Positions 1-64,000 of a stretch of DNA of 64,000 bases are shown here, piece by piece. The position numbers and the translations under genes are program-made. The stretch covers positions 704,001 through 768,000 of the forward strand of contig CAWFJP010000003.1 in the NCBI GenBank assembly GCA_963816145.1, written 5' to 3'. The notes beneath the pieces are model-generated. The model had not been told where the DNA came from. It saw only the letters and a list, made by a program, of their open reading frames with translations, and did not search any database. This stretch comes from an uncultured delta proteobacterium (GTDB lineage: Bacteria > Desulfobacterota > Binatia > UBA9968). Each line of letters starts with the position of its first letter. Position 1 is the stretch's first letter.

Positions 1-74
1 CGATAATCGGAGCGGAATCATGACTGCACAAGAAACGGCGCTCAGCGCTGACCCGCCAATGAGAGCTTGGACCA

Positions 75-743
75 TTAATTGGGGACTCGGGATAACCTAT
101 GCTGCCGTCGACCGCTCTCCCAGGTCACATATAGCGTCGGATCACTGGGTGGTGGCAATTTGGAGCGGCTGCTCCGCTGCATATACATCTTCACCCAGTA
201 GTTGTAGAAATAGTCGAAATCCTGAGTCTCTTTTTGCTCGCGCCCGTCAGCAGTGACATAGTCGATCGCAACCCAGCGATCCTTCACGGTCACGCCAAGC
301 AAACGGCTGCCTTCACGCTTGTCGAGAAAACAACCGATACCGCGGAGAATCTGCGAGATGCTATAGGGATCCGGCATCTGGCTAGACTGCTTACGCCGTT
401 CGCGGCTTTCGGTTTCGGAGTCAAGGAGATCGGTAATCGAATATTGCAGCTGGCGCACGGCGGGCTGCTGGCATCTCTTCCCAGCTCCGCTAAAGCCAAA
501 AAACCGCCGCAGCAGGGACTGCGGCGCGGAATTTTGTTTGGCAACTTGCCCATGAATCGTGTAGACAGCGCCGTTCACCCTTAAGTCATACTCAGTGAAA
601 CCGGCCTGCTGCAGCAGCGCGCCCAATGTTCTCAGAATACGGTCATGAGGGAAAAACTTGGTGGATTCGGTCAAATCCTCAGTAGCCCCAGATGGAACGT
701 CGTATTGGGCGAGAGCAGAGTTTTGTGAATGAAATAGTTTCAT
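75..743 (-). CDS. Hypothetical protein (222 aa) with an apparent internal duplication
   Basis: Clean ORF with a CAGGAG RBS upstream. The two halves resemble each other (ILRTLGALLQQ...YDLRVNG vs ILRGIGCFLDK...LGVTVKD). No family recognised. Confidence 0.75.
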   Translation of the reverse strand: MKLFHSQNSALAQYDVPSGATEDLTESTKFFPHDRILRTLGALLQQAGFTEYDLRVNGAVYTIHGQVAKQNSAPQSLLRRFFGFSGAGKRCQQPAVRQLQYSITDLLDSETESRERRKQSSQMPDPYSISQILRGIGCFLDKREGSRLLGVTVKDRWVAIDYVTADGREQKETQDFDYFYNYWVKMYMQRSSRSKLPPPSDPTLYVTWESGRRQHRLSRVPN

Positions 744-782
744 AGTCTGACTCCTGTACGAGCTGCCTTGCTATCTCTCGCT

Positions 783-875
783 ACTGGCAACCCGGCAGTC
801 AGACTCGGCTTCGATAAAACCTGGCTGATCCGTGGCTTTCCGCCCTCACCTCCGGGTGAGTTCGGCTTTTTCAGG
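783..875 (-). ncRNA. Cyclic dinucleotide riboswitch, c-di-GMP-I (GEMM) class
   Basis: Minus strand reads CTG-AAAAAG-CCGAAC-TCACC-CGGA-GGTGAG-GGCGGAAAGCCACGG...GACTGCCGGGTTGC-CAG. This matches the GEMM pattern: P2 hairpin, GCGGAAAGCC junction, 3' GCCGGGTTGCC. It ends about 40 nt upstream of the ORF start at 743. Confidence 0.75.
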
Positions 876-929
876 CGCGATGCTTCTTGGCGATAATTCG
901 TCGGACCAGGGTCCGTGATAAACATTATC

Positions 930-946
930 AGCAAGAGCGGTGCCAC
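930..946 (-). promoter_or_regulatory. Sigma54 (-24/-12) promoter
   Basis: Minus strand GTGGCACCGCTCTTGCT is an exact TGGCAC-N5-TTGC consensus, pointing toward the riboswitch and ORF 75-743. Confidence 0.75.
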
Positions 947-1130
947 TCCTAAAAACTACAAGGACGGCGTTGAGCGTCCCGCGATTCCCAATCGTTGGCG
1001 TCGACGCTGACAGGGCTGACAAAGGGTCACGTCAAAACCGACAGGATGGAAATGCTAAACGTCACTTTGCCCGTTAAACCTGACCGTGGATGTTGCAAGT
1101 TAGCAAAACGAAGCGCGACGGCAATGTGCG

Positions 1131-1167
1131 AAAAAACCCAAGCCGGGCTACTGCGCCGCAGTAGCCT
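1131..1167 (-). terminator. Probable intrinsic terminator after gltD
   Basis: GGCTACTGCG/CGCAGTAGCC hairpin just past the gltD stop, with a U-rich run a short distance further on the minus strand. Confidence 0.5.
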
Positions 1168-1176
1168 GCAAAAAGT

Positions 1177-2661
<1,485 letters not shown>

Positions 2662-2702
2662 CTCTAAGTCTTCTCTTTCTCTCAGCGATCGATTCTCTGC
2701 AC

Positions 2703-5700
2703 TCAGTTGCCGCTTACCCGCGACGCATCGTTCTTGTTGGCTTCGAACGCCGCCATCAGCGCTTCGTCGCCAACCAGCCCCTTGGCCTCGGCCACTTGCA
2801 ACGCCTCGACCACGCGACGGTAGTCCTTGGGCATGACCTTGACGAACTTGGGGGCGGTCTCCTGCCAGAGCGCCAGGAGCTGCCACGCCCGCGCGCTATG
2901 GGTGTAAACCGCGTGGCGCTTGAGCAACTCTTCGACTTCTTGCATGTCACGCTCATCGAGAATTTCTAAACTCACCGTCTCCAGATTGCAGCGGTTTTTG
3001 AACGTGCCATCTTCATCGAGCACGTAAGCGATACCGCCGGACATACCCGCCGCAAAATTGCGCCCGGTCTTGCCCAGCACGACCAATCTACCGCCGGTCA
3101 TATACTCGCAAGCATGGTCGCCGACACCTTCGACCACGGCGCGGACACCGCTGTTACGCACGCAGAAACGCTCGCCCGCCATGCCGCGGATGTAAGCCTC
3201 GCCATTGGTCGCGCCATAAAAGGCGACATTGCCGACGATGATGTTTTCCTCGGGCACGAAGGTCGAGCCTTCCGGCGGATAGAGCAACACCTTGCCGCCG
3301 GATAAACCTTTACCGAAATAGTCGTTGGCATCGCCTTCCAACTCGAGAGTAACTCCCGGCGGAATAAACGCGCCGAAACTCTGCCCCGCCGAGCCCTGGA
3401 AATGGAAATGAATCGTGTCCTCAGGCAAACCTTGCGGCCCGTATCGGCGCGTCACCTCGCTGCCGAGAATCGTGCCGACGACGCGGTTGGTATTGCGAAT
3501 ATCGAGCTTGGCTTTGACTTTTTCCTTGCGCTCCAATGCCGGCGCCGCCAAATCCAGCAACACCTGATTGTCGAGCGCATTCTCCAGACCATGATTCTGC
3601 GGGATCTGGCAATAGCGGCCGACTTCCGGGCCAGCTTTCGGCTGATAGAGAATCGCGGAGTAGTCCAGTCCTTGTGCTTTTAAGTGTGCGACAGCGCGGC
3701 GCATTTCGATGCGGTCCGAGCGGCCTACCATGTCATTGATAGTGCGAAAGCCGAGTTCGGCCATATGCTCGCGCATCTCCTGAGCGATAAAGCGCATGAA
3801 GTTGACGACATACTCAGGGTCGCCGGCAAACTTGGCTCGCAGTTCGGGATTTTGCGTCGCCACACCCACCGGACAAGTATCGAGATGGCACACCCGCATC
3901 ATGATGCAGCCCAAAGTCACCAGCGCCGTGGTGGCAAAACCAAACTCTTCCGCGCCCAGCAGCGCGGCAATCACGACATCGCGGCCGGTTTTCAATTGGC
4001 CATCGGTTTCCACCGCAATCCGGCTGCGCAAGTTATTGAGCACGAGGGTCTGATGCGTTTCGGCCAGACCCAACTCCCACGGCAAGCCAGCGTGCTTGAT
4101 GCTCGTCTGCGGCGACGCGCCGGTGCCGCCGTCATGGCCGCTGATCAACACGACATCGGCATGGCCCTTAGCCACGCCCGCCGCGATGGTGCCAACACCG
4201 ACCTCGGAAACCAGCTTCACGCTGATGCGCGCATGATGGTTGGCGTTCTTGAGATCGTGTATCAGCTGCGCCAAATCCTCGATGGAATAAATGTCATGGT
4301 GCGGCGGCGGTGAAATCAATCCGACTCCCGGCGTCGAGTGGCGCACCTTGGCGATCCACGGATAGACTTTTCGTCCCGGTAATTCGCCCCCCTCGCCCGG
4401 CTTGGCGCCTTGCGCCATCTTGATCTGCAGTTCTTTGGCCTGGGTGAGATAGTAACTGGTGACCCCGAAGCGGCCCGAAGCGACTTGTTTGATCGCGCTA
4501 TTTTTCGAGTCACCGTTGGCTTCGAGCACGTAACGCGCCGGATCTTCGCCGCCCTCGCCGGTGTTGCTCTTGCCGCCGATGCGGTTCATCGCCACCGCCA
4601 AGGCTTCATGGGCCTCTTTGCTGATCGAACCGTACGACATGGCGCCGGTCTTAAATCGTTTGACGATCTCGTCGACCGGCTCCACTTCTTCGATGGAAAT
4701 CGGCTTGTCGCCGTACTTGAGGCTCATCAAGCCGCGCAGCGTCGCGACCCGCTCCGACTGATCGTCGATCAGCCGGGTGTATTCTTTAAACGTCCGGTAA
4801 TCGTTGGTGCGCGCCGCCTTTTGCAGCAAATGAATCGTCCGCGGGTTGAACAGATGGAGCTCGCCATCTTTACGGTACTGATACTGGCCGTAGACTTCTA
4901 ACGTGTGGCCGTTGAACGGATAGGTCGGATAGGCCCGCGCATGCTGTTGCTGCGCCTCGCGCGCGACTTCTTCGAGGCCGATACCGCCGACGCGCGACGG
5001 CGTCCAGGAGAAATACTTATCCACCAGCTCGTGGCCCAACCCCACTGCCTCGAAAATTTGCGCACCGCAGTAAGACTTGATGGTCGAGATGCCCATCTTG
5101 GCCATCACTTTGACCACGCCCTTGTAGCAGGCTTTGTCGTAGCCCTTGACCGCGTCGTGATAGCTGATGTTTTGCAGCAGCCCTTGATGGATCATGTCAT
5201 TGAGACACTCATAGACGAGATAGGGATTGATCGCCTGAGCGCCATAACCGATCAGCAAACAGAAATGATGGACTTCGCGCGGTTCTCCCGACTCCAACAC
5301 CAAGCCCACGCGCGTGCGCGTGCCGGCGCGAATCAAATGATGATGCAACCCGGCCGTGGCGAGCAGCGCGGGGATCGGCGCGTGCGCGCGATCGACGCCC
5401 TTGTCGGAGAGAATGAGAATCGTCGCGCCGCCGGCGATCGCCTCATCCGCCGCTTTGAACAAATCATTAAGCGCGCGTTCCAAGCCAGCCTTGCCTTCGC
5501 TGGCATTGAACAAGATCGGCAGAGTGACGTTATTGATGCCGGGCATGTTGATCTGCCGGAGTTTTTCCAGATCGGAATTTTTCAGGATCGGCTCAGGCAA
5601 ACGCAGCTGCCGGCAGCTCTGCGGTCCCGGATTGACGAGATTGCCCTCGCTGCCAATCGTCAGGGTCGTTGAGGTAATCAACTCTTCGCGGATCGGATCG

Positions 5701-7301
5701 ATGGGCGGATTGGTCACCTGGGCGAACAGCTCTTTGAAATAGTTATAGAGCAGCTGCGGTTTGTCCGACAAAACCGCTAGCGGCGTATCCGTGCCCATGG
5801 AGCCCACCGGCTGGATGCTGTTTTGCGCCATGGGGCCGATATTGATGCGCAGGTCCTCGAAGTTGTAACCGAACGCCTGCAATCGTTGCAGCGTCGCCGC
5901 GTGATCGACCGCCGGCTCTTTATCCTTCATCTCCGGCAGATCGTTGAACCGGACCAAATTATCTTTGAGCCAATCGCCATAAGGCTGCGCCGCAGCCATC
6001 TGCTGCTTGATCTCTTCGTCGCTGATGATGCGCCCCTCGCTGGTGTCGACCAAAAACATCCGGCCCGGCTGCAACCGCCGTTTTTCCGACACGCGCTCCG
6101 GCGGCACGTCGAGCACGCCCACTTCCGAAGCCATGATAACGAGATCGTCCTTGGTCACGTAGTAACGCGAAGGCCGTAATCCATTGCGGTCGAGCACCGC
6201 GCCGACCACCGTGCCGTCGGTAAAAGCGATCGACGCCGGTCCATCCCAGGGTTCCATCAGGCAGCTGTGGAAATCGTAAAAGGCGCGCTTCTTGGCATCC
6301 ATGCTCTCGTGATTTTCCCAAGGCTCAGGGATCATCATCATCACGGCATGGGGCAAGGAACGGCCGCTCAAGGCCAAAAACTCCAAGCAGTTGTCGAACT
6401 TCGTCGAGTCGCTGCCGTCTTCCTGGATGATTGGAAACAATTTCTTCAAATCGTCGCCGAACATTTCCGACGCCAGCATGCCCTGGCGCGCATGCATCCA
6501 GTTCTCGTTGCCGCGCAGCGTGTTGATCTCGCCATTGTGAATCAAATACCGATAAGGATGCGCCCGCCCCCAACTCGGAAAGGTGTTGGTGCTGAATCGC
6601 GAGTGCACCAGCGCAATCGCCGATTCAACCTGGGGATCGGTGAGATCGGGGTAAAAGGTCGACACCTGGCGCGGCGTCAGCATGCCTTTATAGATCAAAG
6701 TCCGGCTCGATAGGCTCGGCACGTAGAACAAGTCCCCACCCGGCAGCCCTGCGTAGCGGATGGCATTTTCGGCGCGCCGCCGGATTACGTACAACTTGCG
6801 TTCGAACGCCAAGTCGTCCGTGATATCCGCACTGCGGCCTATGAACACTTGACGCACAAAGGGCTCGGTCGCTTTGGCGGTATCGCCCAGGTAAAGATTG
6901 TCCGTCGGCACTTTGCGCCAACCGAGACATTCCTGGCCCTCTTCTTTAACGATCGCCTCGATGATCTTCTCGAACTTCGGGCGCTGCTGGCGGTGATCGG
7001 GAAAGAAAATCATGCCGACACCATAGTCCCCCGGCTCCGGCAGTTTAAAGCCTAACCCGGCGCAGGCCTCTTTGAGAAAAACGTGCGGTACTTGCATCAG
7101 GATACCGGCGCCGTCACCGGTGTTCTCCTCGCAGCCGCAGGCACCGCGATGATCGAGGTTCTCCAATACCGTGAGCGCCTGCTCGACGATCTCGTGCGAT
7201 TTTTCGCCCTTGATATTGACGACGAAGCCGACACCGCAAGCATCATGCTCGAAGCGCGGATCGTAGAGACCCTGTTTTTCTGGCAATCCTGAAAGACTCA
7301 T
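2703..7301 (-). CDS. gltB: Glutamate synthase large (alpha) subunit
   Basis: 1532 aa. Ntn-Cys motif [28 protein letters not shown], the 3Fe-4S motif [13 protein letters not shown] and a C-terminal GXGXG domain. Confidence 0.98.
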
Positions 7302-7374
7302 AGGGTTATCCTTACAAACTTTATTTCCCTGCTTGTAATACTTTTAGCCGACATCGTGAAGCGCCCAACGAGTG

Positions 7375-7860
7375 CTATTTCTTCTTAGCGCTGGAGCTTT
7401 CGGCCAAACCGGCATCGAGGTCCAGCGCTTGGCTTTCCTTGGCCGTCGAGAGGACCACGTTGGTGACCGTGCGCGTCACCCCCTCGACCGAACGAATTTC
7501 ACCCAACAATTTTTCCAGCGAGCCGGTGTTGGCGGACTTCACTTTTAGAATGAAGCTCTCGTCACCGGTCACGTGATGACACTCCAAAACATCGCCATAA
7601 TGGAGCATCTGCCGGGCGAAGGCATCGATACCGCTCTGGTTGCCGATCGACACCCCGATGAAGGCGGTAATATCCTTGCCAACCTTTTTGCTGTCGATCA
7701 GCGCTTGGTAGCCTCGAATAACCCCGCTGGCTTCGAGCTTCTTTACCCGCTCCATAACGGCCGGCGCTGACAACTCCACCTCGTCGGCGATGTCGGCTAA
7801 ACGCTTGCGACCGTTATTTTGCAGAATATAAATGATTTTTAAATCTATTTGGTCAATCAA
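7375..7860 (-). CDS. Lrp/AsnC family transcriptional regulator
   Basis: N-terminal HTH (LADIADEVELSAPAVMERVKKLE) and RAM domain (ECHHVTGDESFILKV). TTG start. Co-oriented with gltBD. Confidence 0.93.
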   Translation of the reverse strand: MIDQIDLKIIYILQNNGRKRLADIADEVELSAPAVMERVKKLEASGVIRGYQALIDSKKVGKDITAFIGVSIGNQSGIDAFARQMLHYGDVLECHHVTGDESFILKVKSANTGSLEKLLGEIRSVEGVTRTVTNVVLSTAKESQALDLDAGLAESSSAKKK

Positions 7861-8286
7861 GTTAAAAATCTTAAGCCTTTGCAGTTAAAAACTTAAAGTT
7901 TTTATGCCATCGAGCAAAAAGCTTGTCAAGCAGCGGAGCGGAAAATTTGCTATTTGCCAAGAATTAACGGTGGAATTGCAGCCAGTTGCAACACGGGCAG
8001 GAGCTCAGCTGATCCGCCATGGCAGCGGAATTTCGACGGCTCTAAAATACGCAAGACCCCGGCAAGCGACCCAGATCTATGTAATGATTGGTCGACAGGT
8101 CATGTTGAGCTATTTTTTTTGTGGTTCCGAATAGCTGATTGCCGGTGTGCGGCTCCATCGATAGGCGGAAGGATTCCAACTCTCTACGCTCGATGAAACA
8201 CGTCATGCGGCCGTCGCCAGCAAGCGCCGGGCGCATCCACGCCATCACTTTTTTTTGAGTCGCCCGCTAGTCTCGCTAAGGTGGAC

Positions 8287-8952
8287 TCACATCAAGGGCA
8301 AGTCTACGGCCGCCGCATTCTCGCTATCGAGGGACCTGTTCAGCCACGGGCACTGTACGACCAGGCCAGGATTACCCTTGACCAAATGTTCGACAATCTG
8401 CCGCGCGCGCGGGTCGGTCGCGTCGGCATTGATCGCTTCCACCAGCACCCACGCCGCACCGATCAAATTGCCTTGTCCCTTGAGACTGATGCCGAGGTTG
8501 CGGAATGCGCTGGCCCTCGTCCAATCGATATCGATGGCTGCACGGCAGTACTTTTCCGCCTCAACATGTCGGTTAAGTTGGTTGAGACAAAAACCGATGT
8601 TGTTGTGCAACACATATTTGACCTTGCGCTTTCCCGGCCGCAGCGCCAACGCTGAATTGAAATGCTCCAGAGCAACCGCAAAGCGCTTTTCATCGGTCGC
8701 GATTTGGCCCAAAGCGAGATGGCAATGCGCCTGGTTCTCTGGGTTGCGGTTGGACTTGATGTAAGCATCGAGCAACTCGATGGCTTCGCTGATTTTATTG
8801 ATACCGCGGTAAAAACCGACGACGAAAAGCATCCAACGGAAGTATTCCTCCTCGGTGGTCGTGTTGTTTAGCCGTTGCAACAACAGACTCTCCGTATCGA
8901 GACTCTTATCTGGAACGTCGGCAGCTTCAGTCTTCTTTTCAGTGGTGCTCAT
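8287..8952 (-). CDS. Tetratricopeptide repeat protein
   Basis: TPR-like helices: HCHLALGQ, LHNNIGFCL, AFRNLGISL. Confidence 0.85.
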   Translation of the reverse strand: MSTTEKKTEAADVPDKSLDTESLLLQRLNNTTTEEEYFRWMLFVVGFYRGINKISEAIELLDAYIKSNRNPENQAHCHLALGQIATDEKRFAVALEHFNSALALRPGKRKVKYVLHNNIGFCLNQLNRHVEAEKYCRAAIDIDWTRASAFRNLGISLKGQGNLIGAAWVLVEAINADATDPRARQIVEHLVKGNPGLVVQCPWLNRSLDSENAAAVDLPLM

Positions 8953-8965
8953 GGGGTCTGTTTAG

Positions 8966-8982
8966 AGCAAGCCTAGTACCAG
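8966..8982 (-). promoter_or_regulatory. Sigma54 (-24/-12) promoter for the TPR gene
   Basis: Minus strand CTGGTACTAGGCTTGCT is TGGYAC-N5-TTGC, about 14 nt before the ATG. Confidence 0.6.
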
Positions 8983-9285
8983 CCCCGAGCCAGGTCAAAA
9001 ACCGCCAAATCATCTGGCCAATGGCAAAACTAGAGCCGCAACCGCGGGAACTAATGAGAGAATCTACTCCTGGCTTGAGTAAACAAGGCGTCGGAGCCCG
9101 ACCGCAAGGATCATATTTTAGCTGGTTCAAGCGATGACAACTCATTCCCTTGAGATGTCCTCAAACGATGACGCGGGATCTGTTAGCAAATTTTACAGAT
9201 TACGGCAAAATCTAACGTCGCTGCTTAGCGCTCGGACAGGGTCGAGCCATATTTATCGGCTGAAAATCCGGTTGATATGGCTCGC

Positions 9286-10275
9286 CTACTTGTAGAGCCC
9301 GTCGATATACCCGGACTTATCGAACTCCTCGATGAAGCGAATATCCACAAAATCTTTTGCATTGGCGGTCTTGGCCGCCGGCAACCGTTTGCCGGCTTCT
9401 TCGAAGATCGGTTTGAAACCTTCCAGGTTCGGATAGGGTTTGGCTTGGATGAAGCTGCGCAACAGCTGGTAGGAATCTTCGAGATCTCGCTCGTCACGAA
9501 TCTGCATATGTTTGCCGATGGCGCGTTTGGCGACGGCGGGGTTATTGCGCATGAAGTGGATGCCGTCGATCATCGATTTCACCACGCGCCGGACGATGTC
9601 GGGATTTCGCGCGATAAACTTTTGGGTCGTATTGAGACCCGTCTGTTGCAAAACGATATCCATCTCTTGCATGTTCAACAGCACGCGCAAGCCCATCGCC
9701 GCCAGTTTCTTGTCGTAGGGCGGCTGCATGATCGCTGCGTCGATGTTTTTGCCCGTGGCCAAGCCGTTGACCAAAACGGGCACATCGCCGCTCTGCAGCA
9801 GGATCACATCCCTTTCCGCATCGAGGCCAAGGCGCGATAATAACAACCGCGTGGTCCAGTCGCTCACCGTGCCGAAGCGCGTAATGCCGATACGTTTGCC
9901 GCGAAGATCAGCCACCGTACGAATCTCCGGCCGCACCACCAAGCGATAAATCGGCTTATGCAAAAAACTCAGCAGCATAACGACATCGGCGCCCTGCAAC
10001 CGCGCCGGCGTCAGCAGGCTCGCCGAATAAACACACATCTGTATCTCGCCAGCGATCATCGCCGTCTGCCCCAGAGTGGTTTGCAAATAGAGGATCTCGG
10101 CGTCGATGCCGTTCTTTTCGAACAGCCGGCCCTCATGCGTCACCCACAACATCGAGTTGGTGACCGTCGCACCGGAATAGCCAATGCGAATCTTGTCGGC
10201 GGCAAAGGACAGCTGCGCTGGCAAAGAAAACATTACTACGGCAACAACGATGCAAGAGCGGCGGCGAATAAACAT
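9286..10275 (-). CDS. ABC substrate-binding protein, NMT1/SsuA/THI5-like
   Basis: Signal peptide, ADKIRIGY, GLFEKNGID-like segment, DLRGKRIGITRFGT. Confidence 0.88.
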   Translation of the reverse strand: MFIRRRSCIVVAVVMFSLPAQLSFAADKIRIGYSGATVTNSMLWVTHEGRLFEKNGIDAEILYLQTTLGQTAMIAGEIQMCVYSASLLTPARLQGADVVMLLSFLHKPIYRLVVRPEIRTVADLRGKRIGITRFGTVSDWTTRLLLSRLGLDAERDVILLQSGDVPVLVNGLATGKNIDAAIMQPPYDKKLAAMGLRVLLNMQEMDIVLQQTGLNTTQKFIARNPDIVRRVVKSMIDGIHFMRNNPAVAKRAIGKHMQIRDERDLEDSYQLLRSFIQAKPYPNLEGFKPIFEEAGKRLPAAKTANAKDFVDIRFIEEFDKSGYIDGLYK

Positions 10276-10351
10276 GAGAATCAGACCCTCACCCTACCCA
10301 TCGGAATGGGCGGGGTTGAGATTTTGTTGGTCGAGGATTTCTCCGAAACAA

Positions 10352-10385
10352 TTGGAACGACTGGAACGTTTTGAACGATTGGAAC
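10352..10385. repeat. Short 9-mer tandem repeat, (T/C)TGGAAC family
   Basis: TTGGAACGA CTGGAACGT TTTGAACGA TTGGAAC abuts the stop of the upstream gene. Confidence 0.75.
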
Positions 10386-10387
10386 TC

Positions 10388-11440
10388 TCAATCTTTGATT
10401 ATTTTAGTGACCGACCGCGTCGAACCACCCTCCGGCGTGCTCTGCCCCCAGACGTGGATATACTGGGACTGAGAGCCGTCGCCGCCGGCGACGATAACGA
10501 GAATATCTTCCGGCTTGTCGGTGACGGGAATGATACTGTCGCGGGTTAACTTCAGATCGGAGCGGCGCTTGACTCTTTGCGCGAAGGTCTCGTCAGGCAA
10601 GTCTTTCATACGGTAGGCGGCGCGCTCCCAGATAAACATTTGCACGTCCTTCTTGCTGAAGCCGTCACCGGCAATGATCTTGGCATGCTCCGGGCAAATA
10701 ACCATGATCGCTTCGGGACCGGACGGCCCCTCCATGCGTTGCGCGAAGTTAGTGAGAATGCCTTCGGCTTTGGAACTGTCGAGATCCGAAGCCCGCACCG
10801 ACGCGTCCGCGCTTATCACCGTTACAGTGCTATCGCTCGCCTTAAAGCCGCGCTCGACATGGAGCGGTTCCCACGGACTCACTTCTTCATTTTCGCCGAT
10901 ACAGATGGAATATTTTCCCGGCCACCCGAGCGTCGCCTTGCAGGTCGTGCCCGGAAGGGAACCGCCGATATTACGCTTGATCATCTGCACGAAACGGCCG
11001 ATGGTCGCGTTGGCGCGCCAGCCTTCACCGAGAGCGTTGGAGCCGCCGTTCACATTCAGCTGCTTGCGAACCGGACCGTTGATGATAGCCATCACCGCTG
11101 GCCCGCCGGTGGTGGCTTGGAGCGCGTAGAGATTGAGCTTGGGATCACAGAGCGCTTCCACGGTTGCGATCAAAGTCGGCATGTACTCGGGCTTGCATCC
11201 GGCCATGACGCCGTTGATGGCAATTTTCTCCACCGTGGCGGGCGCCCAGCGCGGCGGCACAGATCCGATAGCTTCATCAGGCTTGCGCTTGGTACCGGCG
11301 AGCATCTTCGCCACGCGCTCTTCGGTCGGAGGTATAACCGGTAGCCCATCGGACCAACCTTTTTCTACGAAGTATTCCTGCGCCTCCCAGATATCATCCG
11401 GAATTTCGATTCGCTCCGCCTGCGGTGTTGCCGTTGCCAT
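10388..11440 (-). CDS. Conserved hypothetical protein (GWSDGLPVIPPT family, typically beside or fused to UGSC proteins)
   Basis: Start trimmed to MATATPQ after a GAGGGG RBS; the longer ORF-track N-terminus is REP sequence. Motifs GWSDGLPVIPPT, EKIAINGVMAGCKPEY, RANATIGR, ENEEVSPWEPLH. Confidence 0.85.
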   Translation of the reverse strand: MATATPQAERIEIPDDIWEAQEYFVEKGWSDGLPVIPPTEERVAKMLAGTKRKPDEAIGSVPPRWAPATVEKIAINGVMAGCKPEYMPTLIATVEALCDPKLNLYALQATTGGPAVMAIINGPVRKQLNVNGGSNALGEGWRANATIGRFVQMIKRNIGGSLPGTTCKATLGWPGKYSICIGENEEVSPWEPLHVERGFKASDSTVTVISADASVRASDLDSSKAEGILTNFAQRMEGPSGPEAIMVICPEHAKIIAGDGFSKKDVQMFIWERAAYRMKDLPDETFAQRVKRRSDLKLTRDSIIPVTDKPEDILVIVAGGDGSQSQYIHVWGQSTPEGGSTRSVTKIIKD

Positions 11441-11501
11441 AATTTGCCCCTCGACGATCGCCCTTGGTCGAAGACCAACGGGCGAGAATTTTCCCTGCGT
11501 C

Positions 11502-11583
11502 GTCATTCCCGCGAAGGCGGGAATCCAGTTTTTTGCCGTAGAACCCAAAGACGAAGATGAATACCGGCCTTCGCCGGTATGAC
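11502..11583. repeat. Inverted REP-like doublet, GTCATTCCCGCGAAGGCGGGAATCC type
   Basis: GTCATTCCCGCGAAGGCGGGAATCCAG ... AATACCGGCCTTCGCCGGTATGAC. Related copies at about 41068-41133 and 42312-42386. Confidence 0.85.
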
Positions 11584-11669
11584 AGAACTGGGAATACAGA
11601 TATTTAGAAGCGTTTCGGGTTTCGAATCCCTGATTCAGCTCAAGTCTCGAAACCCGTAACCGATTTTTC

Positions 11670-12221
11670 TTAAGCGACCTTCGCCCGCGCCGCATTGGGC
11701 TCAAGCAGAATGTCTATTAACTGATCGAAAGCCGCGTCGGCTTTCTTATTGACTTCTTCAACCTTCACCGTGCCGATCGGATGTTGCACCACCAGCACCG
11801 GATGATCCGGCGCGCCGAAGGCTTCCTTCTCGGATTTCGCCAGCGCCGTGAAAGCGTTGGTGATGAAAGTCACGGCGAACTTCCCGCGTTTCTGGATTTC
11901 TAACGAGTCGTGGACACTCCACGACGTGCAAGAGCCTCAATCACCGAGGCCGGCTAAGACGAAATCCGTCTGCGCGGCCAGCTCCTCGATATATTGTTTT
12001 GGCGCGCCTTGCTGCGCCGTCAGCTTGCGCCGAGTAATCACCTTGGCCACGCCATAGCGTTCCTGCAACAGCGCAGCCAATCGTTCCGCCAGCTTGTCGG
12101 CGTTCGGCTTGCTGTTATCCAGCACCCCGATGATTTTCCCCTGCAAACTCGTAAAGCGCGCTACCGGGGCAATTTTCGCCGCCGACGACTTCGCTTTCCC
12201 CTCCGGGCTGAGAACAATCAT
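11670..12221 (-). CDS. UGSC-family selenoprotein (about 183 aa, Sec at UGA 11937-11939)
   Basis: ORFs 11937-12221 and 11670-11873 share a frame, and the only stop between them is one TGA. Read-through gives VLAGLGD-U-GSCTSWSVHDSLEIQKRGKFAVTFIT. Strong AGGAGGAGG RBS. Confidence 0.9.
11907..11925 (-). promoter_or_regulatory. Bacterial SECIS-like hairpin
   Basis: mRNA reads UGA-GGCUCUUGCAC (11 nt)-GUCGUGGA-GUG-UCCACGAC, a perfect 8-bp stem with a G-containing loop. Confidence 0.75.
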
Positions 12222-12330
12222 TTACTGTCCTCCTCCTATTAAATTTACCGCCACTGTAATCCACCGCTGCCACTCTGTCAAAACCACTTCGACCGAGATC
12301 CCTGGCGGCGTTGCAGACTCTATTTCCGGC

Positions 12331-13419
12331 CTAAAGCGCATAGAACGTCTTGGGATTATCGTAGAGAATCTTCTGGATCGCCCGCTCGGGAATATCGCCC
12401 TTGGCAGCGCGTTTTTCCAATTCTCTACGGAATTCAAGCTCCATCGATGGATCGCGATGCGTGTAGTCGGAGCCAACCATCAGGTTGTCCTCGCCGACGC
12501 AATTCAAGATATAGGGCAGGTCTTCGTCCACCTGCACGGTGATGTAGATGCGATTATCCTTAAAGACGTTGCCCGACAACTTGATTTCGGGAATGCCCAG
12601 CACGCCGACGCTCTCGCGCCCCTGTTGACGAAACGCCTGGCGACGCAGATCGTACGCGACAAACGGCGCCCACATCGATCCCGCTTCAATGCAGCCGATG
12701 CGCAGTTTGGGAAATCTATTTGGAATCTTGTGCACGACCAGACCAATCACAGCGTTGATTACCCCGGCCTTGGTACGCATGAACTGGCCGTGAGAGAACT
12801 CACGCGCCGGCGAGAAATCGGGAATCCCCGACCCTGTGTGAATGCAGATCGGCAAATTGTACTTTTCGGCCGCGGCATAGAGTGGGTCGAAATAGGGGTC
12901 GGCGGGATACTTGCCGGCCTCGCGGTCGCCTTTCTTGAGCACGCCGCACGCGCCGTTTTCTTTTGCCCAGCGCAGCTCGCTGTCTGCTTCTTCGATGCTC
13001 TGTACCAGCGGCATGCATACCCAGCGCAGCCGGCCACCCGACTTGGAGCAACGATCGGCGAGCCAGCGGTTGTAACTGCGCCGCATGGCCGTGCTGATAT
13101 CAGGCTTCTCGGTAGCTTCCATCAAGAATAAAGTGGGATAAATCACCTGAATGTCGGTGCCCAATTCATCCATATGCTTCAGACGAACATCGATATCCAA
13201 CAGTTCGCGCGACTCGACCACGGTGCCGGAGTCCTTGTCGCTGCGGACAAAGCGCACTTGGCGCCGCCCATCGATGACCCAATAGCGCGCCGGCGGCAAT
13301 TTCGGGTCGGGATTGGCCGGATACGTCGTGGTCGGCTTGTAGGGCAAGTCGCTGTCGCGCATGTATTCCCAGGTTGCGTCGGTTTCGTCGATATGTGTGT
13401 CAGCATCAATTATTCCCAC
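12331..13419 (-). CDS. Amidohydrolase family protein (Amidohydro_2)
   Basis: IIDADTH, QVIYPT, ICIHTG, IEAG, GSDYTHRD, KILYDNP. Confidence 0.92.
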   Translation of the reverse strand: MGIIDADTHIDETDATWEYMRDSDLPYKPTTTYPANPDPKLPPARYWVIDGRRQVRFVRSDKDSGTVVESRELLDIDVRLKHMDELGTDIQVIYPTLFLMEATEKPDISTAMRRSYNRWLADRCSKSGGRLRWVCMPLVQSIEEADSELRWAKENGACGVLKKGDREAGKYPADPYFDPLYAAAEKYNLPICIHTGSGIPDFSPAREFSHGQFMRTKAGVINAVIGLVVHKIPNRFPKLRIGCIEAGSMWAPFVAYDLRRQAFRQQGRESVGVLGIPEIKLSGNVFKDNRIYITVQVDEDLPYILNCVGEDNLMVGSDYTHRDPSMELEFRRELEKRAAKGDIPERAIQKILYDNPKTFYAL

Positions 13420-13498
13420 TGTGGCTCTCTCCTTACTGCATCAAGTCTTTACTTTTTCTATTACGCTTTGGCGCGAGATTAAAGAGCCCCGCATTTAC

Positions 13499-14581
13499 TC
13501 ATAGGCCGTAAAATGCTTTGGGATTGTCGTAGAGTATCTTCGCGACGGCGGTCTTGGGGATCTCGCCACGGTCGGCGCGTTGCTGCAAAATTTTTCGAAA
13601 CTCCAGCTCCATGGACGGATCGCGATGGGTGTAGTCGGAGCCGACAATCAAATTATCCTCGCCGACGTATTGCAGGATGTACGGCAAATCCTCATCCACC
13701 TGGCAGGTGATGTAAATTCGATTGTCACGGAAAAGGTTGGCTTTTATCTCGGTTTGCGGCCCGCCCAGGACGCTCACCCGGCCGGCGCGCGATGCCGCGC
13801 GCCGACGCAGATCGTAGTCGACGAACGGCGCCCACGAGGCACCGGCTTCGATACAGCCGAAGCGCAGTTTGGGAAATTGACTGGGGATGTTGTTGACCAT
13901 CAAAGTCTCGATACCGTTCACCGCCGCCGCTTTGGTGCGCCAGAACCCCGCGAGTGAAAATTCCCGCGCCGGGGAAAAATCTGGAATGCCGGACCCTGTG
14001 TGGATGCAGATCGGCAGGTCGAGTTTTTCCGCTTCCTGATACAGCGGCATGAAGAACGGATCGGCGATCCATTTTTCCGCTTCGCGGTCGCCTTTCTTCA
14101 AGACACCGCAGGCACCATGCTCCTTGGCGAAACGCAGCTCTTTGACCGCCTCGTCCATGTTATGCAGCGGCGGAAGACATACCCAGCGCAGCCGACCATT
14201 GGACTTGGAACAGCGATCCGCTAGCCAACGGTTGTAGCTACGGCGCAAGGCGCTGGCTACGTCGGGCTTTTCGCTGGCCTCCATGAGAAAAACCGTCGGG
14301 TAGATGACTTGAATTTCGGTGCCGAGCTGGTCCATGTGTTTGAGACGCACCTGGATATCCAACAGCTCGCGCGACTGCACCACCGTTCCCGACTCTTCGT
14401 CGCCACGGATAAAGCGCAGCTGGCGCCGCCCGTCGATCAGCCAATAGCGGGTCGGCACCTTCGTCGGATCGGGATTGGCGGGATACTGCGTCGTCGGCTT
14501 GAAGCGCAGGTCGTCACCGGTCATGTATTCCCAGGTGTCATCCGTTTCATCGATATGCGTATCGGCGTCTATGATTCCCAT
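13499..14581 (-). CDS. Amidohydrolase family protein, tandem paralog of 12331-13419
   Basis: Same motifs, with long identical stretches shared with its neighbour (ICIHTGSGIPDFSPAREFS, VGSDYTHRDPSMELEFR). Confidence 0.92.
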   Translation of the reverse strand: MGIIDADTHIDETDDTWEYMTGDDLRFKPTTQYPANPDPTKVPTRYWLIDGRRQLRFIRGDEESGTVVQSRELLDIQVRLKHMDQLGTEIQVIYPTVFLMEASEKPDVASALRRSYNRWLADRCSKSNGRLRWVCLPPLHNMDEAVKELRFAKEHGACGVLKKGDREAEKWIADPFFMPLYQEAEKLDLPICIHTGSGIPDFSPAREFSLAGFWRTKAAAVNGIETLMVNNIPSQFPKLRFGCIEAGASWAPFVDYDLRRRAASRAGRVSVLGGPQTEIKANLFRDNRIYITCQVDEDLPYILQYVGEDNLIVGSDYTHRDPSMELEFRKILQQRADRGEIPKTAVAKILYDNPKAFYGL

Positions 14582-14649
14582 GATGATCCCCTCCGATTAG
14601 AAAACATCTAGCCTCAACCACTCCACGGTCCTAGAAACCTTATCCGCTT

Positions 14650-14812
14650 TGTCATTCCGAGGCGAAGCCGAGGAATCTCGACTTCGTAAAGTAGCCGCCA
14701 GGTCGAGATCACTCGCCATGCTCGGGATGTTAGGCTTGGGCAACTGCCCCATTGCGACTCGGCCAGGGACCGACCATCGAACCTTGAACCGTTGAACGTT
14801 TGAACCTGGAAC
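14650..14812. repeat. REP-like doublet (TGTCATTCCGAG...GAATCTC) followed by TTGAAC repeats
   Basis: TGTCATTCCGAGGCGAAGCCGAGGAATCTCG...CGAGATCACTCGCCATGCTCGGGATG, then CTTGAACC GTTGAACG TTTGAACC TGGAAC. Confidence 0.7.
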
Positions 14813-14830
14813 AGCTAATGCGGTCAAGCG

Positions 14831-15229
14831 TTAGACATCGAACTGTTTTCGCCCCTTCATCTTCTCATTCATCGCCGGGTCGAGATAGATCGTCGGCCCG
14901 CCGAAACCTTCGGCGCGGTTGCCGAGCAGCGCCATCACCGTATCGCCGGTGTTTTTGATGTCGTAGTAATACTTCGCCGGCAGCAGCACCACACTGCCCT
15001 TTTCGACTTTAGTCCGGCTGCCGTCGCGATGGACGATATGCCCCGACCCCTCGATGACGGTAAAAGTTTCATCGGTGTTGTGGTAGTGCAGACCGTTGGT
15101 TCCTTCGCCGGGCATATAGACGTTTAGCCAAACACGGAAATTCGCCGTGCCCATGAGATTGAAATACATTTTCGGCTTGCCCGATTTGACGGTTTCTTCG
15201 ATTTTGTCTTGCAGCGTTGCTAGTTCCAT
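14831..15229 (-). CDS. Cupin domain protein
   Basis: LHYHNTDETFTVIEGSG cupin motif 1. GGAGG RBS. Confidence 0.88.
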   Translation of the reverse strand: MELATLQDKIEETVKSGKPKMYFNLMGTANFRVWLNVYMPGEGTNGLHYHNTDETFTVIEGSGHIVHRDGSRTKVEKGSVVLLPAKYYYDIKNTGDTVMALLGNRAEGFGGPTIYLDPAMNEKMKGRKQFDV

Positions 15230-15295
15230 TCTGTCCCTCCTGTTTCCCCATTTTTATTATGAACGGCGTCAAATGTTCAAGATTAGCGCTCACTA

Positions 15296-15604
15296 GTTCA
15301 AGCCGTTCCATCACTTCGTTCAGCTCAACCGCTACGCTCCGTTCAAATCGTTGTCGGAGGTTTCAAACTTTCGATGAACGGTTCCGCGCCTCCCCCGCGA
15401 GCGAGGCTGTGTCGTAATGCGCAAATGCCCCACATCTGTCATCCCGAGTGCAGCGAGGGATCTCGTGTTTTCAGCCACATACGAAGAAGAGATTTCTCGG
15501 CTTCACCTCGAAATGACAGTTGCGACACAGTCTGGAGCGCGGGGGAGGATTGAAGGTGGGGGTTGAACGGAGCGTAGCGATTGAACGACTGGAACGATTG
15601 GAAC
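15296..15604. repeat. Nested composite palindromic element (GTTCAA/TTGAAC arms around a CCTCCCCCGCG hairpin around a MITE)
   Basis: TCAACCGCTACGCTCCGTTCAA (15325-15346) pairs with TTGAACGGAGCGTAGCGATTGA (15563-15584). Inner arms are CCTCCCCCGCG and CGCGGGGGAGG. Confidence 0.8.
15403..15534. mobile_element. About 132-bp MITE-like element, copy 1
   Basis: Imperfect TIRs GAGGCTGTGTCGTAA / TTGCGACACAGTCT enclose a TGTCATCCCGAG...GAAATGACA REP doublet. Near-identical to 28920-29051. Confidence 0.75.
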
Positions 15605-15620
15605 ATCTCCAGATTCCGAA

Positions 15621-16739
15621 TTACACCTCCCCAAACAACCGTATCGGATTCTCGTAGAGAATCTTTTGCTTCTGCCGCTCGGTGATATCCCGGCGCGCCA
15701 ACAGTTCCTGGGCGGCATTCTCGCGCCCTTCGCCATGCGGATAATCCGACGAAAACAGCAGCTGATCTTCGCCCAAGAGTGCGATCTCTTCCTTCATCAA
15801 CGGGTCTTCCATCTCGCCGCAGACGAAGAAGCGGCCCGATTTCAGACACTCCTTCATAGTCATCCTGGGCATCTTCGCTTCGAGAATCTTCGGCTGAATC
15901 TCGCGGTCGCGGGCGATGTAATGATCGATGCGGCCCGCCATGTAGAAAAGCCACTCGGCGCCGAATTCCATAAACGCAATTCGCAGGTCGGGATAACGAT
16001 CCATCATGCCGCGGCCAAGCAGGGCGACGAACGCCATCTGCGCCGGCAGCGCCATGCTCAGCGCATGGGCGTCGAGAAAAGTTTCGACGCAGTTATCGAA
16101 AGCCGGAAAGCTCGCCGCCATATGCACGCATAGCGGCAGCTTGCAGCGCGCGAACTCGTCCCAAAACTCGCTGAACGTTTCATCGCTCAACATCTTGTCA
16201 TGGGCGGTGCCGAACACCACCGCCGCCGAGGCCCCGAGCTTGAGCATTTCCTCCAACGCGGCGATGGACTCGCGCGGATGGCGCAGGGGAATCAAGCCGG
16301 CCCATTTCAGGCGTTTGGCGAATGGTTTGGTCTGGCGCGCGATGAAACGGTTGAAGGCGCGATACAACGCCGCTTCGAAGCGCGGGTCGGCGGTCCAGCG
16401 CGCATAGAGCGTCGACGGAAAGAGAAATTGCACGTCGATGCCCAATCGGTCGAGGTCGCGAATCCGCGCCTCGGGATCGACGACCGTGAGCGAGCCGCGG
16501 TTGGTGCCTTCGACCACCCAGCGGGGCGGGTTCGCCGGTTGCAGTCCCGGCCCAAGCGCGTGCGGCTCCATCCGTCCATCTATCAACCAACCGGCGGTAA
16601 AAGCCGCCAGTTCCGCGCCGTCGTGAATCAAGGCCGGCCGCGGCCGCCGCGCGGAAAACTCCTTCGGCATATCTTCCCACATCTGCGGCGCCGCATTGAC
16701 ATGCGCGTCGGCATCGTAAACTCGATATCCGTTAATCAT
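15621..16739 (-). CDS. Amidohydrolase family protein
   Basis: Start trimmed to MINGYRVYDADAH after a GGGAG RBS. Motifs LCVHMA, MEFG, SSDYPHGE. Confidence 0.92.
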   Translation of the reverse strand: MINGYRVYDADAHVNAAPQMWEDMPKEFSARRPRPALIHDGAELAAFTAGWLIDGRMEPHALGPGLQPANPPRWVVEGTNRGSLTVVDPEARIRDLDRLGIDVQFLFPSTLYARWTADPRFEAALYRAFNRFIARQTKPFAKRLKWAGLIPLRHPRESIAALEEMLKLGASAAVVFGTAHDKMLSDETFSEFWDEFARCKLPLCVHMAASFPAFDNCVETFLDAHALSMALPAQMAFVALLGRGMMDRYPDLRIAFMEFGAEWLFYMAGRIDHYIARDREIQPKILEAKMPRMTMKECLKSGRFFVCGEMEDPLMKEEIALLGEDQLLFSSDYPHGEGRENAAQELLARRDITERQKQKILYENPIRLFGEV

Positions 16740-16884
16740 TGTAAACTCCCGAATTGAATTGTTGAGCGGTTTAACCATGCCGTTCGACGCGCTGTCAAAC
16801 CCAGGCAAAACGAATGCTGCGTTTTTCCGTCACTTCCGCATAACGGGGATTCAGGTTTGTTCCGGCGTAATCAAATGATTTCTC

Positions 16885-16957
16885 CATCACAGAGCTCACT
16901 GAGAACACAGAGAAAAGTTATTTTGAATCCTCTGCGATCTCTGTGTCCTCTGTGGTG
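16885..16957. repeat. CACAGAG 9-mer inverted repeat element
   Basis: CACAGAGCT CACTGAGAA CACAGAG ... CTCTGCGAT CTCTGTGTC CTCTGTGGTG. Confidence 0.75.
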
Positions 16958-17058
16958 AAACATCTAGTCTGATTCTCCCAAGCGGCATTGACAGAAATCG
17001 CGCCTGGGTGTTAAGCCAGCTGTGACTATCAAATTTTTTGCCGAGGAGAACGCTCGTG

Positions 17059-18100
17059 ATGGACGGAGTCGATATTATCGATGCCGATGGCCATGTCTTG
17101 GAGACCGACGCCGAATTGGAGCAATATTTTGACGGCGACTACAAAGGCCACCGCCGCACCGGCACCTTTTCGATCTTTCCTTCCCTCGACGGCTGGCCGC
17201 GCGGCTTTGTCCGCGGCTTGAACAAGGTCACCAAGGTCGATTGCAACAGCTGGGTCCAGTTTATCGAAGGCTCGAATATCTCCGCGGCGGTGCTCTATCC
17301 GACGGCCGCGCTTTCCGCCGGCCTCATTCAGGACCATGACTGGGCTTGCGTGGTCGCGCGCATGTATAACAATTGGCTCTATGATCGCTACTGCAAGATC
17401 GACCAGCGCTTGAAAGGTGTGGCACTTTTGCCGGTGCAAAATCCCCAGGAAGCCGCCAACGAATTGCGCCGTTGCGTCAAAGATTACGGCATGATCGCAG
17501 GATTATTGCCGGCGGTCACAAACCTGCACAAGGGCTACGGCCACCAGGATTTCCATCCTATCTATAAAGTCGCCCAAGAACTGAACGTTCCCCTCACCGT
17601 TCATGGCGCGGTCAGCGCCAACTTGGGCTTCGATTTTCTCCAGACCATGTCGATGATCCACACGCTGGAGCATCCGATCGCCCAGATGATCCAGCTCACC
17701 AGCGTCGTCCTCGACGGCGTGTTCGATCTGTATCCCCAAACTGCGAATCGGTTTCCTCGAAGCCGGCGCCGGCTGGATCCCCTATATGATGGACCGGCTG
17801 GATGAAAAGGATCACATCGACCGCAAGCGCAAGCACTTCCCGCTGAGCAAGAAGCCCAGCGACTACTTCAAGCGCGGCAATATCTACATTACCTGTGAGA
17901 CCGATGAAAAGACTCTGGACGTGGTCGTGCGCGAAATGGGCGAAGACTTCATGATGTACCCCACCGACTTCCCGCACGAACGCGAGGCCGGCGTGTTCGC
18001 CAAGGACATCCCGGAGTTTTGGGCGAGAAGAGATCTATCGGAACAGGTGAAACGAAAAGTTTTCAGCGATAACGCCAAACGGTTTTACGCGATCAGTTAG
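17059..18100 (+). pseudogene. Amidohydrolase split by a +1 frameshift (or sequencing error)
   Basis: IIDADGHV at the N-terminus. Removing one C from TATCCCCAAA (about 17734) restores YPKLRIGFLEAGAGWIPYMMDRLDE...PTDFPHE. Confidence 0.85.
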
Positions 18101-18104
18101 GATA

Positions 18105-18185
18105 CTCACCACGAAGGACACGAAGAGCACGAAGTTCGGAAAAGATAATCCGAAACCTTCGTGTCCTTCGGTGCTTCGTGGTGAG
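18105..18185. repeat. CACGAAG 9-mer inverted repeat element
   Basis: CTCACCACGAAGGACACGAAGAGCACGAAG-TTCGGA...TCCGAA-CTTCGTGTCCTTCGGTGCTTCGTGGTGAG. Near-identical copy at 51001-51080 and a half copy at about 40986-41010. Confidence 0.85.
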
Positions 18186-18211
18186 AACAAGTTTTCCACG
18201 GGAGGCCAACA

Positions 18212-19327
18212 ATGCCGGGAATCATCGACGCCGACACTCATATCGCTGAATCGGAAAGCATGTGGAAATACTTCGACAAGGAAATGTACCACCGCCGGCC
18301 GGTCATGGTTTCGGCGCCCGACGACACGCTGTACCAGGACTTCAACGTGCTGTGGCTCATCGACGGCAACATATTTCCAAAAGCCTCGGGCAAGGGCGGC
18401 TTCCGCATCATCACGCCGACGGCGTCGAAGCGCGAAGCCAATCGCACGGACATCGCGCTCGGCTGCCGCGAGATCACCGATGTTCCGGCCCGGCTGGCCG
18501 ACATGGACAAGGCCGGCGTCGAGACCCAGGTGATCTACCCGACGCTTTTTCTCATCGACGTGACCGATGACGCCAAGCTCCAGGCAGCTCTATGCGGCGC
18601 GTATAACAATTTCCTCGGCGAAGTTTACCGACAGTCCAACAACCGGCTGCGCTGGGTCGCCGTGCTGCCGCTAAAATCGGTTGACGAGTCGATCAAACAG
18701 ATGTACGAAGCCAAACAAAACGGCGCCGTCGGTATCTTCTTCAGCGGCATCGTCGGCTCACTGACGCTCAACAATCCGCACTTTTATCCGATCTACGCGG
18801 AAGCCGAGAAGTTGGGTCTGCCAATCTGCGTGCACACCGGCCAAGGCTCGCGGCCGCTGCTTGAATTTTTCGATCTCGAATTGAACGGCACGTTCGGCAG
18901 TTCGCACTGCCCGCCGATCATCGGCTTTCGCGATTTGGTCGCCAGCGAAATCCCCGAGAAATTCCCCGCCTTGAGATTCGGCTTTCTCGAAGTCTCGGCA
19001 AGCTGGGTGCCGTTTCTCTACCATCACTTGAAGCGCTCCGCCCGGCCGCGCCCGAGTTTCCCCAACGCCCGCTGGAAACACGCCTCGTGCAAAGACCTGT
19101 TCCGCGACTACCGCATCTATGTAGCCTGCGAAGTCGACGAGGATATCCCTTACCTGGCGGAGTACATCGGCGAAGATAATCTGATGATTGGCTCCGACTA
19201 CGGCCACAACGATCCCGCCGAGGAGAAGGCCTTGGTGCAAACGATGCGGAGCCGTGAAGATTTGCCGGCTGGACTAGCCGATAAAATCATGTGTGAGAAC
19301 CCGAAGATTTTTTACGGACTAAACTGA
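18212..19327 (+). CDS. Amidohydrolase family protein
   Basis: IIDADTH, QVIYPT, ICVHTG, GSDYGHND. Confidence 0.92.
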   Translation: MPGIIDADTHIAESESMWKYFDKEMYHRRPVMVSAPDDTLYQDFNVLWLIDGNIFPKASGKGGFRIITPTASKREANRTDIALGCREITDVPARLADMDKAGVETQVIYPTLFLIDVTDDAKLQAALCGAYNNFLGEVYRQSNNRLRWVAVLPLKSVDESIKQMYEAKQNGAVGIFFSGIVGSLTLNNPHFYPIYAEAEKLGLPICVHTGQGSRPLLEFFDLELNGTFGSSHCPPIIGFRDLVASEIPEKFPALRFGFLEVSASWVPFLYHHLKRSARPRPSFPNARWKHASCKDLFRDYRIYVACEVDEDIPYLAEYIGEDNLMIGSDYGHNDPAEEKALVQTMRSREDLPAGLADKIMCENPKIFYGLN

Positions 19328-19344
19328 TCTGAATGAGAGGCTTT

Positions 19345-20367
19345 ATGAAGAGGACTCTTCTACTAGCGACGATGATTCTCTGGAGCACGGAACTCTGGGC
19401 GCAGAACCAATTCTACCAGGGCAAAACCATCACGGTGATCAGCACCTCCAGCACTGGCAGCGCCTACGATATTTACGCCCGGCTCGTGGCCCAATTCATG
19501 GGCAAGCATATCCCGGGCAACCCCAGCTTCATCGCCCAGAACATGCCCGGCGCCGGCTCGCTCATCGGCACCAACTATCTATACGGCTTGGCCAAAGGCG
19601 ACGGCACGGTGATCGGCGGCTTGCAGCCGTCGATGTATTTCAATCAACTCTACAAGCAGCCCGAGGCCAAGTACGACTGGGCAAAGTTCAACTGGCTCGG
19701 CAGCTCGGACCAGTCCGAAAGTCTGCTCTACATGCGCGCCGACCTGCCGTACAAAACTATGGCGGACGTGCGCAAGGCCAAGGAGCCGCCCAAATGCGGC
19801 TCCACCGGCCCGGGGACTTCCGGAACCTATATGCCCAAACTCATGGAAGAACTGCTCGGCACGAAATTCACCATCATCTCGGGTTACAAAGGCGGCGCCG
19901 AAATCGATCTGGCGGTGGAGCGGGGCGAACTCCAGTGCCGCGCCCTGACGATTCAGGCGTACCATACCCGCGAGCCCTACCACACCTGGCGCAAAACCGG
20001 CTTCGCGCGCATTTTGATGCAGACCGGCAAAACCCGCGACCCGCGCATCGCCGACACGCCGACCATTTACGAGCTGATGAATGAACATAAAACCGCCGAG
20101 TCCGAACGGCGCTTGCTGCCGTTGATCCTCGCCGCCAGCGACTTCGGCCGCCCCATGGTCGCTCCCCCCGCAGTGCCGCCGGACAGAGTCAAGATTCTGC
20201 GCGAAGCGTATCTCAAAACCCTGGCCGATCCCGATCTCTTGGCTGAAGCGAAGCGAAAAAACCTCGACATCACCCCCACTTCCGGCGAAGAGCTCCAAGA
20301 GTTGGCCAAACAAGTGATGGTGCAGACGCCCGATATCGTGGCGCGCGTGAAGACGCTCATGGAGTAG
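19345..20367 (+). CDS. TctC/Bug-like tripartite tricarboxylate transporter substrate-binding protein
   Basis: FYQGKTI, GKHIPGNP, QNMPGAG, GYKGGAEIDLAVERGE. Confidence 0.9.
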   Translation: MKRTLLLATMILWSTELWAQNQFYQGKTITVISTSSTGSAYDIYARLVAQFMGKHIPGNPSFIAQNMPGAGSLIGTNYLYGLAKGDGTVIGGLQPSMYFNQLYKQPEAKYDWAKFNWLGSSDQSESLLYMRADLPYKTMADVRKAKEPPKCGSTGPGTSGTYMPKLMEELLGTKFTIISGYKGGAEIDLAVERGELQCRALTIQAYHTREPYHTWRKTGFARILMQTGKTRDPRIADTPTIYELMNEHKTAESERRLLPLILAASDFGRPMVAPPAVPPDRVKILREAYLKTLADPDLLAEAKRKNLDITPTSGEELQELAKQVMVQTPDIVARVKTLME

Positions 20368-20405
20368 GGATAGAAATTGTTACTGGCCCCAAACGGTCCG
20401 ACCAT

Positions 20406-20484
20406 GTAGGGGCGGGTTTGAAACCCGCCCTCCGAATGCTTGGGCCGACACCTCGATCAGGGCAGGTTTAAAACCTGCCCCTAC
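20406..20484. repeat. GTAG REP doublet (REPIN) on the 3' side of the RAYT
   Basis: GTAGGGGCGGGTTTGAAACCCGCCC ... GGGCAGGTTTAAAACCTGCCCCTAC. Confidence 0.9.
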
Positions 20485-20496
20485 ATCGGATACAGA

Positions 20497-21114
20497 TCAT
20501 ACTTCCCAGGGCTTCGGTGTCACGCTGGTTTTGATTTGCTTGCGCAACGGATTCTCCCGATCCATCTGCCACTGCAAAGGATTGCTGGCGATGTATTCAC
20601 GGATGCGATGCAGTTCATCTTCAGTGCGCACAACATGTTCATAATAGTTTCGTTGCCAAACCGAGATTCCGGCAGTGCCGCGTATCTCATTAATGCGCCG
20701 TGCCGAAAATGTTTTGAACGCCCGAACGACCTCCGACAGCGTAGGGGCGGGTTTCAAACCCACCCTGGCCGAATTCGGACCAACCGCCACCCCACGGGCA
20801 GGTTTAAAACCTACCCTTACGCCGGACGTTCCACCTACGCCATCGTCCATCCACGTGATGATGCCATTAACATGGTTCGGCATCACGACGAACGCATCGC
20901 ATTCCACATTCGAAAAGTGAACTGGCAACTCGTCCCAGATCGTTTGGATGATATGACCGACTTGGTTCAGCCGCATTTCACCGTCGACGACTTCTCCAAA
21001 GGAACACGCGCGATCCTTCGATACGATCGTAACAAAATACCCACCCGCCTCCCCATAATCGTATCCATGCAACCGAATTGATCGGCGGCGTAGTCTTTTC
21101 GGGTTCTGCTCCAC
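20497..21114 (-). mobile_element. REP-associated tyrosine transposase (RAYT; IS200/IS605-superfamily Y1 transposase)
   Basis: RRSIRLHGYDY, GYFVTI, VVMPNHVNGII (HUH altered to HUN), WQRNYYEHVVR, catalytic YIASNP. Flanked by GTAG REPs. Confidence 0.9.
20741..20820. repeat. GTAG REP doublet inside the RAYT coding sequence
   Basis: GTAGGGGCGGGTTTCAAACCCACCC ... GGGCAGGTTTAAAACCTACCCTTAC, translated in-frame as VRVGFKPAR...RVGLKPAPT. Confidence 0.88.
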
Positions 21115-21168
21115 AATCGGAACTACCTAACGGCCTTACTTTCAATCTGCAACGGCAAACATCTTAAT

Positions 21169-21195
21169 GTAGGGGCGGGTTTGAAACCCGCCCCT
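21169..21195. repeat. GTAG REP on the 5' side of the RAYT
   Basis: GTAGGGGCGGGTTTGAAACCCGCCCCT. Confidence 0.9.
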
Positions 21196-21291
21196 TTTTC
21201 CGCTCTCCAGTTTTCACGATTTGACACTCCTCCGGGCCAGTGTTACGCATCGAGACTAAAAACTTCCTACTATCCTGAAAGCGAGATTCCC

Positions 21292-22305
21292 ATGAGCGAA
21301 AATGCCACGACCCAAGCTCGGTTCCTAAAATCCTACGAAATCCGCCGCGCCTACCAAGGCGGTGTGGAGTATCCGCCGGCGATCAGCGGCGTCAAAGGCG
21401 CCATCGACATTCACTGCCATTGCGACGCGGCGCACCAAGACGCGCTGTCTGTGGCCAAGCTCGCCTCCAAGAACGGAATGCGCGGATTGCTTTACAAATC
21501 CATCGCCGGCAAGAACCGCGCCGAGTCGGTGCAGAAAGTTCGCGATGCTTTAAAAAGCTGGGCTGAAGAGGAACAAGTCCAGCCGATTTTGTGCTGGGCC
21601 GGCGCCAACGTCGCAGGACGTTCAGCACCCCCGACAGTCGCCAAGGTTCGCGAGCTCCTCGACGGCGGCATCAATGCTATATGGATGCCGGTAGCGATGC
21701 ACGCCAACACGTTGAGCAAGATCGGCGGGCGCAAATCTTGGTGGGATCCGTCGGCGGGACGCGGCGAACTCACTCCCGCGCTCAGTTGGGACGAGGCGCT
21801 CAAAGTCGGCCACTATGCCCTCGACGACAAGGGCAAGCTCAAACCGGTGATCAAAGACATCATCGGACTTTTGCACGAGCGCCAGGTGCCGCTGTTCTTC
21901 GGCCACGCGACCCATCCCGAAATCTATGCCTTCGCCGAAGAATGCCAACGAATCGGCCACAGCCAAGCGGTCATCGATCATCCGTTCAGCCCATTCGTCA
22001 ACCTGAGCATCGACCAGATGACCGAGCTCGGCAAAGGCGGCGTTTATCTCAATTTCACTTATGACGAGATCTCGCCCCTGCTCGGCGTCGATCCGTTCGA
22101 CATGTACAAGGCGATTCGCAGTATCGGTGTCGACCATGTCACGCTGTCGAGCGATTGCGGCGAGCCGTTGTTTCCAAACTCTGTGGAAGGCATGAGGCAG
22201 ATGTGCTCTTACATGCGCGCCTTCGGCCTCAGTCAAGAAGAGATCAAGACCGTCAGCTGCGACAACCCGGCGAAGATTCTCAAGCTGAATGAGACGCAGC
22301 CCTAG
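21292..22305 (+). CDS. Metal-dependent hydrolase-fold protein, DUF6282-like
   Basis: GAIDIHCH, IWMPV, LFFGH, VIDHP, LSSDCG and C-terminal DNPAKIL. Start trimmed to MSENATT. Confidence 0.75.
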   Translation: MSENATTQARFLKSYEIRRAYQGGVEYPPAISGVKGAIDIHCHCDAAHQDALSVAKLASKNGMRGLLYKSIAGKNRAESVQKVRDALKSWAEEEQVQPILCWAGANVAGRSAPPTVAKVRELLDGGINAIWMPVAMHANTLSKIGGRKSWWDPSAGRGELTPALSWDEALKVGHYALDDKGKLKPVIKDIIGLLHERQVPLFFGHATHPEIYAFAEECQRIGHSQAVIDHPFSPFVNLSIDQMTELGKGGVYLNFTYDEISPLLGVDPFDMYKAIRSIGVDHVTLSSDCGEPLFPNSVEGMRQMCSYMRAFGLSQEEIKTVSCDNPAKILKLNETQP

Positions 22306-23276
22306 CGTTTCGCCTTATCGGCAAAGCTCCAATCGCGCACTCCCTGCGGACCGAGCGGGGTTTTCGGTTTTTCCTTCAGCCTGAAGGTGCCGACAGCCAG
22401 CAGATCCTCGACGATGCCATCGGGCAGCGACAATTCCGGATTGTATTGATCGCGATAGAGCTTAAACAGTCTGTCCGCTGCGGCGGCGTCCACATGCATG
22501 ATTCTTTGAAATAGCGCCAGGCTGTATTCGGGATTCTGCAACAGATACATGGTCGAGAGCCGCAGCGCGCGCAGTACCCGGACAATTTCATCGGGATCTT
22601 GCACCATTTTTTTCTGCGTCGCGCCAATGCCGGTGATCGGGATGCGCACCAACTGACCCAGCTCTTGCGCCGACATGATCACGCGCAAGCCCTGCTTCTC
22701 GGCGGCGTATTCGGCGGGACTGGTGATAACCGTCGCATCGACGCTGCCGCTGACCACCGCCGCCATACGCTCGGGAGTGCCGCCGCCGATGGCGAGTATG
22801 GTGAGATCTTTGTTGGGATCCATGCCGCTCCGGCTTACCGCCGCGTAAGCGGCGTAGTCCGCCGAGCTACCGAATGAATTGATGCCGAGCTTTTTACCGC
22901 GCAGCGCTTTGACGCTCTCGATCTCAGGCCGCGCGACCATGAAATACGAGCTGCTCTTAGTCACCGCCGCGAGGATTCGCACCGGCAACCCGCGCGCCGC
23001 CGCGCCGGTCAAGAACGGCAGGATGGTGGCGTAATCCAGGTCGCCGGTCAGCAAAGCGGTAAGCATCAAATTAGTGCCGCGAAACGTGATCAGCTGGACC
23101 TTCAGCCCCTCCTTCTCGAAAAACCCCTTTTCCTTGGCGACAACGTAAGGCAGCGTCGTCCAGCTCCCCTGCCCGGACCAGCCAAAATTGATATCTTTGG
23201 CGTGAACTCCGGTTGCGAAGGGAACGCCGAGTAAGATCGGTAGAATCAAGTTGATAAACCAAGCGCGTTTTCTCAT
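22302..23276 (-). CDS. ABC substrate-binding protein, NMT1/SsuA-like
   Basis: Start MRKRAWF with a signal peptide. KGFFEKEGL, LRGKKLGINSFGS. Confidence 0.88.
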   Translation of the reverse strand: MRKRAWFINLILPILLGVPFATGVHAKDINFGWSGQGSWTTLPYVVAKEKGFFEKEGLKVQLITFRGTNLMLTALLTGDLDYATILPFLTGAAARGLPVRILAAVTKSSSYFMVARPEIESVKALRGKKLGINSFGSSADYAAYAAVSRSGMDPNKDLTILAIGGGTPERMAAVVSGSVDATVITSPAEYAAEKQGLRVIMSAQELGQLVRIPITGIGATQKKMVQDPDEIVRVLRALRLSTMYLLQNPEYSLALFQRIMHVDAAAADRLFKLYRDQYNPELSLPDGIVEDLLAVGTFRLKEKPKTPLGPQGVRDWSFADKAKR

Positions 23277-23617
23277 TAGCTCCGTTCCTCGTTTACAGTT
23301 ACTCTCGTTGGGTAAACATTGATTCGCAGGGTGACCGGCGATCATGGACGTTTTCAGGAAGTCTCGAATATTTGCCGCTGTCTGGTTTCTTATATCAAAC
23401 GATCGCGCGACGCCACGCAGCGCGACTGTTTTTGCAATCGGCGAATTGAGGGCAGGCATTCCGAGCGCGGCAAGGATGCTGCGTTGCCCACAGGAGGCGC
23501 GGCCCAGAGTCGATTAACCACGCGGGAGAAAACTGATATATGGTATTTTCTACGTGGCGACGTTGCCCAGTCGATAATAATTCTATACGACGCCGACCCG
23601 GAAAGGAGAATCCTAAC

Positions 23618-24001
23618 GTGAGCGTGCAGCTAAACCACACGATTGTCTGGTGCCGGGACAAGCAGAAGTCGGCGATGTTCTTTACAGAACTCTTCGGACT
23701 ACCGAGCGCCACACCGTTCGGACCGATGCTTGTCGTCCCGCTCAACAACAACGTTTCCATCGACTTTTACGATAACGACGGCGATATATCGTCCCAGCAC
23801 TACGCCTTCCTGATCGGCGAAGACGACTTCGACCAAATCTTCGGCCGCATCCGCGATCGAGGACTCCAGTATTGGGCCGACCCGTATAAGAAACGCCCTG
23901 GTGAAATCAGCCGAAACGACGGCGGCCGAGGTGTTTATTTCGAAGACCCCGACGGCCATTTCCTCGAACTACTAACCCGGCCCTACGGCAGCGGCGGATA
24001 A
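23618..24001 (+). CDS. VOC/glyoxalase family protein
   Basis: GTG start after AAGGAG. QLNHTIV, QHYAFL, GGRGVYFEDPDGHFLE. Confidence 0.9.
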   Translation: MSVQLNHTIVWCRDKQKSAMFFTELFGLPSATPFGPMLVVPLNNNVSIDFYDNDGDISSQHYAFLIGEDDFDQIFGRIRDRGLQYWADPYKKRPGEISRNDGGRGVYFEDPDGHFLELLTRPYGSGG

Positions 24002-24371
24002 GAAAGTGAGTTTCGTTATCTCGGCCCGCTCGGTTTGCCTATAAATCATTCCCTTGCTGTTGGAGTTTCATCCGCCTGATAGCCGAGCGCGGTCGCAACA
24101 AAAGAGTTTGTCGAGTTAAACAAGTCCCTCACCGTTGCCCGCCGGTGCCGTGCCGTTTCTGGCACCATTGTTACCGAGCTATACCGCGGGCTGATATTTG
24201 GATAACCCGCCGCACCTAGAGCGTCTGCTTGCGAAATAATTGACACGGCGCGGCGAGTTGGTGGATATTGCAGCTGATTTTGCCTTTGGAAATTTGCGAT
24301 TCCCGAATAACCCGCCTGACGACCTGGCGGTTCACTCAATATTTAGACGCAGACCGAGTGGAAGGGTCCGA

Positions 24372-24626
24372 ATGGATCGAACGTATGGTTTCGCAGCGTT
24401 GTGCATCGTCGTGGGGCTCAGTTTCGTCCTATTTCGAGGCTGGTGGGTGCGGGAACGGACCGACGTTCTCCGGCGCGCCGTCAGGGTCGCGATTGGTGCG
24501 CGGATGCGCCAAAAAGCCGAGGCTAGAACGCGATGGTACGAGACGCATCCGGCAGACGCTGAACGTCGAGCCATATACATCGGTATCGCTTATATTCTTG
24601 TAGGAGTTGTTGTCCTTCTCTTCTGA
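24372..24626 (+). CDS. Small hypothetical membrane protein (putative integron cassette ORF)
   Basis: 84 aa with two hydrophobic segments. Lies between TTAGAC (24343) and an attC-like site. Confidence 0.55.
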   Translation: MDRTYGFAALCIVVGLSFVLFRGWWVRERTDVLRRAVRVAIGARMRQKAEARTRWYETHPADAERRAIYIGIAYILVGVVVLLF

Positions 24627-24659
24627 TGAAATCCGTTGGAATGAAATCACCGTACACAT

Positions 24660-24742
24660 GTCTAACTCGCCGCTTGAGCCGACGGCGAGGAATTGGTGAT
24701 CGATGAGTTTTTTTTTCGCGGCTCAGCGGCATAGCGTTATGG
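24660..24742 (+). mobile_element. attC-like integron recombination site
   Basis: R'' is GTCTAAC. Arm GCCGCT-T-GAGCCG pairs with CGGCTCAGCGGC, leaving one extrahelical base. R' is GTTATGG. Length 83 bp. Confidence 0.7.
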
Positions 24743-24951
24743 CGTCGGTGAGCTTTGAATAGGGGCATGATTGAACTGAATAACGTCATCAACACGCTCG
24801 TAAGGGATCATTCCATGGACATGATAGCAAATCTTTGAAACGCCAAGTGATCTAGCCCGGATCTAGCGGCAAGGAATACTTGACATCCTGCACCTCCCGG
24901 CAATAGTTTGAGCCGGCAAATTACCGAAGTTTTTCGTCCAAGGAGGATTCA

Positions 24952-25347
24952 ATGTTTGAAATCAAAGGCATTCGCACCTTCGCCATGAGCGCCAAGGATC
25001 TCGACAAGTCGGTGGAGTTCTATACCAATATCGTCGGCGGCAAAGTCGTCAAAACCGTCGAACCAACGGAAGAGCAGCTCAAAGCCGGCCAAGTGAGAGA
25101 GGTCGACGTTCGTCTCGGCAACTTCGAAGTGCACATCTTCGACGCTTCGAAAGGGCCGCGCGCCGCCGATCCGCATCATACGCTTAACATCCCGTGGCAG
25201 GAAAAAGACCAGGCGCTCAAAATGCTCCAAGAGTCCGGCGCCATGGTAGAAAAAATCCGGCCGCACCGCGGCACCGACAACTACTCGATCAACGTCTTCG
25301 ACCCCGACGGCAACCGCTGGGAACTGTCGTTCGCCAAAGAAAACTAG
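24952..25347 (+). CDS. VOC/glyoxalase family protein
   Basis: KDLDKSVEFY and NVFDPDGNRWEL. AAGGAGG RBS, with TTGACA upstream. Confidence 0.88.
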   Translation: MFEIKGIRTFAMSAKDLDKSVEFYTNIVGGKVVKTVEPTEEQLKAGQVREVDVRLGNFEVHIFDASKGPRAADPHHTLNIPWQEKDQALKMLQESGAMVEKIRPHRGTDNYSINVFDPDGNRWELSFAKEN

Positions 25348-25442
25348 TTCCACTCGTTCCAGCGGTTCCAAACGTTCCAGGAGTTCCATCCGGTTAACGC
25401 GTCCGGAATCTCAACGTTTGGAACCATTGGAACAACTGGAAC
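25347..25442. repeat. GTTCCA/TGGAAC 9-mer inverted repeat between convergent genes
   Basis: Five GTTCCA units followed by three TGGAAC units. Starts within the VOC stop codon. Confidence 0.8.
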
Positions 25443-25453
25443 GGGCCCAGTCT

Positions 25454-26608
25454 TCAATTGTATTTTTTTAAAACCTCCCTGGCGATGACCATGCGCATGA
25501 CCTCGGACGCTCCTTCGGTAATCATTCGGCTGCGCTGATCGACGAACCATTTGGCCAGCGGCAGGTCGAGCGTCAAGCCGATGCCGCCGTGGATCTGCAA
25601 TACCCGGTCGACGACGCGAAACGACATTTCGTCGGCGAACAGCTTGGCCATGTAAGCTTCGTTGCGGATGTCCTGCTTCTGGTCGTTCTTCCAGGCCGCC
25701 TGATAGACCATCAAGCGCGCCGCGTGCAGTTCGACGTAGGAGTCGGCCAATTTGAACGTAATGCCCTGGCGCTCCGACAGCGGCTTGCCGAAGGTGATGC
25801 GCTGTTTGGAATAGCTCGCGCCCATCTCGATGCAGCGCTCCGCCACGCCCAACGCACGCGCGCCATGTTTCAGCCGGCCGATGCCCAGCCATTTCTGCGC
25901 CAGCTTGAAGCCCTCGCCTTCTTTCCCGACAAGATTCTCCGCGGGAATCTTCATGTCGTCGAAGGTGATATGCCAGGGCTCTTCGCCCATCATGGTCTTG
26001 TAGCGCGTGACCAGCGTCAGTCCCGGCGTCTTCATGTCGACCATGAAACAAGAGATGCCGCCATGGGCGCCCTTGGCCGGATCGGTCACCGCCATCAACT
26101 GACCGAAGTCGGCATCGCCGGCACCGGTGATGAAACGCTTGGTGCCGTTGATCACGTAGTGATCGCCCTGACGCACGGCGCGGGTTTTCATTGACGCAGG
26201 ATCGGAGCCGGCGTCCGGCTCGGTCTGCATAAAGCAAAGTTTTTTCTCACCACTTCTGATTGGATCCAAGAAGCGTTTTTTCTGCTCGTCGTTCAAGGCG
26301 TAGAGGATCGGCCGGATTTCCGGACCGAAAATCCCCTGGCCGCGCGACGGCAACGCCACCGTGCGCGCCAACTCTTCCCACACCAACACCTGCGCCAGAC
26401 TGCCGAGCCCGCCGCCGCCGTATTCTTCCGGCACGTCGAACATCCACAGTCCCATCTCTTTGGTCTTCTTTTCCAGCTTCTCGCGAATGTCGGGCTTGAG
26501 TTCCATGTTCTCGATCGTGTGCATCTCGATCGGGATCAGCTCCTTGTCGACAAACTTGCGCACGGTGTCTTTGAGCATCTGAAATTCATCGGGCAGATTG
26601 AAATCCAT
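25454..26608 (-). CDS. Acyl-CoA dehydrogenase
   Basis: PEEYGG, TEPDAGSD, INGTKRFIT, LQIHGG, ITEGASE. Confidence 0.93.
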   Translation of the reverse strand: MDFNLPDEFQMLKDTVRKFVDKELIPIEMHTIENMELKPDIREKLEKKTKEMGLWMFDVPEEYGGGGLGSLAQVLVWEELARTVALPSRGQGIFGPEIRPILYALNDEQKKRFLDPIRSGEKKLCFMQTEPDAGSDPASMKTRAVRQGDHYVINGTKRFITGAGDADFGQLMAVTDPAKGAHGGISCFMVDMKTPGLTLVTRYKTMMGEEPWHITFDDMKIPAENLVGKEGEGFKLAQKWLGIGRLKHGARALGVAERCIEMGASYSKQRITFGKPLSERQGITFKLADSYVELHAARLMVYQAAWKNDQKQDIRNEAYMAKLFADEMSFRVVDRVLQIHGGIGLTLDLPLAKWFVDQRSRMITEGASEVMRMVIAREVLKKYN

Positions 26609-26663
26609 GATTCACCTCAACTGATGATCTTGAGTCGGCCACGTCAACTAGCTAGCGGACATG

Positions 26664-26729
26664 CCCCCACCTCTTTCCTCCCCCGCGACGCGGGGGAGGA
26701 TGAAGGAGGGGGATTGAACTTTTTGAACG
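26664..26729. repeat. CCTCCCCCGCGACGCGGGGGAGG hairpin element with a TTGAAC tail
   Basis: The same hairpin core occurs at 36198-36247, 15389-15562 and 30370-30406. Confidence 0.8.
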
Positions 26730-26732
26730 AGT

Positions 26733-27548
26733 TTATTTCTGATCGACCTTATACGACCCCAACCCCGGCCGATATTCCTTGCGGGCAAACTGCTGCAGGC
26801 CGGGCCGGCCGCCGATCGCCGCCTTCGCTTTGTCTGAGATCAAACCTGAGATTTCGTAGGCAACATCGGGATTTGAATAAAAAGTGTAATACCATGCCTC
26901 TTTGACAGCATTGAGCGCCGAGGGCGCTTTCTCTTTCAAGTTATTGGCGATCTCCATGACTTCTTTGTCCAAGTCGGCGCGGGGCACCGCCTTAGTGATG
27001 AGACCGATACGCTCGGCTTCCTTGGCCGTCATGGTTTTGCCGGTGAGCGCGTAGTAGAGGGCGTGCTTTGGCTGGAGGTTCTCGGAGAGCACGATGGTCA
27101 CCTCGCCGCCGGGGAAATGGCCGAAGTTGACCTCCGAGAGGCCGAGCTGAACATCGTCAGCCGCGATGGCGATATCGCAGCCGGTGACAACCGTGAAGCC
27201 GCCGCCAAAAACCCAGCCGTTAATCCTGGCGATCACCGGTTGCGGCATCTTGCGCAGAATCTCGTTGCGCCATTGGCGCGACTTCTCGCGCACTTCATCG
27301 CGCACCCGCTCGGGCTGCGAATCCATCTCGATGAAATATTGCTTCAAGTCCTGCCCGGCGCAGAAGCTCTCGCCGGCGCCGGTGATGATGATCACCCGGG
27401 TCTCTTTGTCGTAGCGCAGGTCGGTCAAGCAATCGTACATATCGCGATGCAGCTGCGGGCTCATCGCATTGCGTTTTTCCGGGCGATTGAGCGTGATCGT
27501 CGTCACGCCGTCTTTATTATCCACCAATAGGGTTTGATAGTTTGCCAT
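26733..27548 (-). CDS. Crotonase-family protein resembling hydroxycinnamoyl-CoA hydratase/lyase
   Basis: NRPEKRNAMSP, AGQDLKQYF, INGWVFGGG, GLSEVNFG and an HCHL-like C-terminus GLQQF...RPGLGSYK. Confidence 0.8.
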   Translation of the reverse strand: MANYQTLLVDNKDGVTTITLNRPEKRNAMSPQLHRDMYDCLTDLRYDKETRVIIITGAGESFCAGQDLKQYFIEMDSQPERVRDEVREKSRQWRNEILRKMPQPVIARINGWVFGGGFTVVTGCDIAIAADDVQLGLSEVNFGHFPGGEVTIVLSENLQPKHALYYALTGKTMTAKEAERIGLITKAVPRADLDKEVMEIANNLKEKAPSALNAVKEAWYYTFYSNPDVAYEISGLISDKAKAAIGGRPGLQQFARKEYRPGLGSYKVDQK

Positions 27549-27631
27549 TGTCTTTCCTCCTTAGAATTTTTGCACGGCTTCGTCAGATCAGGTCTTATTC
27601 TAGATATGTTGAGACTGTCAATCGCCGGAAA

Positions 27632-27752
27632 AGCGGAAGACAGAAGTCAGGATTCAGAATATGGAAGCGTAAGAACCGAAAAATCCCTGCAGAGAGCAAC
27701 GCGAGCTCGTTCTGGCTTCTGGATTCTGATTTCTTCCTTCCGGCTTCCAGAA
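27632..27752. repeat. Degenerate heptamer inverted repeat (CAGAAGT/TTCTGG type)
   Basis: GACAGAAGTCAGGATTCAGAAT ... TTCTGGCTTCTGGATTCTGATTTCT. Confidence 0.6.
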
Positions 27753-27764
27753 CCCGCGACCCAT

Positions 27765-28802
27765 TCACCGCCGCACCAGATCGTGCAACAGTTTTTTCCA
27801 GCGATCCTCGGCCCTTTCGTACTGCTCGACGGTCATACCCTTTTCGGGGTACCAGCGTTTGAAACCGTAATCCTTCGTGGAAGTCGCGAAACGAAATTTC
27901 TCCTCGAAGATCTTCTGTCCTTCGGGGCTGAGCAAAAAATCAATGAACAAGAGCGCCGCGTGCGGGCTGTTGGTCCCGGCGGGCAGCGCCACCCCGCCGG
28001 CGTTGGTTGGGTTGAGGTCCATCGCTACCCACTCGGTCGGCGCGCCCTTGGGTTTGGCCGCGAGCACGTGGTTGCGAAAGATCGAGATCGACATCGGCAT
28101 CTCTCCCGCCGCCATGAGCTCATGCATCGCGCCGCCCGAGATCATGTGCATCTTCACATCAAGCGCCTTGAGTTGTTTAACGAATTCTTCGCCTTTGGCC
28201 CGAATCATCGCGCCAATGAAGCGCACACCTGTGACGTCGCCGCTGACGGAAACCTTGCCCTTGTTCTCGGGCCGGATCAAATCGGCAAAGTTCTTCGGCA
28301 CGTCGGCGGCGCGAATCAGGTTGCGGTTGTAGCCAAGACCGACAATGGATTCGCGGTCGGTGGTCCAAAGAACCCGCCCTTTGTCCGCTTCTTCCTTGGC
28401 GTCGTCCGGGAACTTCGTCAGATGGGGCGAATAGTAAGGCATGAGCAATTTGCTTTCGCGCATGATCATGAGCGTCGCCGGCGTCGTTTCGATCAAATCG
28501 GCAATCGACCTCTTGGTTTGTCCCTCGCTCAACAGACGCCGCGTCAGATCGGTGGAGCCGGCGCGATAGGTCTCAACTTTCACGCCGGGATATTTGGCTT
28601 CAAACACATTGGCGATATCGCGATGGGCCGTGAGGCTGGTGTACCACGTAAGTTTCCCTTCCTTCTTCGCGCCGGCTTTGAGCATCTCTTCCCGGTCCGC
28701 GCCGCGATAGTTGGCGAGATCGGCGGTGGGTTTAGTTTGCGCGGAGACGACCGATGACAAAATTATGACGAAGCTAACAACCGACCACGCGACTAAATGC
28801 AT
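27765..28802 (-). CDS. Extracellular solute-binding protein (Fe3+/thiamine/AfuA-like)
   Basis: GAKKEGKLTWYTS, FEAKYPGVKV, PHAALLFIDFLLSPEGQ. Confidence 0.85.
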   Translation of the reverse strand: MHLVAWSVVSFVIILSSVVSAQTKPTADLANYRGADREEMLKAGAKKEGKLTWYTSLTAHRDIANVFEAKYPGVKVETYRAGSTDLTRRLLSEGQTKRSIADLIETTPATLMIMRESKLLMPYYSPHLTKFPDDAKEEADKGRVLWTTDRESIVGLGYNRNLIRAADVPKNFADLIRPENKGKVSVSGDVTGVRFIGAMIRAKGEEFVKQLKALDVKMHMISGGAMHELMAAGEMPMSISIFRNHVLAAKPKGAPTEWVAMDLNPTNAGGVALPAGTNSPHAALLFIDFLLSPEGQKIFEEKFRFATSTKDYGFKRWYPEKGMTVEQYERAEDRWKKLLHDLVRR

Positions 28803-28919
28803 TCAGCACCTCAAATGAATCTGTTCTTACTTCCTTCCCCGCGATGGGGAAGAACCCAGGGACGGTTCCACATTTTTTTATTGCGGGCTCAGCTCCCCTA
28901 TTCCAACCTTCCCCCGTTA

Positions 28920-29051
28920 GAGGCTGTGTTGTAAAGCTCAAATGCCCCGCATCTGTCATCCCGAGCGCAGCGAGGGATCTCGTCCTTTCAGCCACATACG
29001 AAGAAGAGATTCCTCGGCTTCACCTCGGAATGACAGTTGCGAAACAGTCTC
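28920..29051. mobile_element. About 132-bp MITE-like element, copy 2
   Basis: GAGGCTGTGTTGTAA ... TTGCGAAACAGTCTC. Near-identical to 15403-15534 and sits in the loop of a CCTTCCCCC/GGGGGAAGG hairpin. Confidence 0.75.
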
Positions 29052-29123
29052 TCAAGGGGGAAGGAATCATACATCGTGCCGGCCTCTCGCTTTGCTCGCA
29101 GCTTTAACTTGCAAGCGAAAAGG

Positions 29124-31524
29124 CTATTCCAACGCCCCATCCTGCTTAAGCGCAGCGATGGTCGCCGCGTCATAGCCCACCACATCGCGCAGCACCGCCT
29201 CGGTATCCTTACCGAGCACAGGGAATTCCCAGCGGCGCGTCAGTTTGGCGTTGGTAAAGTGCAGCGGAAAATTCGGCAAGACGACTTTGCCCAACCTGGG
29301 ATTATCCACTTCGACGACGAAACCTCGTTCTTTGAGCTGCGGGTCGTTGACCAAGTCCTCGCCGGTTTGCGCCACACCGCAGGGTATGCCAGCTTGCTGC
29401 AGTTGATCGCGCACCGCGAACGCATCCCTCGACTGCGTCCAGGCCGAGATAATCTTATCTAGCGCTTCCCGATGCCGCAGCCGCTCCGCGTTGGTCGCGA
29501 AGCGGGAGTCGCGGACGACGTCGCCGCCGAGAATGTTGGCGAGCGCCGACCATTGCGGCTCGGTCTCCGCGGCGATCGCGCACCAACGATCTTCGCCCTT
29601 GCACGGATAGCAGCCGTGCGGCGCTACCGAGAGCGACATGTTGCCGATGGGTTCGGGATTCCTGCCGCTCGACGCCGCTTCCATCAAATTGGCGCCGATC
29701 ATGAACGCCGTCGCTTCCGACTGCGCCAAATCGATGAACGCACCTTTCTTGTGCCGGTCGCGATAGAGCACGCCGGAAATGATGATGATCGCGCACAAAA
29801 CGCCGGAGACATAATCCGGGTAAACCAACTGCGCGCCGATGGGCGGGTTGGTGACACCCGGATGATTCCACATATAAGTCAGCCCGGTAAAAGCGGTGAT
29901 ATTCACACCCACCGTCGAAAAATGTCGCTTGGGGCCGGTGGTGCCGAGGCCGGGCATGCGCAGATTGACGATGTCGGGCTTCACCGCGCACAGTTGCTTG
30001 TAACCCAAACCGATGCGATCGACGACATCTACACTGTAGTTATCGAGCACGGCATCGGCCTTGGCGACCAAATCATGCAACACGCCCTGCCCTTTGGGAT
30101 GCTTCAAGTTAACTGTGAACGATCGCTTGTTGCGGTTGAATTCCAAAAAACGCGGCGACAGATTGGGATCTTCGCCGGTGCCAAAAAACCGAAACGGGTC
30201 CATGCCGCCTTTGCTCGACTCGATTTTCATGACATCGGCGCCAAGCTCGGCCAAAATCGTCGTGCCGTAGGGCCCGGCCAAGCACGTGATCGAAACTGAC
30301 GATACGCATGCCGTCGAGCGGGCCATTGCCGCTGCTTGAATCATTAGCTTTTGCCGGAGCCCCCGCTCTTCTCTCCCCCGTGACGGGGGAGATGTAAGAG
30401 GGGGATTGCCAGCTATCGAGCAGCGGCACACTGCCGACGACTGGACGGCTGCCGTCGATCATGAACGGCATCCCCGGCTGCTTGGCGGCACCAAAACCCG
30501 CGTGATTCACCGCTGTCATGAACCCCCGACCCTGCACATGCTCGTCGTTGGCAAAGCCCATCGGTGTATTCACCGGCACGCAAGGGATGCCCTTGTCCTG
30601 CAACAACTCGGTGATCTCCGCCATGGTGAATTTGCCGATAAACGCTTCCACCGCGGGATTCAACTCAGCGGCATGATCGCGCCGGTAGACATTGTTCAGC
30701 CAATCAGGAGCATCGAACGTCGCCGGATGGTCTTTCCAGATCGAAAGAAAAAGCTTCCAATGCTGGCGCGTGACGTAGAGATAAACGAAGCCGTCTTTGA
30801 CCGGGAAGATTTTCGCCGGCGCCACCGAGCCATGCTGGCTGCCGGCGCGCTTGAGGATCTGTTTTTCGTTCGCCCACAGGCGAATGATATGCTCGTGCGT
30901 CGCCAGGGTTTCCTGCATCGACGTGTCGATGTGATCGCCTTGACCGGTCTTTTCACGCCGGTAGAGCGCCGCCAGCACGCCGGCTGTGGCGAATAGACTG
31001 GCGAAGTAATAGGCCTGCGACTCGGGCGCTTTGCACGGCGCCGTCGACGGATCGCCGCACACATAGAGAATCCCGCTCTCCGCCAGCGCAACCAGATCGT
31101 TGTAAGCGAGATTTTTCTTCGGTCCGGTTTGACCGAAGCAAGTTATCGATGCCATGACGATGCCGGGATTGACGGCAGCGAGATCTTTGTAGCCCAACCC
31201 TTTCGCTGCCAACTCACCCGGCTGAAAACTTTCGATGACAACATCGGCGGATTCAACCATTTTGCGAAATGCCGCGCGGCCGGCGTCGTTGTCGAGATCG
31301 ATCACCTTGCTGTGCTTGCCCGCGTTCAAGTGCGCGAAGGTCGTGCTCAGCTTGGCGCCGTTGGCCGCAGTGATGAACGGCGCCAAGTTACGCACCGGAT
31401 CGCCGCCGGGCGGCTCGACCTTGATCACTTCCATGCCCAAGTCGGCAAGCATGCGGCCGCATAACTGGCCGCTCAAGCCGGTAAGATCCAACGCTCTGAA
31501 CCCTTTGAGAAATTCTCCGCTCAT
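29124..31524 (-). pseudogene. Two-domain CaiB/BaiF class III CoA-transferase with a single frameshift (or sequencing error)
   Basis: Domain 1 has LADLGMEVIKVEPPGGD. Domain 2 has LDGMRIVSFDHVL|AGPYGTTILAELGADV, restored by deleting one base at about 30280. Confidence 0.85.
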
Positions 31525-31566
31525 CTTCTGTCCTTCTATTGAATATTGCCGTCCGCTTCAAATTCG

Positions 31567-31643
31567 AAAATCTCCCCTAACCCCTCTTTTCCAAAGAGGG
31601 GAACAATTTCCCCCCTTTGAAAAAGGGGGACCAAGGGGGATTT
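31567..31643. repeat. CCCCCTTTGAAAAAGGGGG-type double hairpin repeat
   Basis: AAATCTCCCCTAACCCCTCTTTTCCAAAGAGGGG...CCCCCTTTGAAAAAGGGGGACCAAGGGGGATTT. Confidence 0.75.
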
Positions 31644-31667
31644 ATCCCAGTCCTGCTTATCTAAGGA

Positions 31668-32798
31668 TCACGCCCCAACGAACCGCGCCCGCAAGTCATT
31701 CAAGATCTGGGAAGCCTCGCTCACCATGCGATCGACGATCTCCTTGGCCGGGACGTTGTTGCGCTCCTCGCTCAGCATGCCGGCCACTTGGCCGCCAGGG
31801 ACATGCAAGAGCTCGACGCGATTGGCGGCTTCGGCGGCGCGCCGCACTTCGTCCATGGCGTTGCCTTGGTAAGGTGTCGGCATGGCATCGAGCCCGGAAC
31901 TCATCCAGGCCTTGATCACGTCGCTGCGATAGTGCCGTGCAAAGTGGCCGCTGGTGTAGGCCGTGCGGACAAAGTCTTCCGAGCTGCCGTTGAGAATTTG
32001 CTTTTTATAAATCGGATTGATGCCGCCCTCTTTCGTCACTAAGAAAGTCGTGCCGCACCAAACACCGACCGCGCCGAGAGCCAGTGCCGCCGCGACGCCG
32101 CGGCCATCGGAAATTCCGCCGGCGGCGACCACCGGCTTCGGCCGCACGGCATCGACGATCTGCGGAATCAATGGGAAGTTGCCGATGGTGCCGGTATGTC
32201 CGCCCGCCTCGTAACCTTGAGCGATAATTACGTCGGCGCCCTTGCGCGCATGGCTGAGCGCATGCTTGACCGCGCCGGCGAGCGCCATGACTTTGATGCC
32301 GCGCTCGTGCGCCAAAGGCACGACTTCAGCGGTGTCGCCCAAACCGATGATGAGAATCGGCACTTTTTCCTCGAGAATGACTCTCAACTGCTCGCGTGTC
32401 GCGGCGGGAGTTTTTACCCAGCTCTTGCGATCCGGCGGCTGCGGCGTCAAGCCGAGACGTGGAATCAACTCGTCATTGAACTTGGCGTGCTTGGGAAATT
32501 TCTCTTGGATCTCTTTGCGCACTTCGTCAGGGTCGGGAATTTTGACATCCTCCATCTTCGGCAAAGTGATATCAACGCCGAACGGCTTGTCGGTCAGTTG
32601 CCGCACCGCGCGGATCCGTTCGCGAATGACTTCGGGACGAATCGAGCTACCACCGATGCAACCCAAACCGCCCGCGTTCGACACCGCAGCCACCAGCTCC
32701 GGCGGCGTGGTCAACCCTTCCTTGTCCCAGCCCATGCCGGCCTGAATGATCGGATATTTGATATTCAACAAATCGCATAACGGTGTATGTAAAGACAT
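31668..32798 (-). CDS. Nitronate monooxygenase / FabK-like flavoenzyme
   Basis: YPIIQAGM, AVSNAGGLG, QGYEAGGHTG, AAGGISDGRG. Confidence 0.9.
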   Translation of the reverse strand: MSLHTPLCDLLNIKYPIIQAGMGWDKEGLTTPPELVAAVSNAGGLGCIGGSSIRPEVIRERIRAVRQLTDKPFGVDITLPKMEDVKIPDPDEVRKEIQEKFPKHAKFNDELIPRLGLTPQPPDRKSWVKTPAATREQLRVILEEKVPILIIGLGDTAEVVPLAHERGIKVMALAGAVKHALSHARKGADVIIAQGYEAGGHTGTIGNFPLIPQIVDAVRPKPVVAAGGISDGRGVAAALALGAVGVWCGTTFLVTKEGGINPIYKKQILNGSSEDFVRTAYTSGHFARHYRSDVIKAWMSSGLDAMPTPYQGNAMDEVRRAAEAANRVELLHVPGGQVAGMLSEERNNVPAKEIVDRMVSEASQILNDLRARFVGA

Positions 32799-32863
32799 AA
32801 AAACTCCTCCAAAAAGCTGCGCTGAGCGAACCTATTAGCGTGTTTGGTTCCGATCCGAAAGAC

Positions 32864-32893
32864 CTTGAACTTTTGAACCTTGAACCCTTGAAC
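32864..32893. repeat. TTGAAC tandem repeat abutting a stop codon
   Basis: CTTGAACTTTTGAACCTTGAACCCTTGAAC. Confidence 0.75.
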
Positions 32894-32897
32894 GAAA

Positions 32898-33716
32898 TTA
32901 CTTCTTCCGATCCTCCGGCTTCACATACTTCACCGTGCCGCCGCCCTTTTGCGAGTGCAAATAACCTTCGACATCGTTGAGCGGATTGGTGTAATAGCGC
33001 ATGCGGTGCGACACCAAGTCATCGGTCTTGAGCGCGGTAAGAAAATCCATGTCCTTCATCATGTAAGCGGCGATCTTGGCGCTCTCCAGCGTTACCGCGT
33101 TGCGGCTGCCAAGCTCCTTCGATAGCTGCTCGACGTTCGCCAGCAACTGGTCGTCCGGCACCACTTCGGAAATGAGACCCACCCGTTCGGCATCGGCCGC
33201 AGTCAAATTACGCCCGGTGAGTTGAATATAAAAGGCTTTCTTCACCGGCAGACCGCTGTGGAACAGCGTCGAAGTCGCCACCGCGCCATAACTGCCGCGG
33301 ATCACCTCCGGCATGCCGAACTTCGCCGACGCCCCGGCGATGCAGAGATCATGGCCGTTGATCAAAGCCAGCCCGCCGCCAAGACACCAACCGCGCACCG
33401 CCGCCACCGTCACTTGCGGCATGGCGCGCAACAGGCGCACGATCTCGTAAGTCGATCCCGCGTGATCCCAAGCGCGCTTGCGCTTCCACGATTCGCGCAG
33501 ATCGTAAAGATCGAGCCCCGACGAATAAGAATCACCCGAGCCCATGGTCACGACACATTTGATCTTGTCGTTTTCGGCGATATCTTTCAGAGCCTTGATC
33601 AATTCCGCCATGAACTTCTGGCTCATGGCGTTCTTCTTCTCCGGCCGGTTAAAGGTCAGCCAAGCGACCCCGGTTTCTTCATCGATTTTTTGCAGAACCG
33701 TCGTTAGTTCAGCCAT
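32898..33716 (-). CDS. Enoyl-CoA hydratase/crotonase family protein
   Basis: FNRPEKKNAMS, SGLDL, VRGWCLGGG, FGMPE. Confidence 0.88.
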   Translation of the reverse strand: MAELTTVLQKIDEETGVAWLTFNRPEKKNAMSQKFMAELIKALKDIAENDKIKCVVTMGSGDSYSSGLDLYDLRESWKRKRAWDHAGSTYEIVRLLRAMPQVTVAAVRGWCLGGGLALINGHDLCIAGASAKFGMPEVIRGSYGAVATSTLFHSGLPVKKAFYIQLTGRNLTAADAERVGLISEVVPDDQLLANVEQLSKELGSRNAVTLESAKIAAYMMKDMDFLTALKTDDLVSHRMRYYTNPLNDVEGYLHSQKGGGTVKYVKPEDRKK

Positions 33717-33799
33717 TTCTTACCTCCAAATTTACACATCGATCATTGGCGCTTAACACAGAAAACAAACATCTCACAACCTTAGGAGGAACATTTCCG

Positions 33800-34534
33800 C
33801 TACAATCGCGCCCCATGGAATTTGGCAAACGCGATAGCATGGGCAGTAAGAGATGTAGCGAAGTTTCTAAAACTAATCTCATCGGCGGGTTCGGTATACT
33901 CGCCGCGTAGGCCCTTTGTCGGATCGGAGAGAATCAAACAAGCCGCATCATATAGCCGTTCCCGCACCAACTTCTGACAAAAGATCCGATAACGGTCCGC
34001 GTAAGATGACAAGCGGAATTCCGGAAAAACAGCGAAATGAGGTTCACGGATATCCACAGGGCTTCTGGAGCCTGGCGAATCTTCAAGCAGCATGAAATAG
34101 CCACACCACGGCCGCTGCGATAGCTTGAAGGCTCCTTCACGATAAGCGGTTTGAATATCGGTGGCGTTGCCGATCGCCTCTTCGGTTCGATTATTGAAGT
34201 TGTTGCCGAAGGAGCCCACCTGCGACTTGAACTCAACAACCGCCAGGAGAGCACCATCGACCACCGCGACAATGTCCCACTCCTTGGTAGGACGGAACCA
34301 GCCTGGTATCACAACTTGCTTCTTTTCTATATGCACATGCTGTTTGGAGATCCCGCTTTCGATCAGGAGATCAGCCATCAAAGCAATGAAGCCGTCGATT
34401 TGTTTGCCGCCGGTAACCGCACTTCGGCTGCCGTAGTCCTTCTTTCCAGTCGCGCGGCCTTGATTTTTCGCCTGTCGTCGCCGGGTACGCCAAAACTGAC
34501 TCACTGCAACTCTTAAGCGACTCTCCAACTCCAT
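33800..34534 (-). CDS. PaeR7I/XhoI-family type II restriction endonuclease
   Basis: RSAVTGGKQIDGF, PGWFRPTKEWD, EFKSQVGSFGNNFNNRTEEAIG, TAYREGAF. Confidence 0.88.
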   Translation of the reverse strand: MELESRLRVAVSQFWRTRRRQAKNQGRATGKKDYGSRSAVTGGKQIDGFIALMADLLIESGISKQHVHIEKKQVVIPGWFRPTKEWDIVAVVDGALLAVVEFKSQVGSFGNNFNNRTEEAIGNATDIQTAYREGAFKLSQRPWCGYFMLLEDSPGSRSPVDIREPHFAVFPEFRLSSYADRYRIFCQKLVRERLYDAACLILSDPTKGLRGEYTEPADEISFRNFATSLTAHAIAFAKFHGARL

Positions 34535-34550
34535 AACTGGAAGCCGGCAA

Positions 34551-35615
34551 CTAACGGTGGTCGACTATCGAAACCTGGGAAAAAAGATCCCGCGATTTTT
34601 CGACAATCGATGTGTAGGCAAGCTCGAAGTAGTGCGGATCGATCTCGACGCCAATACTATTTCGCCCGCAACGAGCCGCAGCGATGCTCGTCGACCCGGT
34701 TCCCATGAATGGATCGAGGATCGTATCGCCGGCGAAACTAAACATGCGAATTAACCGTTCCGCGAGGTCGACTGGATAGGGCGCTGGGTGCTGCTTGGTG
34801 GAAGCTCCTGGCAAATCATCCCAAGTGATGCGGAACCATTTTTGGTAGTTTTCTTCCGATATCACGCTCATGATACGTGTTGCCACCGACGGGCTGCGAT
34901 ATCCGCCCGGCTTACGTTGCATAAGAATGTATTCCACGTCGTTTTTGATGACGGCATTAGGTTCGTAAGGCTTACCTAGAAAACCGGAACCATTATCAAC
35001 TTCGTATGCTGCGTTGGCGATCTTTAGCCATAGGATCCCCTGAACATTATCGAAACCGAGCTTCCGGCAGCGATCTTGTATCGACGCGTGAAGAGGCACA
35101 ACGGTGTGTCTCCCGTTGTTTTTTCGCCGCGACAAGCAAACGTCACCGACAACCACGATCAGGCGTCCCCCCGGCACCAACGCGCGATGGCAGTGCGCCC
35201 AGACCTTATCGAGCTCAGTGAGAAATTTCTCGTAATCTTCAACGTAGCCTAGTTGGCCGGTCGTCTTGCGGTATTCTTTCAAAGTCCAATAGGGCGGCGA
35301 GCAAATGACGAGATGGACGCATGACGGCGCGAGAAATTCCATGCTTGTTGCGTCACTTAGATATACATCGTGCCTCGTCGGCACCCGTCGCAATGCGTCG
35401 TTGATAAGTCGAGTGAGCTTCGGGTCTTTGGCGATTCGCGGTAGCGCTGTTTGATGATCGGCGCCTACGTTTCCTACCTCCGGTGGAACATAAACGCTCA
35501 CATCGATGTTTGCCGGCTGAGGTGGGGTTTTGGGCTCCACTAAGTCCATAGCATGAGCCACACTGCGGGCTTTTCGCTGCTTTCGCTCAACAACTGGATC
35601 TGTTTGTGGCTTCAT
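34551..35615 (-). CDS. Beta-class N4/N6 DNA methyltransferase
   Basis: Motif IV SPPY precedes HPAPYP and motif I ILDPFMGTGS. Adjacent to the restriction endonuclease. Confidence 0.92.
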   Translation of the reverse strand: MKPQTDPVVERKQRKARSVAHAMDLVEPKTPPQPANIDVSVYVPPEVGNVGADHQTALPRIAKDPKLTRLINDALRRVPTRHDVYLSDATSMEFLAPSCVHLVICSPPYWTLKEYRKTTGQLGYVEDYEKFLTELDKVWAHCHRALVPGGRLIVVVGDVCLSRRKNNGRHTVVPLHASIQDRCRKLGFDNVQGILWLKIANAAYEVDNGSGFLGKPYEPNAVIKNDVEYILMQRKPGGYRSPSVATRIMSVISEENYQKWFRITWDDLPGASTKQHPAPYPVDLAERLIRMFSFAGDTILDPFMGTGSTSIAAARCGRNSIGVEIDPHYFELAYTSIVEKSRDLFSQVSIVDHR

Positions 35616-35705
35616 CGAATAGAATCGCTAACTGACAGGAAAACTCTCGGCAAGCACCATAAAACTACGAATGAACCGTTTAAGCAATCTACGGATGGTC
35701 GACAG

Positions 35706-36164
35706 TTAGCGTTTCACGATGTTCGGATAGTCCACCATGTCGCGCTGGCCGCTGTTGCGGTACAGCCGCTTGCCGGCGCGCGGGTAGTCGACGACATCTT
35801 GCGCCAGGCGCAAGCCGATGACGAGACAAACCAGCGGCTCGCTGCCGTCGTTGATGGTCTCGTGGGCGGGACCGCCGCCGGGGAAACCGAGGAAATCGCC
35901 GGGAGCGATTTTGAACGATTCTTCGCCGATCACCGCCGTGCCCCGGCCGGATAGAACATAGATCGCTTCGTCTTCAAACTTGTGGCTGTGATACTCCGAC
36001 GAGCGATTCCCCGGCGCCACCGTCATCATATGAACACCGAGATTTTTCAGACCAGCGGCGTCGCCCAACGATTTGTTGATGCGCTTAGCCGCGGGGTTGA
36101 CGAAATGAATTCGCTGCTCGCCTTGCATAGCGGCGATTTTATCAGCGGATAAGTACATAGGCAC
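35706..36164 (-). CDS. Cupin domain protein
   Basis: SLGDAAGL, SEYHSHKFEDEAIYVLSG, AHETIN, DVVDYP. Confidence 0.88.
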   Translation of the reverse strand: MPMYLSADKIAAMQGEQRIHFVNPAAKRINKSLGDAAGLKNLGVHMMTVAPGNRSSEYHSHKFEDEAIYVLSGRGTAVIGEESFKIAPGDFLGFPGGGPAHETINDGSEPLVCLVIGLRLAQDVVDYPRAGKRLYRNSGQRDMVDYPNIVKR

Positions 36165-36180
36165 CTCGACACAAAAATTT

Positions 36181-36289
36181 GTTCAAATCGTTCAAGCCCC
36201 CTCCTTCATCCTCCCCCGCGACGCGGGGGAGGAAAGAGGTAGGGGATTGAACGGCGCGAAGCGGTTGAACGACTTGAACGGTTTGAACA
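36181..36289. repeat. Composite element: GTTCAA/TTGAAC arms enclosing a CCTCCCCCGCG hairpin
   Basis: GTTCAAATCGTTCAAG-CCCCCTCCTTCATCCTCCCCCGCGACGCGGGGGAGG...GATTGAACGG...TTGAACGACTTGAACGGTTTGAAC. Confidence 0.8.
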
Positions 36290-36296
36290 CCCATTC

Positions 36297-37280
36297 TCAC
36301 TCGGCGAGTAAGAATGGCACGACAATTTCCGCCAACTCGACCGGCTTCTCATGCGGAATATGATGCCCCGCCCCTTCGATGGGGACAATCTTCGCATTGG
36401 GAAACAGTTGGGCGCGGTGACCGCGCACCGACTTCATGAAATCGCTCTCGGTGCCGTAGACGAACAAGATCGGACACTTGAGCCGGCGAATGAACGCTTC
36501 GATCTGCTTCTCGGACATCGCCGTGGTCGTTCGGTAACGCAGGATCGGATCATGCTTCCAGCGATAACGCCCCCCTTTGGTATGCGTGCCATGCTTGGCC
36601 ATATGGAGCGCGGCGCGGTCGGGAATCAACGGAAAAGTTTTCTGGATCGCCTTGGCGGCCGCCTCCAAGGATTCGTGGGGGAACGGGATCTCGACGTAGT
36701 TTCGCCCCTTCAAGCGTTCGGCCATGATTTCCGGCACTTCCTCGTCCGCGCGCGCAAAGGGCCCGAGGGATTCGAGCAGCACCATGCGCTTGACCCGTTC
36801 CGGGAACGTGCCGGCATAAAGCAAACACATGCTGCCGCCCAGGGAATGGCCGATGATCGTCACCGGCTCCTTGTCCAAGTGTTTCAACAGCCCGGCGAGG
36901 TCGGTGAGAAAATCTTCGTGCGCGTAGCCGCGGCTGGTGCTCGGCCAGTCGCTGTCGCCATGACCGCGCAGGTCGAGAGCGACCGCATGCTTGATCGGCA
37001 CGCCGCGGCTGATCAGCTCATCGAGAAAATGATCCCAACTGCGCCCCTGGTCGCGCACGCCATGAACAAAGACGTAAGTCTCCTCCCGCGGATCGCCCCA
37101 CTCCCAGTAATGCAGCCGCAACCCGTCATGTTCGAAGTAACGCCGGCGCGGTTCTTGATCCTTGGCGTGCGCGATTTTCTTGGCCTGTTTCGCGCCCCGG
37201 AGAGCGGCTTTTTCTGCGCGAATCTTGGTTTTTGCTTTGGTTTTGACGACTCTCTTTTTAACACTCTTCTTCATGGACAT
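36297..37280 (-). CDS. Alpha/beta hydrolase with a Lys-rich N-terminal extension
   Basis: FVHG, DLRGHGDS, nucleophile elbow GHSLGG, GAGHHIPHE. Confidence 0.9.
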   Translation of the reverse strand: MSMKKSVKKRVVKTKAKTKIRAEKAALRGAKQAKKIAHAKDQEPRRRYFEHDGLRLHYWEWGDPREETYVFVHGVRDQGRSWDHFLDELISRGVPIKHAVALDLRGHGDSDWPSTSRGYAHEDFLTDLAGLLKHLDKEPVTIIGHSLGGSMCLLYAGTFPERVKRMVLLESLGPFARADEEVPEIMAERLKGRNYVEIPFPHESLEAAAKAIQKTFPLIPDRAALHMAKHGTHTKGGRYRWKHDPILRYRTTTAMSEKQIEAFIRRLKCPILFVYGTESDFMKSVRGHRAQLFPNAKIVPIEGAGHHIPHEKPVELAEIVVPFLLAE

Positions 37281-37610
37281 TCCTTAGCTGTGGTTCAATG
37301 GATTCAAACTAGCGACTAAGAGCGGCTGCGCATCGGGTTCGTCATAGCTCTGCCGCATATAAACACGGCCAAAACAATTCTTGCAAGCCGCGAGACGCTC
37401 GGCGTTAGCGTTGACCACCCACGCCAGCACCGACTTCCGCGCTTGCGTCAAAATGCCGCCGGTGCCTTTGATGCAAATCCCGCGCGCTTTGATCACCCTA
37501 CACTTCGCGCGCTCTGCGCGCAAAGAAACCATCGGCATGACACGCCGACCAGGCCTACGTAATGAATTTAATCCGGTAATCGTTAAAGGATACTGTCAGC
37601 AGCCAAGATC

Positions 37611-38588
37611 CTACCGTCTGCCCAATTCCTTCAAGGCCTCCTCGGCATAGCTATGGTCCAAGTATTTCGACGGCGGCGGCAAGGCGCCGCCTTTGAACAC
37701 ACCGCGTTCGCCTGAAATCTGAATGACCGTGCGCACCCCTTCGACGTTGGTTTCCGCGTTGGGATTCCAGATCTTGTTCTCCGTGTAATACTCCCAGCCG
37801 CGGCGCGCTTGTTCCGGTTTGAGCTGCATCTCCTTCGATAAAAACTCGATCGCCGGTTCCTTATTGTCATGCATCCAGCGCATCGCCAGGACCAGCCCTT
37901 TCATGAAACGCACCGTCAAGCCCCGGTTTTTCTCCGCCCACGCGCGCTTAACCGTCACTTCCGTCAACTGATAATTGGGAATGTAGTCGACGACCTTGGC
38001 GATAATCGGATGGCCCATTTGCGCCGCTTCATAATTGAGCGGCACAGCGATAATCGCGGCGTCGATCCGACCCGCCGTCAAGGAAATAAACGCCTGGGCC
38101 GAGCCGCCGACATTGATCAGGTTGTAATCGCGCGGATATTCTAGACCTTTCGCCTTCAGTACCCGGCGCAACACAAACGCGGTACCCGAAGTGAGTCCTG
38201 ACGAGCCGATATTCGCCCCTTTGAGATCTTCAAAGCTTTTGAATTTTTTGCCGCCCATAATGTAGTGCGTCAATCCGTTGATCACACCGCCGATGCTGAC
38301 CAGATCGGCGCCCTGCTCCACTGCCGCGATCACCGTATCGGTGCCGCCGCTGGACACGTTTACCGATCCTCCGACCAGCGCCATCGTCGATTTATCAGCG
38401 CCGGATACCAATACCAGCTGCGTATCCAGTCCCTGCTTGTCGAAAAACCCCAGCTTGCTGGCCACCCACATTGGGCTGTAGCCGAGCGTCTTGGACGAAG
38501 CGCTTATGGGGAACTTTATTTTCTCCTGCGCCACGCTGGAAGCCGCCACCGCCACCAGACAGAACAATTGCAACAATATAGTCATCAT
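37611..38588 (-). CDS. ABC substrate-binding protein, NMT1/SsuA-like
   Basis: Start trimmed to MMTILLQL with a signal peptide. LGFFDKQGL, DLKGANIG. Confidence 0.87.
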   Translation of the reverse strand: MMTILLQLFCLVAVAASSVAQEKIKFPISASSKTLGYSPMWVASKLGFFDKQGLDTQLVLVSGADKSTMALVGGSVNVSSGGTDTVIAAVEQGADLVSIGGVINGLTHYIMGGKKFKSFEDLKGANIGSSGLTSGTAFVLRRVLKAKGLEYPRDYNLINVGGSAQAFISLTAGRIDAAIIAVPLNYEAAQMGHPIIAKVVDYIPNYQLTEVTVKRAWAEKNRGLTVRFMKGLVLAMRWMHDNKEPAIEFLSKEMQLKPEQARRGWEYYTENKIWNPNAETNVEGVRTVIQISGERGVFKGGALPPPSKYLDHSYAEEALKELGRR

Positions 38589-38666
38589 TTGCCGGCTCCC
38601 TAGAGTGTCGGGCCTATCCGTCCGCGCTTCTTGAAAAAAGCGTCCGCTATACGCTGCGCTAGTCAT

Positions 38667-39746
38667 TTACTTCCTCGCCTCCTCAACATACTTCTGGACA
38701 AACTCGACGACCTCCTTCGGTGCCCTCAGCACTTTTTCTCGCAGTTTCTCGCCATTCTCGCCGATCTCAAAGCGCGGTTGAAAGCGCATGATCTTTTTCG
38801 CTTCGGCGATGAACTCTTCATCCTTGGCGAGCTGGGTGAAGGCCTGGCGCATGGTCAGCACCGCTTCATTGGGCGAGCCTGGCGGCAAGAGCGCAACACG
38901 GTTGAGATTCTGGCTCGCCATATTGGCAGCCTTCAGCGCCTCATATTTCATCCCGCTCGGCGCCTTGCCGTGGATTTGGGTGTATATTTCAGTGAAGGAG
39001 CTGAGCTCAGGATAATCCAGGCTCTTTCGCATGTTGCCGTCGGGCGCGATCACGTCATGATAGTAAAGCGGTGTTACCATGCCGGTCTTGACCATTTGCG
39101 GCTCGACCACGCCGCGGTACCCCGGGATGTTTTCGTCATGGTATTGAATCTCATTGCGCTGCACCGCGAGTCGCGCGTCGTTGCTGCTGTTGTAGCCGGT
39201 GACGTAATCGTACTTGACGCCAAGCACGTCGAAGGCCAAGCGAAAGCGCAAGTCCTTATTGCTATCGAACGACAAACCGCCGGCGCGAAAACGTTCGGCC
39301 TTGATAATATCAGTCGGCTTCTTGATACCCGGCGCGACATCGGAGCGAATGTAGCACACCGTGACACCTTCCACTGACGCGATATAGGGCACCTTCATCA
39401 GGTCGACGCGCAGGGTCGAGCTCTTCATCATCTGGTGATTATACGGTCCGGTGAAATAACCCAGCGTCAGACCGTCCGGCTTGGCCTTTTCGCCAAGAAA
39501 GTTGATGCCCGTTACGCCGCCGCCACCGGACATATTCTGCACGACGATCGTCGGACTACCGGGAATAAAGCGCGCCAAATGCCGGGCAACAATGCGGCCT
39601 TCGATGTCGGTCGGGCCACCGGCGCTGAAGTTGATAAAAAAGGTGACGGTTTTGCCTTGATAAAAAGGACGCTCCGCCGTGTGAGACCGCACGGGCACAA
39701 GCATCGAGATGAACGCGATAACCGCAACTCGTACCATCCAATTCAT
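38667..39746 (-). CDS. TctC/Bug-like substrate-binding protein
   Basis: FYQGKTV, AGGPTD, IPGSP, QNMSGGGG, KPDGLT. Confidence 0.87.
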   Translation of the reverse strand: MNWMVRVAVIAFISMLVPVRSHTAERPFYQGKTVTFFINFSAGGPTDIEGRIVARHLARFIPGSPTIVVQNMSGGGGVTGINFLGEKAKPDGLTLGYFTGPYNHQMMKSSTLRVDLMKVPYIASVEGVTVCYIRSDVAPGIKKPTDIIKAERFRAGGLSFDSNKDLRFRLAFDVLGVKYDYVTGYNSSNDARLAVQRNEIQYHDENIPGYRGVVEPQMVKTGMVTPLYYHDVIAPDGNMRKSLDYPELSSFTEIYTQIHGKAPSGMKYEALKAANMASQNLNRVALLPPGSPNEAVLTMRQAFTQLAKDEEFIAEAKKIMRFQPRFEIGENGEKLREKVLRAPKEVVEFVQKYVEEARK

Positions 39747-39764
39747 GTTCCTTCCTCCTTGGGG

Positions 39765-40760
39765 TCAACGACCGCCTAGTTCTTTCAACGCCTCTTTTTG
39801 ATAACTCTGATCGATATATTTTTGCGGGCCGGGCACGGGTCCTTTCGCCTGTGACGATTCCCAGAAGATCTGCGTCGCCACATTCATGCCCTCGACATTG
39901 ACGCCGGCGTCGATCGGCCAGATCTTGTTCTCGATATAATACTCCCAGCCGCGCCGCGCGTAATCCGGCGTCAGATCCAATTCCTTCGCCATGAACGCCA
40001 CTGCCGCTTCTTTATTGGCATAAAACCAGCGGTGCACCGCGATCATGGCGCGCATGAAACGCACCATCAACGGGCGATTCTTCTCCGCCACCGCACGAGA
40101 AACAGTGAACGCGCCGAACTGATAGCTTGGGATCACGTCGATGATGCGCCCCACCGGATGAAAGCCTTGATCGGCGGCGACAAAATTCAATGGCACGCCG
40201 AGCGCCGCCGCGTGCACCTGCCCGGCAGCCAGTGCCGCCAGCGTCGGTCCGGCGCTGCCGGTGGCCAAAATCTGATAGTCGCGGCCGTATTCGAAGCTCT
40301 TGGCTTTGAAATAACGCCGCAAAGCGAAACCCAAGCCCGAGGTTGCGCTGGTGGCGCCAATGATCTTGCCGCGCAGGTCGTTGAGGGTTTGAATGTTCTT
40401 CGTCGTCATCAGCACCTGGGACAACCCGTTGATGGTGCCGCCGATCATGACGACGTCGATGCCGCGCTCCACCGCGGCGATATGCGCGTCCGATCCCGAC
40501 GCCGAGACATAGACGGAACCGCTCAGCACCGCCGCCAGCGACTTATCCGCACCGCGCACATATACCAACTGCGGCTCGAAATCCTCGCGCTCCATGAAGC
40601 CCAGCTTCGCCGATGCCAACATCGGTCCATAGCCGAGGCTCTTGCTGGTAATGCTGTAGGGAAACTTGACCTTGGATTGAGCGAAGCTCGGCCAAGGCGC
40701 GATCAATACCAGCGACGTGAAAAAGTATGCAACTCTCTTGGCCAGTATGATCAGTTTCAT
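39765..40760 (-). CDS. ABC substrate-binding protein, paralog of 37611-38588
   Basis: Shared KxLGYxPM, GADKS and ARRGWEYYxENKIW motifs. Confidence 0.87.
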   Translation of the reverse strand: MKLIILAKRVAYFFTSLVLIAPWPSFAQSKVKFPYSITSKSLGYGPMLASAKLGFMEREDFEPQLVYVRGADKSLAAVLSGSVYVSASGSDAHIAAVERGIDVVMIGGTINGLSQVLMTTKNIQTLNDLRGKIIGATSATSGLGFALRRYFKAKSFEYGRDYQILATGSAGPTLAALAAGQVHAAALGVPLNFVAADQGFHPVGRIIDVIPSYQFGAFTVSRAVAEKNRPLMVRFMRAMIAVHRWFYANKEAAVAFMAKELDLTPDYARRGWEYYIENKIWPIDAGVNVEGMNVATQIFWESSQAKGPVPGPQKYIDQSYQKEALKELGGR

Positions 40761-40885
40761 CAGTTTATCCCGCCGCTGACGACTTCTAATGTAGAATCCA
40801 CCGTTCCAAGAGGAGTACATCGGGAACGGTTTTAACGTCAAGCTAGATCGAGAAAGAGTAATCGCTTGCTAAGGGTTAAAGAGAA

Positions 40886-41216
40886 AGATTTCTCGCTCCG
40901 CTCGAAATGACAAGGTGTGCATGGTTGTCATCCCGAACAAAGAGAGGGATCTTGACCGAAGATCCCCCTGTTACGTGGAGTATTTTCCGAGCTTCGTGGC
41001 CTTCGTGTCCTCCTTAGAAAATACAGGTGCAGGTATGATCCGGGCGACAAATTGGCACGCGGTTTCCGTCATACCGGCGAAAGCCGGTATCCATCCCCTC
41101 CCTCCCCTGGATGCCGGCCTTCGCCGGCATGACGAATCAGGGGAAGAACCATGTGGTGCTGAGGGCTGCAATTTCATACTCTGTAGACGAGCGCAAGCTC
41201 ATGGACACTTCGTGAT
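40886..41216. repeat. Cluster of REP-like elements in the intergenic region between divergent genes
   Basis: AGATTTCTCG...GAAATGACA/TGTCATCCCG...GGGATCT pair, CTTCGTG repeats, and GTCATACCGGCGAAAGCCGGTATCC...GGATGCCGGCCTTCGCCGGCATGAC. Confidence 0.75.
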
Positions 41217-41263
41217 GTAATATAGTTCCGCAATCATTTCGAAAAATCGACAAGAGGTACGCC

Positions 41264-42250
41264 ATGACACAGATAAAATTCGGCGTCGGCATCTACGGCA
41301 CGGACAATGCCCGCGAAGCCATCGCGCTGGCGCGCACCGCCGAAGTACTTGGCTACGACCGATTCTGGATCGGCGATTCGCATATGATCTGGCGCGAGCT
41401 TTACGTCCTCGCCGGAGCGATTGCCATGGTGACGAAGAAACTCGCCATCGGTCCCGGCGTTACCCATCTGGCAGGGCGTCATATCACCGTCACCGCCAGT
41501 GCCATGGCAACCCTGCATGAATTGACCGGCGGCCGGGTGTTTTTCGGCTTTGGCGTCGGCGCTAGCGGGCCCGGCAATATCGGCATGAAACGAGCTAGCG
41601 CAGAGGAGCTTGAAGAATATATCGAAATCGTGAAAAAACTCTGGCGCGGCGACAGCGTTACAATCGCCGGCAAAGAAGTCCGCTGTCTATTTCCCTGTGG
41701 CTCGATGCCGATCTTCATCGGCACCCGCGCGCCCCGAGTCATGAAGATGGCGTGTCGGATCGCCGACGGTATCATTCATGCCGGCGCCATCGATGGACTC
41801 GAAGAATTCGTCCGACGTTTTCGGAATTACGCTGTCGAAGCCGGCCGCGCGCCGGAATCGGTCCAGTTTATCTCCCGACTTCCCTGTGCCATCGACGCCG
41901 ACGCGGGCGCCGCTCGGGAACAGGTCAAAGGCGTCATCGCCCGCACCGCCATGACCCAACTCGGCCGCCTTTACGATCGCGGCCAATTGAATGACGAGCA
42001 CGATCGCCAAGCCGTCGAGCGCATGCGCCAAGAATACGATACCTACCATCACATGGACGCCGCCCATAGTTATCTAGTGCGCGACGAATGGGTCGAGCGC
42101 TTTGCCATCGCCGGCACGGCGGATCAGGTGAGAGCGCGGGTGCGTCGAATCGTCGCTGCCGGCGTCGACGAGCTGACGATCATCCCCCGCGGCGCTTCGA
42201 AACAGACCACACTAGAAACCTTTGCGCGGGAAGTTATGGAACAGCTCTGA
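41264..42250 (+). CDS. LLM-class flavin-dependent oxidoreductase (Mer-like)
   Basis: AEVLGYDRFWIGDSH, IGPGVT, ATLHELTGGRVFFGFGVG, FAIAGT. Confidence 0.9.
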   Translation: MTQIKFGVGIYGTDNAREAIALARTAEVLGYDRFWIGDSHMIWRELYVLAGAIAMVTKKLAIGPGVTHLAGRHITVTASAMATLHELTGGRVFFGFGVGASGPGNIGMKRASAEELEEYIEIVKKLWRGDSVTIAGKEVRCLFPCGSMPIFIGTRAPRVMKMACRIADGIIHAGAIDGLEEFVRRFRNYAVEAGRAPESVQFISRLPCAIDADAGAAREQVKGVIARTAMTQLGRLYDRGQLNDEHDRQAVERMRQEYDTYHHMDAAHSYLVRDEWVERFAIAGTADQVRARVRRIVAAGVDELTIIPRGASKQTTLETFAREVMEQL

Positions 42251-42311
42251 GCCGAATTGTTATCTCTCTCGGAGGTGCTGTACCCGCTCACATTCAGTCA
42301 AGCCCAAAGCC

Positions 42312-42386
42312 GTCATTCCCGTGAAAACGGGAATCCAGGCCCGAGTTCATCGGCACAACCTAGATTCCCGCCTGCGCGGGAATGAC
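42312..42386. repeat. REP-like doublet between convergent genes
   Basis: GTCATTCCCGTGAAAACGGGAATCCAG ... TAGATTCCCGCCTGCGCGGGAATGAC. Confidence 0.85.
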
Positions 42387-42490
42387 GAGGATGAACGAAT
42401 CGACTTCGACTCGACGATATCAGAATCGCGCAACTTCTGGCCTATGGGGTTAAGATCGACAATTGGTGTAGCTCTGATGGATCACACGGG

Positions 42491-44017
42491 CTATCCGGCG
42501 TCCGCCAAGATGATTTCTTTAAGTTTCACCTTGTTGACCTTGCCGACTTCGGTGTGTGGTAACGAATCGCGGAACTCAACCGACTTGGGAACTTTGTAGG
42601 CCGACAAGCGCTCCTTGCAGTAGCTGACCAGCTCGCCGCTTTGTATCTTGGCGCCTGGCTTGAGCACGATCACCGCCTTCAACGCCTCGCCCCACTGCGG
42701 ATCGGGCACGCCGATGACAGCGGCTTCGAGAATATCGGGATGGCTGTAAATCACGCTTTCGATCTCCAGCGGATAGATGCTGATGCCACCGCTCTTGACC
42801 ATGTCTTTCTTGCGGCCCGACACGTACAGATAACCCTCTTCGTCGAAGTAGCCGAGATCGCCGGTGTAAAACCAGCCGTCGCGAAATGATGCGTTGGTCG
42901 CTTCGGGATTTTTATAATAGCCATGGGTCGCCAGCGGGCTTTGGCAGATGATCTCGCCGACTTCGCCGACTTTAACCGGCTTGCCGGCATCATCGACGAT
43001 GCGCAAGTCGACGCACCAAACCGGCCGCCCCGCCGAGTTCGCCTTGGACGCCGCGTCGCCAGGTTTCGAGATCGCCATCTGGCCGGAATCGGTCGACGCG
43101 TAGGTCCGGTAGATATTCGGCGTCAAATTCCTTTGCAGCGACTCGAGCACGGCCGGATGCACCTTGCCGCCGGTGATCGCCAGACAGCGCAGCGAGCTGG
43201 TGTCGTACTTCTTGGTTTCGAGAACATGGAGCATGCGTTCGCACATCACCGGCACCGCGCCAACGTAGGTGACTTTCTCGCGCTCGATGGTTCTCAGTAC
43301 TTCCTCGGCATCGAAGCGCTCGTGCAGAATCATCGTGCCGCCGAAGTAAATGATCCCGAGGGTGAACGAACGCCCGGCGTTGAAGTAAATCGGCGACGAT
43401 AAAATCGCCTTGTCATGGGCGCCGAGACCTTTTTCGATGGCGTTGTTGATGCAGTGAAAAACAAAAGTCCGCTGCGTCGCTAGACAGCCCTTGGGAAAGC
43501 CAGTGGTACCAGAAGTCAGCATGACTGCGAACGGATCGTCTTCGCTGATTTCGACATCCGGCTCGTCTGCGTTCTGCCCATTGAGCAAGCGGCTGTAGCT
43601 CAAATCGGCCGACAGCGAGATCGCTGTGATCGAGCTGAGATTCTTTAACTCGTTGGCCCTGGCAAACTCCTCGACGCAGTCTTCCTGCAGAATGATGAAG
43701 CGCGGCTCCAGGGCGGCGACCACCGAACCAAGCTCCAGCGCCTTCCATTTGACATCGAGCGGGATCGCCAGCGCACCGATCTTGGCCGTGGCGAAAACGA
43801 TCTCAAGATGCTCGATGCGATTGCCCACCGACAACGCCACGCCGTCGCCGCGCTTGACGCCGACGGAAAGCAACCCATGCGCGAGCCGATTGACTCGTGC
43901 ATTGAGCTCGGCATAAGTGGTCTCGCGAAACCTGTCCCGCGCGGCGATCTTGAGCGGAAACTTCCAAGCGTTACGGCGCAAGCCGTCGCCCATTAACATT
44001 GGAATGCTGGTGCCCAT
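42491..44017 (-). CDS. Acyl-CoA synthetase / AMP-binding ligase
   Basis: LTSGTTGFPKG, WFYTGDLG, GRKKDMVKSGG, terminal GKVNK. Confidence 0.93.
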   Translation of the reverse strand: MGTSIPMLMGDGLRRNAWKFPLKIAARDRFRETTYAELNARVNRLAHGLLSVGVKRGDGVALSVGNRIEHLEIVFATAKIGALAIPLDVKWKALELGSVVAALEPRFIILQEDCVEEFARANELKNLSSITAISLSADLSYSRLLNGQNADEPDVEISEDDPFAVMLTSGTTGFPKGCLATQRTFVFHCINNAIEKGLGAHDKAILSSPIYFNAGRSFTLGIIYFGGTMILHERFDAEEVLRTIEREKVTYVGAVPVMCERMLHVLETKKYDTSSLRCLAITGGKVHPAVLESLQRNLTPNIYRTYASTDSGQMAISKPGDAASKANSAGRPVWCVDLRIVDDAGKPVKVGEVGEIICQSPLATHGYYKNPEATNASFRDGWFYTGDLGYFDEEGYLYVSGRKKDMVKSGGISIYPLEIESVIYSHPDILEAAVIGVPDPQWGEALKAVIVLKPGAKIQSGELVSYCKERLSAYKVPKSVEFRDSLPHTEVGKVNKVKLKEIILADAG

Positions 44018-44072
44018 GGTTCTTTATTGTTCAGCCTCACAGTACATGAGTCGATTAGGCTTTGTTTGGACG

Positions 44073-44156
44073 GGGCGTGAGGCTTGAGGCACGAGGCGTG
44101 AGTCAGAGATCGGATCAGATATCTTACTCGCGCCTCAAGCCTCGTGCCTCATGCCT
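44073..44156. repeat. GAGGC heptamer inverted repeat
   Basis: GGCGTGA GGCTTGA GGCACGA GGCGTGAGT ... ACTCGCGCC TCAAGCC TCGTGCC TCATGCC. Confidence 0.85.
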
Positions 44157-44970
44157 ATCTGCCCTTCCAATTCGCCGGCCGTTTTTCGACGAACGCGCGC
44201 GGCCCTTCCTTGGCGTCTTCGGTTTGCATGATCATGCTTTGCAAATCCGATTCGTAGCGAATCCCTTGTTCGAGCGGCATGTCCATACCTTTGTAGATCG
44301 CTTCCTTGATATAGCGCAGCGCCAGCGGCGCGCCTTTGAGAAATGACTGGGCCATTTTTTCGCCGGCAGGGATCAGATAATTGTATGGAACCAGTTGATT
44401 GACCAGGCCGATGCGGTAGCACTCCGCCGCGTCGTACAATTCGCCGGAAAGGCATATCTCCAGCGCTTTGGGCAAACCGACCAAGCGCGGCAAGCGCTGC
44501 GTGCCCCCTGAACCCGACATAAACCCGAGCCGAACTTCGCTTACGCCGAGTCTCGCGCCTTCGGCCGCGATGCGAATGTCGCAAGCCAAGCTCATCAACA
44601 GCCCGGTGCCTACGGTGTAGCCATGCAATAACGCGATGGTGATCTTGTTCATCGCCGCAATCGCCGGCGCCGGCGTGCCGGGGATCGCATTGTGCTTCTC
44701 CTGGCGCGCCATCAGCGGCGACGCCGGCTCCACCGTTCCGGCCTCATTGGCGCGCGCCCGGTCTTTGATATCGCCGCCGACCGAAAACGCCCGCTCGCCG
44801 TTGGCCTTGAAGATCACCACTTGAACGTCGGGATCCTCCTCGGCGGCGCGGCAATAACCGACAATCGACTTCACCATGTCGCGATTCACCGCGTTCAACG
44901 ACTCCGGCCGGTTAAGCGTGATCCAGGCAATCTTGTCTTTTACTTCATAGAGAATTTTTTCGTCTGCCAT
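44155..44970 (-). CDS. Enoyl-CoA hydratase/isomerase
   Basis: LNRPESLNA, GVSEVRLG, GGTQRLPRLVG, EDAKEGPRAF. Confidence 0.92.
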   Translation of the reverse strand: MADEKILYEVKDKIAWITLNRPESLNAVNRDMVKSIVGYCRAAEEDPDVQVVIFKANGERAFSVGGDIKDRARANEAGTVEPASPLMARQEKHNAIPGTPAPAIAAMNKITIALLHGYTVGTGLLMSLACDIRIAAEGARLGVSEVRLGFMSGSGGTQRLPRLVGLPKALEICLSGELYDAAECYRIGLVNQLVPYNYLIPAGEKMAQSFLKGAPLALRYIKEAIYKGMDMPLEQGIRYESDLQSMIMQTEDAKEGPRAFVEKRPANWKGR

Positions 44971-45030
44971 TGATTACCTCGATGTAGTTCATTGCTTAAA
45001 ATAATATTTGCCGATACTTCACACTACCTA

Positions 45031-45155
45031 GGCGTGAGGCATGAGGCATGAGGCCCGAGTAAGAAATCAGCGAGCGTCCCCCAACTGATGCCTATTGCCT
45101 GATGCCTATTGCCTCTCAGCCATTTTACTCAGGCCTCAAGCCTCGCGCCTCATGC
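45031..45155. repeat. GAGGC heptamer inverted repeat with a TGCCTA heptamer tract nested in its loop
   Basis: GGCGTGAGGCATGAGGCATGAGGCCCGAGT ... [TGATGCCTATTGCC]x2 ... ACTCAGGCCTCAAGCCTCGCGCCTCATGC. Confidence 0.8.
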
Positions 45156-45956
45156 TTATTTCCCCTTCCACACCGGCGCGCGTTTCTCGGCAAACGCCCG
45201 CGGCCCTTCTTTGCTGTCTTCCGTAGTTCCGACTAACGCGGATAGATCCGACTCCAAGCGAAATCCTTCGTCAATCGACAGCTGCACACCTTTGGTGATC
45301 GCTTCTTTGATAAACATCACCGACATCGGCGCGCCTTTGAGAATGCGATTGGCCAGGTCTTCCGCCGCCTTCATGACGTCGGCGGCTGGCACCGCGTGGT
45401 TGACCAGGCCCAGTTTCTCCGCTTCCGTGCCGCTCACCGTGTCGCCGGTCATACAGATTTCCAGCGCTTTCGCGACGCCCACGGTGCGCGCCAGACGCTG
45501 CGTCCCGCCGGCGCCAGGAATAATCCCGCGCTTCACTTCGGCAAGGCCCAACTTGGCGTCTTCCGCGGCGATGCGCATGTCGCAAGCTAAAGCGAACTCG
45601 AGTCCGCCGCCGACGCAGTAACCGCGGATGGCTGCAATCGTCGGTTTGGTGAGCGCCGCCACAGCGCGGCTCTGAGAGTTAATTGTAATGCCCGAAAGCT
45701 TGGCGGCGCGCCTTTCAATCGGCGACACAGCGCTCTCCGCCCGCTCTTTCAGATCCATGCCGGCCGAAAAAGCTTTGTCGCCAGCGCCGGTGAAAATCGC
45801 GATACGAATGCCGGGATCGTTTTCAATCTGCGCGCAGGCGTCGACCAACTCCTTCGCCATCAGTCGATTGACCGCGTTCATCGACTCGGGCCGGTTAAAC
45901 GTCACGTAGGCGATCTGATTGCGCACATCGAATAAGACATGTTCAAAAGCCATCAC
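45156..45956 (-). CDS. Enoyl-CoA hydratase/isomerase
   Basis: FSAGMDL, GYCVGGGLE, GLAEVKRG, GGTQRL. Confidence 0.92.
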   Translation of the reverse strand: MMAFEHVLFDVRNQIAYVTFNRPESMNAVNRLMAKELVDACAQIENDPGIRIAIFTGAGDKAFSAGMDLKERAESAVSPIERRAAKLSGITINSQSRAVAALTKPTIAAIRGYCVGGGLEFALACDMRIAAEDAKLGLAEVKRGIIPGAGGTQRLARTVGVAKALEICMTGDTVSGTEAEKLGLVNHAVPAADVMKAAEDLANRILKGAPMSVMFIKEAITKGVQLSIDEGFRLESDLSALVGTTEDSKEGPRAFAEKRAPVWKGK

Positions 45957-45972
45957 TGTTTCCTTTCCAATC

Positions 45973-46974
45973 TTAGCGTTTCGCTTTGCGCTCCTGGGCG
46001 AGCTGCTCCAGGAACGACAAATCCAACAGTTCGTTCACGTTTAGTTTCATCCCGACCAAATTTTTGTCGTTGGCCATCACGTTCTCCATGGCCTTGGCGG
46101 TGATAAGCGGCAGGCCGGGGGTAACCTGACTATAGGTTCGCCGGGTTTCTTCGAGTTCTTCGATGACATTCGAGCGATAGTATTCGCCGAGAAACTTATG
46201 CACTTGATCTTTGTTATTTTCATCGCGATAAAAATCCATGCCGTCCGCCAGCCCGCGCATGAAGTTCATAACCGTCTCTCTATCGGTTCGGATGAAGGAT
46301 CGCGTGGTCACCGGTCCTGCAACCGTGTACTCGAAATCCTCCTTGGAAAAATCGATAAACGTGGGGTAACCCGCTTTGCGCGCCTTTAAGGTGAACGGGG
46401 ATTGAAACAAGCTGGCTTGAACCTGTCCGGCGGTGAGCGCGGTCCATCGGTCGCCCTGGCCGCCAATGCCGACAATCTGCACGTCCTTCTCAGGATTGAG
46501 CCCAAGCCGTCGAACGGCCACCCGGGCGATGAAATCAGTGCTTGACCCGAGTTGGCTGACCCCGATTCGCTTTCCCTTGAGATCTTCGGGCCGTTTGATA
46601 GACGGATGCGCCGCCAAAATGTAGTCCAGACGATTACCTACTGCGCCGATAAATTGAAACTCCTTGGCGCCCTGTGCCCACGCCGCCACCACCGTCGAAG
46701 CGCCTTGCAATTGTAAAGGCAGAGCGCCGGATAGCGCCGCTTGGATTCCCATCAGCCCGCCGCGGATGTAGATCGGTTCTAGCTTCAGCCCGTGCTTTTC
46801 AAAGGACCCCGAACGATACGCAACCCAAAAGTAGCTCGAAGAACCGCCCAGTGGATAGCCGACTTTGATCTCTCTCAGAGGTTTGGCTTGAGCGAAAACG
46901 ATCGCCGGGAGCAGAATTAGTACCAAACAAATAACCATTCGTAACATCCGAGCAATTGGATTCATTAGCGGCAC
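45973..46974 (-). CDS. ABC substrate-binding protein, NMT1/SsuA-like
   Basis: Signal peptide, FEKHGL, DLKGKRIGVSQLGS. Exact start uncertain. Confidence 0.87.
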   Translation of the reverse strand: MPLMNPIARMLRMVICLVLILLPAIVFAQAKPLREIKVGYPLGGSSSYFWVAYRSGSFEKHGLKLEPIYIRGGLMGIQAALSGALPLQLQGASTVVAAWAQGAKEFQFIGAVGNRLDYILAAHPSIKRPEDLKGKRIGVSQLGSSTDFIARVAVRRLGLNPEKDVQIVGIGGQGDRWTALTAGQVQASLFQSPFTLKARKAGYPTFIDFSKEDFEYTVAGPVTTRSFIRTDRETVMNFMRGLADGMDFYRDENNKDQVHKFLGEYYRSNVIEELEETRRTYSQVTPGLPLITAKAMENVMANDKNLVGMKLNVNELLDLSFLEQLAQERKAKR

Positions 46975-47066
46975 CTCCGTTAGCTAACGTTGTTCACTAT
47001 GAAACCAAAAATTCTTTACCCCTGCACGCGGGCGATCGAACTCTGAGTCGAACTATTATTTCTGAC

Positions 47067-47096
47067 TATTGCCTAATGCCTGTTGCCTAGTGCCTA
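47067..47096. repeat. TGCCTA heptamer tract
   Basis: TATTGCC TAATGCC TGTTGCC TAGTGCC TATT. Confidence 0.75.
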
Positions 47097-47099
47097 TTC

Positions 47100-48143
47100 T
47101 CATCTGATCAGCTTACTCGCCCGCGCGAGCACGTCCGGCGGAATCGTCAGACCGATCTGCTTCGCGGTTTTGAGATTGATCACGAACTCAAACTTCGTCG
47201 GTTGCTCGACGGGCAGCTCGGCAGGCTTGGCACCCTTCAGGATCTTGTCCACGTAGGTGGCGGCACGGCGAAACTGCTCGGAAAAATCCGGCGCATATGA
47301 CATGAGCCCGCCGGCTTCCACTGTCTCCGGGTTCGTATAAATCGCCGGTAGCCGGTTTTTTGCGACGAATTGTAAGATCCGTGCTCGATTAGTATTGATG
47401 ACTGGTTGTGGTGCTGTAATGAGACCATGAGCCCCTTCCCTTACTGCTGCAGCGAATGCGCCATCGAAATCATTGAGACTACGTACTTCTAAGTATTGAA
47501 TGTGTAACCCGAGTCCGTGTGCTGCTGTTTCCATTTCTTTCAAAAGGATCGAACTGCTTTCACCCGACGGGTTGAAAAGGAAAGCCACCCGAGTGATCTT
47601 GGGAGAGGTCTCCTTGAGTAGTTCCAGCCGCTTCCCGCCTAGCTCCGGAGCAAGAACAGTCAGCCCGGTAAGGTTTCCACCCGGCCGCGCCAGGCTGTCG
47701 ACAATTCCCTGCGCGACCGGGTCGGCAATGGCAGCAAAGACGATTGGGATCGTCTTGGTCGCGTTCTTCGCGGCCGAGGCGTTAGGGGTAGTAACGATAA
47801 TATCAACCTTGAGACTGACCAGCTCGGCGGCGAGCTCAGGTAGCCAATCGCTCTTTCCGTCCGCAAATCGATACTCAATGGCAATGGTTTTGCCCTCTAC
47901 ATAACCTAACTCACGCAAACCCTGCCGGAATGTCTCGATCCGCGCGGAGTGGAAAGAAGCGGAGCTTGCTCCTAAAAAACCTATCCGCGGGACTTTCTTC
48001 GACTGCTGCGCCTCGGCCCTCGCCCCGACCAACGTGAGCGCGAGGACGATTGCAAAAAGCCCCGCCCATTTTCGATTTTCGATTTTAGATTTTAGATTGT
48101 CGGACCAAGAATCGGAAACTCGCTTCGAAGAAATTAGCTTCAT
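47100..48143 (-). CDS. ABC transporter substrate-binding protein (ABC_sub_bind/DUF534-like)
   Basis: VPRIGFL, GLRELGYVEG, SLARPGGNLTG, GKRLELLKE, GGLMSY, LPVEQPTKFEFVINLKTA. Confidence 0.92.
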   Translation of the reverse strand: MKLISSKRVSDSWSDNLKSKIENRKWAGLFAIVLALTLVGARAEAQQSKKVPRIGFLGASSASFHSARIETFRQGLRELGYVEGKTIAIEYRFADGKSDWLPELAAELVSLKVDIIVTTPNASAAKNATKTIPIVFAAIADPVAQGIVDSLARPGGNLTGLTVLAPELGGKRLELLKETSPKITRVAFLFNPSGESSSILLKEMETAAHGLGLHIQYLEVRSLNDFDGAFAAAVREGAHGLITAPQPVINTNRARILQFVAKNRLPAIYTNPETVEAGGLMSYAPDFSEQFRRAATYVDKILKGAKPAELPVEQPTKFEFVINLKTAKQIGLTIPPDVLARASKLIR

Positions 48144-48189
48144 ACGTCTTATCCCCTAATCCAAAATCCAAAATCGGCAATCCAAAATT
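48068..48189. repeat. GATTTT/AAAATC heptamer inverted repeat spanning the start codon of 47100-48143
   Basis: TTTTCGA TTTTCGA TTTTAGA TTTTAGATT ... AATCCAA AATCCAA AATCGGC AATCCAAAAT. Confidence 0.82.
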
Positions 48190-48192
48190 GTT

Positions 48193-48609
48193 CTAGGCCA
48201 GCTCAAAGCACGGCAGCTTGATCTCCGGATTGTGCGTCTGTTCGTAGCGCACCTTGACGCGATCGCCCATTTTGACCTTTTCCTTGTTGTCACCGAGCAG
48301 TCGGCTTTCGATGATGACGCCTTCGTCGAGAATTACGTTGATGTAGTAGATCGGCGCTTCTTCTTTGAACGCTGGGTTGCGCGGCACCCGCACCAGCGTG
48401 AAGCTGTGAATCTTGCCGGTGCCTTTGGCTTCGAAAAAGCTCACCTCGCCGAAACAGTCGACACAGGCGACCCGCGGGAAGAATTGCACCTTGCCGCAGC
48501 TGTTGCACTTTTGCAGCAGAAACTTGTTGTTGCGCGCCCCTTCCCAAAACGGCCGGTCGACGGGGTTGATCTTCGGTAAACTTTTTTGCGGTGCTCTTGC
48601 CTCGGCCAT
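48193..48609 (-). CDS. Zn-ribbon/OB-fold protein (DUF35 family)
   Basis: PFWEG, QKCNSCG, FPRVACVDC, GKIHSFT. Confidence 0.92.
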   Translation of the reverse strand: MAEARAPQKSLPKINPVDRPFWEGARNNKFLLQKCNSCGKVQFFPRVACVDCFGEVSFFEAKGTGKIHSFTLVRVPRNPAFKEEAPIYYINVILDEGVIIESRLLGDNKEKVKMGDRVKVRYEQTHNPEIKLPCFELA

Positions 48610-49760
48610 TACTTTCTCCTTTCCATGACCAGCGCACTGGTGGTTCCGAGATTGCGCCCGTAGTTGAGCCAGCCGATGCCGGTGACCAATGCCCGTTCGG
48701 CTTTCGCCACTTGATGGCCGTCGGCTTCGCCGCGCAGTTGGCGCAGCGCCTCGACGACATGGAGAAACCCTCCGGCGAGACCCGCCTGACCGACAGACAG
48801 TTCGCCGCCGCCGGTGTTGACCGGGAAGTCGCCCTTGTAGGTAAGATCGTGGGCGTCGACGAACTTGCCGCCGTCGCCTTTCTTGCAGTAACCGAAGTCC
48901 TCGATTTGAATCATCACCGCGATCGGATAATCGTCGTAGATTTCGAACAGGTCGATATCCTCGCGCTTCACCTCAGAGAATATCTTTTCACCCACCAGTT
49001 TCATGCCGAAAGTGGTTTTCTCCGGCAGCATATTAGCGACCTGATAGTGAACCTTTTCGGCGTCGGTGACGAGATAGACCATTTTGTCGGTTAGCTGCCT
49101 GGCCTTCTCCTCTGAAGCCAGGATGATGCATTCCGCGCCCGAGCAAGGCATGACGCAGTCGAACAAGCGCACTGGATCGGAGATCATTCGCGAGTTCAAA
49201 TAATCCTGCATCGACATTGGCTCGCGAAAAAGCGCCTGGGGATTGTTGATCGCGTTGAAACGCTGGGCCACGGCGATCTTGCCGACCTGTTCCAAAGTCG
49301 TGCCGAAGTTCTCCATGTGCAGCCGTTGGATCAGGGCCATTAATGAATTCGGCCCGCCGTAGCCGTAGACATCGACGAAGTTGCCGCGCTGATACTCCAA
49401 TTGCCGTTGGTGCGCGACGCTGCGGTCGAAGGAGTTGCCGGCCAGCAGCAAGGCTATATCGAGATGGCCGCATTCGATGGCGTCTGCCGCCCGGCTGACG
49501 GCACCGACGCCGCTGGCGCCGCCATAGTCGGCGTTCAAAACCCAATCCAACTCAAAGCCCAACTGTTCCGCCACATGGGGCGCCGTATCCGGACTCGCCT
49601 GCGTCGTGACCGATAAACCGTTGATGTCTTTCTTCTTGAGTCCGGTCTGATTGAGCGCCGCGCGGATCGCGATGGCGTACTGCCCAAGCAACGACTCCTC
49701 CGATTTGCGCGAATACTCCGTCGATCCATAGCCGACAAAACAAACTTTCTTACGTCTCAT
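48609..49760 (-). CDS. Thiolase-family protein, SCP2/lipid-transfer (non-canonical) type
   Basis: Start trimmed to MRRKKVCF. GGAS replaces the catalytic Cys. PVRLFDC, EIYDDY, PVNTGGGELS, EALRQLRGEA. Confidence 0.88.
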   Translation of the reverse strand: MRRKKVCFVGYGSTEYSRKSEESLLGQYAIAIRAALNQTGLKKKDINGLSVTTQASPDTAPHVAEQLGFELDWVLNADYGGASGVGAVSRAADAIECGHLDIALLLAGNSFDRSVAHQRQLEYQRGNFVDVYGYGGPNSLMALIQRLHMENFGTTLEQVGKIAVAQRFNAINNPQALFREPMSMQDYLNSRMISDPVRLFDCVMPCSGAECIILASEEKARQLTDKMVYLVTDAEKVHYQVANMLPEKTTFGMKLVGEKIFSEVKREDIDLFEIYDDYPIAVMIQIEDFGYCKKGDGGKFVDAHDLTYKGDFPVNTGGGELSVGQAGLAGGFLHVVEALRQLRGEADGHQVAKAERALVTGIGWLNYGRNLGTTSALVMERRK

Positions 49761-49787
49761 TCTTTGCTCGCTCCTTTCAGTCGCTTC

Positions 49788-49875
49788 GAGGCAATAGGCA
49801 TTAGGCAACAGGCATTAGTAAGACCGATCCGGTCCGAGATTCCTACTATTGCCTAGTGCCTGTTGCCTATTGCCT
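49788..49875. repeat. AGGCA/TGCCT heptamer inverted repeat overlapping an ACAD stop codon
   Basis: GAGGCAATAGGCATTAGGCAACAGGCATTAG ... CTATTGCCTAGTGCCTGTTGCCTATTGCCT. Confidence 0.85.
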
Positions 49876-50988
49876 TAAAAACCTCTCCCCCACCGCCCGA
49901 TTCATCTCTTCTTCGCGGCCGTAGAGTAGGCGCATCAAGCGCGCCTCGCGATAAAAACCTTCGAAGGGAAACTCTTTGCAGACGCCGTAACCGCCGTGAA
50001 TCTGAATCGCGCTGTCGGCGGCTTGGAACGCCATGCGCGCGGCGCGTTTCTTGGCTAATGCAGCCTCATCGAAATAGGGCAAATCGTTATCGGCGCGCCA
50101 GGCGGCTTCCAGGGTGAGCCAAGTCGTCGTGCGAATCTCGATGGACAGGTCGGCCAACATCCATTGAATCGCTTGGCGCTCAGCCAGCCGCCGGCCGAAG
50201 GTCACGCGATTCTTCGCGTGTTCAATAGACGCCGCCAGACAGCGCATGCCGATACCGAGAGAACGGGCTGCGATGCGCAGTTGCTCGGCGGCAATGATCG
50301 CACCCGCTTCATATTCATATCCGAGCAGTTGCTCGTTGGCGAGGCGGCAATGGCGCAACGAAAGCCGGGCCACGGTAGCGTCGGTGGTAAGATCGCCTTC
50401 ATCGACAATGTTGACTCCTGGCGCGTCGCGTTCGATCACGAAAAGTCCCAAACGCTGCGTGCCCTGCTCGCGCGCCGGAAATAGAAACAGATCGGCTCGG
50501 GGCGTGTACAGATCCATGCGCGAGTCTTGCAGGATCGCCCCTTCGGGCTCCTGGCGGTAAAGCGTGCGCAACTGGGACAAGCTGCCGGTCTTATGCGCCT
50601 CGTCGAAAGCTAAAGCCAGCGATAACTCGCCGGCGGCGAGCGCTTGGCCGTATTTGGTCTCGAACATGAAAGCCGGAATCGTCGCCGGCGCAAACGGCAA
50701 CACCGAGCGGCCAAACTCGCGGTGAATCAACACCTGGGCAATAGGCCCCATGGCCGGCCCGCCCATCGCTTCCGGCAGATCCAATGCCCACAGACCGACT
50801 TCGCGCGCCTTGTTGGTAAGCTCGGTGACGATCCCGGCATCGAGCTCGCGCCGCTCCGGCGCCCCCGGCGGCAAAAACGGCTGCGCTTGTTTCAAATACG
50901 CCCCTTCGCGGGCGATCAATTCCTTGTCAACGAATTGCGCAGCGGTCTCTTTGATCAGCTTTTCTTCGTCAGTCAGTTGTAAATCCAT
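49867..50988 (-). CDS. Acyl-CoA dehydrogenase-like protein (divergent, probably the non-catalytic subunit)
   Basis: ACAD C-terminus (RVTFGRRL, QAIQWMLAD, AIQIHGGYG) but a degenerate FAD-binding middle domain, and LLYG in place of IxEG. Confidence 0.85.
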   Translation of the reverse strand: MDLQLTDEEKLIKETAAQFVDKELIAREGAYLKQAQPFLPPGAPERRELDAGIVTELTNKAREVGLWALDLPEAMGGPAMGPIAQVLIHREFGRSVLPFAPATIPAFMFETKYGQALAAGELSLALAFDEAHKTGSLSQLRTLYRQEPEGAILQDSRMDLYTPRADLFLFPAREQGTQRLGLFVIERDAPGVNIVDEGDLTTDATVARLSLRHCRLANEQLLGYEYEAGAIIAAEQLRIAARSLGIGMRCLAASIEHAKNRVTFGRRLAERQAIQWMLADLSIEIRTTTWLTLEAAWRADNDLPYFDEAALAKKRAARMAFQAADSAIQIHGGYGVCKEFPFEGFYREARLMRLLYGREEEMNRAVGERFLRQ

Positions 50989-51000
50989 AAACGTTGCTCA

Positions 51001-51080
51001 TCACCACGAAGACACGAAGAGCACGAAGTTCGGAAGAATTATTCTCCGAAACCTTCGTGTCCTTCGCGCCTTCGTGGTGA
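51001..51080. repeat. CACGAAG 9-mer inverted repeat, copy of 18105-18185
   Basis: TCACCACGAAGACACGAAGAGCACGAAGTTCGG...CCGAAACCTTCGTGTCCTTCGCGCCTTCGTGGTGA. Confidence 0.85.
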
Positions 51081-51109
51081 ATACGATCCTTGCATCTTGA
51101 CAGCCTAGG

Positions 51110-52306
51110 CTACTGTAATTCCAACAGTGACGTTCCCTGGCGAAACAGTTCGCGTTGAATAATATGGCGCTGCACTTCCGACGGCCCCTCGATGATGCGC
51201 CGCGCCCGCGCGTGGCGGAAGGCGCGCGCGATCACATGCTCTTTGCGCATGGCCGATGGCCCCACCGCTTCAAGAGCGAAGTCGATAACTTTATGCGCCA
51301 GCTCCGTGCCAAATAACTTTACTTTCGCCGCGTCGACGCGCACGTCCATCTTCTGATCGGCGCGCCAGGACGCCGAATAAGTGAGCGCCTTGAGCGCTTC
51401 CAACTCACCCAGGAAATGACCGATGATACCGGCGTACTTATCGCCCTCTTTGGCGTCTTGGCGCAACACCTGGGCGACGGCATTGAGCACCCGCCGCGCC
51501 ATGCCATGGGCGCGGATACCGACCTGGAAACGGCGCGCACCGAGCCAAGCTTGATTGAGCGCCCAACCGTTGCCCACTTCGCCCAACACTTGCGACCTGT
51601 GCACCCGGCAGTCTTCAAACACCAACTCGCAAGGCTCGGTGCCGGCAATGGTCGCGATGCTGCGCGCCACCCGATAACCCGGTGTGCCGGTGTCGATGAG
51701 AAAACAGGTCACGCCTTCGCGCCCCTTGGTTCCCGGTAAGCGAGCGAAAAGTTGGACGAAGTCGGCGACATCGGCAAAGGTCGGAAACATCTTCGTGCCG
51801 TTGATCTCGAAATAGTCGCCGTCGGGCGTCGCCGTGGTTTGCATCATTGACGGGTCCGCCCCCGAAGCCGGCTCGCTCAGACCAAAGGCAGAAGTTTTCT
51901 CGCCGCGGATGCAGGGCCAGAGATATTTATCGATCTGGTCGCCTTGGCAGTTATACAAAATGTTCGAGACATGATTGCCGAACTCGAACGGGATCGAACT
52001 TTTCTCCAACTCCTCGGTAACCGCGATCATGACGACGTTGCTGACCTCCATGCCGCCATAGGCTTTGGGCACGTCGAGATGCCACAGCCCATTGGCTTCG
52101 GCGCGCTTCTCCAACCCTTCCATGATTTCCAAATAGCGACGAACCTCTGGGTCGGCGCTCGACTTCACCCGGCTCTTCCATCGGCTTCCTTCGAAAATGT
52201 CGGGCGCATAGGCGAACTCGGATTCCAGCGGTGCAAGTTCGGTGCGAACAAACTCCGCGACCGACTCGCGCAAACTCTCTTCTTCATCGGTCAAATGAAA
52301 ATTCAT
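51110..52306 (-). CDS. Acyl-CoA dehydrogenase
   Basis: AFGLSEPASGAD, INGTKMF, VLGEVGNGW, RIIEGPSEVQR. Confidence 0.9.
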   Translation of the reverse strand: MNFHLTDEEESLRESVAEFVRTELAPLESEFAYAPDIFEGSRWKSRVKSSADPEVRRYLEIMEGLEKRAEANGLWHLDVPKAYGGMEVSNVVMIAVTEELEKSSIPFEFGNHVSNILYNCQGDQIDKYLWPCIRGEKTSAFGLSEPASGADPSMMQTTATPDGDYFEINGTKMFPTFADVADFVQLFARLPGTKGREGVTCFLIDTGTPGYRVARSIATIAGTEPCELVFEDCRVHRSQVLGEVGNGWALNQAWLGARRFQVGIRAHGMARRVLNAVAQVLRQDAKEGDKYAGIIGHFLGELEALKALTYSASWRADQKMDVRVDAAKVKLFGTELAHKVIDFALEAVGPSAMRKEHVIARAFRHARARRIIEGPSEVQRHIIQRELFRQGTSLLELQ

Positions 52307-52458
52307 GACGTAACTAATTCCCCCACAGCCCCTTTATCACAGCTTGCTCCGACAAAAAAAGCGAATTCAACCATTGACCGCCGAATCCCGCGTATGTTAA
52401 TCCGATCAGCTATCCAAATGTCGCAAGCAATCGCTGCGAAGAACGCTCCGGAGGTCCG

Positions 52459-53481
52459 ATGTCCGCTGTAAATCTGGCCAACGTCAACATTATCGACGCC
52501 GATGGCCATGTGCTCGACCGCGACGCCAATCTACGCAAGTTCATCCCCGAGCCCTACTGCCGGCGCCGCGGCTCACTTTTGCCGAGCGATGTTTGGGATT
52601 CCAGCATGTATGGCAAGCTCGACACGCCGAATCCAGACCTCGCGACCCGGTTGCGCGATATGGACACCGAACATATCGACATTTCCGTGCTGTTTCCCAC
52701 CGGCGGCTTCAGCGTCACCCAGTTACCGGAAAAAGATTACGCCGCGGCTTTCTGCCGCGGCTACAACGACTGGATCGCCAGTGTCTGCGCCGAGAGCCCC
52801 CGGCTCAAGGGAGTCGCGCTCGTGCCGTTTCAAGATGTCGATGCCGCAGCCAAGGAAACCCAGCGCGCCATCGGCGAACTCGGCCTCGCCGGCGTCGCCG
52901 TCGGCACCTTCGGCATGAAAGAACACCTCGGCCAACCGATGTACTGGCCGATCTACGAGCAACTGGAAAAGTTCAACGTCCCACTGCTGGTGCACAACTC
53001 GCGGCAGGGACCAGCCGGCGAAATCCGCTTCGACACGTTCTTATTTCGCCATACTATTGGACGGCCGTTTGAAACTTTGCTAGATTGCGCCGCACTGGTT
53101 TATGGCGGCGTGCCGGAAAGGTTCCCGAAATTGCGCATCGCCTTTCTCGAATGCGGCTGCGGTTGGGTGCCCTACTGGATGGATCGCATGGACGAAGAAT
53201 GGGAGAAGCGCAAAGCGGAAGCGCCGCTCTTGAAGAAAAAACCCAGCGAGTATATCACCGCAGGCAACTGGTTTTTCGCCGCCGAACCGGAAGAAAGCAC
53301 GGTGCCTTTTTGTTTGGAAAAGATCGGTGAGGATGTCATTTTATTCGCATCGGACTATCCCCACTGGGACGGCGGTTTTCCCTATATGACAGCGACCGTC
53401 AAGGGGCGAAAAGATATTAGCGAACCGCAAAAGCGCAAAATCATGCGCGATAATGCGGCGCGGCTTTACGGTTGGCATTGA
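52459..53481 (+). CDS. Amidohydrolase family protein
   Basis: IIDADGHV, VLFPT, LLVH, FLECGCGW, FASDYPHWD. Confidence 0.92.
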   Translation: MSAVNLANVNIIDADGHVLDRDANLRKFIPEPYCRRRGSLLPSDVWDSSMYGKLDTPNPDLATRLRDMDTEHIDISVLFPTGGFSVTQLPEKDYAAAFCRGYNDWIASVCAESPRLKGVALVPFQDVDAAAKETQRAIGELGLAGVAVGTFGMKEHLGQPMYWPIYEQLEKFNVPLLVHNSRQGPAGEIRFDTFLFRHTIGRPFETLLDCAALVYGGVPERFPKLRIAFLECGCGWVPYWMDRMDEEWEKRKAEAPLLKKKPSEYITAGNWFFAAEPEESTVPFCLEKIGEDVILFASDYPHWDGGFPYMTATVKGRKDISEPQKRKIMRDNAARLYGWH

Positions 53482-53496
53482 GCAAAGGAGTCTCAC

Positions 53497-53988
53497 TTGA
53501 AAATTAAACCGGCGGCATTGTTTAGCCTAGTCGTGCTGATTTTTTTCTGCGTGTTTGTGTATGAAGCCAAAGACTGGCGCATGCAGGCGCGGCTCTATCC
53601 CTGGGCCATCGGCATACCGATGCTGATCTGCGCGATTGTCCAGCTCATCTTGGATCTCAAAGGGGTCAAGGCCAAGCAGTCATCGGACGGCGCGCCGATG
53701 GATTTTCAGTTTCAACAGACCGACGTGTCCCCCGAGGACGTCCGCAAACGAACCATCACGATGTTCGCCTGGATGTTTGGGTTTTTTGCCATGATCTGGC
53801 TTGTCGGATACGTGGTTGCGATTCCGCTGATGGTATTTGGCTACCTCAAGTTCCAGTCGAACGAAGCCTGGGGACTCTCGATCACGCTTACGGTAATCGC
53901 CTTCATATTTTTCTATGCCCTGTTCGTCAGGTTGCTCAATCTGCCGTTTCCCGATGGCGCCGCGCAGACCATGCTCGGCCTAGTCTAG
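53497..53988 (+). CDS. tctB: TctB-like small transmembrane subunit
   Basis: 163 aa with 4-5 hydrophobic helices, ARLYP, and C-terminal LFVRLLNLPFP. TTG start after AAGGAG. Confidence 0.8.
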   Translation: MKIKPAALFSLVVLIFFCVFVYEAKDWRMQARLYPWAIGIPMLICAIVQLILDLKGVKAKQSSDGAPMDFQFQQTDVSPEDVRKRTITMFAWMFGFFAMIWLVGYVVAIPLMVFGYLKFQSNEAWGLSITLTVIAFIFFYALFVRLLNLPFPDGAAQTMLGLV

Positions 53989-54112
53989 AGTTTATTTGCC
54001 CGTACCGTCACTTAGAAATTTGCCCCGGCGCCGGAAATAATTCCGGCGCCGAGATTGCCTCATACTCAAAGCGATTAAATTGACGGAACCCCGCTGCGGG
54101 AGGGAAAATTCC

Positions 54113-55177
54113 ATGGGAATATTTGAGCGCTCACCGTGTCGCCGATTTCTCGCCGCCGGGCTCTTTGCGATGCTGGTTTTTGCGATCAGCAGCAATGCCC
54201 AAGCCCAAACCGAAAGCTTTTACAGCGGCAAGACTGTACGAATCCTAGTCGGCGCAACGCCCGGCGGTTTTTACGACCGTTGGGCCCGGCTGCTCGCGCG
54301 TTACATTCCCAAATACATCGCCGGCAATCCTAACTTCGTCGTGCAAAACATGCCAGGGGCCGGCTCCGTGGTGGTGGCCAACTACACTTACAATATGGCG
54401 AAGCCTGACGGACTAACGCTGGTGATGCCGCTCAACAGCTTACACCTCGACCAGATCGTCGGCCGGCCCGAAGTAAAGTACGATTTGCGCAAATTCGAAT
54501 ATATCGGCAGCCAAGAAAAAACCCCGACCATGATGTATTTCCGCGCCGACAGCCCGATCAAGACGCTCGGCGATATCATTGCGGCCAAGGAACCGCCCAA
54601 GTGCGGATCAAGCGGCACAACCAGCACGGCCTACACCGTGTCGAAGCTTTTGAACGAAGCCTTCAAGGCCAAAACCATCAGCATCAGCGGCTACCAGGGT
54701 GGCAGCGAGATCGACCTGGCCGTCGAGCGCGGCGAAATCGTTTGCCGTCAAATGGATGTGCCGCCGCACTTTGGGCGGGAACCCTTCGACGGTTGGCACA
54801 AGCGAAACTTCGACCGTCATATATTTCAAGGCGGCCCCAAGCGCGATGCGCGTTTGGCCGAGGTGCCGACGCTGTTCGAGCTGCTCGACCAATATAAAGC
54901 GCCGGCGATCATGCGCAGCCTGACCCGCATCATACTCGCCAGCGGTGAACTGGGCCGGCCCATGATGGCCGGTCCCGGTGTGCCAGCGGAACGGGTCAAA
55001 GCGTTACGGGAAGCCTACGCCAGAGCAATGCGCGACCCAGGCCTGATCGAAGAAGCCAAGAAAGGCCAGATGGACCTGGAACATACTTCCGGTGAAGAAC
55101 TGCAAGAACAGATTAAAGAGATCATGAGTCAACCGCGCGAAGTGATCGATCTGGTTAAAAAAGTGTTGGCGGATTGA
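54113..55177 (+). CDS. TctC/Bug-like substrate-binding protein (array copy 1)
   Basis: TPGGFYDRWARL, QNMPGAG, EIDLAVERGE. Confidence 0.9.
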   Translation: MGIFERSPCRRFLAAGLFAMLVFAISSNAQAQTESFYSGKTVRILVGATPGGFYDRWARLLARYIPKYIAGNPNFVVQNMPGAGSVVVANYTYNMAKPDGLTLVMPLNSLHLDQIVGRPEVKYDLRKFEYIGSQEKTPTMMYFRADSPIKTLGDIIAAKEPPKCGSSGTTSTAYTVSKLLNEAFKAKTISISGYQGGSEIDLAVERGEIVCRQMDVPPHFGREPFDGWHKRNFDRHIFQGGPKRDARLAEVPTLFELLDQYKAPAIMRSLTRIILASGELGRPMMAGPGVPAERVKALREAYARAMRDPGLIEEAKKGQMDLEHTSGEELQEQIKEIMSQPREVIDLVKKVLAD

Positions 55178-55184
55178 GGTAGTT

Positions 55185-56282
55185 ATGAAACATAAATTCA
55201 CAATTCCGTTTAAGAACTCAAAGGTTCAAGGGTTCAATCGGATCTTGTTCGGCGCGCTCTTTCTAACCCTTGAATTCTTGAACCCCTTGAACCTTGAACC
55301 AGCGGCGGCGCAGACGCCGCCTTTTTATCAAGACAAGACCGTCCGCATCGTTGTCGGCTTCACCCCCGGCGGCTTCTACGACCGTTGGGCGCGGCTCCTG
55401 TCGCGCTACATGCCCAAATATATTCCCGGCAATCCTAACTTCGTCGTCCAGAACATGCCCGGCGCCAGCTCGGTGATCGCCGCCAATTATGTTTACAATT
55501 TGTCCAAGGCCGACGGCCTGACGCTGCTGGTGCCGATCAACAGTCTCTATCTCGATCAAGTGGTTGGACGCCAAGAAGTGAAGTTCGACGTGGGCAAATT
55601 CGAATTCATCGGCACTCAAGAGAAGGCGCCGACATTATTGTATTTTCGCGCCGACAGCCCGTTCAAAACCCTGAACGATATTATCAACGCCAAGGAACCG
55701 CCGAAATGCGGCTCGACCGGCACGGCGAGCACCGGCTACCTGCTCGCCAAGATCATGGACGAAGCCTTCAAGGCGAGAATGGCCACGGTCACCGGCTATC
55801 AGGGCGGCAGTGAGATCGACATCGCCGTCGAACGCGGCGAAATCGTCTGCCGCGGCATGGACATTCCGCCGCACTTCGGTCGCGAGCCATTTGACAGCTG
55901 GCACAAGAAGGGCTTTGACCGTCACATTCTCCAAAGCGGGCCCAAGAAAGACCCGCGCATGGGTGACGCGCCGACGCTCTTTGAGTTCATGGATCAATTT
56001 AAGACGCCCGATGTCGTCCGCCGCGCCGCCCGCGTGATTATGGCGAGCGGTGATTTCGGCCGGCCCATGGTCGCCGGCCCCGGCAATCCGCCCGACCGCA
56101 TCAAGATCCTGCGCGATGCCTACGCCAAAGCGATGCGCGATCCGGGGCTCATCGAAGAAGCCAAGAAAAGCCAGATGGACATGGAATATACCTCCGGCGA
56201 AGACCTCCAAACACTGATGAAAGAGCTGATGAATCAGCCGCACGAAGCGATCGAACGGGTGAAAAAAATCCTCGCAGACTGA
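55185..56282 (+). CDS. TctC/Bug-like substrate-binding protein (copy 2)
   Basis: TPGGFYDRWARL. The signal region contains GTTCAA/TTGAAC repeats. Confidence 0.9.
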   Translation: MKHKFTIPFKNSKVQGFNRILFGALFLTLEFLNPLNLEPAAAQTPPFYQDKTVRIVVGFTPGGFYDRWARLLSRYMPKYIPGNPNFVVQNMPGASSVIAANYVYNLSKADGLTLLVPINSLYLDQVVGRQEVKFDVGKFEFIGTQEKAPTLLYFRADSPFKTLNDIINAKEPPKCGSTGTASTGYLLAKIMDEAFKARMATVTGYQGGSEIDIAVERGEIVCRGMDIPPHFGREPFDSWHKKGFDRHILQSGPKKDPRMGDAPTLFEFMDQFKTPDVVRRAARVIMASGDFGRPMVAGPGNPPDRIKILRDAYAKAMRDPGLIEEAKKSQMDMEYTSGEDLQTLMKELMNQPHEAIERVKKILAD

Positions 56283-56289
56283 GGTGCTT

Positions 56290-57375
56290 ATGAAATTCAC
56301 AAACCAGTTCAAAGGTTCAACAGTTCAAAGGTTCAAAGTTCTCGGATTTTTAATCTTCTTTGTCGTTGAACTTTTGAACCTTTTGAACCTTGAACCAGCG
56401 TCTGCGCAGCAGACGCCGTTCTATCAAGGTAAAACCATTCGCATCATCGTAGGTCTGACGCCGGGCGGCTTCTACGATCGCTGGGCGCGCCTACTCGCCC
56501 GCTTCATGCCGCTTTATATACCGGGCAATCCCAGCTTCATCGTGCAGAACATGCCGGGCGCGGGATCGATGATCGCAATGAATCATGTCTTCGGCGTCGC
56601 CAAGCCGGATGGGCTCACCGTGGTCATGCCCAACTACGGCGTCTATCTCGATCAGTTAGCAGGACGGAAAGAAGTCCGTTTCGACATCACCAAGGGCTAT
56701 TACATCGGCTCGCCGGAGAAAAGCGATATCGTTCTCTACGCCCGGGCCGACGCCCCATTCAAATCAGTTCAGGACATGAGAAAGCTCGCCGAGCCTGCGA
56801 AGTGCGGCGCCACCGGCACCGCCGGCGCGGATTACCTGATTGCCAAAGTTCTCGACGACACACTTGGCGTGAAAATCAATTCGGTGCTTGGCTATGCCGG
56901 CGGCAGCGAGATCGACATCGCCGTGGAGAAAGGAGAAGTGCTCTGCCGCGGCATGACCATCGCGCCCCATTTCGGCCGCGAGCCTTTCGATAGCTGGCAT
57001 AAGAAGGGCTTCGATCAGCATATCGTTCAAACCGCGGAGAAGCGCGATGGCCGCATCGCTGACGTGCCAACGCTTTACGAAATCTTCGACAAAGAAAACA
57101 CCGCCGATGAGAGCCGGCGGGTCGCCGATGTTATTTTGCGCGGCGGCGACTTTGGCCGCCCCATGCTGGCCGGCCCCGGCACGCCCCTCGACCGCGTGAA
57201 GATACTGCGCGAGGCCTACGTCAAATCAATTAGCAATCCGGAGCTTCTCGCCGAAGCCAAGAAGGCCCGTATGGATGTGGAACCGGTTACTGGCGAACAG
57301 CTGGATGCACTGGCGAAACGAGTCATGAACCAGCCTGCCGGAGTCATCAACAGGGTAAAAAAGATTTTGGAGTAA
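56290..57375 (+). CDS. TctC/Bug-like substrate-binding protein (copy 3)
   Basis: TPGGFYDRWARL. The signal region contains GTTCAA/TTGAAC repeats. Confidence 0.9.
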   Translation: MKFTNQFKGSTVQRFKVLGFLIFFVVELLNLLNLEPASAQQTPFYQGKTIRIIVGLTPGGFYDRWARLLARFMPLYIPGNPSFIVQNMPGAGSMIAMNHVFGVAKPDGLTVVMPNYGVYLDQLAGRKEVRFDITKGYYIGSPEKSDIVLYARADAPFKSVQDMRKLAEPAKCGATGTAGADYLIAKVLDDTLGVKINSVLGYAGGSEIDIAVEKGEVLCRGMTIAPHFGREPFDSWHKKGFDQHIVQTAEKRDGRIADVPTLYEIFDKENTADESRRVADVILRGGDFGRPMLAGPGTPLDRVKILREAYVKSISNPELLAEAKKARMDVEPVTGEQLDALAKRVMNQPAGVINRVKKILE

Positions 57376-57411
57376 GCGCTGGAAATCCATCAGCCGTAGG
57401 AACAATGAGTT

Positions 57412-57728
57412 ATGATGAGAGTTGCTCTGTTCGCGGTGTGTTTGTTTCTGCTTTGCGCGTCGAAGGTGCCGGCCCAGACACCCTCTACCAAGGCAAACAA
57501 ATTAAAGTCGTCGTTGGTTTCACCACCGGCGGTTTTTACGATCGCTGGGCCAGGCTGCTGTCCCGATACATGCCGAAACATATCCCGGGTAGCCCTGAGA
57601 GCGGCGAGAATCTGGAAAAGCTCGTCAGCAAGACTATGAACCAACCTGCCGACGTTATTGCGCGGGTCAAGAAACTTCTGGGCAATCAGTTGATTAAACC
57701 ATTTTCGATGGTAATTTTCGCGTTATAA
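57412..57728 (+). pseudogene. Internally deleted and frameshifted TctC (copy 4)
   Basis: Signal peptide, a -1 frameshift at about 57483, then YQGK...KHIPGSP joined directly to the C-terminal ESGENLEKL...RVKKLLG. Most of the protein is missing. Confidence 0.85.
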
Positions 57729-57752
57729 AAAATTTAGGAGGTTAGAAGCTAG

Positions 57753-58781
57753 ATGTTAAGAGTCTTAGTTATTTTATCGATCCTGATGATTGGCCAAGCG
57801 GCTCACGCCCAGACCCCGTTTTATCAAGGAAAAACCATTACGATCATTGTCGGCACCAAGGCGGGCGACGCCTATGATTTATATCCGCGCATGCTCGCCG
57901 AGTTCATGCCCAAATACATTCCCGGCAACCCCAACATCATTATTCAGAACGTCCCAGGGGCGGCGTCGATGATCGCCGCTAATCAAGTTTATAATATTGC
58001 CAAACCGGACGGCCTGACCCTCGGCGCGATCTATCCGGCGCTCTATTTCGAGCAACTCACGAAAAAGCCCGAGGTAAAATTCGACTGGACCAAATTCGGT
58101 TGGATCGGCAATCCAGTGACATCGAATCATCTCCTCTACATGCGCTCGGATGCGCCGTACAAGTCGATGGACGATATCAAGAACGCCAAGGAGGCTCCGA
58201 AGTGCGGCTCCAACGGCATCACCTCGACGGGCTACTACCTGCCCAAGCTCATGGAGGAAGCCCTCGGCACGAAATTTGACATCGTGTTAGGCTATCAGTC
58301 CGGCCAGGACGTCGACCTTGCCGTCGAGCGCGGCGAGATCGTCTGCCGCGCCTTTACGATCACCGCCTACTTCGCCCGCGAGCCGTTCATTTCCTGGCGC
58401 AAGCGCGGCTTCGTCAACACGCTGATGCAGAGCGGCGCAAAGCGCGATTCTCGCCTCAAAGATGCGCCGACGATCTATGAGCTCATGGATAAATACAAGA
58501 CCAACGCCGCCGGCCGAAGTCTGGCTAAGGTAGTCCTGTCCGCCGGCGAATTTGGCCGCCCCCTTGTCACACCTCCAGGGTTACCCGCGGACCGGCTAAA
58601 GATCTTGCGCGATGCCTTCGATAAAGCGGTCAAAGATCCCGAGCTCTTGGCGACCGCGGAAAAACGGCGCCTGGAAATGGATCCGGAGAACGGCGCGGAA
58701 ATGGAAGCCCTGTCGAAAGAAGTGATGGCAGCGACCCCCGACGTCATCCAGCGCATGCAGAAACTATTAGGCGGTAAGTAG
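57753..58781 (+). CDS. TctC/Bug-like substrate-binding protein (copy 5)
   Basis: GTKAGDAYDLYPR, DVDLAVERGE. Confidence 0.9.
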   Translation: MLRVLVILSILMIGQAAHAQTPFYQGKTITIIVGTKAGDAYDLYPRMLAEFMPKYIPGNPNIIIQNVPGAASMIAANQVYNIAKPDGLTLGAIYPALYFEQLTKKPEVKFDWTKFGWIGNPVTSNHLLYMRSDAPYKSMDDIKNAKEAPKCGSNGITSTGYYLPKLMEEALGTKFDIVLGYQSGQDVDLAVERGEIVCRAFTITAYFAREPFISWRKRGFVNTLMQSGAKRDSRLKDAPTIYELMDKYKTNAAGRSLAKVVLSAGEFGRPLVTPPGLPADRLKILRDAFDKAVKDPELLATAEKRRLEMDPENGAEMEALSKEVMAATPDVIQRMQKLLGGK

Positions 58782-58798
58782 AAATTAACCGCCGGGCG

Positions 58799-58837
58799 AT
58801 CCCTCAAGGCGGTTGCATCGCAGCAGCCTTGAGGGAT
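58799..58837. repeat. Intergenic hairpin between TctC copies 5 and 6
   Basis: ATCCCTCAAGGC-GGTTGC-ATC-GCAGCA-GCCTTGAGGGAT. Confidence 0.6.
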
Positions 58838-58875
58838 ATGCTCCGGCCAATTTATCGGCGGGAAGGAGAAACCTT

Positions 58876-59901
58876 ATGTTTTCAACTCTCGTTGTTTTGG
58901 CCGTTCTTGCCTGGAGCTCGACGCTTTTCGCGCAAGCGCCCTTCTACCAAGGTAAGACCATCACCATCGCCGCCGGCACCAAAGCGGGCGATGTCTACGA
59001 TCTCTATCCGCGACTGCTTGCGGAATACATGCCCAAGCATATCCCGGGCAGCCCCAACATCATTGTGCAAAACATCCCGGGCGCGGCTTCGTTGATCGCC
59101 GCCAACCAAGTCTATAATACCGGTAAACCTGACGGATTGTCTCTGGCGGCGATCTATCCGGCGCTCTATTTCGATCAGCTGATCAAGCGACCGGAAGTGA
59201 AATACGACTGGGCAAAATGGCAGTGGCTTGGCAGCCCGGTAAAATCGAACCAGCTGCTCTACATGCGCGCCGACACCCCATACAAATCGATGGATGACAT
59301 CCGCAAAGCGGCGACGGCGCCCAAGTGCGGCTCCACCGGTATCGCTTCTGCAGGCTACTACATACCCAAGCTCTTGGAGGAAGTGCTCGGCACCAAGTTC
59401 GATGTCGTGTCGGGCTACCAATCCGGGCAAGATATCGATCTGGCGGTGGAACGGGGCGAGCTCCAGTGCCGGGCGTTTACCATCACCGCTTACTATGCCC
59501 GGGAGCCGTTTATCTCCTGGCGCAAACGGAATTTCACCAATGTGTTGGTCCAAACCGGCAGCCAGCGCGACGCGCGAATCAAGGACTCGCCGACGATTTA
59601 TGAGTTGATGGATCGATACAAAACCAGCGGGACGGGACGAACCCTGGCGAAAGTAATCCTGGCTTCGGGAGATTTGGGACGCCCCATCGTCGCGCCGCCG
59701 GGTGTGCCGGCGGATCGGATCAAAATGCTGCGAGACGGCTTCGATAAGACTGTCGCCGACCCGGCGTTCCTTGCGGAAGCGGAAAAGCGCCGGCTCGAAA
59801 TCGATCCGACCAAATGGGATGAAATGGAGACGCTGGCAAAAGAAGTCATGACCACACCCGCGGATGTGGTGGCGCGCATGCGCAAGCTCTTGGGCGACTA
59901 A
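58876..59901 (+). CDS. TctC/Bug-like substrate-binding protein (copy 6)
   Basis: Start MFSTLVV after AAGGAG. GTKAGDVYDLYPR. Confidence 0.9.
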   Translation: MFSTLVVLAVLAWSSTLFAQAPFYQGKTITIAAGTKAGDVYDLYPRLLAEYMPKHIPGSPNIIVQNIPGAASLIAANQVYNTGKPDGLSLAAIYPALYFDQLIKRPEVKYDWAKWQWLGSPVKSNQLLYMRADTPYKSMDDIRKAATAPKCGSTGIASAGYYIPKLLEEVLGTKFDVVSGYQSGQDIDLAVERGELQCRAFTITAYYAREPFISWRKRNFTNVLVQTGSQRDARIKDSPTIYELMDRYKTSGTGRTLAKVILASGDLGRPIVAPPGVPADRIKMLRDGFDKTVADPAFLAEAEKRRLEIDPTKWDEMETLAKEVMTTPADVVARMRKLLGD

Positions 59902-60005
59902 CGGGCAATCGATCTCGTAGTCACGGGCCTAGCCCGTGGATCTGGCTCGTGTTGCGATTCGCCGCCGGCGATTGTACACGGGAAATAAATAACGGAGGCC
60001 GTTGC

Positions 60006-61308
60006 ATGGTGCCAAGTCGTCTTGATTTTACTCTCTGTGCTGGCTTGCTGGCTCGTTACTGGGTTGGGCGGGGATTACGCATCCAGACTACCTCTTTTAC
60101 AAAGACAGAGACCATCAGACTCGTCGCCGGCACGCCCCGGCGGGGAGCGTCTACGTCTCGAGCGCCGCTATGGTCGCCCAGTTCATCGGCAAATACCACC
60201 GGCGCGCTGAGCGGCGCCTACCTCGCCGGCCTGATCAACCATCGCTGGCTGTTTGTTATTCCTGGCATCGCCATGGGCTACTCTGCGCAGATCATGTTCC
60301 GGAAACGCCTCCAGGTCGCCAATGATATCTATACCATGGCCAAGCCCGACGGTTTGACCATCGGCTCGATCCAACCCGCCCTCTATTTCGATCAATTGGT
60401 CGGCCGCAAGGAAGTGCAGTTCGACTGGAAAAAGTTCACCTGGATCGGCAACACCACGGTGTCCGACTATCTGCTCTACATGCGCAGCGATACGCCATAC
60501 AAAATCCGTCGAAGATATTCGCAAGGCCGCCGTACCGCCCAAATGCGGCGCCGAAGGGACCGGTTCGTCGGCCTACTACCTACCTAGACTGCTGGAAGAA
60601 ACCATCGGCGCGAAGTTCACCGTCGTCACCGGCTACAACTGGCCGGCACCGATGTCGACCTGGCGGATTGGAGCGCGGCGAGGTGCAATGCCGCGCCTTT
60701 ACCATCGCTGCTTTCTTCGCCCGAGAGCCCTTCGTCTCTGCGCAGAGGGAAAGGTTTCGTCCATGTCATCGTACAGATCCGGCAAAAAGCGCGACGCTAA
60801 GCTGCCAGACACGCCGACGTTCGCCAAATCGAATTGCTATAAGCAACTTACTGCGCGGTAGCGTGGTGTTAAGCCTGGTGGTCATCGTCATCGGCACGGT
60901 CGTGACCTTTGTCGATCATCCGGAGTTTCTCTCATCGCCTAGCGCTCTGGGACTACTGATCAACCCGGGCACAACCCTACCACATACTCTCGACGCCGTG
61001 GCCCGCGGCCTCCAAGCGCTGCAAGGCGATGCCATTGTCACTCTCGGTCTGCTCCTACTTATTGCGACGCCGGTGATGCGCGTCGGTATTTCGATCCTCG
61101 CCTTTGTCTACGAACGCGACGCGTTTATACCTTCAACACGGTCACAGTTTTTTGCCTGCGGATCCTTTCTTTCTTCCTCGGCAAAGTCGAAAAGCGTAGC
61201 GCCTCGATCGGCGGTCTCCGGCGAAGCATTCGGAAAAGCTCGGCAATGAGATCAATGGCGCAACCGCCGGACGTCATCGAGCGCATGAAAAAATTATTGG
61301 GAACTTGA
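60006..61308 (+). pseudogene. Multiply frameshifted TctC (copy 7) interleaved with TauE/SafE-like and DUF1634-like fragments
   Basis: TctC pieces (AKPDGLTIGSIQPALYFDQ, ERGEVQCRAF, QPPDVIERMKKLLG) are interrupted at about 60195-60315 by TTGALSGAYLAG...WLFVI and at about 60830-61200 by ISNLLRG...GLLLLIATPVMRV. Confidence 0.7.
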
Positions 61309-61349
61309 AAGATCGGCAACGTCGCCAAAGATTAAAGGAGGTGACCAAT

Positions 61350-62415
61350 ATGAGGATCAAGGACCGTTCGCAAATCTTCGTTGCCGTACGATAGCGCTAT
61401 GGTGGCGCTATGCTAGTCTCTAGCCGGCGTCGAATCTGCATGCCCAGACGCCATTTCTACCAGGGCAAGACGATCACCATCATCGTCAGCACTAAAGCAG
61501 GCGATGTTTACGATCTTTATCCTCGGCTCGTGGCCGAATTCATGCCCAAACATATTCCCGGCAATCCGAATATCATCGTCCAAAACGTGCCCGGCGCCGC
61601 CGGCTTGATCGGCACCAATCAGATCTACAACGTGGCGAAACCGGACGGCCTGACCTTCGGCGCGACCTATCCCGCGCTTTATTTCGAACAGTTGGTCAAG
61701 CGTCCTGAAGCCAAATTCGACTGGAACAAATTCATCTGGATCGGCAGCACGATCAACTCGAACAGTCTCATGTATATGCGCGCCGATACCCCGTATAAGA
61801 CCATCGAAGATGTCCGCACCGCATCGACCCCGCCCAAATGCGGCGCCACCGGCGTTACTTCGTCCGCCTATTACATGCCAAAACTCCTTGGAGTCGGCAT
61901 TTGGCACGAAATTCGAGGTCGTATCGGGATATGTCGCCGGGCAGGATATTGACTTGGCGGTGGAACGCGGCGAAGTTCAGTGCCGAGCTTTTACGGTCAA
62001 CGCGTTTTTCGCCCGCGAGCCGTTCATCACCTGGCGCAAGAAGAATTTCGTTAACGTGCTCTATCAGACCGGCAGCAAGCGCGATGAAAGAATCAAGAAT
62101 GTGCCGTTGTTCAGTGAATTGGCGGATAAATACAAAACGTCGGAAGAAACCAAGAAGCTGGCCAAAGTCGTTCTCGCTTCTGATGAATTCGGCCGTCCCC
62201 TGGTCTTCCCTCCCGGAGTCCCGGCGGACCGGGTTAAGATCATTCGCGACGCTTTTAATAAGACCATCAACGACCCGGAATTACTGGCCGAGGCGAAGAA
62301 ACGCCGACTCGACATCGATCCGGCCACCGGCGAGGAATTGCAGGCTCTCGCCAAGGAAGTCATGACCGCGACCCCGGACATCGTCGAGAAAGTGAAAGGG
62401 TTGATCGGAAAGTGA
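61350..62415 (+). pseudogene. TctC (copy 8) with frameshifts (possibly sequencing errors)
   Basis: AAGGAGGT RBS, a garbled signal region, STKAGDVYDLYPR, and a frameshift at about 61890 (PKLL|ESAFGTKF). Confidence 0.8.
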
Positions 62416-62428
62416 CGAAGGGATGGCA

Positions 62429-63509
62429 ATGACGTTCAAAAATTCAAGGGTTCAAAGGTTCAATCGGATTGTTCTTGGATGTTCTTTTTCTGACCCTTGA
62501 ACTTTTGAACCCCTTGAACCTTGAACGGGCGTCTGCGCAGCAGACGCCCTTCTATCAAGGCAAAACGATTCGCATCGTCATCGGCTCGTCCACCGGCGGC
62601 GGTTACGATCTCTGGGCGCGGGTCTTGGCGCGCCACTACGGCAAGTATATTCCAGGTAATCCGACAATTATTGTGCAGAACATGCCAGGCGCGGCATCGA
62701 TCGTCGCGACCAATTATCTTTACAACGTTGCCAAACCCGACGGTTTGACTCTGGGCGCCCTCCTGCCGGCGATCTATTTCGACCAACTCGTCGGTCGCAA
62801 AGAAGTGCAGTTCGATTTCGCCAAGATTCCCTGGATCGGCTCGCCCGAGCAAAACGAAATCATCCACTACATGCGCGCCGATTCACCGTACAAGTCCATC
62901 GAAGATATCCGCAAAGCCAAAGATCCGCCGCGTTGCGGCAGTTCCGGCACCGGCACCACCGGCTTTTATATTCCGCGCCTGCTCGACGAAGTCCTGGGGA
63001 CGAAACACACCGTGGTCGCTGGTTATCCCGGCGGCTCGGAAATCGACTTGGCGGTTGAGCGCGGCGAGGTGCACTGCTGGTCGCCTCTGGTGGCGACCTA
63101 CTTCGGCCGCGAGCCCTACATCAGTTGGCAGAAGAAGGGATTCGTGCGCGTCGTCGTGCAATTCGGCACCAAGCGCGACCCGCGCCTGGCCGACGTACCG
63201 ACGATTTATGAACTCTTGGATCAATACAAAACCCCCGACGCCGGCAAACGGCTCACCCGGGTGATTCTGGTCGCCGCGACCCTCGGCCGGCCCATCGCGG
63301 TAACCCCGGGCACACCGCCCGACCGCATCAAAATGCTGCGCGAGGCCTATCAAAAAACTCTAAAAGATCCCGAGCTCATCACCGAGACCAAACGCCAGCG
63401 CTGGGACATCAATCCGCTGACCGGCGAGGAGATGGAGTCACTGGCCAAAGAAGTTATGGCGCAGCCGAAGGAAGTCATCGAGAGAATGAAATGGGTGTTG
63501 GGGAACTGA
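62429..63509 (+). CDS. TctC/Bug-like substrate-binding protein (copy 9); one extra base in the signal region
   Basis: MTFKNSRVQRFNRIVLG|VLFLTLELLNPLNLERASAQ aligns with copy 2 if one base at about 62480 is removed. STGGGYDLWAR. Confidence 0.85.
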
Positions 63510-63514
63510 ATCAA

Positions 63515-64000
63515 ATGGATTTTGGATTTTCGTCTACGGGGCCGCTTTTGGATTTTCGATTCCGGAACAAAGCGCACGGAAGACGGTGTCACGCAGTAAC
63601 TTTGTTGCTGCTTGTCCTGGCCCTTGAACTTCTGAACCCCTTGAACCTTGAACGGGCGTCAGCGCAGCAGACGCCCTTCTACAAAGGTAAAACCATTACC
63701 ATGGTCGTCTCGTCCACCGCCGGCGGCGGTTACGATCTGTGGGCGCGGCTGGCGGCGCGCTATCTAGGGAAATACATTCCAGGGAATCCGACTATCGTTG
63801 TGCAAAACATGCCGGGCGCGGGCAACATCATCGGCGCCAACTACGTTTACGGCGTCGCCAAGCCCGACGGTTTGACGCTCGGTGCGGTGAACCCAGCGCT
63901 TTATTTCGATCAACTGGTCGGACGATCGGAGGTTAAATTCGATTGGGCCAAGTTCAACTGGATCGGCTCGCCGGAAAAAAACGACATCGTTTCCTACATG
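63515..64000 (+). CDS. TctC/Bug-like substrate-binding protein (copy 10, runs off the window)
   Basis: Open frame from ATG 63515: MDFGFSSTGPLLDFRFRNK...LLLLVLALELLNPLNLERASAQQTPFYKGK...TAGGGYDLWARL. Absent from the ORF track because there is no stop in the window. Confidence 0.88.
   Translation, partial: MDFGFSSTGPLLDFRFRNKAHGRRCHAVTLLLLVLALELLNPLNLERASAQQTPFYKGKTITMVVSSTAGGGYDLWARLAARYLGKYIPGNPTIVVQNMPGAGNIIGANYVYGVAKPDGLTLGAVNPALYFDQLVGRSEVKFDWAKFNWIGSPEKNDIVSYM

What the first reader, a model, noticed from the sequence alone, without database searches (positions are those of the whole stretch)
11670..12221. Hidden selenoprotein: a UGSC motif split by UGA, with a well-placed SECIS-like stem
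Seen: two in-frame ORF fragments are joined by a single TGA, giving GLGD-U-GSC-TSW, and a perfect 8-bp hairpin starts 11 nt after the UGA. Established: bacterial SECIS elements lie just 3' of the UGA (about 11 nt in E. coli fdhF), and UGSC is a predicted selenoprotein family with no known function. Inference: the context U-G-S-C-T...LEIQKRGKFAVTFIT resembles the U-x-x-C region of GrdB/PrdB reductase selenoproteins, which hints at reductive C-heteroatom cleavage.
Basis: partly seen in the sequence, partly recalled or inferred. Interest (0 to 1): 0.78.

Follow-up and report, generated by a model that had tools for sequence, protein, structure and literature searches.

The report
UGSC selenoprotein gene and its partner
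This is a genuine selenocysteine-encoding gene of the already catalogued UGSC family, whose function is unknown, and it sits beside a conserved unnamed partner gene with which it probably forms a redox enzyme.

Summary
On the minus strand, 12221..11670 is one 183-codon frame with a single TGA at 11939..11937, giving GLGD-U-GSC-TSW. A perfect 8-bp hairpin (11925..11907) starts 11 nt after it.

The protein passes the curated cut-offs of NCBIfam NF041046 and Pfam PF24696, both named UGSC. This family has been in print since 2007-2008 with unknown function, so the gene is already known in kind.

Comparison supports Sec decoding. 67 of 78 related loci have TGA at this column and 11 have Cys codons. 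In TGA forms the hairpin codons have zero synonymous variation; in Cys forms they vary. The genome's Sec machinery could not be checked.

The GrdB/PrdB idea has no HMM support and no Grd/Prd partner genes. Only a by-eye local motif likeness was seen.

Additional results:
- The AlphaFold model is flavodoxin-like, not the thioredoxin-like fold suggested in print.
- A 350-aa neighbour with no Pfam family or PDB relative lies beside UGSC in 76 of 77 assessable cases and is sometimes fused to it.
- A thioredoxin-reductase-like gene adjoins the pair in six loci.

The parts
11670..12221 (-). UGSC-family (seleno)protein gene: 183 codons plus TAA, with one in-frame TGA.
   Evidence: Translation. NF041046 scores 137 bits against a cut-off of 125. 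PF24696 scores 156.6 bits. The closest relatives are 92% and 89% identical, in L001 and L002.
11937..11939 (-). Sec codon (UGA, codon 95) of the U-G-S-C motif.
   Evidence: The same column is TGA in 67 and TGC/TGT in 11 of the 78 related loci that cover it. It is Cys in 144 of 150 full-length representatives.
11907..11925 (-). SECIS-type hairpin: 8-bp stem and GUG loop, starting 11 nt after the UGA. It is encoded by the codons for T-S-W-S-V-H-D.
   Evidence: It folds at -11.1 kcal/mol. In 69 distinct TGA forms, 61 keep 8 of 8 pairs and 8 keep 7 of 8, and the loop is always GU-N. Compensatory G-C to A-U (4 sequences) and G-C to C-G (2 sequences) changes occur. It meets the bSECIS constraints quoted.
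12228..12236 (-). Shine-Dalgarno-like GGAGGAGGA, 6 nt upstream of the ATG at 12221.
   Evidence: Read directly from the sequence.
10388..11440 (-). Partner gene X (350 aa). It corresponds to the 'Unknown_1' domain of Zhang & Gladyshev 2008. It has an invariant Cys82 in the NAVMAGC motif.
   Evidence: No Pfam or NCBIfam family. An X homologue lies within 2.5 kb on the same strand for 76 of 77 assessable UGSC copies. UGSC-X fusions exist. The motif matches Fig. S1A of PMC2398784. The AlphaFold model has pTM 0.88 and gives no PDB match at E<=0.001.
11505..11526 (+). Palindromic repeat in the 229-bp spacer between UGSC and X. It is terminator-like only on the opposite strand.
   Evidence: Two further copies lie at 42315 and 42362.

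Best explanation
The gene encodes a true member of the UGSC (seleno)protein family. Codon 95 (UGA) is read as selenocysteine because SelB would bind the hairpin 11 nt downstream, which is built from the codons for T-S-W-S-V-H-D.

The protein is a small (beta-alpha)5 flavodoxin-like domain. The U-x-x-C pair sits at the start of helix 3. Beside it are two other conserved loops, LDNSKPN after strand 1 and HPxG after strand 5, on the same edge of the sheet.

It most likely cycles between selenol/thiol and selenenylsulfide. It most likely works as the redox subunit of a two-protein enzyme with the adjacent partner X, which has one invariant Cys. In some lineages it would be re-reduced by a thioredoxin-reductase-like flavoprotein encoded next door. 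The substrate would be some organic acid or CoA ester.

Shown: family membership, Sec/Cys alternation, RNA-level constraint on the hairpin, and the genetic coupling to X. Inferred: Sec insertion in this organism, the physical UGSC-X contact, the electron path and the substrate class.
For: Identity:
- HMM scores are above both curated cut-offs.
- The GOS UGSC sequences share the IDNSKPN, GD-U-GSC and HPI motifs.

Sec decoding:
- TGA is at the column in 67 of 78 loci, from MAGs labelled Binatia, delta proteobacteria, Rokubacteria/Methylomirabilota, Chloroflexi, Betaproteobacteria, Acidimicrobiales and Dormiibacterota. Cys codons are in 11, from Sphingomonadales and related Pseudomonadota, haloarchaea and one Dehalococcoidia.
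- The reading frame stays conserved beyond the TGA (query residues 1-183 matched).
- The hairpin codons TCG TGG AGT RTC CAC are invariant at synonymous sites in 69 distinct TGA forms but vary in 9 Cys forms.
- Where Trp UGG becomes Cys UGC (L052, L067, L076), the pairing Val codon changes synonymously from GUC to GUG.
- All four quoted bSECIS constraints are met.
- TGA also ends 17 of 48 ordinary genes in the window, so it is not globally reassigned.

Fold:
- pLDDT 92.2 and pTM 0.88, with strand 87-93 followed by helix 96-111.
- Foldseek's best hits are flavodoxin-like domains, GH3 C-terminal domains and FtsZ.

Partner:
- Adjacency in 76 of 77 assessable copies.
- Paired duplicates U1-X1-U2-X2 in relatives.
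- 18 of 25 long representatives carry an X region after the UGSC domain.
- X has an invariant Cys82.

Electron donor:
- A TrxR-like gene (TIGR01292, 301 bits, below the 343 cut-off) lies directly upstream in 5 loci.
- An annotated trxB lies directly downstream in a Roseovarius plasmid.
Against: - No selA, selB, selD or tRNA-Sec is in the 64-kb window, and no tRNA-Sec is in the fetched flanks. The source genome could not be searched.
- The single-sequence fold is not significant.
- Most of the stem never varies, so the RNA evidence is conservation more than covariation. Only 2 of 8 pairs show two-sided changes.
- The loci are the 80 most similar of 335, so the TGA:Cys ratio is biased toward the query's kind.
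- The TrxR-like neighbour occurs in only 6 of the 82 loci examined (the window, L001-L079, L080 and L081).
- Nothing shows that UGSC and X touch.
- The Foldseek matches are weak (TMq 0.54 at most).
- The context genes (amidohydrolase_2, NMT1-type binding protein, CoA-transferase, enoyl-CoA hydratase, acyl-CoA dehydrogenase) differ between lineages and do not fix a substrate.
Confidence: 0.8

Rival explanations
1. UGSC is a cut-down homologue of the Sec-bearing part of GrdB/PrdB and performs reductive C-N or C-heteroatom cleavage. X would take the role of the substrate-activating subunit (PrdA/GrdE-like).
For: - The U-x-x-C spacing is the same as listed for PrdB (Table 2).
- By eye, 3 of 3 displayed GOS 'Proline reductase' sequences share the UGSC consensus layout: strand, U, C at +3, E at +15, then G/K at +18, P/S at +20, T-V at +21/+22, then a strand.
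- Both are selenoproteins encoded beside a second subunit (for Grd/Prd; here).
- A thioredoxin-system reductant fits both.
Against: - No GrdB/PrdB model hit at E<=1, nor at E<=10 for any of 51 members.
- X has no Pfam family at all, so it shows no Gly_reductase-type match.
- No GrdA, GrdC or GrdD genes nearby.
- UGSC is 183 aa, against 26 kDa for PrdB; GrdB is larger still (recalled).
- Carriers include groups I recall as aerobes.
- The likeness was judged by eye on three sequences.
Confidence: 0.15
2. UGSC is a stand-alone thioredoxin-fold thiol-disulfide oxidoreductase, as suggested in print, and the neighbour X is irrelevant.
For: [quoted passage not shown] PMC13188914 lists it among proteins with a Trx-like fold. 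The Atlas auto-names X-like clusters 'thioredoxin family'.
Against: - The confident model is an all-parallel (beta-alpha)5 fold.
- None of the Foldseek matches shown is a thioredoxin.
- X is adjacent in 76 of 77 assessable copies and is sometimes fused.
Confidence: 0.07
3. The TGA is a real stop: the gene is split, is a pseudogene, or carries a sequencing error.
For: No Sec machinery is seen in the window. Gene callers in public data do truncate here: 12 of 97 database hits end just before the column.
Against: - The same TGA recurs in 67 loci across several phyla.
- The frame beyond it is open and conserved.
- The hairpin shows RNA-level conservation.
Confidence: 0.03
4. TGA is read as Trp or Gly by an altered genetic code.
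For: 10 of 97 database homologues show W at the column.
Against: - TGA ends 17 of 48 family-supported ORFs in the window.
- The W entries come from contigs of about 0.9-1.3 kb and fit a code-4 gene call.
- Full-length relatives have Cys at this column, never Trp.
Confidence: 0.01

Closest known systems
UGSC-containing protein family (NCBIfam NF041046, Pfam PF24696; Zhang & Gladyshev 2007-2008)
   Same: Scores exceed the curated cut-offs. It has the same U-G-S-C motif, size, and IDNSKPN and HPxG motifs, and a SECIS directly after the UGA.
   Different: Nothing sets it apart as a member. What I add for the family is a flavodoxin-like rather than Trx-like model, a near-obligate adjacent partner, and a SECIS fixed at synonymous sites.
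GrdB / PrdB selenoprotein B subunits of glycine and D-proline reductase (Pfam PF07355)
   Same: The U-x-x-C spacing is shared. A local strand-U-x-x-C-helix-G-x-P-T-V-strand layout was seen by eye. Both have a partner subunit encoded alongside, and a thioredoxin-type reductant is plausible for both.
   Different: No HMM-level similarity, a much smaller protein, no GrdA/C/D/E or PrdA genes, and occurrence in groups I recall as aerobes.
Thioredoxin / thioredoxin reductase redox relays
   Same: A two-residue redox motif sits at a helix N-terminus. A TrxB-like flavoprotein is encoded next to UGSC in six loci.
   Different: The predicted fold is not the thioredoxin fold. The first redox residue is Sec in most relatives fetched.
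'Unknown_1' domain fused to UGSC (Fig. S1A of PMC2398784)
   Same: The neighbour X carries the same A-[IV]-N-[AG]-V-M-A-G-C-[KR]-P-E-Y-M-P ... V-N-G-P block with the conserved Cys.
   Different: Here it is a separate gene 229 bp downstream, not a fusion. [quoted passage not shown] Here at least 6909 database proteins match X.

Membership tests
UGSC family (NF041046 / PF24696) | Score above the curated cut-off of the family model. | tested here: met
   NF041046: 137 bits against a cut-off of 125. PF24696: 156.6 bits against a cut-off of 25, covering profile positions 2-171 of 172.
UGSC family (NF041046 / PF24696) | U or C, then G-S-C, at the conserved column. | tested here: met
   GD-U95-GSC-T. 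Among the 151 aligned rows (query, stored with C for U, plus 150 representatives), the column is C in 145, S in 4, G in 1 and gapped in 1. The second Cys column is C in 136 and S in 12.
Bacterial selenoprotein gene | An in-frame UGA aligned with Cys in homologues, with a conserved frame beyond it. | tested here: met
   67 loci have TGA and 11 have Cys codons, of the 78 that cover the column. Matches span query residues 1-183.
Bacterial selenoprotein gene | bSECIS model: a 3-9 nt loop, a 4-16 bp stem, G in the first two loop positions, 16-37 nt from the UGA to the loop, and MFE <= -7.5 kcal/mol (PMC13188914, Fig. 2 legend). | tested here: met
   3-nt loop GUG (or A-GUG-U), 8 bp, 19 nt from the UGA to the loop, and -11.1 kcal/mol. 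Conserved in 69 distinct sequences.
Bacterial selenoprotein gene | selA, selB, selC (tRNA-Sec) and selD in the same genome. | not testable with these tools
   None in the 64-kb window (0 tRNAs; Pfam scan).
Bacterial selenoprotein gene | Selenium actually incorporated. | not testable with these tools
   This needs 75Se labelling or mass spectrometry.
GrdB/PrdB (PF07355) | Sequence match to the family model. | tested here: not met
   No such hit at E<=1 in Pfam or NCBIfam. 0 of 51 UGSC members hit it at E<=10. HMMER filters drop most matches above about 0.1, so remote homology is not excluded.
GrdB/PrdB (PF07355) | U-x-x-C redox motif. | tested here: met
   U95-G-S-C98. PrdB is listed as UxxC, and GrdB as UxxCxxC.
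GrdB/PrdB (PF07355) | Encoded with Grd or Prd partners (GrdA, GrdC/D, GrdE or PrdA). | tested here: not met
   None among 57 window ORFs or the 27 proteins scanned, which included representatives of 25 neighbour clusters.
Thioredoxin-fold oxidoreductases (literature suggestion) | Thioredoxin fold. | tested here: not met
   The model is five parallel beta-alpha units with pLDDT 92.2. The Foldseek matches shown are flavodoxin-like or other alpha/beta domains. This is a model, not an experimental structure.

The most novel reading that the evidence does not exclude
UGSC, its partner X and, where present, a TrxB-like flavoprotein form a widespread, uncharacterised selenol/thiol-dependent reductase that works in soil and water bacteria and in archaea. 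In this reading the selenoprotein subunit is a minimal relative of the GrdB/PrdB Sec domain. X has at least 6909 database members, no Pfam family and no PDB relative by sequence or predicted fold, and would be a new catalytic fold that holds the substrate at its invariant Cys.
Probability: 0.25. Interest if true: 0.7.

Novelty: already known. Interest (0 to 1): 0.35.

Why it matters
The gene itself adds nothing new in kind. UGSC was one of the most abundant predicted selenoprotein families in ocean metagenomes, with 255 Sec forms in GOS, and NCBI already names it.

Its value is as an entry point to an unsolved function. The family has about 4369 representative clusters and no known activity. 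The data here give three testable handles:
- an almost obligatory partner protein with no known fold;
- a likely thioredoxin-reductase-type electron donor;
- Cys-form carriers in named isolates, such as Sphingobium wenxiniae, Natrinema and Roseovarius, in which knock-outs and assays may be possible.

The SECIS is also a clean example of an RNA signal that freezes seven codons of a protein across phyla.

Tried and rejected
It was closed for two natural Cys homologues.
- A word-index search for longer, fused relatives found none. The later exhaustive profile search did find fusions, so one search was a false negative.
- Rfam at gathering thresholds reported nothing at the hairpin.
- Single-sequence folding gave no significance.
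- Sequence searches of PDB found nothing meaningful for UGSC (best E 0.75) or for X (0 hits; best E 0.14). Foldseek for X gave 0 matches at E<=0.001, with class I fumarate hydratase on top at TM about 0.2.
- tblastn found no second UGSC or X copy in the window.
- A scan for other TGA-bridged frames listed 37 further candidates. None looked like a coding continuation by eye, and they were not tested by homology.
- A motif scan found no PrdB-like U/C-P-[VAIT]-C pattern in any held DNA.
- No tRNA-Sec lies in the window or in L001-L079.
- A profile-profile test against GrdB/PrdB was not run because no such sequences could be obtained.

Full report
**What is there**

On the minus strand a 94-codon ORF (12221..11937) ends in TGA. 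The same frame runs on for 88 codons to TAA at 11672..11670. Reading TGA as U gives a 183-residue protein with ...FVLAGLGD-U95-GSC-TSWSVHDSLEIQKRGKFAVTFIT....

A GGAGGAGGA box lies 6 nt before the ATG. Close homologues start with the same MIVLSPEG.

Eleven nucleotides after the UGA begins GUCGUGGA-GUG-UCCACGAC (11925..11907), a perfect 8-bp hairpin.

**Is it more than chance?**

Not on this sequence alone. The 66-nt region folds with z = -1.07, and 25 of 200 shuffles do as well. 22 of 1924 TGA triplets in the window have a perfect 8-bp hairpin at a SECIS-compatible distance. The case rests on comparison.

**Family**

The protein scores 137 bits on NCBIfam NF041046 'UGSC family (seleno)protein' (cut-off 125) and 156.6 bits on Pfam PF24696 'UGSC'.

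The family is in print. PMC1976440 (passages) calls it a selenoprotein of unknown function. PMC2398784 (passages and Table 2) counts 255 Sec and 21 Cys forms in GOS, suggests a Trx-like fold and notes a fusion to an 'Unknown_1' domain. The 2022 and 2026 reviews list it, and the 2026 review says the functions of nearly all such selenoproteins remain largely uncharacterised.

A whole-word search for 'UGSC' found 17 papers. Nine of them also hold the word selenoprotein. I opened four of the nine, and in those I saw no function or gene-neighbourhood analysis.

PGAP-annotated plasmid records already carry the name 'UGSC family (seleno)protein'.

**Sec or Cys at the column**

Of 97 database hits:
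- 56 have Cys at the column.
- 10 have W. These are short contigs, consistent with a code-4 gene call.
- 12 end just before the column.
- 19 are other fragments or frame-shifted calls.

A scan of one genome per species matched 463 stretches. 335 encoded a relative, and the best 80 gave 79 loci. A strict motif search found 82 copies: 81 in 72 loci, plus the window. Of these, 71 have TGA and 11 have TGC or TGT.

Six of the seven remaining loci have TGA with variant motifs, and L073 is cut off by the contig end. That gives 67 TGA loci and 11 Cys loci of the 78 that cover the column.

The Cys forms are in Sphingomonadales and related Pseudomonadota, haloarchaea and one Dehalococcoidia. The TGA forms are in MAGs labelled Binatia, delta proteobacteria, Rokubacteria/Methylomirabilota, Chloroflexi, Betaproteobacteria, Acidimicrobiales and Dormiibacterota. 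These are the loci most similar to a Sec-form query, so the ratio is biased.

Among the best 150 of 4369 profile-search representatives, which are full-length gene calls and hence Cys forms by construction, the column is C in 144, S in 4, G in 1 and gapped in 1.

**The SECIS**

In 69 distinct TGA-form sequences the codons TCG TGG AGT RTC CAC (+5 to +9) have 0 bits of third-position entropy. Most flanking codons show 0.8-1.8 bits. In 9 distinct Cys forms, four of these five codons show 0.99-1.84 bits; the fifth is the invariant Trp codon.

61 of the 69 keep all 8 pairs and 8 keep 7. The loop is GUG in 45, GUA in 23 and GUU in 1. Cys forms keep only 4-7 pairs and mostly have GC-N loops.

On a 69-row alignment that includes the variant motifs, 97.8% of 552 cells pair. 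With the 3' partners slid by one to three columns, 19-49% pair. Two pairs show two-sided changes:
- The outer pair changes from G-C to A-U in 4 sequences.
- An inner pair changes from G-C to C-G in 2 distinct sequences (L052, which L067 matches exactly over this stretch, and L076). There Trp UGG becomes Cys UGC, and the pairing Val codon changes synonymously from GUC to GUG.

Three pairs never vary, so the evidence is mainly extreme conservation.

The element meets the four constraints of the bacterial SECIS model quoted in PMC13188914, Fig. 2 legend:
- a 3-nt loop;
- an 8-bp stem;
- GU at the start of the loop, fitting N1-G-[G|U]-N-N2 as A-G-U-G-U;
- 19 nt from the UGA to the loop, and -11.1 kcal/mol.

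That a minimal fdhF stem-loop works 11 nt from the UGA is recalled, not checked.

TGA ends 17 of 48 family-supported ORFs in the window, so there is no global reassignment.

The window has no tRNA, and no SelA, SelB or SelD domain appeared among the 57 ORFs scanned.

**Fold**

The AlphaFold2 model, built on a 51-sequence alignment, has pLDDT 92.2 and pTM 0.88. It consists of five beta-alpha units.

U95 follows strand 87-93 and starts helix 96-111. The other conserved motifs follow strand 30-35 (D35, N36, K38, P39, N40) and strand 142-145 (H147, P148). Because all three follow strand C-termini of a parallel sheet, I infer that they line one pocket.

Foldseek against PDB gives 15 matches at E<=0.001. 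These include GH3 C-terminal domains, FtsZ, and flavodoxin-like domains of flavodiiron proteins, with azoreductases just below that threshold. TMq is 0.54 at most, and no thioredoxin appears in the rows shown. The printed 'Trx-like fold' is therefore not supported by the model.

**The partner**

The next gene, 11440..10388, encodes a 350-aa protein that I call X.

X has no recognised relatives:
- no Pfam or NCBIfam family;
- no PDB relative by sequence;
- a confident model (pLDDT 86, pTM 0.88) with 0 Foldseek matches at E<=0.001.

Yet at least 6909 database proteins match it, and none of the 120 listed carries a Pfam domain.

An X homologue lies within 2.5 kb on the same strand for 76 of 77 assessable UGSC copies: 73 downstream and 3 upstream. 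Five more copies sit at contig ends, and one (L075) has none.

Relatives such as L001, L006, L007, L018 and L024 carry two modules in tandem, U1-X1-U2-X2. Each X is about 45% identical to the other. The window has only the first module.

Among the top 150 representatives, 25 are 250 aa or longer. 18 of those carry an X-like region after the UGSC domain, and 14 of the 18 are 528-591 aa.

X's block AINGVMAGCKPEYMP...NGP matches the 'Unknown_1' alignment in Fig. S1A of PMC2398784. So the fusion was known; the near-universal adjacency and the size of the X family are what I add.

X has one invariant Cys (C82) among 43 invariant columns in 39 sequences.

**Electron donor and context**

A thioredoxin-reductase-like protein (TIGR01292, 301-302 bits, below the 343 cut-off) is encoded directly upstream of UGSC in L033, L057, L060, L068 and L074. 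In a Roseovarius plasmid the order is X, UGSC (Cys form), trxB.

Other neighbours vary by lineage:
- amidohydrolase_2, cupin and an NMT1-type binding protein here and in Binatia-like MAGs;
- CoA-transferase III, enoyl-CoA hydratase and acyl-CoA dehydrogenase after the second module;
- AMP-ligase, SDR and MFS in sphingomonads;
- DUF6282 in haloarchaea.

This points loosely to organic-acid or CoA-ester catabolism and no further.

**GrdB/PrdB**

No HMM support exists. No Grd or Prd partner genes were found.

However, the three GOS 'Proline reductase' sequences displayed from supplement 3 of PMC2398784 read ...VVLLVPN-U-PVC-HQTVSLVARHLEANKIPTVIAGS... and similar. The UGSC consensus reads ...DVVLTGSAD-C/U-GSC-TSWSVHDTIQLExxGxPTVVATT. 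Both have C at +3, E at +15, G/K at +18, P/S at +20 and T-V at +21/+22, flanked by hydrophobic strands.

This is a by-eye lead. I could not bring those sequences into a profile comparison. It keeps distant homology of the Sec-bearing unit alive, but not the functional inference.

**Verdict**

This is a genuine, ordinary member of a known selenoprotein family, correctly spotted from raw sequence.
- Confidence that it is a UGSC-family gene with a functional SECIS: about 0.9.
- That it works with X as a redox pair: about 0.6.
- That a TrxB-like enzyme feeds it: about 0.4.
- That it is GrdB/PrdB-like in chemistry: about 0.15.

Noticed in passing
window 10388-11440 (-): The partner protein X belongs to a very large family: at least 6909 database proteins match it. 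It has no Pfam or NCBIfam model and no PDB relative by sequence. Its confident predicted fold finds nothing in PDB.
   Followed up: partly
L001, L004, L006, L007, L010, L018, L019, L024, L077: Relatives carry a second TGA-form UGSC paralogue (ITGLGA-U-GSC) 1.8-4 kb downstream. Where the flank allows it to be seen, this copy has its own X paralogue. The window lacks this second module.
   Followed up: partly
L052, L067, L076: Chloroflexia and Ktedonobacteraceae forms read D-U-GSCSSCSVYD. Their hairpin keeps pairing through a Trp-to-Cys codon change matched by a synonymous Val codon change.
   Followed up: yes
L080 (Acidovorax sp. T1 plasmid p2-T1), locus 6968-8500: A conjugative IncP plasmid carries a TGA-form UGSC followed by X, next to IS1071 and IS91-like transposases. 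The record's gene table lists only a 97-codon 'hypothetical protein' up to the TGA.
   Followed up: partly
window 11505-11526, 42315-42336, 42362-42383: A palindromic repeat, ATTCCCGCGAAGGCGGGAATCC, occurs in three copies with up to 3 mismatches; 0 are expected by chance. One copy sits in the UGSC-X spacer, and two form an inverted pair near 42.3 kb.
   Followed up: no
window 783-876 (-): A c-di-GMP-I riboswitch aptamer (47.4 bits, gathering score 35) lies just upstream of the 222-aa ORF 743..75, which has no Pfam family.
   Followed up: no
window 33800-35615 (-): An XhoI-type restriction endonuclease and an N6/N4 DNA methylase lie side by side, inside a run of CoA-metabolism genes.
   Followed up: no
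window, whole: Several families are heavily expanded by paralogy: 7 ORFs with Amidohydro_2, 8 TctC-type receptors, 6 NMT1-type binding proteins, 5 enoyl-CoA hydratases and 4 acyl-CoA dehydrogenases.
   Followed up: no
window 17038-17805 (+) and 29124-31524 (-): A 255-aa ORF matches only positions 48-171 of the 289-position Amidohydro_2 profile, so it may be a fragment. Two CoA-transferase III ORFs overlap by about 320 nt as listed, probably because the listed start is too far upstream.
   Followed up: no
database proteins P0002-P0004, P0006-P0009, P0020, P0021, P0023: Public gene calls show Trp at the Sec column, presumably because short contigs were translated with a code that reads TGA as Trp. 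Such entries would hide the Sec form in surveys.
   Followed up: partly
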